Below are positions 1-32,000 of a stretch of DNA of 32,000 nucleotides, piece after piece (position 1 is the first letter of the stretch; each line of letters starts with the position of its first letter). Under the pieces are notes generated by a model. It was not told where the DNA came from and ran no database searches. It saw only the letters and a list, made by a program, of their open reading frames with translations. The DNA comes from Aliivibrio fischeri ES114 (GTDB lineage: Bacteria; Pseudomonadota; Gammaproteobacteria; Enterobacterales; Vibrionaceae): assembly GCF_000011805.1 (NCBI RefSeq), contig NC_006840.2; one strand, written 5' to 3'. The position numbers and the translations under genes were made by a program.

Positions 1-1
1 T

Positions 2-562
2 GCATTTGATGATGTAAAACATGACTTAGGTTATGGCTTACTTCTTAAGCGTTATACAGATAACGTAGTTGATGCAACAGAAGACCAAATTAAAGCGGCT
101 GCGGATGATTCTATCCCAACTGTATGGCCATTGTTCTTCTCATTCCGAATCATGGTTGCGTGTGGCGTATTAATGCTTGGTATCTTTGCTTTTGCATTTG
201 TTCAAACATGTCGTCAAAAAATCGAAGCGAAGCCTTGGTTACTTAAAGCTGCACTATTTGGTATGCCATTACCATGGATTGCGATTGAAGCAGGTTGGTT
301 CGTAGCAGAATATGGTCGTCAACCATGGGCTGTTGGTGAGATCTTACCTGTAAACGTAGCGGCATCAGCACTAACTGCAACTGAAATTCTAATTTCAATG
401 GCTGCAATTATTGGCTTGTACACGATTTTCTTGATTGCTGAAGTTTACCTAATGGTTAAATTTGCTCGTAAAGGTCCAAGTAGCTTGAAAACAGGCCGCT
501 ACCACTTTGAGCAAAATGGTCAAGATTCAGAAGCGAAATTAACTCGCCAAGTAGAAGCATAA
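2..562 (+). CDS. cydA: cytochrome bd-I ubiquinol oxidase subunit I, C-terminal part (5' end lies outside the window)
   Basis: The frame is open from position 2 ([18 protein letters not shown]...) and continuous with the 131..562 ORF. C-terminal TM segments and the GRQPW motif are typical of CydA. cydB follows directly. Confidence 0.9.
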
Positions 563-579
563 AAACGGAGATTTGAGCA

Positions 580-1716
580 ATGTTTGATTACGAAGTATTG
601 CGATTTGTTTGGTGGGCATTAATCGGTGTATTGCTGATTGGCTTCGCTGTAACAGATGGATTCGATATGGGTGTTGGTGCACTAGTACCTGTTATCGGTA
701 AAACAGATTCAGAACGTCGAGTTATGATTAACTCAATTGCCCCTCACTGGGATGGTAACCAAGTATGGTTAATCACAGCAGGTGGTGCATTATTCGCAGC
801 ATGGCCATTAGTATACGCAACATCATTCTCAGGTTTTTACCTAGCAATGATCGTAACGTTAGCAGCACTATGGTTCCGTCCTGTTGGATTTGATTACCGT
901 TCTAAAATTGAAGATAAGCGCTGGCGTTCAGCGTGGGATGCAGCGATCTTTATTGGTAGCTTCGTTCCACCAGTTATCTTTGGTGTTGCGTTTGGTAACC
1001 TTTTACAAGGCGTACCATTCCAACTAGATAACCTAATGATGCCAACATACCATGGTTCATTCTTTGGTCTGTTAAACCCATTTGCACTAGTGTGTGGCCT
1101 AGTAAGTTCATTTATGTTCATTACTCAAGGCGCTACATGGCTACAAATGAAAACAACGGGTGAGTTGCACACTCGCGCACGAAATATTGCGATGATCTTT
1201 AGTGCTCTTGTGGTTGTTTTGTTTGTAATTGCTGGTATCTGGGCTCAAAGCATTGAAGGTTATGTGATTGTAGGTAGCTTAGATCACTTTGCTCCGTCAA
1301 ACCCATTAAATAAAGAAGTCGCTCGTGAAGTAGGTGCTTTGTTCCATAACTTCAACGAATACCCATTACTATGGATTGCTCCAGCATTAGCTGTGATCAT
1401 GCCTATCGTTACAATTATTGCATCTCGTGCAAATATTGGCGGTCTTGCGTTCTTAAGCTCAAGCTTAACGAACGCTGGTGTTATCTTAACTTCTGGTTTT
1501 GCGTTATTCCCATTCGTAATGCCATCGAGCTTGAACCCTAACCATAGCTTAACTATGTGGGATTCAACTTCAAGTGAGTTAACACTTACGCTAATGACAT
1601 ACGTTGCTATCGTAATGGTACCAATTATTCTTGCTTACACTATCTGGACGTACATTAAAATGTTTGGTCGTCTTGATAATAAATTCATTGAAGAGAACAA
1701 AACGTCTCTATACTAA
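580..1716 (+). CDS. cydB: cytochrome bd-I ubiquinol oxidase subunit II
   Basis: 378-aa polytopic membrane protein. The N-terminus MFDYEVLRFVWWALIGVLLIGFAVTDGFDMGVG is the CydB signature. It starts 18 nt after cydA, with GGAG upstream. Confidence 0.95.
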   Translation: MFDYEVLRFVWWALIGVLLIGFAVTDGFDMGVGALVPVIGKTDSERRVMINSIAPHWDGNQVWLITAGGALFAAWPLVYATSFSGFYLAMIVTLAALWFRPVGFDYRSKIEDKRWRSAWDAAIFIGSFVPPVIFGVAFGNLLQGVPFQLDNLMMPTYHGSFFGLLNPFALVCGLVSSFMFITQGATWLQMKTTGELHTRARNIAMIFSALVVVLFVIAGIWAQSIEGYVIVGSLDHFAPSNPLNKEVAREVGALFHNFNEYPLLWIAPALAVIMPIVTIIASRANIGGLAFLSSSLTNAGVILTSGFALFPFVMPSSLNPNHSLTMWDSTSSELTLTLMTYVAIVMVPIILAYTIWTYIKMFGRLDNKFIEENKTSLY

Positions 1717-1728
1717 GGAGTATTTACT

Positions 1729-1836
1729 ATGTGGTATTTCGCATGGATTCTAGGTGTTCTACTTGCTTGTGCATTTGGTATCATCAATGCTCTTTGGTTA
1801 GAGCACTCAGAAATGATGGATAAAGACAGTGAGTAA
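1729..1836 (+). CDS. cydX: cytochrome bd oxidase small subunit CydX (35 aa)
   Basis: Absent from the ORF track because it is too short. I translated ATG at 1729 by hand as MWYFAWILGVLLACAFGIINALWLEHSEMMDKDSE*. AAGGAG lies 8 nt upstream. It is a single TM helix with the MWYFxWILG start typical of CydX/YbgT, in the expected position after cydB. Confidence 0.8.
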   Translation: MWYFAWILGVLLACAFGIINALWLEHSEMMDKDSE

Positions 1837-2131
1837 TCTCGCTGACAAAATTGATAGCGTACAATCTCCAATCAACAATATCGTCATTCGTTTATTGTTG
1901 GTTGGTGTCGCAGTGTTTCATATGGCAATGCTAATGTGGGAACCGACAATATACGCTGAACGAATTGGTGGGTTTAGTGGGTTATTGGCTCCAGCTCTAA
2001 TTTATTCAGTGTGTACCGCTTTCATTTTTGTTGTTGGATTCATTCCTCAAAAATGGGGATGGAAACTTCTGTTTAGCCCATATTTTTCAATGTTGATTTT
2101 GATATATTTCAGTTACTTATACTTTATGTAG
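1829..2131 (+). CDS. ybgE: cyd operon protein YbgE (small membrane protein)
   Basis: 100-aa hydrophobic ORF. Its GTG start overlaps the last 8 nt of cydX. Its position after cydABX matches enterobacterial and Vibrio synteny. Confidence 0.7.
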   Translation: MSNLADKIDSVQSPINNIVIRLLLVGVAVFHMAMLMWEPTIYAERIGGFSGLLAPALIYSVCTAFIFVVGFIPQKWGWKLLFSPYFSMLILIYFSYLYFM

Positions 2132-2172
2132 TTTGCTTGCATTAAAGTCATCAGTTGAAACATAATATTGAG

Positions 2173-2211
2173 TGGTTTGTTACTTATTTAAGTGACAAAC
2201 CATTTTTTTTT
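2173..2211 (+). terminator. rho-independent terminator of the cyd operon
   Basis: 11-bp stem TGGTTTGTTAC/GTGACAAACCA (one G-U pair), 8-nt loop, then nine T residues at 2203-2211. Confidence 0.7.
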
Positions 2212-2308
2212 ACGATTTAACCTCAAAATGTAAATATCATATAGTTACCTAGGGTTAAGATCAGTTATAGTTAGCAATTGATTTTTCAATAATAATGAGA
2301 AAGGTGAG

Positions 2309-2719
2309 ATGAATACGAATCCATTTAAATGGCCTATAACCATTTATTATGAAGATACCGATGCTGGTGGCGTTGTATATCATTCAAACTACCTTAAGTT
2401 CTTTGAGCGTGCACGAACTGAACTATTACGAGACAAAGGGGTCTCCCAACAAGTAATGTTGAATGAATCTATAGGCTTTGTTGTAAAGAGTTTACAGATT
2501 GATTTCATTTCAGCAGCTCGTTTAGATGAACAACTTATTGTTGAAACATTAGTAACAGAAATTAAAAAAGTATCGCTAACCTTTTGTCAAATATTGGTTA
2601 ATTCTGACGGTAAAGTATTGTGCAAAGCTACGGTTAAGGTAGCCTGTGTCGATAATTCAGTTATGAAACCAACGGCGATCCCATCGTTTATTTTATCGGA
2701 GATATCTTGTGACAGGTGA
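2309..2719 (+). CDS. ybgC: tol-pal-associated acyl-CoA thioesterase (4HBT/hotdog fold)
   Basis: 136 aa. The motif [24 protein letters not shown] is the YbgC/4HBT catalytic-Asp motif. It overlaps the tolQ start. Confidence 0.9.
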
Positions 2720-3395
2720 ACTATCAATTCTCGATCTATTTTTACAAGCTAGTTTATTAGTTAAGATCGTGATGCTTATTCTATTAAGCTTGTCTGTAAT
2801 TTCATGGGCGATGATCTTTAAACGCTCAAAAGTATTATCTGTAGCTCGTAGCGATGCGGAACGTTTTGAAGATAAATTTTGGTCTGGTATGGATTTATCT
2901 CAACTGTTCAATGAAGTGAAAGTTCGTAAAGATCGAATTAGCGGAACAGAGAAAATCTTTTATTCAGGTTTTAATGAGTTTGCTCGTTTATCTCGAGTAA
3001 ATTCTTCTTCATCAGAAGCAGTAATGGACGGAACGGCTCGTGCTATGCGTGTGACGGTTTCTCGTGAAGTGGATAACTTAGAGACGAATCTACCTTTCCT
3101 AGCAACAGTTGGCTCTATTACACCTTATATCGGCCTGTTTGGTACGGTATGGGGTATTATGCACGCATTCATTGCTTTGGGTGCAGTAAAACAAGCAACA
3201 CTTGCTATGGTGGCACCGGGTATCGCAGAAGCACTTGTAGCGACAGCTATGGGTTTATTTGCTGCTATCCCAGCAGTTATCGCTTATAACCGTTTAAGTG
3301 TTAAAGTAGGCAAGTTAGAACACAACTATGCTGCATTTATGGATGAGTTCTCAAGTATTCTTCACCGTCAAGCTATGGCGAGTCAGGAGAAGTAA
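2709..3395 (+). CDS. tolQ: Tol-Pal system inner-membrane protein TolQ
   Basis: 228 aa with three TM segments. It has the MotA/TolQ/ExbB C-terminal motif ([10 protein letters not shown]...[15 protein letters not shown]). Operon context supports the call. Confidence 0.95.
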
Positions 3396-3841
3396 TGTCT
3401 GGTTATCAACCTAAAAAACGTAAGTTAACTGCTGAAATCAATGTAGTTCCATACATTGATGTAATGTTAGTACTATTAATTATTTTCATGGTAACCGCTC
3501 CTTTTGTGACTCAAGGTGTTGATGTTGATTTACCTGAAATGACCAATACGAAATCAGCACAAGCAATGGCAGGAGAAGATCCTAATGCGACATTTATTAT
3601 CGTTGAAGTAGATAAAGACGGTAATTTAGGTTTAAGTGTTGATAACCAAGAAGTGCGCCGACCTATGTCGATGCAAGAAATGATCACTAATGTAAAAGCT
3701 GAATTAAGTATTAAACCAAACTCTCCAGTAGCGGTGGGTGGGGATGCTAGTACACCTTATGCTGAAATTGTTTTGGTTTTGGATGAATTGAGTCGAGCGG
3801 GCGTTAGTAAAGTAGGCTTGCTCACTGATCTCAAGGAATAG
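3395..3841 (+). CDS. tolR: Tol-Pal system protein TolR
   Basis: 148 aa. The motif EINVVPYIDVMLVLLIIFMVTAP is the ExbD/TolR signature, including the conserved Asp. It is TAATG-coupled to tolQ. Confidence 0.95.
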   Translation: MSGYQPKKRKLTAEINVVPYIDVMLVLLIIFMVTAPFVTQGVDVDLPEMTNTKSAQAMAGEDPNATFIIVEVDKDGNLGLSVDNQEVRRPMSMQEMITNVKAELSIKPNSPVAVGGDASTPYAEIVLVLDELSRAGVSKVGLLTDLKE

Positions 3842-3854
3842 AAGTGAATAACCA

Positions 3855-4898
3855 TTGATGAAAGCGGATAATAATTACACATTTGCCATTGGTGTTTCTG
3901 TAGTGCTTCACTTACTGTTAGTGATAGCACTGATATTTGGTAGCGATTTTTCTTTAGATGACAAAGCTAAGCCAAATACGATTCAAGCGGTTGTGATTGA
4001 TCCTGGCACGATAGCTAAGCAAGCAAATCAAATTCGACAAGAACGAGAAAGAGCTGAGCGAGCTGAGCAAGAACGTTTGAAGAAATTAAAACAGCAAGCG
4101 GCACAGTTAGAAAAGAATCGTAAGGCAGAAGAAGAACGTATTCGTCGATTAAAAGAAAAGCAAGTTCAAGAGAAAAAAGCCGCTCGTCAAGCGGAAGAAG
4201 AACGCAAAAAAGCAGTAGCTGAAGCGAAAAAAGAGAAAGAACGTGCAGTAGCTGCAGAGGCTGAGCGTAAACGAAAAGCAGACGCAGCAGCTAAAGCAGA
4301 AGCGGCAAAACAGGCTAAAATTAAAGCGGATAAAGAAAAAGCAGCGAAAGAGGCTGCTAAGAAAGCGCAATTAGAAAAAGAGCGAGCAGCTAAAGCTGAA
4401 GCAGATCGTAAGGCAAAAGAAAAAGCGGCCAAAGCAGAAGCTGAAAGAAAAGCGAAAGCAGAGGCTGAACGAGTAGCTAAAGCCAAAGCAGCAGAAAAAG
4501 CTCGTAAAGAAAAAGCAGCGAGAGCAGAAGCTGAGCGTAAACAGAAAGAAGCAGCATTAAATGATATCTTTGCAGGTTTAGAAGATGAGACGGTTCAGAA
4601 CTCATCAGCTAAACAACAGCATATTGATAATGAAGTTAATCGCCATGCGGCAATTTATACTCAAATGATTCAGCAAAACTTGCTGGTTGATGAGACATAT
4701 GTAGGTAAAAGCTGTCGAGTGAAAATTAAGTTGGCCTCTTCCGGATTACTTTTATCTGTGACCACTTTAGGTGGTGATGCTCAAGTTTGTCGAGCTGCAA
4801 AAACAGCAGTAACAAAAGTGAATGTGTTTCCTATGCCAAAGGATGCAGATGTTGTTGCTAAGTTAACGAATATAAACCTTACCGTTCAACCAGAATAA
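3855..4898 (+). CDS. tolA: Tol-Pal system protein TolA
   Basis: It has an N-terminal TM anchor, a long Lys/Ala/Glu-rich helical domain II and a C-terminal TolA domain III. The start is either TTG 3855 or the adjacent ATG 3858. Confidence 0.9.
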
Positions 4899-4908
4899 GG
4901 AAGAGCAA

Positions 4909-6261
4909 GTGCTTAAACGATGGATATTAACCCTATTTGTGGTTTGTTTAGGTTTTAGTCAGGTTGCAAAAGCCGAGCTAGAACTGGTTATTACAGAAGG
5001 TATTGATTCAGCAAGACCAATTGGTATTGTGCCTTTTAAATGGCATGGAGAGGGCAAGTTACCGCAAGATATATCTGCGATTATTTCGTCTGATTTACAG
5101 CGTAGTGGTAAGTTTAGTCCTGTTGCAACTAATAAAATGCCACAAACACCTTATAAAGATTCGGATATTAATTACGAAGCTTGGACAAAAATGGGTGTGG
5201 ATGCGATTGTTACTGGCGAAGTTAAATTAAACGCACAAGGTAAGTATGAAGTTACATACAAACTTATCGATGTGGTTCGTGGTCAGTTAACTAAAGGTCA
5301 ATCTAAGGCATTAGATGAATCAGGTAAGTTAGTACTTACTCGAGACCATATTTTAGTTAATAAAGTGGCGTCATTATCGACAAAGCAATTGCGTAAATAT
5401 GCACACCGTATTTCTGATGTGGTGTATGAGAAATTGACAGGTGAAAGAGGTGCGTTTTTAACTCGTATCGCTTATGTGGTTGTAAATGACAAAGCACAAT
5501 ACCCATACCAGTTAAGAATTGCTGACTATGATGGTTATAATGAACGCTTAGTTCTGAAATCGAAACAACCTATCATGTCACCAGCATGGTCACCTGATGG
5601 TAAAAAGCTTGCATATGTAAGTTTTGAAAATAGAAAGTCACAAATTTTCATTATGAATATTTATACGGGTAAGAGAGAGTTAATTGCTTCTTATCCGCGT
5701 CATAATGGAGCACCGCGCTTCTCACATGATGGTGATAAGTTAGCGATAGTATTATCAAAATCTGGAAGTCTACAAATTTATGTTGTGGATTTGAAGACCA
5801 AAAAAATGAGTCAAATTACTCGCGGTAGAGCGAATAATACCGAACCTTTTTGGGCTCCAGATAACAAGTCACTTATATTTACATCAGATCGGGGTGGTAA
5901 ACCTCAGATATATAGAGTAAATTTAGGGGATGGTTCGACTAAACGTTTAACCTGGCAAGGCAGTCAGAATCTTGGTGGGCAGATTACTCCAGACGGTAAA
6001 TACATCGTTATGGTAAATCGCTCAGAGACTGGATTTAATCTAGCGAAACAAGATTTAGAAACCGGTGCTGTCCAGGTCTTAACAAAGACACTACTGGATG
6101 AGTCACCAAGTATTGCGCCAAATGGTGGCATGGTGATTTACAGTTCAATCTATAGAAAACAAAATGTTCTTTCTATGGTTTCTATAGATGGCCGTTTTAA
6201 AGCTCGCTTACCAGCGACTAACGGTCGTGTAAGGGCACCAGCGTGGTCGCCATTTTTATAG
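4909..6261 (+). CDS. tolB: Tol-Pal system periplasmic beta-propeller protein TolB
   Basis: 450 aa with a signal peptide ending AKA-ELE. Repeated PxWSPDG-type beta-propeller blades are present ([38 protein letters not shown]). Confidence 0.95.
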
Positions 6262-6296
6262 CTACTAAAAATATTTAGGAAAATAAGGAAAATACA

Positions 6297-6863
6297 ATGC
6301 AACTAAATAAACTTCTTAAGAGCCTTTTAATCGCGTTGCCTGTGGTTGCTCTTTCAGCTTGTAGTTCTAGCGACAGCGCAACTGACAGTACTGCTGGCCA
6401 AGAATCAACTAATGCTGCAGAGACTCAAACAACTAACGGTGCAGAAGGTCAAACAGATACAGCTGTTCTATCTTCTATCGAAGCTGATGAAGCAATGAAC
6501 GAAGCTGAAGTACGTGCTCAAGCTGAGCAAGAACTTCGTAAAGTTCAAACTGTTTACTTCGCATTTGATAACTCAACAATCTCTTCAGAATACGAAGATA
6601 TGCTTGCAGCTCACGCAGCTTTCCTAAGTGCTGATCCTTCAATCAAAGTAACTGTTGAAGGTCACGCTGATGAGCGCGGTACTCCTGAATACAACATCGC
6701 TCTAGGCGAGCGTCGTGCTAAAGCAGTATCTAAGTACCTACAAGCTCTAGGTGTTTCTGCAGACCAAATCTCTATCGTAAGCTACGGTGAAGAGAAGCCA
6801 CTAGTTCTTGGCCAAACAGCTGAAGACTACGCTAAAAACCGTCGTGCAGTATTAGTATACTAA
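6297..6863 (+). CDS. pal: peptidoglycan-associated lipoprotein Pal
   Basis: Lipobox LSAC. A Thr/Ser/Gln/Ala-rich linker precedes an OmpA-like C-terminal domain ([10 protein letters not shown]...[20 protein letters not shown]). Confidence 0.95.
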
Positions 6864-6888
6864 TCGATAGTTTATAAGGCTGACTTAT

Positions 6889-7647
6889 ATGAAATACAGT
6901 AACCTTAAGCGAATCATTCCGCTTACGTTGCTGGCTAGTGCGGCGACCCTTGTGGTCGCCGCACCTGCTCCAGTCACAGATTTAAATGCTAGTTCCAATT
7001 CTACCTCTTCTGCTCCTGCATCATCGGCAAGTATTGAACGCCTAGAACGTTTAATTAAAAGTCGTAATCAAATTCAGCTTCAATTACAACAGCAGTTGGA
7101 TGGTTTATCTCAAGAGCTTTCAGAGATGCGAGGCACGGTAGAGCGCAATAGCTATGAACTTGATCAGATGCTTGAGCGTCAACGTCAGCTGTATATTGAA
7201 ATAGACAACATAAGAACAGCTAAACCAACTGTAGAAGCGAAGCCTGAAGCAACAGAAGGTGCTTATGCTGCTGATACTAATGAAAATGCGGCTTATCAAA
7301 ATGCAGTGGATTTGATCTTAAAAGAGAAAAACTACGCAGGGGCAACAAAAGCATTTCAAGAATTTGTAACGGCATACCCTGATTCAGTATATAGCTCGAA
7401 TGCACATTACTGGTTAGGACAGTTGTACTTTGCTCAAAAAAATGATGTAGAAGCAGCCAAGAGTTTTGCTAAAGTCGTTAGTTATGCAGACTCAAATAAA
7501 CGAGCTGATGCTCTACTGAAGTTAGGCGAAGTAGCTAAACGCAATAATAATAATGCGGCAGCAAAAAAATATTATCAAAAAGTAGTTAATGAATACCCAG
7601 ATAGTACGACTGCGAAAACTGCAGCATCTAAACTGGAATCACTGTAA
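6889..7647 (+). CDS. cpoB: cell division coordinator CpoB (YbgF)
   Basis: Signal peptide, N-terminal coiled coil (QLQLQQQLDGLSQELSEMRG) and C-terminal TPR region (YWLGQLYF...YPDS). It is the last gene of the tol-pal cluster. Confidence 0.9.
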   Translation: MKYSNLKRIIPLTLLASAATLVVAAPAPVTDLNASSNSTSSAPASSASIERLERLIKSRNQIQLQLQQQLDGLSQELSEMRGTVERNSYELDQMLERQRQLYIEIDNIRTAKPTVEAKPEATEGAYAADTNENAAYQNAVDLILKEKNYAGATKAFQEFVTAYPDSVYSSNAHYWLGQLYFAQKNDVEAAKSFAKVVSYADSNKRADALLKLGEVAKRNNNNAAAKKYYQKVVNEYPDSTTAKTAASKLESL

Positions 7648-7678
7648 CTTTGCTGAATTTTTAGTATTTTTAAAACAT

Positions 7679-7703
7679 AAAGGAGCCTAAGGCTCCTTTT
7701 TTA
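7679..7703 (+). terminator. rho-independent terminator after cpoB
   Basis: AGGAGCC-TAA-GGCTCCT hairpin at 7681-7697, followed by TTTTTT. Confidence 0.75.
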
Positions 7704-7714
7704 TTTCCCCTAAC

Positions 7715-7742
7715 TTGCTGACTAAATCATTAGGGGTATAAT
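7715..7742 (+). promoter_or_regulatory. candidate sigma70 promoter of nadA
   Basis: -35 TTGCTG (7715-7720), 16-nt spacer, perfect -10 TATAAT (7737-7742), about 37 nt upstream of the nadA ATG. Confidence 0.45.
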
Positions 7743-7778
7743 GCTCAAACTATTTGAAAAAAGTTACTGAGCTGAGCA

Positions 7779-8828
7779 ATGGGCCATATTCTAGATCACA
7801 TCGATACCGTTTATCCTTTCCCTCCAAAGCCAATCGCATTAAGTGCGGAAGAGAAAGTAGAATACATTTCTAAAATCAAACAATTACTTAGAGATAAAAA
7901 TGCGGTATTAATTGCCCATTATTATACTGATCCTGAAATTCAAGCATTAGCTGAAGAGACTGGTGGTTTTGTTGGTGATTCACTTGAAATGGCTAAATTT
8001 GGTAATCGTCATGAAGCAAAAACATTAGTGATTGCTGGTGTTCGTTTCATGGGAGAATCTGCAAAAATTCTAACGCCTGAAAAAACCATTCTGATGCCGA
8101 CATTAGAGGCAGAGTGCTCACTAGATTTAGGCTGTCCAGCAGACAAGTTTACTGAGTTTTGTGACGCGCACCCTGATCATACGGTTGTGGTTTACGCTAA
8201 TACTTCTGCAGCAGTAAAAGCTCGAGCTGATTGGGTGGTAACATCAAGCATTGCTTTAGAAATCGTAGAGCACCTAGATGATGAAGATAAAAAAATCATT
8301 TGGGGACCAGATCGTCATTTAGGCTCATATATTGCGAATAAAACTGGCGCAGATATGCTTCTATGGCAAGGTGAGTGTATTGTTCATGATGAATTCTCAG
8401 CAAAAGCTTTAAAAGATGCTAAAGCACTTCACCCTGATGCTGCTGTGTTAGTTCACCCTGAATCACCAGCAAGTGTTGTTGAGTTAGCGGACGCTGTTGG
8501 TTCTACAAGTCAATTAATCAAAGCAGCTAAAGAGCTACCACAACAAAAAATGATTGTTGCAACAGATAAAGGTATTTTCTTTAAAATGCAGCAAATGGTG
8601 CCAGAGAAAGAATTACTTGAAGCACCAACTGCAGGTGCTGGCGCAACATGCCGTAGTTGTGCTCACTGTCCTTGGATGGCTATGAATGGCTTAGTTGCTA
8701 TTGAGAAGTCACTTCGAGAAGGTGGGTCTGAGCATGAGATTTTCTTAGATGAAGAAACACGTTTAAAATCTCTTATTCCATTAAATCGTATGTTAGATTT
8801 TGCTGAGCAATTAAACGCAAATAGATAA
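7779..8828 (+). CDS. nadA: quinolinate synthase NadA
   Basis: 349 aa. The protein aligns with E. coli NadA in [30 protein letters not shown], the ECSLDLGCP Cys ligand region and [12 protein letters not shown]. Confidence 0.95.
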
Positions 8829-8846
8829 TGCGATAAATGTTTTATA

Positions 8847-8879
8847 TAAAAATGGCGACCAGTGCGGTCGCCATTTTTG
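8847..8879. terminator. bidirectional rho-independent terminator between nadA and the convergent UPF0149 gene
   Basis: AATGGCGACC-AGTGC-GGTCGCCATT hairpin, flanked by an A-run on the left and a T-run on the right. Confidence 0.8.
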
Positions 8880-8901
8880 TAATTTTATTTTTGGACTTTA
8901 T

Positions 8902-9492
8902 TTATTCGTCGCGACTTGCTTCTGCTTCTGCAAGTTCATAACCACGCATGGTTAATCCTGATAGCATCATAGGTACAGCATTGTAAATTTCAGTGAATTC
9001 GCCTAAACCTTCGATACCTTGTTCTTCTAATGCAGATAGCGCCGTCTCTGGGTCAAAAAGCATGCTAATAGAAAGTAATACACCACCAAGTAAGGCGTTG
9101 TTTTCACTTTCTTCTGGCATTAAGGTTTCCCAATCATCACGAGTTAGTTGCCAGCCTTGTAATAGACCTTCTGAAAATTGACGAGTTTCAGAAGTAACGA
9201 TTTCTTCATCATCTAATTTACACTCTTCAGGCCATTGCCATGTGCCAGATAAAAACGCTTCACGATAATCATTCCATAAGTTAACAACGATGTTCGCATA
9301 AGCTTCTAGATCTTCTGCATTAGTAAATGGAGAAGTTTCTTCACCACCCCATAAAAAAGCTAACCATTCATTTGGATTAATCAGATTAGGGGCTGCTGCC
9401 ATAGCGGCAATAAAACCTTGAGTTTGCGCTTCAGTAAGCAGTTTATTTTCTAATTCAGGGTTTGAAAGAATTGTCGTAAGTGATAAAGACAT
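8902..9492 (-). CDS. UPF0149 family protein (YecA N-terminal-domain-like, no SEC-C zinc motif)
   Basis: 196-aa acidic protein. The motifs FIAAMAAAPNLINPNEWLAFLWGG and FSEGLLQGW resemble the UPF0149 (YecA/YgfB) core. It lacks a C-terminal CPCGSGKK-type motif. Confidence 0.75.
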   Translation of the reverse strand: MSLSLTTILSNPELENKLLTEAQTQGFIAAMAAAPNLINPNEWLAFLWGGEETSPFTNAEDLEAYANIVVNLWNDYREAFLSGTWQWPEECKLDDEEIVTSETRQFSEGLLQGWQLTRDDWETLMPEESENNALLGGVLLSISMLFDPETALSALEEQGIEGLGEFTEIYNAVPMMLSGLTMRGYELAEAEASRDE

Positions 9493-9802
9493 AGTGTTCT
9501 CATTCCATTCAATTTTTTACTATTGTACCAAGAAGTTTTTGCCTTGTCTGAAATGAAATTATGTAGCAATTTTGTATGTAATTTTATTACCTATACTGCC
9601 AAGTAGTTGATCAAACTGATTTTGAACGTAAAAGTAGCTGTAAATTTACTACATAGTTTCAACTTCAGTATCTAATTCTGTATACATTGTGGTCTAATAG
9701 CCATAATTGCTAGTTAGATCTACCTGTCTAGTTCATTCCACTGGATGTATTTCATCATCCAGTCCATTAGTCTGATATTTGTGTGTTGGAGAGAGTAAGT
9801 TA

Positions 9803-10255
9803 ATGTCTAAGAAAGGGCCATTTAATATCCGCAATGCTGCGGCTGATACATTTGCAATGGTGGTTTTTTGTTTTATTACGGGCATGTTTATTGAAATATT
9901 AATTTCAGGAATGACATTTGAGCAGTCGTTGGCTTCTCGAACTCTTTCCATACCAGTTAACATCGCAATCGCATGGCCTTATGGGGTTTTTCGTGATTTT
10001 ATGCTTCGTCAAGGTGCTCGTATATCACCAAGCAAATTCATGAAGAATATTGCAGACTTAGTTGCGTATGTGACATTCCAGTCGCCAGCTTACGCTATGA
10101 TTTTATTAGTCGTGGGGGCAACACCAGAGCAAATCATTACTGCTGTTTCAAGTAATGTTGTTGTCTCATGTGTAATGGGTGTGTTTTATGGTTACTTTTT
10201 AGATGCTTGCCGTAAAGCATTTAAAGTTCCTGGTTACTACACACCACAAGCATAA
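9803..10255 (+). CDS. alaE: L-alanine exporter AlaE
   Basis: It aligns closely with E. coli AlaE/YgaW ([53 protein letters not shown]). I prefer ATG 9803 (150 aa) over the longer 9779 start. Confidence 0.85.
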
Positions 10256-10279
10256 GTATAAACTTTTATGTTATAGATA

Positions 10280-10309
10280 AAGCCAGCATATAATTATGTT
10301 GGCTTTTTT
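10280..10309 (+). terminator. rho-independent terminator after alaE
   Basis: AAGCCAGCAT/ATGTTGGCTT stem (one G-U pair), followed by TTTTTT. Confidence 0.7.
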
Positions 10310-10372
10310 GTTTATAACACGAGCAAGACGTGTAAAAATGAAGCAACCAATTGAGATTCTGTAAGAAACTCC

Positions 10373-10401
10373 TTGACCCCTAGAGGCTAAATCATTAAAT
10401 T
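10373..10401 (+). promoter_or_regulatory. candidate sigma70 promoter of tRNA-Ser with GC-rich discriminator
   Basis: -35 TTGACC (10373-10378), 17-nt spacer, -10 TAAATT (10396-10401). The following AGCGCTCG is typical of stringently controlled stable-RNA promoters. It lies about 30 nt upstream of the tRNA. Confidence 0.45.
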
Positions 10402-10433
10402 AGCGCTCGTTGTTTCAAAAAGAACAACAATTC

Positions 10434-10521
10434 GGTGAGTTGTCCGAGTGGCTGAAGGAGCACGCCTGGAAAGTGTGTGTACGGCAACGTACCGAGAGTT
10501 CGAATCTCTCACTCACCGCCA
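10434..10521 (+). tRNA. serW: tRNA-Ser (anticodon GGA), 88 nt with long variable arm and encoded CCA
   Basis: The sequence GGTGAGTTGTCCGAGTGGCTGAAGGAGCACGCCTGGAAAGTGTG...GTTCGAATC...CACCGCCA is nearly identical to E. coli tRNA-Ser(GGA). The acceptor stem GGTGAGT/ACTCACC pairs perfectly. Confidence 0.95.
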
Positions 10522-10526
10522 CATTT

Positions 10527-10567
10527 TAAGCCCTAGCAGAAATGCTGGGGCTTTTTCGTATCTATAG
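10527..10567 (+). repeat. left copy of a ~41-bp imperfect direct repeat (candidate attL)
   Basis: TAAGCCCTAGCAGAAATGCTGGGGCTTTTTCGTATCTATAG matches 15418-15458 at 36 of 41 positions by hand alignment. Confidence 0.7.
10529..10556 (+). terminator. rho-independent terminator of tRNA-Ser (left copy of the repeated hairpin)
   Basis: AGCCCTAGC-AGAAAT-GCTGGGGCT hairpin followed by TTTTT. Confidence 0.7.
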
Positions 10568-10575
10568 TTTGTTCA

Positions 10576-10863
10576 GTGCCCACTGAGAGTACACAAAAAG
10601 AGTACACAAGCATGCAACTGGATACTTCTCGCGAAGCTAATTATCTTATTAAGTCTAATACTGGCATTTATACATTTAGATGGAATGTAAGAGCTGATAA
10701 TAAGCATTATCAACCAAAACTAAGCCTTCGTACACGTAATTATCTTAAAGCTTTACAATCCGCCTCTGAGCTTGCTTTGCGCATATCTGCAATTTCAAAC
10801 CCTTCTGTTGATGACGTTAAAGCTGTTTATTATGAGTTTTCAGGTAAGCAGAAGAGAGGCTAA
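10576..10863 (+). pseudogene. truncated tyrosine-recombinase/integrase gene (N-terminal ~95 codons only)
   Basis: The pattern ANYLIKSNTGIYTFRWNVR...KLSLRTRNYLKALQSASELALRI resembles the N-terminal region of tRNA-associated island integrases (YLxxxxGxYxFRxxVP...SLxTxDxxxA). The frame stops at 10863. No catalytic domain follows in any frame. Confidence 0.4.
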
Positions 10864-11177
10864 GATCTTTGTATCTATTGATATAGAAAGGCTTTTTCCT
10901 GACTTACCATTTAATGAATGCAATATATTTGCAACAATCCCGGAAAATCTAAAGATAACCTTAGAAATACATTACATAATTTTTGGGGAACTAATTTAAT
11001 TTGTGATCTGTCTCGATAATGGGTTTTGAAAGGCAATATCGTACCAAATATATAATTTTAGAACTATGTAAGGTGATGCAAAGAAATAACAAGGAATTTA
11101 AACGGAACTAAAACAATTGATTCCGTTTTACATGCTGATAAATAGCACACTCTATTTTGAACTGAAAAAGGATAATC

Positions 11178-12233
11178 ATGAATACTGTTAAATTTAAACA
11201 AAATGTTAAGTTTTTTACCCTACTGCTAAGTCTGTGTTTATTACTAAGTGGTTGCAGAAACAACTTGGTACCCTTTACGAAAGGACAGTCAGTTGATCAA
11301 TATGTTGATAGTCTAAGTTTTAGTGGCGCAGTTTTAATTGTTGATCAAGGGGAAATAGTATTGAGCAAAGGTGTTGGTTTAGTTGATCGCAAGGGAACTG
11401 AAACTATTAATGCAGATACTGTTTTCCGCTTAGGCTCTGTAAGTAAACAATTTACTGCCACTGCAATTTTGCTGTTACAGCAAAAAGGTTTATTGAATAT
11501 CGATGAGCCGGTTGCCACTTATTTACCTGATTTTCCACATGGGGATATCATCAGCATCAAAAATTTACTTCAACATACCTCTGGTATTCCTAATTATACT
11601 GAGTTCAAAAATTTTGGCGTGATAGCAACTCAATATCACAGCCCAGCTCAATTAGTTGCCATGTTTAAGGATTTACCGTTAGAGTTTACCCCCGGTACTC
11701 GTTTTAACTACTCTAATTCAGGTTATGTTTTGTTAGGTTATTTAATAGAGGTTGTCAGCGGCATAAGTTATGAAGAATTTATAACTACTGAAATATTCTC
11801 TCCGCTACTCATGACGCGTAGCGGCTATGGGGAAAATACTTTTGGCAACGATAATATTGCACATGGTTATACGTCATTCGGTGCACCTGCTTCCTCTATA
11901 GATATGTCTGTCCCTTATGCAGCAGGCGCACTCTCATCGACTTTAAACGACCTTTTCCGTTGGGATCACTCTTTTTATGAAAATGCTTTATTAACTAAAG
12001 CCAGTAAGGCGCTTCTTTATAGACCAGGCTTAAATAATTATGCGATGGGTTGGGCAGTGAGTACAGGTGATAATGGTCGGGTATATCATCACGGTGGTCT
12101 TATCCATGGCTTTTCCTCATTTATTGCCCGTTACCCTGAGGAACAGAGACTCATCGTCGTATTAGCAAATGAAGAGGGGTATGATGTTGCTGGCTTAGCA
12201 GACCAATTGAATAAACTGATAAATTCAAACTAA
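11178..12233 (+). CDS. serine hydrolase of the class C beta-lactamase / PBP4*-EstB family, predicted lipoprotein
   Basis: Lipobox LLSGC. SxxK motif in LGSVSKQF, YxN motif in FNYSNSGY, and an HGG triad substitute in YHHGGLIHGF. Confidence 0.85.
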   Translation: MNTVKFKQNVKFFTLLLSLCLLLSGCRNNLVPFTKGQSVDQYVDSLSFSGAVLIVDQGEIVLSKGVGLVDRKGTETINADTVFRLGSVSKQFTATAILLLQQKGLLNIDEPVATYLPDFPHGDIISIKNLLQHTSGIPNYTEFKNFGVIATQYHSPAQLVAMFKDLPLEFTPGTRFNYSNSGYVLLGYLIEVVSGISYEEFITTEIFSPLLMTRSGYGENTFGNDNIAHGYTSFGAPASSIDMSVPYAAGALSSTLNDLFRWDHSFYENALLTKASKALLYRPGLNNYAMGWAVSTGDNGRVYHHGGLIHGFSSFIARYPEEQRLIVVLANEEGYDVAGLADQLNKLINSN

Positions 12234-12687
12234 TTCGCTTTTGGGTTTTAGTTTAGTGTTTAACACTAAAATTCAGTCAATTATCTAGTGTCTGTTTAAT
12301 TATATTGTTTCGTTTTCAATGAAATTCGTCAGTCAGCAGGTTCACTGGTTTTCACAAATAAGAGAGGTTGAGTCCTTTTGATTTGCGGCCGTAGGCGGCG
12401 CCTATTGTTCAATAGCATTTTTCAATGTCGATTTGCTATAGCAAACATGACGCTAGATACTCTATCTAGACTTTACTACTCTAAGAGACCTAATCAAAAG
12501 GAAATTCCCTTAGCTGAATTTAGTGATAGCACTGCCGATGATTACTTAAGAATCTTTGTTTTACTCTTAAGTGATTTTCTTGAGTAATAAATAGATCTCC
12601 TAATTAGCTACATTGGTATAAACCCTCTCTTGATCTGAAAAGTCACCTCTGACGTATAACATAGAGAACTTAAATATAGAGGTACAT

Positions 12688-13074
12688 ATGTATCAGTTAA
12701 CCGTTTTTTATGATGGAACTTGTCCATTGTGTGCAAAAGAGATGAGAGCGCTCAAACAGCAAGACAAAAACAATGTGATAAAAACCATTGATATTTATAG
12801 TGAAGTATTTTCTGAATACTCTAATATTGATCCAAAGGCTGCGAATACGGTTTTACATGCATTAAATCAGAAAGGTGAGCTGATTCTCGGGTTAGATGTA
12901 ACGTATCTCGCATGGAAACTAGTGGGTAAAGGTTGGCTTTATGCTCCTCTCAGATGGCCGGGAATTAAGGTGATCGCAGATTGGTGCTATCTACACTTTG
13001 CTAAAAATCGTTATCGAGTGTCCTATTGGTTAACGGGAGTATCTCGTTGCAATAAAACCAGTTGTTCAAAATAG
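12688..13074 (+). CDS. thiol-disulfide oxidoreductase DCC family protein (DUF393)
   Basis: 128 aa. The N-terminal FYDGTCPLCAKEMRALK carries the family-defining CxxC. Confidence 0.8.
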   Translation: MYQLTVFYDGTCPLCAKEMRALKQQDKNNVIKTIDIYSEVFSEYSNIDPKAANTVLHALNQKGELILGLDVTYLAWKLVGKGWLYAPLRWPGIKVIADWCYLHFAKNRYRVSYWLTGVSRCNKTSCSK

Positions 13075-13105
13075 ATTGTGATGTGACAGAGCTTTACGAG
13101 GAATC

Positions 13106-13816
13106 ATGATGAATATACTCATTGTTGGAGGAAACGGTGGTATAGGTTTTGCGATGATAAAAGAGTGCCTTACTCAGTATTTAGATGCTCATATCCATGC
13201 AACTTATCGTCGAACTAAACCACGGTTTCAGCATGAAAGAGTGAGCTGGTATCAAGTCGATGTTAGCCATGATGATGAAGTGAAATTATTCAGTGAATTA
13301 TTTGATGATATCGATTGGGTGATTAATTGTGCTGGTATGTTACATACATCAGATAAAGGGCCAGAGAAAAATTTAGGCGCATTAGATAGTGCTTATTTTC
13401 AGCAAATAATATTGGCAAATACATTACCAACGTTATTATTAGCCAAATATTTCACCCCAAAACTTAAAAGTACAAATCACCCTAAATTTGCCGTTATTTC
13501 TGCGAAAGTAGGCAGCATTTCAGACAATGAATTTGGGGGATGGTATAGCTATAGAGCATCAAAAGCAGCGTTAAATATGTTCATTAAAACCATGTCAATT
13601 GAATGGCGAAGAAGTATGAAAAATGGTGTGGTATTAGCTCTTCACCCGGGAACTACAGACACTGCATTGTCTAAGCCATTTCAAGCAAACGTTCCGCAAG
13701 ATAAATTATTTTCACCAGAAAAAGTAGCATGTGATCTTATTGGGTTGATGAAATCTAGTTCACCTCAAGATAGTGGTAAGTTTTTGGCTTATAATGGCGA
13801 AACTCTACCTTGGTAA
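13106..13816 (+). CDS. SDR family oxidoreductase (C-factor-like short-chain dehydrogenase)
   Basis: Glycine-rich NAD(P) motif in ILIVGGNGGIGFAM. Catalytic YxxxK in YSYRASKAALN. HPGTTDT follows the active site. Confidence 0.85.
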   Translation: MMNILIVGGNGGIGFAMIKECLTQYLDAHIHATYRRTKPRFQHERVSWYQVDVSHDDEVKLFSELFDDIDWVINCAGMLHTSDKGPEKNLGALDSAYFQQIILANTLPTLLLAKYFTPKLKSTNHPKFAVISAKVGSISDNEFGGWYSYRASKAALNMFIKTMSIEWRRSMKNGVVLALHPGTTDTALSKPFQANVPQDKLFSPEKVACDLIGLMKSSSPQDSGKFLAYNGETLPW

Positions 13817-14021
13817 TAAATCAGTTACTTTGCAACAGATCGATACATCACCATGCTTTACTCAGTCTACGTTTACAGTGTTATATCTATGAGCTCTCAC
13901 CAACCAAAAGATTATTCTTTATTTAATTTCTATTTACCTATCAAGCTTCTTAATAACAGCGTAGGATTAGACTAACTTTAGCTAAAATCAGGCTTGCACT
14001 CCGGTGCTTTAAGATAAAATC

Positions 14022-15380
14022 ATGAAACTAACTGAAAAACCGCTGCTTAATAACGCCTTACTTATTTCTATTTGTACACCGCAATTTAAAGGTGAGGAAG
14101 CCAAACAATCCTTGGCTGAACTTGCTCGCTTGGTGACAACCTTAGGTTTTAAAGTTGTTGGAACGCAATCTCAAAAGCAAACCTCTACGCAAAAGATGAG
14201 TGTGCTAGGTGCTGGGAAATTGGCAGAGATCGCACACATCACAGGTAATCAAGGAGAGGGTACGGATGCCGATACCGAAGATTTCTTTGATGAAACTGAT
14301 TTTGATGATATTCCTTCAGAGAACTTACCGTTTGGTTGTGCTGATGTTGTTGTCTTTGATTGTGATTTAAGTCCATCTCAACTGCGTAATGTTGAGAATC
14401 AACTTGGTGTTCAGGTATACGATCGTACGGGTATTATCATTGAAATATTCAGCCGCCATGCTCGTACACGTACCGCTCGTCTTCAAGTTGAGATGGCTCG
14501 ACTGAATTATGTCGCCCCAAGATTGAGAGAATCTTCAATCGGTGACAGTGAACGCCAAATGGGTAAAGGTTCAGGTGAGACAAGTTTAGAGCTGGACCGT
14601 CGTAAAGTTCGTGATCAATTAGCTGAATTACGTCGAGAGTTAGACAGTGTTCAAGATGAACTGAAAGGTAGACGAGCTCAGCGTTCTGAACTGTTTTGTG
14701 TTGCTTTAGTGGGTTACACCAATGCTGGTAAATCTTCAATGATGCGTGCATTAACAGGCAGTGAAGTGCTTGTTGAAAATAAATTATTCGCAACGTTAGA
14801 TACAACAGTGCGTGCGCTGTATCCAGAAACTCAACCTCGAATTCTTGTTTCAGATACCGTAGGGTTCATAAAAAAATTACCCCATGATTTGGTCGCTTCT
14901 TTCCACTCAACGTTAGCAGAAGCGCACGATGCTTCATTATTACTGTATGTAGTAGATGCCTCAGATCCAACCTTTAGAACTCAACTTGATGTTGTTCATG
15001 AGGTACTTGGAGAAGTGGGTGTTGATGGCATTGATAAGTTATTAGTTTTAAATAAATCTGATCAACTGACTCCTGAGCAGCAACAAGCATTAATGGAAGA
15101 GTTTCCTGATGCGATGATGACATCAACTCGTAATCCACTTGATGTAGCCAAATTGCATCAATATATCGTTAACGCTTCAGAGAAAGGGATGATCGAAGAA
15201 GAACTCATTGTTCCTTATGATGCAAAAGGCATAATGGGAGAGATCCGCTCAAGCATGAGTGTCGTGAATGAAGAATATGATTACGATCATATGAAGTTGA
15301 CGGTACGCTCTAGTGCAATTGATTTAGCAAGATTAAAAAAGCTGATGTCGAATGTATTAAACGAAAATGATAGTGAGTGA
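14022..15380 (+). CDS. hflX: HflX-family ribosome-associated GTPase (probable paralogue, with an acidic insertion in the N-terminal domain)
   Basis: It aligns with E. coli HflX throughout: DRTGIIIEIFSRHARTRTARLQVEMA, GSGETSLELDRR, G1 GYTNAGKSS, LFATLDTT, G3 DTVGFIKKLPHDLVASF and G4 NKSD. Confidence 0.9.
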   Translation: MKLTEKPLLNNALLISICTPQFKGEEAKQSLAELARLVTTLGFKVVGTQSQKQTSTQKMSVLGAGKLAEIAHITGNQGEGTDADTEDFFDETDFDDIPSENLPFGCADVVVFDCDLSPSQLRNVENQLGVQVYDRTGIIIEIFSRHARTRTARLQVEMARLNYVAPRLRESSIGDSERQMGKGSGETSLELDRRKVRDQLAELRRELDSVQDELKGRRAQRSELFCVALVGYTNAGKSSMMRALTGSEVLVENKLFATLDTTVRALYPETQPRILVSDTVGFIKKLPHDLVASFHSTLAEAHDASLLLYVVDASDPTFRTQLDVVHEVLGEVGVDGIDKLLVLNKSDQLTPEQQQALMEEFPDAMMTSTRNPLDVAKLHQYIVNASEKGMIEEELIVPYDAKGIMGEIRSSMSVVNEEYDYDHMKLTVRSSAIDLARLKKLMSNVLNENDSE

Positions 15381-15417
15381 TCACATAGTAAATAGAGTGA
15401 TACATGCCTATTTAAGT

Positions 15418-15458
15418 TAAGCCTTAGCAGAAATGTTGAGGCTTTTTCGTATTTATAT
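15418..15458 (+). repeat. right copy of the ~41-bp imperfect direct repeat (candidate attR)
   Basis: TAAGCCTTAGCAGAAATGTTGAGGCTTTTTCGTATTTATAT. See the left copy at 10527-10567. Confidence 0.7.
15420..15447 (+). terminator. rho-independent terminator after hflX (right copy of the repeated hairpin)
   Basis: AGCCTTAGC-AGAAAT-GTTGAGGCT hairpin (two G-U pairs) followed by TTTTT. Confidence 0.7.
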
Positions 15459-15556
15459 TGTCATGAATTTACTGTTTGATGATTAAATACTTATTTTGTT
15501 CAAATGCTAGAGCTGATAATGTTAGGAGGTATTTAGTTTATTTGAGGCCTGTCTTT

Positions 15557-16102
15557 ATGTTGTCAGAATGGCAAAATCACAAAGCGCAATTACGTAATTA
15601 TGTTTACAAACGAGTGGATGATGCGAGTGCGGTAGATGACATTCTTCAAGATGTGTACATAAAAGCCAGTAGCAATTTGCATCAGCTAAAATCCAAAGGC
15701 AGCTTGAAAGGGTGGTTATACAAAATAGCCTATAACACCATCATGGATTTTTACCGTGATAAGCTACCTTATGATGAGTTACCGGAAGATTTAGTCGCAG
15801 AAGATGAAGATGCTGTAGAGGAGTCTCGGAAAGAAATTGCAGAGTGTATGCGCCCGTTAATCGATGAGCTTCCTGATAAATACAGTGTTCCTCTTCGTTT
15901 AGCGGAATTAGACGGTATTCCTCAGCAAGAAATTGCAGATAAATTAGGATTATCATTGTCGGGAGCTAAAAGTCGAATTCAGCGCGGGAGAGTTAAGTTT
16001 CGCGAAAATCTTATGACTTGTTGTGATTTTGAAATTAATGATGGGGGAATGGTTACAGGTTATACCCCTAAGAAAACTAACTGCTCTTCACCTAAGAGAT
16101 AA
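15557..16102 (+). CDS. sigZ: ECF-type RNA polymerase sigma factor, SigZ-like, with Cys-containing C-terminal tail
   Basis: Region 2 (DILQDVYIKA...GWLYKIAYNTIMDFYRD). Region 4 HTH (LPDKYSVPLRLAELDGIPQQEIADKLGLSLSGAKSRIQRGR). The tail is LMTCCDFEINDGGMVTGYTPKKTNC. I prefer ATG 15557 (181 aa) over the ORF-track start at 15476. Confidence 0.8.
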   Translation: MLSEWQNHKAQLRNYVYKRVDDASAVDDILQDVYIKASSNLHQLKSKGSLKGWLYKIAYNTIMDFYRDKLPYDELPEDLVAEDEDAVEESRKEIAECMRPLIDELPDKYSVPLRLAELDGIPQQEIADKLGLSLSGAKSRIQRGRVKFRENLMTCCDFEINDGGMVTGYTPKKTNCSSPKR

Positions 16103-16126
16103 TCTTACTCTCTTTTTTTCAACTGG

Positions 16127-16155
16127 ACGGTAAATAAACGCATTATTTACCGTTT
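16127..16155 (+). terminator. candidate terminator after sigZ
   Basis: 11-bp AT-rich stem ACGGTAAATAA/TTATTTACCGT with a 5-nt loop, but only a short TTT tail. Confidence 0.4.
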
Positions 16156-16258
16156 GTCTAATTACTTTATCTTTTTTCATTTTATTGAAATTTTTTTGCG
16201 TCTTTTTCTTTATCTGTTCGTCTTCAAGTTGTTAGAAACATTTTTATGAAGAACATAA

Positions 16259-17857
16259 ATGAAAAATACAGATGTGAAATACTTAGAACCTCATATTCTT
16301 TCTTTTTTAAACAATGAACATGCCATGAATACACTGCATGACATTCGACGTGGAATTGAAAGAGAATTGATCCGTACGACGCCTGAAAGCCGCATTTCAA
16401 ACTTACCTCATCCAGAAGAGTTAGGCTCTGCTTTAACGCACCCTTACATCACAACTGATTTTGCGGAAGCACAATTAGAGTTGGTGACTCCTGCAATGAC
16501 GGAAAGAAAGACGACGTTTGATTCGTTAGCTTCTTTACATCATTTTGTCGCTACTCGTCTGCCTGACAATGAAATCATGTGGGGAGCAAGTATGCCACCT
16601 GAGCTGCCAAGTGATGATGAGATTAAGATCGCAGCGTATGGAACATCAAATGCTGGATTACATAAGGTACGTTACCGTGAAGGATTGGCGAATCGTTATG
16701 GAAAAAGAATGCAACTAATTTCAGGTATTCATTATAATTTTTCATTACCAGATTCTTTTTGGGAAATCTTACATTCACATATTGGTAGTGAATTACTCTT
16801 AAATGATTTCATTTCAGAACGTTATTTTCATTTGATTCGTAATGTCCTACGTAATGGTTGGATTATTCCATATTTATTTGGTGCATCACCTGCGGTAGAT
16901 AAAAGTTATTTAATCAATCAAGAACACGCTTTAAATCTTCTTGATGACGAGACTTATTATTTGCCATGGGCGACATCTTTACGCTTGAGTAACATGGGAT
17001 ATAGCAGTAATGAGCAATCTTTTTATCCAACAAGCTTTAATAGTAAGCAAGAGTATTTGGCTGATTTATGTCACGCATTAACGACACCAAGTGAACGCTA
17101 TACTCATTTAAATGGAGATCAGCAACTGAATGCATCGGTCTTACAATTAGAAAATGAGCTATACGGTTCTATAAGGCCTAAAATCGTTAGTGATCAATTA
17201 CGTCCTTTGTATGCGATGTGTCATCACGGTATTCAATATATTGAACTACGTAGTCTAGATAACAATCCACTATTACCATTAGGTATCAGTGAAGATCAAA
17301 GCTATTTTTTAGATGCTTTTCTCACATATAACGCCTTAGCACCAAGCCCTGAATTAACAGATTCTGAACGAGAGTTAATTGCTCGTCGTCAAGAGTTAGT
17401 GGCAACAGAAGGGAGAAAAGAAGGGCTATTATTACCAACGCTACAAGGTGATAGAGAGCTTAAAGAGCTTGGCTTGACTTTATTATCATCAATGATGCCA
17501 GTTGCGTCATGGTTAGATAATGTGTTTGCTACAGAAGGACATAAACAAGGCATTGAGCGTGAGCAGGTTAAGTTTGTAGATAGTAATTTAACGCCATCAG
17601 CGCAAATATTAACAATAATGAAAGATGAAAAACTGTCATATAAACACGTAACACAAAAATTATCTGAAATGCATTTTAAACAGCATAAAGATGTCGAAAT
17701 TAATGAAGAAGAAATGGTAGGTTTATCCCGATTAGTTGGCGAGTCTTTAGCTAAACAGCAAAGAATGGAGACGTTACAAGATATGAGTTTTGATGAATTT
17801 ATTCAGAAAAAAAACGATTTGCAGTGTGATTGTGAGATAGAAGAGGTCGTAGCGTAA
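16259..17857 (+). CDS. gshA: glutamate--cysteine ligase (GshA family; probably a second, divergent copy)
   Basis: 532 aa. It aligns with E. coli GshA in RGIERE, HPEELGSALTHPYITTDFAEAQLELVTP, AAYGTSNAG, YREGLANRYG and ISGIHYNFSLP. It carries a C-terminal extension ending ...DLQCDCEIEEVVA. Confidence 0.9.
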   Translation: MKNTDVKYLEPHILSFLNNEHAMNTLHDIRRGIERELIRTTPESRISNLPHPEELGSALTHPYITTDFAEAQLELVTPAMTERKTTFDSLASLHHFVATRLPDNEIMWGASMPPELPSDDEIKIAAYGTSNAGLHKVRYREGLANRYGKRMQLISGIHYNFSLPDSFWEILHSHIGSELLLNDFISERYFHLIRNVLRNGWIIPYLFGASPAVDKSYLINQEHALNLLDDETYYLPWATSLRLSNMGYSSNEQSFYPTSFNSKQEYLADLCHALTTPSERYTHLNGDQQLNASVLQLENELYGSIRPKIVSDQLRPLYAMCHHGIQYIELRSLDNNPLLPLGISEDQSYFLDAFLTYNALAPSPELTDSERELIARRQELVATEGRKEGLLLPTLQGDRELKELGLTLLSSMMPVASWLDNVFATEGHKQGIEREQVKFVDSNLTPSAQILTIMKDEKLSYKHVTQKLSEMHFKQHKDVEINEEEMVGLSRLVGESLAKQQRMETLQDMSFDEFIQKKNDLQCDCEIEEVVA

Positions 17858-17861
17858 TTTA

Positions 17862-19661
17862 ATGAATATTTTGTGGAAATTGCGCGGTTACATCAAGATG
17901 TTTTCACGCCAGTACATTATCGCCATCATTGCATTGCAAGTGGTGGCTTTATTAAGTTTGGTACCTTCTTGGTTGATTGGCCGCATTGTTGATAGCGTCA
18001 GTAGTAATGAGCTTACAGTACCATATTTGTTAGTCCACATTGGTGGTATTGTCATTTCAGCGATTGCTATGTATGGCTTACGTTATGTATGGCAAAGTCA
18101 GTTATACGGTGCTTCGATTGCTATTGCGAAAGTACTACGTCGAGATTTATTTAGAAAGTTTTCAATGCTGTCACCGTCGTTTTATTCTCGTCGCAGTACG
18201 GGCGATTTAATGGCTCATGCAACGAATGATTTGAATGCAGTTGAAGAAGCGACAGGTATGGGGATCATGACTTTAGTTGATTCCTTTATTGCTGGCTTAA
18301 CTGTAATTTTCGGAATGATTTTTATCGTAAGTGGTGAGCTTACTGCAGTGGCATTATTGCCATTTCCATTTTTGGTTTATATCACTAAGCATTATGGTAT
18401 TAATTTACATAAAACATTTGGTCGTGCACAAGCCAGTTTTGCTCATTTAAATGAAGAAGCTCGTGAAACTGTTTCGGGGATTCGTGCGGTTCGTTCTCAT
18501 GGAATTGGGCAACGTCAAGAGCTACGTTTTGGTAAAACACTGGATGAAACTCTGGAAGCTAATTTAGCTGTTGCAAAAGTGGATGCCGCATTCGCACCGA
18601 CAATTCAACTTATTTACGGCTTATCGTTTGTTATTTCATTGGCTTATGGTGCGTGGTTAATTAACCATGATCAGATTTCAGTGGGGTTATTTACGACGTT
18701 TACGTTATATCTTGGCCAATTGTTAGGACCATTTTTACAATTTGGCTGGCAATTTAATGTTTTCCAACGAGGTAGTACGTCATGGAAACGTTTAGATGCA
18801 CTTTTTTCAGAAAAAGAAGAAGTGGTTGAAGGTAGTGTTACATTACCTTCCGATGCGAAAGCGTCATTGGATATCAATATAACTTCATTTTCTTATCAAA
18901 ATACGAACCGACGGGCACTTGAAAGAATAAATATGACGGTTGATGAAGGTGGATTTATAGGTATTACAGGGCCAACTGGTAGCGGAAAAAGTACCTTGTT
19001 GCATTTGATTCTAAGACAGTTTGAGTTAGAACATTCATCAAACATAAGTATTGATAGTTATCCAGTGCAATCATTAACTTTTCATTCTTTGCGTAGCAAG
19101 ATTGCATGGGTTCCGCAAAAGCCGTTCTTATTTTCAGGGTCCATTGCTGAAAATATCGCATTAGCTAAACCAGAGGCCACGGAAGCGCAAATCCAATACG
19201 TGGCAGAAATGGCAGGAATTAAAAACGAAATTGATACCATGCCTGACGGGTTTAATACTGAGTTACGAGAAGGTGGTGGAAACCTTTCTGGTGGACAGCG
19301 CCAAAGGTTAACGCTTGCAAGAGCCTTATTATCTGATGCGGATATTTTGCTGTTAGATGATCCGTTCAGTGCATTAGATATTAAAACTGAAGTGATTATT
19401 CGTCGAAATTTAAAAGAAAATTACAACCATAAAACCATTTTGTTAGTAACACAACGTTTACCTAATTTAATCGAAGCTGATCGAATTTTTGTATTAAATG
19501 AAGGGCAAATTGAAGAGCAAGGGTCACATCATGACTTACTGGCTAATCAAGGTTGGTATTCGATGGTTTACCAGAGACAAAGTCAACTAAACACCGTTAT
19601 TGGAGAGATCTCAATTCCTAATGGTACAGAGATGAAGAAACTAGGAGATCATAATGAGTAA
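17862..19661 (+). CDS. ABC exporter half-transporter (TMD-NBD), MdlA-like, with degenerate catalytic residues
   Basis: Six-TM N-terminal domain. Walker A GPTGSGKST and signature LSGGQRQR are canonical. Walker B reads ILLLDDPFSALD (Asp in place of the catalytic Glu) and the H-loop position reads VTQRL (Gln in place of His). It starts 4 nt after gshA. Confidence 0.9.
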   Translation: MNILWKLRGYIKMFSRQYIIAIIALQVVALLSLVPSWLIGRIVDSVSSNELTVPYLLVHIGGIVISAIAMYGLRYVWQSQLYGASIAIAKVLRRDLFRKFSMLSPSFYSRRSTGDLMAHATNDLNAVEEATGMGIMTLVDSFIAGLTVIFGMIFIVSGELTAVALLPFPFLVYITKHYGINLHKTFGRAQASFAHLNEEARETVSGIRAVRSHGIGQRQELRFGKTLDETLEANLAVAKVDAAFAPTIQLIYGLSFVISLAYGAWLINHDQISVGLFTTFTLYLGQLLGPFLQFGWQFNVFQRGSTSWKRLDALFSEKEEVVEGSVTLPSDAKASLDINITSFSYQNTNRRALERINMTVDEGGFIGITGPTGSGKSTLLHLILRQFELEHSSNISIDSYPVQSLTFHSLRSKIAWVPQKPFLFSGSIAENIALAKPEATEAQIQYVAEMAGIKNEIDTMPDGFNTELREGGGNLSGGQRQRLTLARALLSDADILLLDDPFSALDIKTEVIIRRNLKENYNHKTILLVTQRLPNLIEADRIFVLNEGQIEEQGSHHDLLANQGWYSMVYQRQSQLNTVIGEISIPNGTEMKKLGDHNE

Positions 19662-21471
19662 AGAACAAGCACAGCAACCAAGTGATATGTTCTTGTTTAA
19701 ACGATTGGTCGCTTATTCTCTTCCACATAAAATGCGATTTATTGTCGCGTTTATGATGCTATCGGTAGCGATAAGTGCTGAAATGGCGATTCCATGGATG
19801 GCGAAGATTATCCTTGATGACGTTATCGTACCGCAGCAATTTGAATGGCCACATCTGATAGGGCTTGTTAGCTTAGTAATGGTGTTTTATGTGATATCGG
19901 CGTTATTTACTTATTTGCAAGCGGTGTCATTTCGTCACAGTGCCTTGTTAGTGATTAATGATGTGAGAAAACAGTTGTTTAATCATGTGCTGAATTTTCC
20001 AATCAGCACCTTTGATAAATTATCCGCTGGTAAATTGGTTTCTTATATCACTAATGATACTGAATCGATGCGTGATATGTTTGTTTCAACGATACCTACA
20101 ATCATTCAAGGTAGCTTACGCATCATTGCGATATTTATTGCGATAGCGATCTTGGATTGGCGCTTGATGTTATTGAGCTTAGTTTTGATCCCGATACTAC
20201 TGACAACAATGCATTTGTATCGAAAAATCTCAATGCCAGTGTTTAATGGGATTAGAGAGCAGGTCAGTAATATTAATGGACGTATTAACGAATCGTTACA
20301 AGGAATGTCACTGATTCAGGCGTTTAATCAAGAAAAAGTGTTTAAAGATAAGTTTGAAAAAGAAAACCAACGTTGGTTTGAGTTTAGAACGAAATCAATC
20401 GCGATTGATAGCTTAATGCTTATTCCATTAACACGTTTAGTCTCCAATTTAACGGCTGTTGGTATTGTAGCGTGGTTCGCTAATGCATCATTAACGACAG
20501 TGGTTGAAATCGGAACGCTATATGCATTTTTAAATTATATAGAACGCTTTTTTGACCCATTCCGACAACTTTCAATGGAGTTACGTAAATTACAAGTGGC
20601 GACTGTTGCATCAAAACGAGTGTTTGAGTTGCTAGATGAAAAATCAGAACAGAATCGTTACCCTCAAGAATTTGCAGAGTTAGTCACACCACATGATATT
20701 GAGTTTAAGAATGTGAATCTAAGTTATGATGAGGAACATTTGGTTTTATCTGATGTGAGTTTTGTAGCTAAAGGTGGGAAGTTTACGGCGATAGTAGGTC
20801 ATACGGGCAGTGGAAAAAGCTCAGTAATCAATTTGCTTATGAGATTCTACCAACATCAAAAAGGCTCCATCTTAATTGGAGGCCAACCGATTGAATCACT
20901 GCCAGAAATTCAATTGAGAAAAATGTTTGGTTTAGTATCTCAAGACCCAACTATATTTAGTGGCTCGATAATTGAAAATATTGATTTATCACATTCAACC
21001 CCAGATAAAGAAAAGGTAATTGCAGCAGCGCAGCAGGTAAAAGCACATCAATTTATTAATCGATTAACTAATGGTTATGAGCATCAACCAGGGCATGGCG
21101 GCGCATCACTTTCAGTGGGAGAAAGGCAGCTTTTAGCATTAGCTCGTGCTATTTCGCACCAACCAAGTATTTTCTTATTGGATGAAGCGACTGCAAATAT
21201 TGATAGTGAAACGGAAGAAGCAGTAAAAGAAGCATTAGAAAATATTCAAGATGGGAGAACAGTAATCATGGTCGCTCATCGATTATCAACGATAAAAAAT
21301 GCGGATCAAATTTTGGTCATGAATAAAGGAAAAGTGGTTCAAAGTGGCACGCATGACGAGCTTATTATTCAAGATGGTGATTACCGAAGTTTATATTTAG
21401 CGCAAAAAGCGCAAGAAGAAAATGAACATCAGAATAGCACACTTGGTTTAGCTGGAATTAACGCAGCTTGA
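19654..21471 (+). CDS. ABC exporter half-transporter (TMD-NBD), MdlB-like, with consensus catalytic residues and a deviant signature
   Basis: Walker A GHTGSGKSS, Walker B IFLLDEATANID and H-loop VAHRL are all canonical. The signature is LSVGERQ. It overlaps the upstream ABC gene by 8 nt. Confidence 0.9.
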   Translation: MSKEQAQQPSDMFLFKRLVAYSLPHKMRFIVAFMMLSVAISAEMAIPWMAKIILDDVIVPQQFEWPHLIGLVSLVMVFYVISALFTYLQAVSFRHSALLVINDVRKQLFNHVLNFPISTFDKLSAGKLVSYITNDTESMRDMFVSTIPTIIQGSLRIIAIFIAIAILDWRLMLLSLVLIPILLTTMHLYRKISMPVFNGIREQVSNINGRINESLQGMSLIQAFNQEKVFKDKFEKENQRWFEFRTKSIAIDSLMLIPLTRLVSNLTAVGIVAWFANASLTTVVEIGTLYAFLNYIERFFDPFRQLSMELRKLQVATVASKRVFELLDEKSEQNRYPQEFAELVTPHDIEFKNVNLSYDEEHLVLSDVSFVAKGGKFTAIVGHTGSGKSSVINLLMRFYQHQKGSILIGGQPIESLPEIQLRKMFGLVSQDPTIFSGSIIENIDLSHSTPDKEKVIAAAQQVKAHQFINRLTNGYEHQPGHGGASLSVGERQLLALARAISHQPSIFLLDEATANIDSETEEAVKEALENIQDGRTVIMVAHRLSTIKNADQILVMNKGKVVQSGTHDELIIQDGDYRSLYLAQKAQEENEHQNSTLGLAGINAA

Positions 21472-21495
21472 ATTATTGAATTTAGAGTTATAAAA

Positions 21496-22956
21496 ATGAA
21501 TACAGAAAAAAAACTGTTGGTTTCTCAACAAATCATTGAAGATGCATGTGAATGGGCAATCATGCATGGGGTAGCATTCAGACAAGCAGATAATACGGCA
21601 AGACATTGTCCATTTAGTATCGCTCCTATGAGTATCGAGCGTGATGTGTATCAACATTTGTTGAGAGTGACTCCGTTAATCACTAAATTAATCCATAACG
21701 TTTCTGAAGATCATGATTTTCTCCAATCATCATTAAGTGATATGGCAAAAGCTGATCCGTTCTTTGGTTTATTAATGTCATTACATCAACAACTGCATGG
21801 TGACGCTCATAATAAACTTGTTGCTGAGCGTCAGCCGTTATTATTGATGCGAACTGATTTTATGGATGATCGTCAACACGGTGCAAAAGTCATTGAATTT
21901 AATGGTATTGCAGCTGGCATGGGGCCTTTTGGTCAACGAGCGGCAGAACTTCATGCGTTTATGAAACAGCAATGGCCAAATACGTATCACCAATGGATTG
22001 AAGATGCATCGGCTGTGCCTGCTGAAAATCAAGGTTTAGAACAACTTGCATATGGTATTGCAGCGGCAGCGAAATCGGTAAATGCGCATTTTGGTAATGA
22101 AAGCAAACCGACATTCTTGATGGTTGTACAAAAGAATGAAGATAACGTGTATGACCAACATTTGTTGGAAGTTGAACTCCAAAAGCAAGGTGTTCGAACG
22201 GTTCGAAGAACGTTTGAACAATTAAGAACTCAGCTATCTAGTGGTGATAATAAACGTTTATTGCTAGAAAACGTTGGTGCTGTTGATGTGGTTTATTTAC
22301 GTGCAGGCTATCAGTATGAGGATTATTTCTCAGCAGAGCTTAATGAGCCTATTTGTTGTCATACGTTGAGCCAAACAAGGTTATTTATTGAACAGCATCA
22401 TGTTGCCGTTAATGCAACGATTAGTCAGCAATTAGCGACCAGTAAATCAATGCAAATGTTGTTAACTATGATGCCAGAAAGTGAATATTCTCGTTGGGGA
22501 TTGAGTATAGATGAAGCATCATTGGTTAAAAGCGTTTTAGCTGATATGAAACCGATTAATACCGATACTATTCATTGGTTTACCCTTAATGCAAATAAGT
22601 CTGAATGGGTATTAAAAAATCAAGGTGAAGGTGGTGGTCATTGCGTTTTTGGTGATGATATTACCCAAAAGCTTAATCAATTAGATGCTGCAGAATATGA
22701 TGCATGGGCGTTAATGCAGCGCTTATACCCTCATGAACGTGATACACCAACGGTTGCGGTTCGAGATGGTGAACAGACTCTTGTAAATGATTTAGTGAGC
22801 GAAATAGGGCTGTTTACCGCTTATTACAATGGTAAGCCGGTCACTGAGCTGAATGGTTATGCGGGTTATTTAATTCGTAGTAAGCCTGCCAGTGAAAATG
22901 AAGGTGGAATTCATAGCGGAAAAGGCATTTTAGATTCTCTGGTTTTAGTGGATTAA
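21496..22956 (+). CDS. eukaryotic-type glutathione synthetase (GSS/Gsh2-like ATP-grasp)
   Basis: 486 aa. It aligns along its whole length with human GSS as I remember it: VIEFNGIAAG vs IEINTISASFG, TVRRTFEQL vs VIRRTFEDI, VVYLRAGY vs VVYFRDGY, LKNQGEGGGHCVFGDDI vs LKPQREGGGNNLYGEEM, SEIGLF vs SELGIF, and GYLIRSK...EGG vs GHLLRTK...DGG. It is not the ~315-aa bacterial GshB type. Confidence 0.85.
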   Translation: MNTEKKLLVSQQIIEDACEWAIMHGVAFRQADNTARHCPFSIAPMSIERDVYQHLLRVTPLITKLIHNVSEDHDFLQSSLSDMAKADPFFGLLMSLHQQLHGDAHNKLVAERQPLLLMRTDFMDDRQHGAKVIEFNGIAAGMGPFGQRAAELHAFMKQQWPNTYHQWIEDASAVPAENQGLEQLAYGIAAAAKSVNAHFGNESKPTFLMVVQKNEDNVYDQHLLEVELQKQGVRTVRRTFEQLRTQLSSGDNKRLLLENVGAVDVVYLRAGYQYEDYFSAELNEPICCHTLSQTRLFIEQHHVAVNATISQQLATSKSMQMLLTMMPESEYSRWGLSIDEASLVKSVLADMKPINTDTIHWFTLNANKSEWVLKNQGEGGGHCVFGDDITQKLNQLDAAEYDAWALMQRLYPHERDTPTVAVRDGEQTLVNDLVSEIGLFTAYYNGKPVTELNGYAGYLIRSKPASENEGGIHSGKGILDSLVLVD

Positions 22957-23085
22957 CTTTTCCTTAATACAAACTGAACCAAACATTAAAATAGCTCACA
23001 AAAAATACGAGTCTCAATTGTGGACTCACACTCAGTTTATGCATTTAAGTACCTTATGGTCATTGAATAAATGAGGTGTTTTTTA

Positions 23086-23319
23086 ATGGCTGATATTTTT
23101 GTTTGGCTCGGTGTTGTAGTGTTTCTCGTTGGCGGTGCTTTGCTAGTCTTAGAGGCTTTTAGCCAGAGTATTGTGTGGGGGATGTTGTGCATCATTTTTA
23201 ATCCTATTGCGATTGTCTTTTGTAGTATGCATTGGAAAGATGCCAAATACCCTTTTGCCATTCAGAGTATAGGGCTTGTTATCACATTATTAAGTTTATT
23301 GTTACAGTCTAATTATTGA
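23086..23319 (+). CDS. small hypothetical membrane protein (about 77 aa, 3 predicted TM segments)
   Basis: Strongly hydrophobic, helix-like segments. GAGG lies about 8 nt upstream of ATG 23086. I prefer it to the overlapping antisense ORF 23037..23261. I recognised no family. Confidence 0.45.
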   Translation: MADIFVWLGVVVFLVGGALLVLEAFSQSIVWGMLCIIFNPIAIVFCSMHWKDAKYPFAIQSIGLVITLLSLLLQSNY

Positions 23320-23385
23320 TTTTCACTTTATTCATACAATGACTTTCGGTACATTGAGTGAATCGTTAATAAAGAGAACGGAAAC

Positions 23386-23808
23386 ATGTTTGAAGTAAAA
23401 AATGTTGCATATATAAATAAAGAAAAAGAAGAAATCCGTTCTATTCGAGATTCGGTTTTTATTCAAGAGCAAGAGATCGATCCTGAAATTGAATTTGATG
23501 GTTTAGACTCAAGTGCTGTTCATGCGCTTGTGTATTGTGATGGAGAAGCGGTTGGAACTGGACGCATTTTAAGTGATGGTCATATTGGACGCATTGCGAT
23601 TTTAAAAGCGTATCGCTCTAAAGGTTTAGGTTCTAAAATTGTATTATCACTTATAGAAGAAGCGGTAAGCCAAAACTATGAGCGTGTATATTTAGGCTCT
23701 CAAAAACACGCTATTCAGTTTTATGAAAAACTAGGTTTCCGACCTTATGGCGAAGAGTTTATTGAAGCCGATATTCCACACCTATCAATGGAAAAAATGA
23801 TTAAGTAG
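23386..23808 (+). CDS. GNAT family N-acetyltransferase
   Basis: 140 aa. Acetyl-CoA motif A in IGRIAILKAYRSKGLGSKIV, and the C-terminal FYEKLGFRPYGE typical of GNATs. Confidence 0.85.
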   Translation: MFEVKNVAYINKEKEEIRSIRDSVFIQEQEIDPEIEFDGLDSSAVHALVYCDGEAVGTGRILSDGHIGRIAILKAYRSKGLGSKIVLSLIEEAVSQNYERVYLGSQKHAIQFYEKLGFRPYGEEFIEADIPHLSMEKMIK

Positions 23809-23819
23809 TCAATTGTTTA

Positions 23820-23858
23820 AAGGTTCTTATTAAAAAGTGATAAGAACCTTTCCTTTAT
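23820..23858 (+). terminator. terminator hairpin after the GNAT gene (overlaps the 3' end of the convergent reductase gene)
   Basis: AAGGTTCTTAT-(9 nt)-ATAAGAACCTT perfect 11-bp stem followed by a T-rich tract. Confidence 0.55.
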
Positions 23859-24810
23859 TAACCGTTCTGGTTTTTTCAATATATTGAATCGCATGATGAA
23901 TTTCTTTTAAAGAGAAATAACGATCAATTGTTGTATCTGCAATTCCTTGATGAACAAGATTCATTACTTCATTCAATTTGTGTTGAATCAGCGGCTTTTC
24001 AGCTGAATGTATCCACTGCCTAAGATGAAAATATGAAAATTGAATATCAGGGCGTTGAATCCAGAAATCAGCAGGAATTGGTTGCTTAGACAATAAACCA
24101 TAATTAATAAACTGACCGTGTTCTTTTATGATGTGGGTGTATAAAAGGGCATCATCTCCACCAATGAAGTCTAATACAGCATCGATTTTATTATTTTTTG
24201 TTATATCGAGTAGCTGTTGGTAATCAGCATTATTTGATGTATTGATGATGGTGTGAACTCTGCAGTTTTCAAATTCTTCTATAGTGTTGTCTCGGCGAAC
24301 TAAAGCAATCGGTGTAATGCCTAAGTGATTTAACATTCGAATAAGCATTAATCCGATTGCCGAGTTGGCAGCATTAACAATAATAGACATATCAGAATGA
24401 ATATTGAGAGCTTCAGTTAGCATTAACCATGCAGTCATCGGATTTATATATGACGTTGCTGCTTGCTCATCGCTCAAATTTTCTGGAATGGTAAAGCACC
24501 ACTCCTCTTTTGTGTTTCGGTATTTTTGCCATGCGCCAGCAGTGCCAATAGGCAGCACTCTGTCACCAATTGAAAATATAGATGTTGAATCTGAGCATTT
24601 TGTTACCTTTCCTATACCTTCAAATCCAGGTACAAATGGTAATGTTATTCGAGAGCGATAGGCTCCTGAAATTGTTATTAGATCTGAGGGATTAATCGTA
24701 CTGAGCTTCATTTCTACTTGAAGTTCATTAATTAGTGGTTCTGAAGGGGAGTAATGTTCGAGTTGAACAGACTCTAATGCAGGTCCAAATTGTTGAATGA
24801 TGGCTCTCAT
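23830..24810 (-). CDS. MDR superfamily NAD(P)H-dependent oxidoreductase (quinone oxidoreductase / enoyl reductase ETR-like)
   Basis: INPSDLITISGAY...VPGFEGIGKV is the zinc-free MDR/ETR pattern. The nucleotide-binding region is NAANSAIGLMLIRM, and the C-terminus has KGKVLI. I prefer ATG 24810 (MRAIIQQF...) over the TTG at 24870. Confidence 0.8.
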   Translation of the reverse strand: MRAIIQQFGPALESVQLEHYSPSEPLINELQVEMKLSTINPSDLITISGAYRSRITLPFVPGFEGIGKVTKCSDSTSIFSIGDRVLPIGTAGAWQKYRNTKEEWCFTIPENLSDEQAATSYINPMTAWLMLTEALNIHSDMSIIVNAANSAIGLMLIRMLNHLGITPIALVRRDNTIEEFENCRVHTIINTSNNADYQQLLDITKNNKIDAVLDFIGGDDALLYTHIIKEHGQFINYGLLSKQPIPADFWIQRPDIQFSYFHLRQWIHSAEKPLIQHKLNEVMNLVHQGIADTTIDRYFSLKEIHHAIQYIEKTRTVNKGKVLITF

Positions 24811-24890
24811 TGAATTTAAGATATTGGTAAATAATGTTTTATGTGTAGCATAATGAGCGTGTAATACCAAGCTTACCAGTGATATCTATT

Positions 24891-24923
24891 AAAAAAGCAC
24901 AACATACTTATGCTGTGCTTTTT
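24891..24923 (-). terminator. rho-independent terminator after the acidic-protein gene
   Basis: AAGCACAACAT/ATGCTGTGCTT stem (one mismatch), flanked by A6 on the left and T-runs on the right. It is therefore usable on either strand. Confidence 0.6.
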
Positions 24924-24941
24924 AGTATTCAAGATTGTGCT

Positions 24942-25259
24942 TTAGTAATCGCTATCACTTGGTTCAATGAAGAATTCACCATCAATGGTTTCTGCAATTT
25001 CCAGAATTTTAACGATTTCACCATTAATTGTGATGTTAGCTAAACGAACAGGATCTTCATCATAAGGATGGAAAGGAGCCATTTGAACTTCAATACGGTA
25101 CTCTTCACCATCTTTACCTTGAAACCAGCCTTCACCGAATTCAAGTTCAGTTTCATCACCTTCTTCTTCACAAGTATGGTAAGCAGAAACTAATTGAGCA
25201 CCTTCAAAATTTAATGTGGTGTTTTCTTCCCACTCAACAACGTATTGTGCGTCTTCCAT
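24942..25259 (-). CDS. hypothetical highly acidic 105-aa protein
   Basis: Clean ORF with 29 Asp+Glu versus 4 Lys+Arg by my count. It has no signal peptide or TM segment. Its own terminator lies downstream. I recognised no family. Confidence 0.6.
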   Translation of the reverse strand: MEDAQYVVEWEENTTLNFEGAQLVSAYHTCEEEGDETELEFGEGWFQGKDGEEYRIEVQMAPFHPYDEDPVRLANITINGEIVKILEIAETIDGEFFIEPSDSDY

Positions 25260-25322
25260 TTTAATATCTCATAATTATTTAAGTGCGCATTGTAGCGCGC
25301 ACTGTAATAAGAATCTAAGGAA

Positions 25323-26483
25323 TTATTCGCCGGCAACCATCGGACGGTGTTGACGAATATTAGCGAATATCATGTAAATAGCTGTTGCTAATAAAATAGC
25401 AAACAAGTAGCTCATAAGACCTTCGGCAGTATTCATTAATGTATTCGCCATAACAGGGCCACATACCGAACCAATACTGTAGCTAAAAAGCATTACTTGT
25501 GTTGCTGACACAATATAAGATTCATCCAGTTGATCACATCCAAGAGAGATCGCAATTGGATAAAGTGCAAACGCGGCCATACCAAGAAGAACTAAAGCTA
25601 CTGCTAGTACAGCAGCGTGATCACTCAATGCAGTTAAACCAACAGAGAAAACACCTAAAATACAAAATAGAGCCATTAATAGTGTTTTAGCAAAATGCTT
25701 CGATAAGTAAGAAACAATCGGTTGTACTGCCATGCCACCAAGAACAATAAGAGCCATTAGACTGCCGATTTGTGCAGTATTAATATTGCGATGTTTCAAT
25801 TCTAACGGCATTAAACCATATACTGCACCCAGTAGTAGGCCAGACACGACACAGCCCATGATAGAAGCTTTGTTTAGTTTTAGTATTTGTTTAAAGTTCA
25901 AAACATTGTGGTGTTGAACTTGAGGTTGTGCCCCTTTACCAAATAATAAACAAGCAATAGCCATCATGATTAAGCCAATGATCATGTAATATGGTAGTAG
26001 GCCCTCAATACCGATAAAGCCGATACCTAGTTGTCCTAGAGATGAACCACCATAAAGCGCACCCATGTATAAGCCTAAACGTTTTGGTCGACTTTCTGCA
26101 TCGCCAATTAATAGCCAAGACTCAACAACAACAAATACACCTGCAACTGCGATACCGGCAACGAATCTTGCTACCATCCAAAATAATTCATCAGGAATAG
26201 CAGGAAGAGCTATAATTGTTGCTGCAAGCAGGGCTAAGAATAAAACAAATGAGTTTTTATGGCCTAAACGAGCCACAAAAGGTTCGATAACACCGGCACC
26301 AACAAGTAGACCTGCATAAAAAGCACTGGCTAACCAACTGGCGTATTTCGCCTCAATCCCATATTGACTTAACATTAGGGGAATTAAGCTCATTAAATAC
26401 CCTGATGCAATAGCAAATAAAGAGAGAGCAATCACAGGAATAAGTAGACCAGATTGTGATTGAGTTGATGTTGTTTGTTCCAC
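25323..26483 (-). CDS. MFS transporter (YcaD-like)
   Basis: 386 aa with about 12 TM segments. MFS motif region RLGHKNSFVLF, and FVAGIAVAGVFVVVESWLL similar to the YcaD family. Confidence 0.85.
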   Translation of the reverse strand: MEQTTSTQSQSGLLIPVIALSLFAIASGYLMSLIPLMLSQYGIEAKYASWLASAFYAGLLVGAGVIEPFVARLGHKNSFVLFLALLAATIIALPAIPDELFWMVARFVAGIAVAGVFVVVESWLLIGDAESRPKRLGLYMGALYGGSSLGQLGIGFIGIEGLLPYYMIIGLIMMAIACLLFGKGAQPQVQHHNVLNFKQILKLNKASIMGCVVSGLLLGAVYGLMPLELKHRNINTAQIGSLMALIVLGGMAVQPIVSYLSKHFAKTLLMALFCILGVFSVGLTALSDHAAVLAVALVLLGMAAFALYPIAISLGCDQLDESYIVSATQVMLFSYSIGSVCGPVMANTLMNTAEGLMSYLFAILLATAIYMIFANIRQHRPMVAGE

Positions 26484-26722
26484 CGCAGTGCCTCAAAAAA
26501 AGTAATAGATAGGAAGTAATTTTCCGCGACTATGAGGCTAAAGAGTAACCAAGTAAAACGAGTAATTTTTCTCGTAAAGATAAATTTTGCTAATGGAAAT
26601 ATAATGAAGAAATTAGTGAATGGCTTATCTCATTTATGCAACAAATGTGATCTTGATCTTATTTCTTAAAAGATAGATTATTGCGCCACATTTATTACAA
26701 GAAATAATTAAAGAGGTGTGTT

Positions 26723-27358
26723 TTGAACACTATTTTACGTCAGATTTTTAATCCTAAAAGAATGCTATCCTATTGTTTATTAGCTTTAATCCCTGCTATT
26801 GCATTTTATGCATTATCACTATTTGCTCTTAACAAGGCACTAGGTTTCACTCCTATGGAAGTGCTGAGAGACTTGGCACAACAAACAGAAGTGCACAGTT
26901 TCCGTGGGTTTCTTTCAAACATTGGTGTGTGGTTTTGGGTTGGCTCAATTTCAATTGCTTTTTTCAGCGCAATTTTTATTCAAAGTGGTAAGACGCAACG
27001 TTTACTTTTTCTAATGGGAACGCTGGCATCAATTTTAGCTGTTGATGATTTTTTCTTGATTCATGACCGATACGTAAATCAATATATTTGTTATTTCTTT
27101 TATGCTGTCGTTGCACTTGCCATTTTAGCGTTACATTACAAAGATATTATTGAAATAGATGGCTTCTCATTTTTACTGGCTGGTGGGTTGCTAGCAAGTT
27201 CTATTGGTACTGATGTGATTCAAGGTTATTTACCTTTTGGTTACGAAATTACTCAAATTTTTGAGGAAGGCTGTAAATTTGCAGGTGCGGTATCTTGGTT
27301 CTACTTTACTTGTGTTGTCGCATCATTTGGAGTGACAAGAGTTAAGAACCAAGCTTGA
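26723..27358 (+). CDS. hypothetical polytopic membrane protein
   Basis: 211-aa ORF with 5-6 hydrophobic segments. The start is uncertain (TTG 26723 or ATG 26762). I recognised no family. Confidence 0.5.
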   Translation: MNTILRQIFNPKRMLSYCLLALIPAIAFYALSLFALNKALGFTPMEVLRDLAQQTEVHSFRGFLSNIGVWFWVGSISIAFFSAIFIQSGKTQRLLFLMGTLASILAVDDFFLIHDRYVNQYICYFFYAVVALAILALHYKDIIEIDGFSFLLAGGLLASSIGTDVIQGYLPFGYEITQIFEEGCKFAGAVSWFYFTCVVASFGVTRVKNQA

Positions 27359-27366
27359 TAAGGATT

Positions 27367-27400
27367 GAGCAGTATTTAAATATGAATACTGCTCTTTTTT
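27367..27400. terminator. rho-independent terminator between convergent genes
   Basis: GAGCAGTATT-(8 nt)-AATACTGCTC perfect 10-bp stem followed by TTTTTT. Confidence 0.75.
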
Positions 27401-27407
27401 ATACAGA

Positions 27408-28265
27408 TTAAGATTGATGATGTCTTTTTTCTAATTTCTGATTAACAAGAAGCGCCAATAAAATTAAAGCACCGCCAATGCTTAGCCTTAGAATGTCAGC
27501 ATCTCGATTCCATATTAATAGATTAACTAAGATACCAGCAGGAATAAGTAGATTATTCATTACGGCTAAAACACCAACATTCACCAGTGTTGCACCTTTA
27601 TTCCACATAAAATACCCCATGCCTGATGCTATCACGCCAAGATAAATTAATACTCCCCACTGAACGGATGTTGTTGGCAGCTTTTCACTATTTCCGAATA
27701 ATAAATAGCAAGTACTGGCAACAATAAATGCACCTATAAAGAAGAAACCAAAAACCGTTTTTTGCTCAATTTCTTGATCTTTCATTAAACGTTTATAGCA
27801 AACTTGTCCTGTTGCAAAACAAAGGTTCGCACCTTGAACGAGTCCAAACCCTAATAAAAATCCTGCATCAATTCCATTATATCGAATGGCAATTGCACCT
27901 AGTGTTGCTATTACGGCACTGATCATAAAGTGCGAATGAAATTTACCTTCAAATGCATCATTTAATAAAGTGATATAAATAGGAGTCATTACAGTAAAAA
28001 GCAAAACTTCAGGAACGGTAAGATATAAGAAGGATTGATAGTAGAAGACGTACATTAATCCTAATTGAATCGCACCAATAGCCATTAATTTAAGCGCTGT
28101 ATTCAATGAGATATTTTTTGGGCGTAGAAAAGGAAGAAAAACTAAAGTAGCTAAACCAATACGCATTAGCACAGAAAACCAAGCATCAACTTGGCCAGCT
28201 AAATATACGCCGATAAGGCTAAATGAAAAAGCCCATAGTAGAGTAATTGAAAGTAAATATGACAT
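27408..28265 (-). CDS. DMT/EamA superfamily carboxylate-amino acid-amine transporter (YigM/BioP-like)
   Basis: 285 aa, 10 TM segments. It resembles E. coli YigM as I remember it: SITLLWAFSFSLIGVYLAG, LTVPEVLLFTVMTPIYITL, QWGVLIYLGVIASGMGYFMWNKGAT and NNLLIPAGILVNL. Confidence 0.8.
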   Translation of the reverse strand: MSYLLSITLLWAFSFSLIGVYLAGQVDAWFSVLMRIGLATLVFLPFLRPKNISLNTALKLMAIGAIQLGLMYVFYYQSFLYLTVPEVLLFTVMTPIYITLLNDAFEGKFHSHFMISAVIATLGAIAIRYNGIDAGFLLGFGLVQGANLCFATGQVCYKRLMKDQEIEQKTVFGFFFIGAFIVASTCYLLFGNSEKLPTTSVQWGVLIYLGVIASGMGYFMWNKGATLVNVGVLAVMNNLLIPAGILVNLLIWNRDADILRLSIGGALILLALLVNQKLEKRHHQS

Positions 28266-28335
28266 ATCTCATCTCGTAATAAAAACAATGTACGCATTCT
28301 AAATGAGATTTACTATCAGTAAAGGAAAAAGACAA

Positions 28336-28361
28336 ATAAAAAAGGCTGAAGAGTCAGCCTT
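28336..28361 (-). terminator. rho-independent terminator after the DUF333 lipoprotein gene
   Basis: On the minus strand, an AAGGCTGA-CTCT-TCAGCCTT hairpin is followed by TTTTTTATTT. Confidence 0.65.
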
Positions 28362-28385
28362 AATTATTTCTAGATGTTGTTCGTG

Positions 28386-28748
28386 TTATTTCTGGCTGCT
28401 ACGAAAGAAATCCCAAGCATTAACTTTCTCACCCGTCTTTAACACGCATGTGCTGTCATTTAAGTTGTATGTGCCTTCTTGCTCAACACAATATGTTGTG
28501 GCAGGATTTGGTTTGCCAATAGGCTTAGTCATGGATTGTTTATGGTTACGGTAGTATTCCCAAGCGTTAACTACATCGCCATTGCCAAGTGTACAGTTAC
28601 CTGTATCTAAGTCATAAGTTCCGCGCTCTGCACAAAATGTTGCTGCTGGATTGGTTGCATTTGCTTTAGTTGGTTCTGGAGTTTCAGATGAACTGCACGC
28701 AGCTAATGTTAATAGCATCGAAACCGTAATTACTGTTTTTTTAAGCAT
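28386..28748 (-). CDS. lipoprotein with two tandem DUF333 domains
   Basis: Lipobox LAAC. It contains an internal duplication: NPAATFCAERGTYDLDTGNCTLGNGDVVNAWEYYR and NPATTYCVEQEGTYNLNDSTCVLKTGEKVNAWDFFR. Each copy matches the DUF333 pattern NPAxxYC...G...C.L.dG....W.ffR. Confidence 0.75.
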   Translation of the reverse strand: MLKKTVITVSMLLTLAACSSSETPEPTKANATNPAATFCAERGTYDLDTGNCTLGNGDVVNAWEYYRNHKQSMTKPIGKPNPATTYCVEQEGTYNLNDSTCVLKTGEKVNAWDFFRSSQK

Positions 28749-28775
28749 TAGAGTGTCCTTTGAATTATGATGTTG

Positions 28776-29165
28776 TTATTGGCAATCTTGAGTCATGCTG
28801 CCTTGCTGAGCAGGTTGAGTCATTTGGTATTGACCTTTAAGGCTGCGATACACACGAGTATTCCAGACTTGGCCATCATCAAGCTCAAAATCAATCGCGT
28901 AATTAATGCCATTCACTACCTGAGTTTTTACATCTAATATTTGTTTAAGTTTAGCTGATGTATTCATCATACTTAAAACGTGCTCAACCGCTTCTTTTGC
29001 TTCTGGTGTTACGCTAGACGTGACCCAGCCACCAGCCATATTATTATCTACATTACAAATTGGATTGATATTATCTGATGAAATCGCTGGTGTTTTTTCT
29101 GATTGTATTGAACACCCTGCGATAAATAATGCTGAGGTTATTGCAATTACTACTGATTTATTCAT
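28776..29165 (-). CDS. cystatin-like lipoprotein
   Basis: ATG 29165 with GGAG upstream, and lipobox IAGC. The mature part shows the cystatin layout: a GG near the N-terminus (MAGGW), a helix, the QxVxG loop (TQVVNGINY) and a later Trp loop (GQVW). Confidence 0.55.
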   Translation of the reverse strand: MNKSVVIAITSALFIAGCSIQSEKTPAISSDNINPICNVDNNMAGGWVTSSVTPEAKEAVEHVLSMMNTSAKLKQILDVKTQVVNGINYAIDFELDDGQVWNTRVYRSLKGQYQMTQPAQQGSMTQDCQ

Positions 29166-29462
29166 GGTGACTCCATGTATGGTAAGAATTTTTCTTAAGT
29201 TTAATCTAATCCTTAAGAGACAGAATTCCAAACTAATCGTATTTTTTTAATCATTAATCTCATTTTCAATGCAGTTTTTTATCTCAAGTTAGATGTCTAA
29301 AGCATTTATTCATTATTTATCACCTCAATGAATGAGTGATTATTTTATGGCAGACTTCACATCTTTTTGTGTTTCTGGTTAAAGATATAGGGAAGGTTCT
29401 ATTATTTTGTAATAAACATTATTAGCATTGGTCGGTTGTTTCTAAATTGTAAATGGTTATTT

Positions 29463-31946
29463 ATGCTGCATAAGTCTGATAAAAGGCTGTTGACTTTTAT
29501 TTCGTTAATGCCGATTGCTTTAATTGGTATTTTTACTTTGGTTTTAAACGCGATTGTAATTCATGAGAATCAAACCAAAGTCGGCTCATTAATACAATCA
29601 TTATATTCGGATGCGCTTACGCAAGAAAAAGGTCGTGTAAAGCAGCAAGTTGATAGTATTTATGAGCAAATTATTTATGAAGACAATTTGGCTGAACAAA
29701 CACTAAAGAAATCAATTCAATATCGTATAGAGGATGCTTACAGTATTATTCATTTTATATATCAACAAAATGAAGAAAAAACCAAACCTGAAATAATAAA
29801 GTTAATAGCAGATGCTCTTCGTCAAACTCGTTTTAACGATGGTCGAGGTTACTTTTTTATCTATGACATGGATGGCACGAATTTAATGCATCCTATTTTT
29901 CCTGAATATGAAGGGAAGAATCTGATTAATTTTACGGATATTCACGGTAAAAGAGTCGTAGAAGATCATGTGAAAATGATGAGAGAAAAGGGAGAAGGTT
30001 TTAGTCAATGGTGGTACCCAAAACCAGATAATAAAGACGAAGCTTTTGAAAAAATAGGGTATGCAAAATACTTTGAACCATTAGATATTTATATTGGTAC
30101 AGGTGAATATGTTATTGATGTTGAAGAAGATATACAACAAATATTACTAGCATGGATATCTGAGGTTCGATATGGCGATGACGGTTATATATTTGTTTTT
30201 GACCATTCAGGTAATATCTTATCTCATCAAGATAAAAGTTTAATAAATACGAATATTTATAATAAAACGGATATTAATCCTTATGAATTTATGAATACGT
30301 TAAATTCAAAGTTTGATGATAATAACAGCCGCTTCTCTAAGTATTTAAATCGACTTGATGCATTTAATAATGGTTCTGATTCTCAGCTAAGCTATATAAA
30401 AAAATACGATAAATGGGATTGGGTGATCAGTGGTGGTGTTTACACTGATACAAATAAGCGTCTTCTAGAGAAAAAAGAAAAAATATTAATTCAGCAAAAT
30501 CAAGAAGAGTTGAAGAAAATACTATTATTAACATTAACTTTGGCGTTGATTCTTACTTTATTATCGTTGAGTGTTAGTAAATATGTTGCAATGCGCTTTA
30601 ATAAATTTCAGGACCGAATTTGTAATGATTTTAAAGTGTTAGAGAAAACAAAAAATAAAATGCAATACATGGCTCTACATGATGGATTAACGCAATTACC
30701 CAATAGGGTCATGCTAGAGTCAAGAATTGAAGAAGAAATTGTTAAAGCTCAGCAATCCGGAAAGATGATAGCTTTGATGTTTGTTGATTTAGATGACTTT
30801 AAAAAAGTAAATGATCATTATGGCCATGATGTTGGCGATAAGTTATTAACGTTAATTAGCTCGAGATTTAGTCACTTTATTGAAAAAGATGAAATAGTTG
30901 CACGTTTTGGCGGAGATGAATTTGTTTTTTGTTTTTCTAATTTAACGTCTCAACAAGATGCTGAGTTATGGGTTGAGAAGATTCAATCTGTTTTTGAAAA
31001 TGTTTTCTCTATAAACGGTAAAGAAATTACAACTGGATGTAGTATTGGGGTAGCAATGTACCCTAAGGATGCGACTTGTTCTTCTGAGCTTATTTCTAAA
31101 GCTGATATTGTGCTTTATAAATCAAAAGATGTTCATAAAGGTGCATCACTTTTCTTTGATAAAAGCATTGATGAGCAAGTGAGCTATGAATTTAGTTTAG
31201 AAGAAGAGCTAAAAAATGCGTTAGATAAGCGTGAGGTCACCTTAGTATATCAACCTCAAATTGATACTAAAACAGGTGAGATTTATGGTGTAGAGGTGCT
31301 TTCTCGATGGTGCAATAACAAATTAGGTTCTGTTTCTCCAGTTAAATTTATTGCTGTAGCAGAAGAAATAGGGATGATAGATCAGCTTGGCGATTTTGTT
31401 TTGCAGCAAGCGTGTGAAGATATTCAAGAAGTGATGCCCAATGGTACGAATGCCATTATGCTTTCAGTTAATATTTCACCTAAGCAGTTAATTAAAAAGG
31501 GATTTTTATCTCGTATTATGAAGATTGTTTCGAGAACAGGTATTGATGTGTCACGGATCACCTTCGAAATAACAGAAAATATTCTAATCAGTGATTTAAA
31601 AAGTGTATCACCTATTTTATTGGAACTACAGAAACTTGGCTTTGGTATTTCATTAGATGATTTTGGTACAGGTTATTCATCATTAAGCTATCTTAATATT
31701 TTACCGATTACAGAAATTAAGATTGATCGCTCTTTTGTAAGCAGTTTATTTACCAATGATCAAAGTGAATCTTTGATCAAAGCGATTATTGCTATCGGAG
31801 CTTCATGTCAAATGACGGTAGTGGCTGAAGGGGTTGAGACTAAAGAGCAATTAGAGAAATTAAAAGAGTACCAATGTGATTTGGTTCAAGGGTATTACTT
31901 AGATAAACCTCTTTCAATTAGTGAATTAAAAGCAAAATATGCATAA
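29463..31946 (+). CDS. membrane sensor with periplasmic double Cache-like domain plus GGDEF and EAL domains (c-di-GMP turnover)
   Basis: It has an N-terminal TM segment. Two Cache-type motifs are present (GRGYFFIYDMDGTNLMHP and DDGYIFVFDHSGNILSHQ), followed by a second TM segment. GGDEF is intact (RFGGDEFVF). The EAL domain has EVLSRW, DDFGTGYSSL, EGVET and QGY. I prefer ATG 29463 over the TTG at 29436. Confidence 0.9.
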   Translation: MLHKSDKRLLTFISLMPIALIGIFTLVLNAIVIHENQTKVGSLIQSLYSDALTQEKGRVKQQVDSIYEQIIYEDNLAEQTLKKSIQYRIEDAYSIIHFIYQQNEEKTKPEIIKLIADALRQTRFNDGRGYFFIYDMDGTNLMHPIFPEYEGKNLINFTDIHGKRVVEDHVKMMREKGEGFSQWWYPKPDNKDEAFEKIGYAKYFEPLDIYIGTGEYVIDVEEDIQQILLAWISEVRYGDDGYIFVFDHSGNILSHQDKSLINTNIYNKTDINPYEFMNTLNSKFDDNNSRFSKYLNRLDAFNNGSDSQLSYIKKYDKWDWVISGGVYTDTNKRLLEKKEKILIQQNQEELKKILLLTLTLALILTLLSLSVSKYVAMRFNKFQDRICNDFKVLEKTKNKMQYMALHDGLTQLPNRVMLESRIEEEIVKAQQSGKMIALMFVDLDDFKKVNDHYGHDVGDKLLTLISSRFSHFIEKDEIVARFGGDEFVFCFSNLTSQQDAELWVEKIQSVFENVFSINGKEITTGCSIGVAMYPKDATCSSELISKADIVLYKSKDVHKGASLFFDKSIDEQVSYEFSLEEELKNALDKREVTLVYQPQIDTKTGEIYGVEVLSRWCNNKLGSVSPVKFIAVAEEIGMIDQLGDFVLQQACEDIQEVMPNGTNAIMLSVNISPKQLIKKGFLSRIMKIVSRTGIDVSRITFEITENILISDLKSVSPILLELQKLGFGISLDDFGTGYSSLSYLNILPITEIKIDRSFVSSLFTNDQSESLIKAIIAIGASCQMTVVAEGVETKEQLEKLKEYQCDLVQGYYLDKPLSISELKAKYA

Positions 31947-32000
31947 AAGCTTTTTGTTTAGAATATTAAAAAAGAAAGAGCAGTGATAATACATCGCTGC

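Follow-up and report, generated by a model that had tools for sequence, protein, structure and literature searches.

A candidate SigZ-controlled operon combining thiol ligases with an ABC exporter pair in Aliivibrio fischeri ES114

The window, i.e., the whole 32,000-nucleotide stretch of Aliivibrio fischeri DNA that was analysed, carries a sigma factor gene followed by two ligase genes that flank a pair of ABC exporter genes. The five open reading frames lie on the plus strand with the coordinates and junctions given in the first-pass annotation, and the gene identities assigned there agree with Pfam and NCBIfam profile matches. The features of the region are:

15557-16102, plus strand: sigZ, SigZ/ECF238-type ECF sigma factor
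16125-16155, plus strand: terminator-like hairpin closing the sigZ transcription unit, 13-bp stem and 5-nt loop
16196-16226, plus strand: predicted SigZ-dependent promoter, a motif match upstream of gshA
16259-17857, plus strand: gshA paralogue (gshA2), glutamate-cysteine ligase, first operon gene
17862-19661, plus strand: ABC1, exporter half-transporter (TMD-NBD)
19654-21471, plus strand: ABC2, exporter half-transporter
21496-22956, plus strand: GS-like ATP-grasp ligase with a eukaryotic-type glutathione synthetase fold
23071-23808, plus strand: 82-aa membrane ORF and GNAT acetyltransferase, not conserved parts of the system

The genes gshA2, ABC1, ABC2 and GS-like very probably form a single operon, as had been claimed, because their junctions are tight (4-nt gap, 8-nt overlap and 24-nt gap, respectively), a single SigZ-type motif precedes gshA and the window scan found no internal SigZ-type sites or terminators; the same order recurs in 22 species. 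The supposed weak terminator behind sigZ is the 13-bp hairpin, whose folding energy of -13.2 kcal/mol stands out from shuffled sequences (z = -4.45) and which is followed by UUUGUCUAAUU.

The sigZ product contains the Pfam domains Sigma70_r2 and r4_2 and scores 252 and 247 bits with the NCBIfam SigZ equivalogs, against cutoffs of 212 and 169. A TTG start at 15476 finds no support in the family model, whose alignment begins at residue 2 of the protein read from the ATG. This protein has a linker cysteine (C97), a vicinal pair (C155-C156) and a tail cysteine (C176), and among 40 orthologues C97 and C155 are each kept in 38 and C156 in all 40, while the tail cysteine varies in position. SigZ of B. 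subtilis has been placed in group ECF238 (PMC7826278). Members of this group carry a Cys-rich C-terminal extension and work without an anti-sigma factor, and two of them, CorE and CorE2, sense metals. Judged by its sequence, A. fischeri SigZ is likewise an ECF238 member with a built-in cysteine sensor and no anti-sigma factor. It shares with CorE and CorE2 of Myxococcus xanthus (ECF238, former ECF44) the short Cys-rich C-terminal extension and cysteine in the linker, but the CxC linker motif of the latter is replaced by a single cysteine, as in the non-ECF44 majority of ECF238, and CorE targets copper oxidase and ATPase genes, in contrast to the thiol synthesis genes found here. In Streptomyces, the SigR-RsrA thiol-stress regulon induces mycothiol synthesis; there, too, a cysteine-based sensor governs an ECF sigma factor that raises low-molecular-weight thiol synthesis, but that sensor is an anti-sigma protein of its own, which contains zinc, whereas in A. 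fischeri SigZ itself bears the cysteines and the gene set extends to an exporter.

A well-defined promoter-like motif, TTTGCGTCTTTT-N11-(G/T)CGTCTTA, lies ahead of gshA, standalone GS, sigZ, the gene for the PatB C-S lyase and further genes with a link to sulfur. The predicted promoter in the window reads TTTGCGTCTTTTTCTTTATCTGTTCGTCTTC, with a -35-like GCGTC, a 16-nt spacer and a -10-like CGTCTT; its core (16199-16223), 36 nt upstream of the gshA ATG, is the only match in 32 kb to CGTCTT-N14-CGTCT with one mismatch at most (chance expectation 0.22), and the same scan detected no motif upstream of A. fischeri sigZ itself. With fixed spacing, the motif precedes gshA in 19/22 loci, standalone GS in 21/40, patB in 7/9 and sigZ in 9/35. 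The shorter CGTCT-N15-CGTC occurs at 82 sites in 1.57 Mb compared with 2-9 in shuffles, and approximately 81 of these sites are located 25-150 nt upstream of gshA, GS, sigZ, patB, ABC1 or genes for an SDF transporter, rhodanese or Zn-dehydrogenase. The motif is built like an ECF promoter (spacer of 16 nt, -10 element CGTC), and its conservation ahead of gshA, standalone GS and sigZ across genera strengthens the earlier proposal of sigZ as the candidate regulator, from which we infer that SigZ reads it. A direct-repeat-binding regulator other than SigZ could do so as well, because both halves are one word, CGTCTT, repeated 20 nt apart.

The motif is conserved across many marine bacteria, and the regulon may represent a previously undescribed response to stress or toxicants that is based on thiols. 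Several motif-bearing genes are related to thiol or sulfur metabolism, i.e., those for the PatB-family C-S lyase, CoA-disulfide reductase and rhodanese, and the latter two together presumably resemble persulfide reductase systems. These genes, along with an SDF-family symporter gene and the fact that the ArsR family includes persulfide sensors, would suit a sulfur-centred signal, in which the cue for SigZ is an excess of cyst(e)ine or stress from persulfides or disulfides, the enzymes sink cysteine into a tripeptide and the ABC pair exports the overflow. We regard this explanation as unlikely, given that the characterised ECF238 members sense metals, that the regulatory and transport genes of a sister clade described below resemble arsenical systems and that the best NCBIfam matches of the SDF transporter are far below cutoff.

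Both ligases appear equipped for synthesis of a gamma-Glu-Cys-based thiol. The gshA2 product exceeds the TIGR01434 cutoff (476 against 393 bits), matches PF04262 with 469 bits and keeps the catalytic and Cys-pocket residues of E. coli GshA in the alignment to 1V4G; its closest match is from A. fischeri (98%). The view that it belongs to an extra pathway is favoured, since a housekeeping role is unlikely for a gene that has decayed to a pseudogene in two species and that most related loci lack. The GS-like protein, whose relatives are encoded in 316 GTDB species, matches PF03917 (208 bits) and PF03199 (79 bits), aligns with the GS structures in PDB and with hGS at E = 1e-47 to 1e-36, and reaches 254 bits with TIGR01986, below its cutoff of 330. 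Invariant in 78 orthologues are R119, E134, N136, Q212, E215, N217, Q221, R269, Y272, K374, E378, GGG, R461 and K463, as well as H382-C383 in the lid and H473-S474 in the loop, and the protein keeps all ATP, catalytic and gamma-Glu-Cys-binding residues, as defined structurally for GS (PMC5919673). The loop that sets third-residue specificity reads GGIHSG, in contrast to GGVAAG in all canonical GS and GGVLPG in homoglutathione synthetase. With the dipeptide pocket kept and His-Ser in place of Ala-Ala, the first-pass wording that the product may be glutathione, or else an analogue of it that ends in a different residue, still describes the product correctly.

That the His-Ser loop selects a residue other than glycine, yielding a distinct gamma-Glu-Cys-X thiol with a biological role of its own, e.g., as a metal ligand, seems to us a tentative and somewhat improbable reading. 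It draws on the altered loop, the invariance of both residue pairs, the presence of the loop histidine in the ArsR-linked sister clade as well and the score below the TIGR01986 equivalog cutoff, and a second true GS would be redundant if, as we assume, bacterial GshB is already present in genomes bearing the GS-like gene. Stress-inducible isozymes that yield an identical product are, however, common, and loop changes alone predict no new substrate, because a nematode GS clade with altered loop residues still favours glycine (PMC5919673). Homoglutathione synthetase and the nematode GS-like effectors are comparable in that a GS fold with altered substrate-loop residues is able to change its product, but the former has Leu-Pro in the loop instead of His-Ser, and the latter have lost the Glu-binding half of the dipeptide pocket, which A. 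fischeri GS-like keeps whole.

ABC1 and ABC2 each comprise ABC_membrane and ABC_tran domains (Pfam). Their best NCBIfam matches, SmdA (565 bits) and SmdB (482 bits), are below the cutoffs of 845 and 746, and the closest solved chains in the PDB search are BmrC/YheI for ABC1 (420 bits) and BmrD/YheH for ABC2 (432 bits), with MRP1 also among the PDB matches of ABC1. Degenerate ATP-site residues were read from the ABC1 translation (Walker B LLLDDP, H-loop VTQRL), whereas ABC2 has a consensus Walker B (LLDEAT) and H-loop (AHRL) with a degenerate signature, LSVGE; the pair is thus predicted to be an asymmetric heterodimer with one degenerate and one consensus ATP site. BmrCD of B. subtilis, the closest solved relative of both halves, has the same asymmetric design, but it is a drug-induced multidrug pump unconnected with thiol synthesis. 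The comparisons with NCBIfam and PDB did not relate the pair specifically to any known exporter of thiols or their conjugates, and both proteins score 220-280 bits with the CydD/CydC models, well below cutoffs of 329-435. E. coli CydDC carries glutathione and cysteine, so that this species likewise combines a GshA-family first step with a heterodimeric ABC exporter in a thiol context, but its second step is catalysed by a bacterial GshB in place of the eukaryotic-type GS fold, and its synthesis and exporter genes are unlinked, unlike the single operon of A. fischeri.

A neighbourhood survey around the GS-like gene in 80 related species revealed nested variants, namely GS alone (33 loci), SigZ+GS (13), ABC-ABC-GS (12, of which two contain a decayed gshA) and gshA-ABC-ABC-GS (22), with the GS-like gene as the constant element. 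The four-gene arrangement is not a product of chance, because the same order is found in 22 of the 80 loci, and in most of these the ABC1/ABC2 and ABC2-to-GS junctions are equally tight. The gshA-ABC-ABC-GS order recurs but is not a fixed unit across the remaining loci, and the module is not self-contained as had been described: among the nested variants it is the largest, and the GS-like core that they share is often predicted to be under SigZ where no exporter is present. Export is not intrinsic to GS-like function, since 46 of the 80 loci have no exporter. The extra gshA occurs exclusively beside the ABC pair (22/22), which favours coupling of synthesis with export and fits export that consumes the thiol stoichiometrically.

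A sister GS-like clade is adjoined by an ArsR with a C-terminal CC+C tail in 9/9 cases and by an ArsP-type permease with TPFCSCS in 7/9, and the cysteine layout of its ArsR resembles the As(III) site of AfArsR. By analogy, the combination of a toxicant permease with a Cys-tailed ArsR points to a detoxification response rather than redox-buffer delivery. The same pair, a divergent CC-tailed ArsR and an ArsP_1 permease with TPFCSCS, is known from the organoarsenical resistance units of S. putrefaciens and C. jejuni, but the A. fischeri window has SigZ and the ABC pair in their place; the literature searched describes no GS-like gene in known ars units, and in the surveyed neighbourhoods the SigZ-type loci were not flanked by canonical ars, cad or cop genes.

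These distributions bear on two further explanations. In a model that builds on the first-pass annotation, the tripeptide thiol is destined for the periplasm or the medium, where it would buffer the redox state or supply reductant, with the ABC pair carrying the free reduced peptide in a CydDC-like manner. One transcript on which both ligation steps flank the exporter agrees with this, and a drain on the cytoplasmic pool would be expected to favour just such a gshA2 that is confined to loci with the ABC pair, so that secretion stays one possibility, but in our judgement an improbable one: the ABC proteins match SmdAB and BmrCD better than CydD/CydC, the GS-like gene mostly lacks an exporter, the sister clade has a small permease of the ArsP type, whose Cys-pair motif is characteristic of toxicant efflux, and a sigma factor with a cysteine sensor is more suggestive of a response induced by stress than of constitutive supply. 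Alternatively, the ABC pair could export toxicants or drugs in general and share only its regulation with the enzymes that replenish the cytoplasmic thiol pool, whose products stay inside the cell. The closest characterised relatives, BmrCD and SmdAB, are indeed multidrug exporters, ArsP exports trivalent organoarsenicals themselves and not thiol conjugates, and most genomes have the GS-like gene without an exporter; nevertheless, the close linkage of ABC2 to GS is strictly conserved, and restriction of gshA2 to exporter loci would be unexpected unless export consumes thiol, which makes such parallel arms doubtful.

We hypothesize, with a probability of roughly 0.55, that the locus belongs to a regulon for thiol-reactive stress whose products step up the synthesis of a tripeptide thiol and export either this thiol or conjugates formed with it, with the signal, product and cargo as proposals. 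SigZ, transcribed alone and sensing through its linker, vicinal and tail cysteines, would be activated by a thiol-reactive cue, for which a soft metal or metalloid (As(III), Cd, Cu, Zn) and disulfide or persulfide stress are candidates, and would bring RNA polymerase to the promoter at 16196-16226 for synthesis of a single gshA2-abc1-abc2-GS-like transcript. GshA2 would then supply extra gamma-Glu-Cys, the GS-like ligase would add a third residue, most likely glycine to give glutathione and possibly another amino acid, and the asymmetric ABC exporter would clear toxicant-thiol conjugates, or the thiol itself, from the cytoplasm. Under this hypothesis, the A. fischeri locus would be the most complex form taken by a SigZ (ECF238) regulon conserved in marine Gammaproteobacteria; our literature search found no published study of the sigZ/gshA-ABC-ABC-GS cluster.

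If true, bacteria would have in this regulon an equivalent of the "glutathione plus GS-X pump" scheme by which eukaryotes detoxify, in which Ycf1/MRP1 export As(GS)3 and Cd(GS)2 and Leishmania combines gamma-GCS with MRPA. Both would make more thiol and use an ABC pump to remove metal(loid)-thiol conjugates, and the GS fold is of eukaryotic type. The A. fischeri genes differ in sharing a single bacterial operon with an ECF sigma factor as its predicted regulator, in encoding ABCB/BmrCD-type half-transporters instead of ABCC-type pumps, and in that their conjugate transport is putative.

The downstream boundary of the operon is as uncertain as had been supposed. Folding against shuffles showed no significant structure 3' of the GS-like stop codon (z = -1.0), no terminator-like structure was found between this stop and the 82-aa ORF/GNAT genes, and the motif scan of the 32-kb window gave no SigZ motif upstream of them. 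The two genes, present in only one of the 80 related loci, which is conspecific, may be co-transcribed by read-through from the operon, and the first strong hairpin downstream lies at 23819-23851, after the GNAT gene.

All five genes of the module lie on the plus strand. The ORF map reproduced exactly the layout proposed in the first-pass annotation, as well as the operon junctions (a 4-nt gap, an 8-nt overlap and a 24-nt gap), and profile searches upheld the assigned gene identities. The features are as follows.

15557-16102, + strand, sigZ (ORF map)
16125-16155, hairpin 3' of sigZ, 13 bp, -13.2 kcal/mol, z = -4.45
16196-16226, predicted SigZ promoter; the sole motif site of the window is at 16199-16223, 36 nt upstream of the gshA ATG
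16259-17857, + strand, gshA-like, product GshA2 (ORF map)
17862-19661, + strand, ABC1 (ORF map)
19654-21471, + strand, ABC2 (ORF map)
21496-22956, + strand, GS-like, a eukaryotic-type glutathione-synthetase-fold ligase (ORF map)
23819-23851, strong hairpin past the downstream GNAT gene

The hairpin accounts for the weak terminator placed behind sigZ. Beyond the GS stop codon the sequence shows no significant structure (z = -1.0), in keeping with the earlier remark that no clear terminator lies after 22956, and a strong hairpin appears only after the GNAT gene, thus read-through into the small membrane ORF and the GNAT gene is possible. Among the 80 related loci these two genes are conserved only in the conspecific L001, which places them outside the conserved system. 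The GNAT protein (23386-23808) has a very weak match to the arsenic-resistance acetyltransferase ArsN2 (27.6 bits vs cutoff 125), probably a generic GNAT similarity. Scans for sigma-70 promoters and terminators gave fewer promoter-like matches than in shuffles and carried no information on the operon start.

The module had been described as self-contained; a survey across genomes revealed a nested series instead. A scan of one genome per species recovered relatives of the GS-like ligase in 316 species. The 80 loci retrieved for comparison represent, among others, Aliivibrio, Vibrio, Photobacterium, Enterovibrio, Shewanella, Moritella, Psychromonas, Paraglaciecola, Ferrimonas and Endozoicomonas, with synteny assigned by tblastn and ORF clustering.

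Gene content of the 80 related loci
GS-like alone: 33 loci
SigZ + GS-like: 13 loci
ABC-ABC-GS without gshA: 10 loci
gshA pseudogene + ABC-ABC-GS: 2 loci (L005, L029)
gshA-ABC-ABC-GS: 22 loci, 14 with a close SigZ directly upstream

The four-gene order thus recurs beyond A. fischeri, and the window module is the largest member of a modular family in which the GS-like ligase is the constant element. The gshA gene was never present without the ABC pair in these loci. It is decayed in Aliivibrio finisterrensis (L005:6087-6440) and P. frigidiphilum (L029:5726-6151), where the truncated copies still have the SigZ-type motif upstream, and the locus of Aliivibrio sp. S4MY1 (L004) keeps the flanks of its relatives with GS-like only, without sigZ-gshA-ABC-ABC. 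The recurrent partners include a PatB-family C-S lyase (341 bits, at the cutoff), a CoA-disulfide reductase (630 bits), a rhodanese and an SDF-family symporter; the recurrent neighbours GNAT, DUF2913, DUF3332, di-haem peroxidase and BCCT gave no functional clue.

GshA2 is a full-length match to the glutamate-cysteine ligase equivalog TIGR01434 (476.5 bits, cutoff 393.3) and scores 468.6 bits against PF04262. A phmmer alignment with 1V4G showed conservation of E27, E67, Y131, R132, Q144, H150, R235, Y241, Y300, E328 and R330 of E. coli GshA, which we take to be the catalytic, Mg and cysteine-pocket positions. Two distinct GshA proteins, with 52% and 44% identity to the window protein, occur in Sansalvadorimonas sp. 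2012CJ34-2 (database matches P0170 and P0189), which is direct sequence evidence that at least one genome carries a second GshA beside the operon-type protein. Together with the pseudogenes and the lack of gshA in 56 of the 80 loci, this pair argues indirectly against the window gene being the sole housekeeping copy.

A bipartite-word search of the upstream regions returned one dominant pattern, refined to TTTGCGTCTTTT-N11-(G/T)CGTCTTA, with the spacing fixed in 62 of 65 sites and the end of the motif usually 32-47 nt ahead of the start codon. It precedes gshA in 19/22 loci, patB in 7/9, sigZ in 9/35, and GS in 21 of the 40 loci where GS is not behind ABC genes, including those of V. splendidus and V. 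harveyi, which have no sigZ nearby. The motif was also found 5' of ABC1 where gshA is missing, and of the genes for the SDF transporter, rhodanese and Zn-dehydrogenase. In the 1.57 Mb of fetched DNA (both strands) there were 82 sites vs 2-9 in shuffles, and about 81 of them stood in front of the listed genes after inspection of 12 sites missed by ORF calling. Read as a promoter, the motif consists of GCGTC, a 16-nt spacer and CGTCTT; such geometry and a CGTC -10 element are typical of ECF promoters. The window holds a single site (chance expectation 0.22), upstream of gshA, and none before sigZ, ABC1, ABC2, GS, the small ORF or GNAT. This supports one gshA-ABC-ABC-GS transcript, as the packing of the genes had suggested, and keeps sigZ as the obvious candidate regulator; from the co-occurrence of sigZ and the motif we infer that SigZ is the factor reading it. 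At all sites in the window and in L001-L080, CGTCTT makes up both halves of the predicted promoter, with the two copies 20 nt apart. Identical halves are unusual for a sigma-factor promoter, and a direct-repeat-binding regulator is conceivable as the reader in place of SigZ. In an additional Pseudoalteromonas locus (L087:4925-8461), ECF sigma and GST genes lie on one strand and hexapeptide-transferase and GS-like genes on the other, and their intergenic region contains a near-match to the motif (GCGTCC...CGTCTT).

The candidate regulator itself matches the SigZ equivalogs NF007215 (251.9 bits, cutoff 212) and TIGR02959 (246.6 bits, cutoff 168.65). Its Cys-containing tail, spotted in the first-pass annotation, is conserved: among 40 orthologues from the loci the vicinal pair is kept at Cys155 in 38 and at Cys156 in all 40, with an additional tail cysteine in nearly all, while the linker Cys97 is kept in 38. 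B. subtilis SigZ, described as essentially unstudied (PMC7826278), belongs to ECF238, as does CorE2; members of this group lack anti-sigma factors and carry a Cys-containing C-terminal extension of about 20 residues, which is thought to sense metal or redox state (PMC7826278; PMC8999054). The window SigZ shares the short Cys-bearing extension and has no adjacent anti-sigma factor, its neighbours being the GTPase gene and gshA. The CorE-like metal sensors (former ECF44) require a CxC in the sigma2-sigma4 linker (PMC8999054), whereas the window SigZ has a single linker cysteine (AECMRP); it is therefore a SigZ/ECF238 member and not of the strict CorE type. The literature searched described no function for SigZ-type ECF sigma factors. 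These factors are widespread, and the analysis now offers for SigZ a predicted promoter and regulon, together with a physiological theme that can be tested. Two SigZ paralogues flank the operon in L015 and L050, one 5' of gshA and one 3' of GS, the latter followed by a motif-bearing Zn-dehydrogenase gene and patB. In Enterovibrio and some Photobacterium loci the sole SigZ-like gene is divergent (27-33% identity, CC kept) and lies downstream of GS.

The sequence-level evidence for the glutathione-synthetase fold of the GS-like ligase is decisive: it matches PF03917 with 208 bits over residues 11-484, PF03199 with 79 bits and PDB chains of glutathione synthetase at E = 1e-47 to 1e-36. It nevertheless scores below the TIGR01986 equivalog cutoff (254.1 vs 329.8 bits). 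In glutathione synthetase, gamma-Glu-Cys binds through its Cys to one Arg side chain and two serine backbones, and through its Glu to the side chains of six residues, namely R, E, two Q, N and Y (PMC5919673). Invariant in 78 GS-like orthologues are the catalytic and Mg/ATP set with the gamma-Glu-Cys arginine (R119, E134, N136, K374, E378, G379-381, R461, K463) and the six Glu-binding side chains (Q212, E215, N217, Q221, R269, Y272), and since all of these are kept, the acceptor is very probably gamma-Glu-Cys. Ala and Gly occupy the two dipeptide-site serine positions in the window protein, which is tolerable because they are small and the contacts are made through the backbone; a new acceptor was rejected as their explanation for the same reason. 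The substrate loop reads GGIHSG, compared with GGVAAG in canonical enzymes and GGVLPG in homoglutathione synthetase, and so lacks the Ala-Ala tied to glycine specificity; the glycine-rich loop reads EGGGHC instead of EGGGNN. H382, C383, H473 and S474 are invariant in all 78 orthologues, in place of the canonical Asn-Asn and Ala-Ala, and the His-Cys and His-Ser of the lid could together form a metal-binding or substrate-selecting site. Loop changes alone do not predict a new third residue, since one nematode clade with altered loop residues still prefers glycine (PMC5919673). The predicted product is thus either glutathione or a gamma-Glu-Cys-X analogue; if it is not glutathione, it would be a new low-molecular-weight thiol. 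A 'GshB' on chromosome II of P. damselae, induced 38-fold at low salt (PMC10308900), was considered as an orthologue and rejected, as it adjoins a QEGLA-motif protein and belongs to a different system.

Profile searches recovered both ABC proteins as full TMD-NBD half-transporters. They had been annotated as MdlA/MdlB-like, and their best matches are SmdA for ABC1 (565 bits, cutoff 845) and SmdB for ABC2 (482 bits, cutoff 746), but neither half reaches its cutoff as an SmdAB/MdlAB equivalog. The scores also fall short for CydD (250 and 280 bits, cutoff 435) and CydC (234 and 220 bits, cutoff 329). In the translations, ABC1 has the Walker B sequence LLLDDP and the H-loop TQR, and ABC2 has the signature LSVGE with consensus DEAT and AHR. 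The pair is accordingly a predicted asymmetric heterodimer with one degenerate and one consensus ATP site; it belongs with the asymmetric heterodimeric type-IV ABC exporters of the BmrCD/TM287-288 type, and the B. subtilis BmrCD chains are its nearest solved structures (420 and 432 bits). The sequences of ABC1 and ABC2 showed no feature identifying the cargo.

A deep search uncovered a second bacterial group of GS-like proteins, which shares the IAAGMGPF motif and retains, of the lid residues, the loop His alone. Nine sister contexts (L081-L086, L088-L090) come from Reinekea, Bowmanella, Pseudidiomarina, Aliikangiella, Aliiglaciecola and four metagenomic or unassigned genomes. In each of them an ArsR-family regulator gene is transcribed divergently, and in seven an ArsP_1-family permease gene lies immediately 5' of the GS-like gene. 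The ArsR C-terminus contains a conserved ECC pair followed by a further Cys in the tail, and TPFCSCS is present in the permeases. In A. ferrooxidans ArsR, a C-terminal site of Cys95-Cys96 and Cys102 binds As(III), and in S. putrefaciens an ArsR-controlled arsP responds to methylarsenite. The sister ArsR tail and the SigZ tail have the same layout of vicinal Cys-Cys and distal Cys in unrelated proteins. Judged by sequence, the GS-like ligase is thus found twice under a vicinal-Cys-tailed regulator beside a predicted efflux system, built from unrelated parts each time. Of all the observations, this doubled placement hints most strongly at a response to thiol-reactive toxicants, possibly metalloids; a rival signal would be sulfur-centred, i.e., cysteine or persulfide.

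We propose, with a probability of roughly 0.55 for the model as a whole, that a thiol-reactive cue activates SigZ through its cysteines, that activated SigZ would drive the gshA2-ABC-ABC-GS-like transcript from the promoter at 16196-16226, that GshA2 and the GS-like ligase would then raise tripeptide-thiol synthesis, and that the ABC pair would expel thiol conjugates or the thiol itself. The ABC pair could alternatively be a toxicant pump uncoupled from thiol synthesis and sharing only its regulation. The restriction of gshA2 to exporter-bearing loci, however, argues that export consumes thiol, which favours a real coupling of synthesis and export over mere co-regulation. Pure secretion of reduced thiol is a further rival. 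A broader reading appears unlikely to us, namely an unrecognised thiol-based defence of marine Gammaproteobacteria, in which the vicinal-Cys SigZ or the CC-tailed ArsR would switch on a GS-fold ligase, the invariant His-Ser and His-Cys lid residues would make a non-glutathione gamma-Glu-Cys-X peptide, and this peptide would capture soft metals or metalloids, to be pumped out as a complex through the ABC pair or an ArsP-type permease as a dedicated exporter. If true, bacteria would possess a counterpart of the eukaryotic GS-X pump or phytochelatin-HMT1 systems that has a small-molecule product of its own.

Every part of the system is of a known kind; new are the union of the ligases and an ABC pump in one operon, the predicted SigZ promoter and regulon, the nesting and the ArsR/ArsP parallel. 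The full-text literature on eukaryotic-type glutathione synthetases in bacteria, sigZ in Vibrio, V. fischeri gshA/gshB and ArsP with glutathione synthetase yielded neither a description of the cluster nor an experiment on the system. If the coupling is true, this would be the first bacterial operon in the literature searched to combine the two ligation steps towards a tripeptide thiol with an ABC pump, and A. fischeri, a genetically accessible squid symbiont, would become a tractable model for thiol-based expulsion of metals, metalloids and electrophiles. The survey also points to a large bacterial clade of eukaryotic-fold glutathione synthetase enzymes (316 species) under dedicated regulators of Cys-sensor families and often wired to exporters.

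The nearest database relatives of the window proteins are from Aliivibrio fischeri (98-99% identity). A mobile island was rejected, since the flanks are core genes (cydB, ybgC-tolQRAB-pal-cpoB, nadA) and the GC content is uniform. Between nadA and sigZ, at 12688-15380, lie genes for a DCC1-like thiol-disulfide oxidoreductase, an SDR (PRK09009 equivalog) and a 452-aa HflX-like GTPase, all three free of the SigZ motif; the GTPase scores above the TIGR03156 cutoff and below that of PRK11058, and may be a second, divergent HflX. An AT skew of 0.36 at 4-5 kb coincides with tolA (3855-4898) and was dismissed as a separate feature, being a compositional effect of the repetitive, Lys-, Ala- and Glu-rich linker of TolA. 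On the minus strand at 28386-29231, a DUF333 protein adjoins a protein with a cystatin domain (35.5 bits), a domain type uncommon in bacteria.
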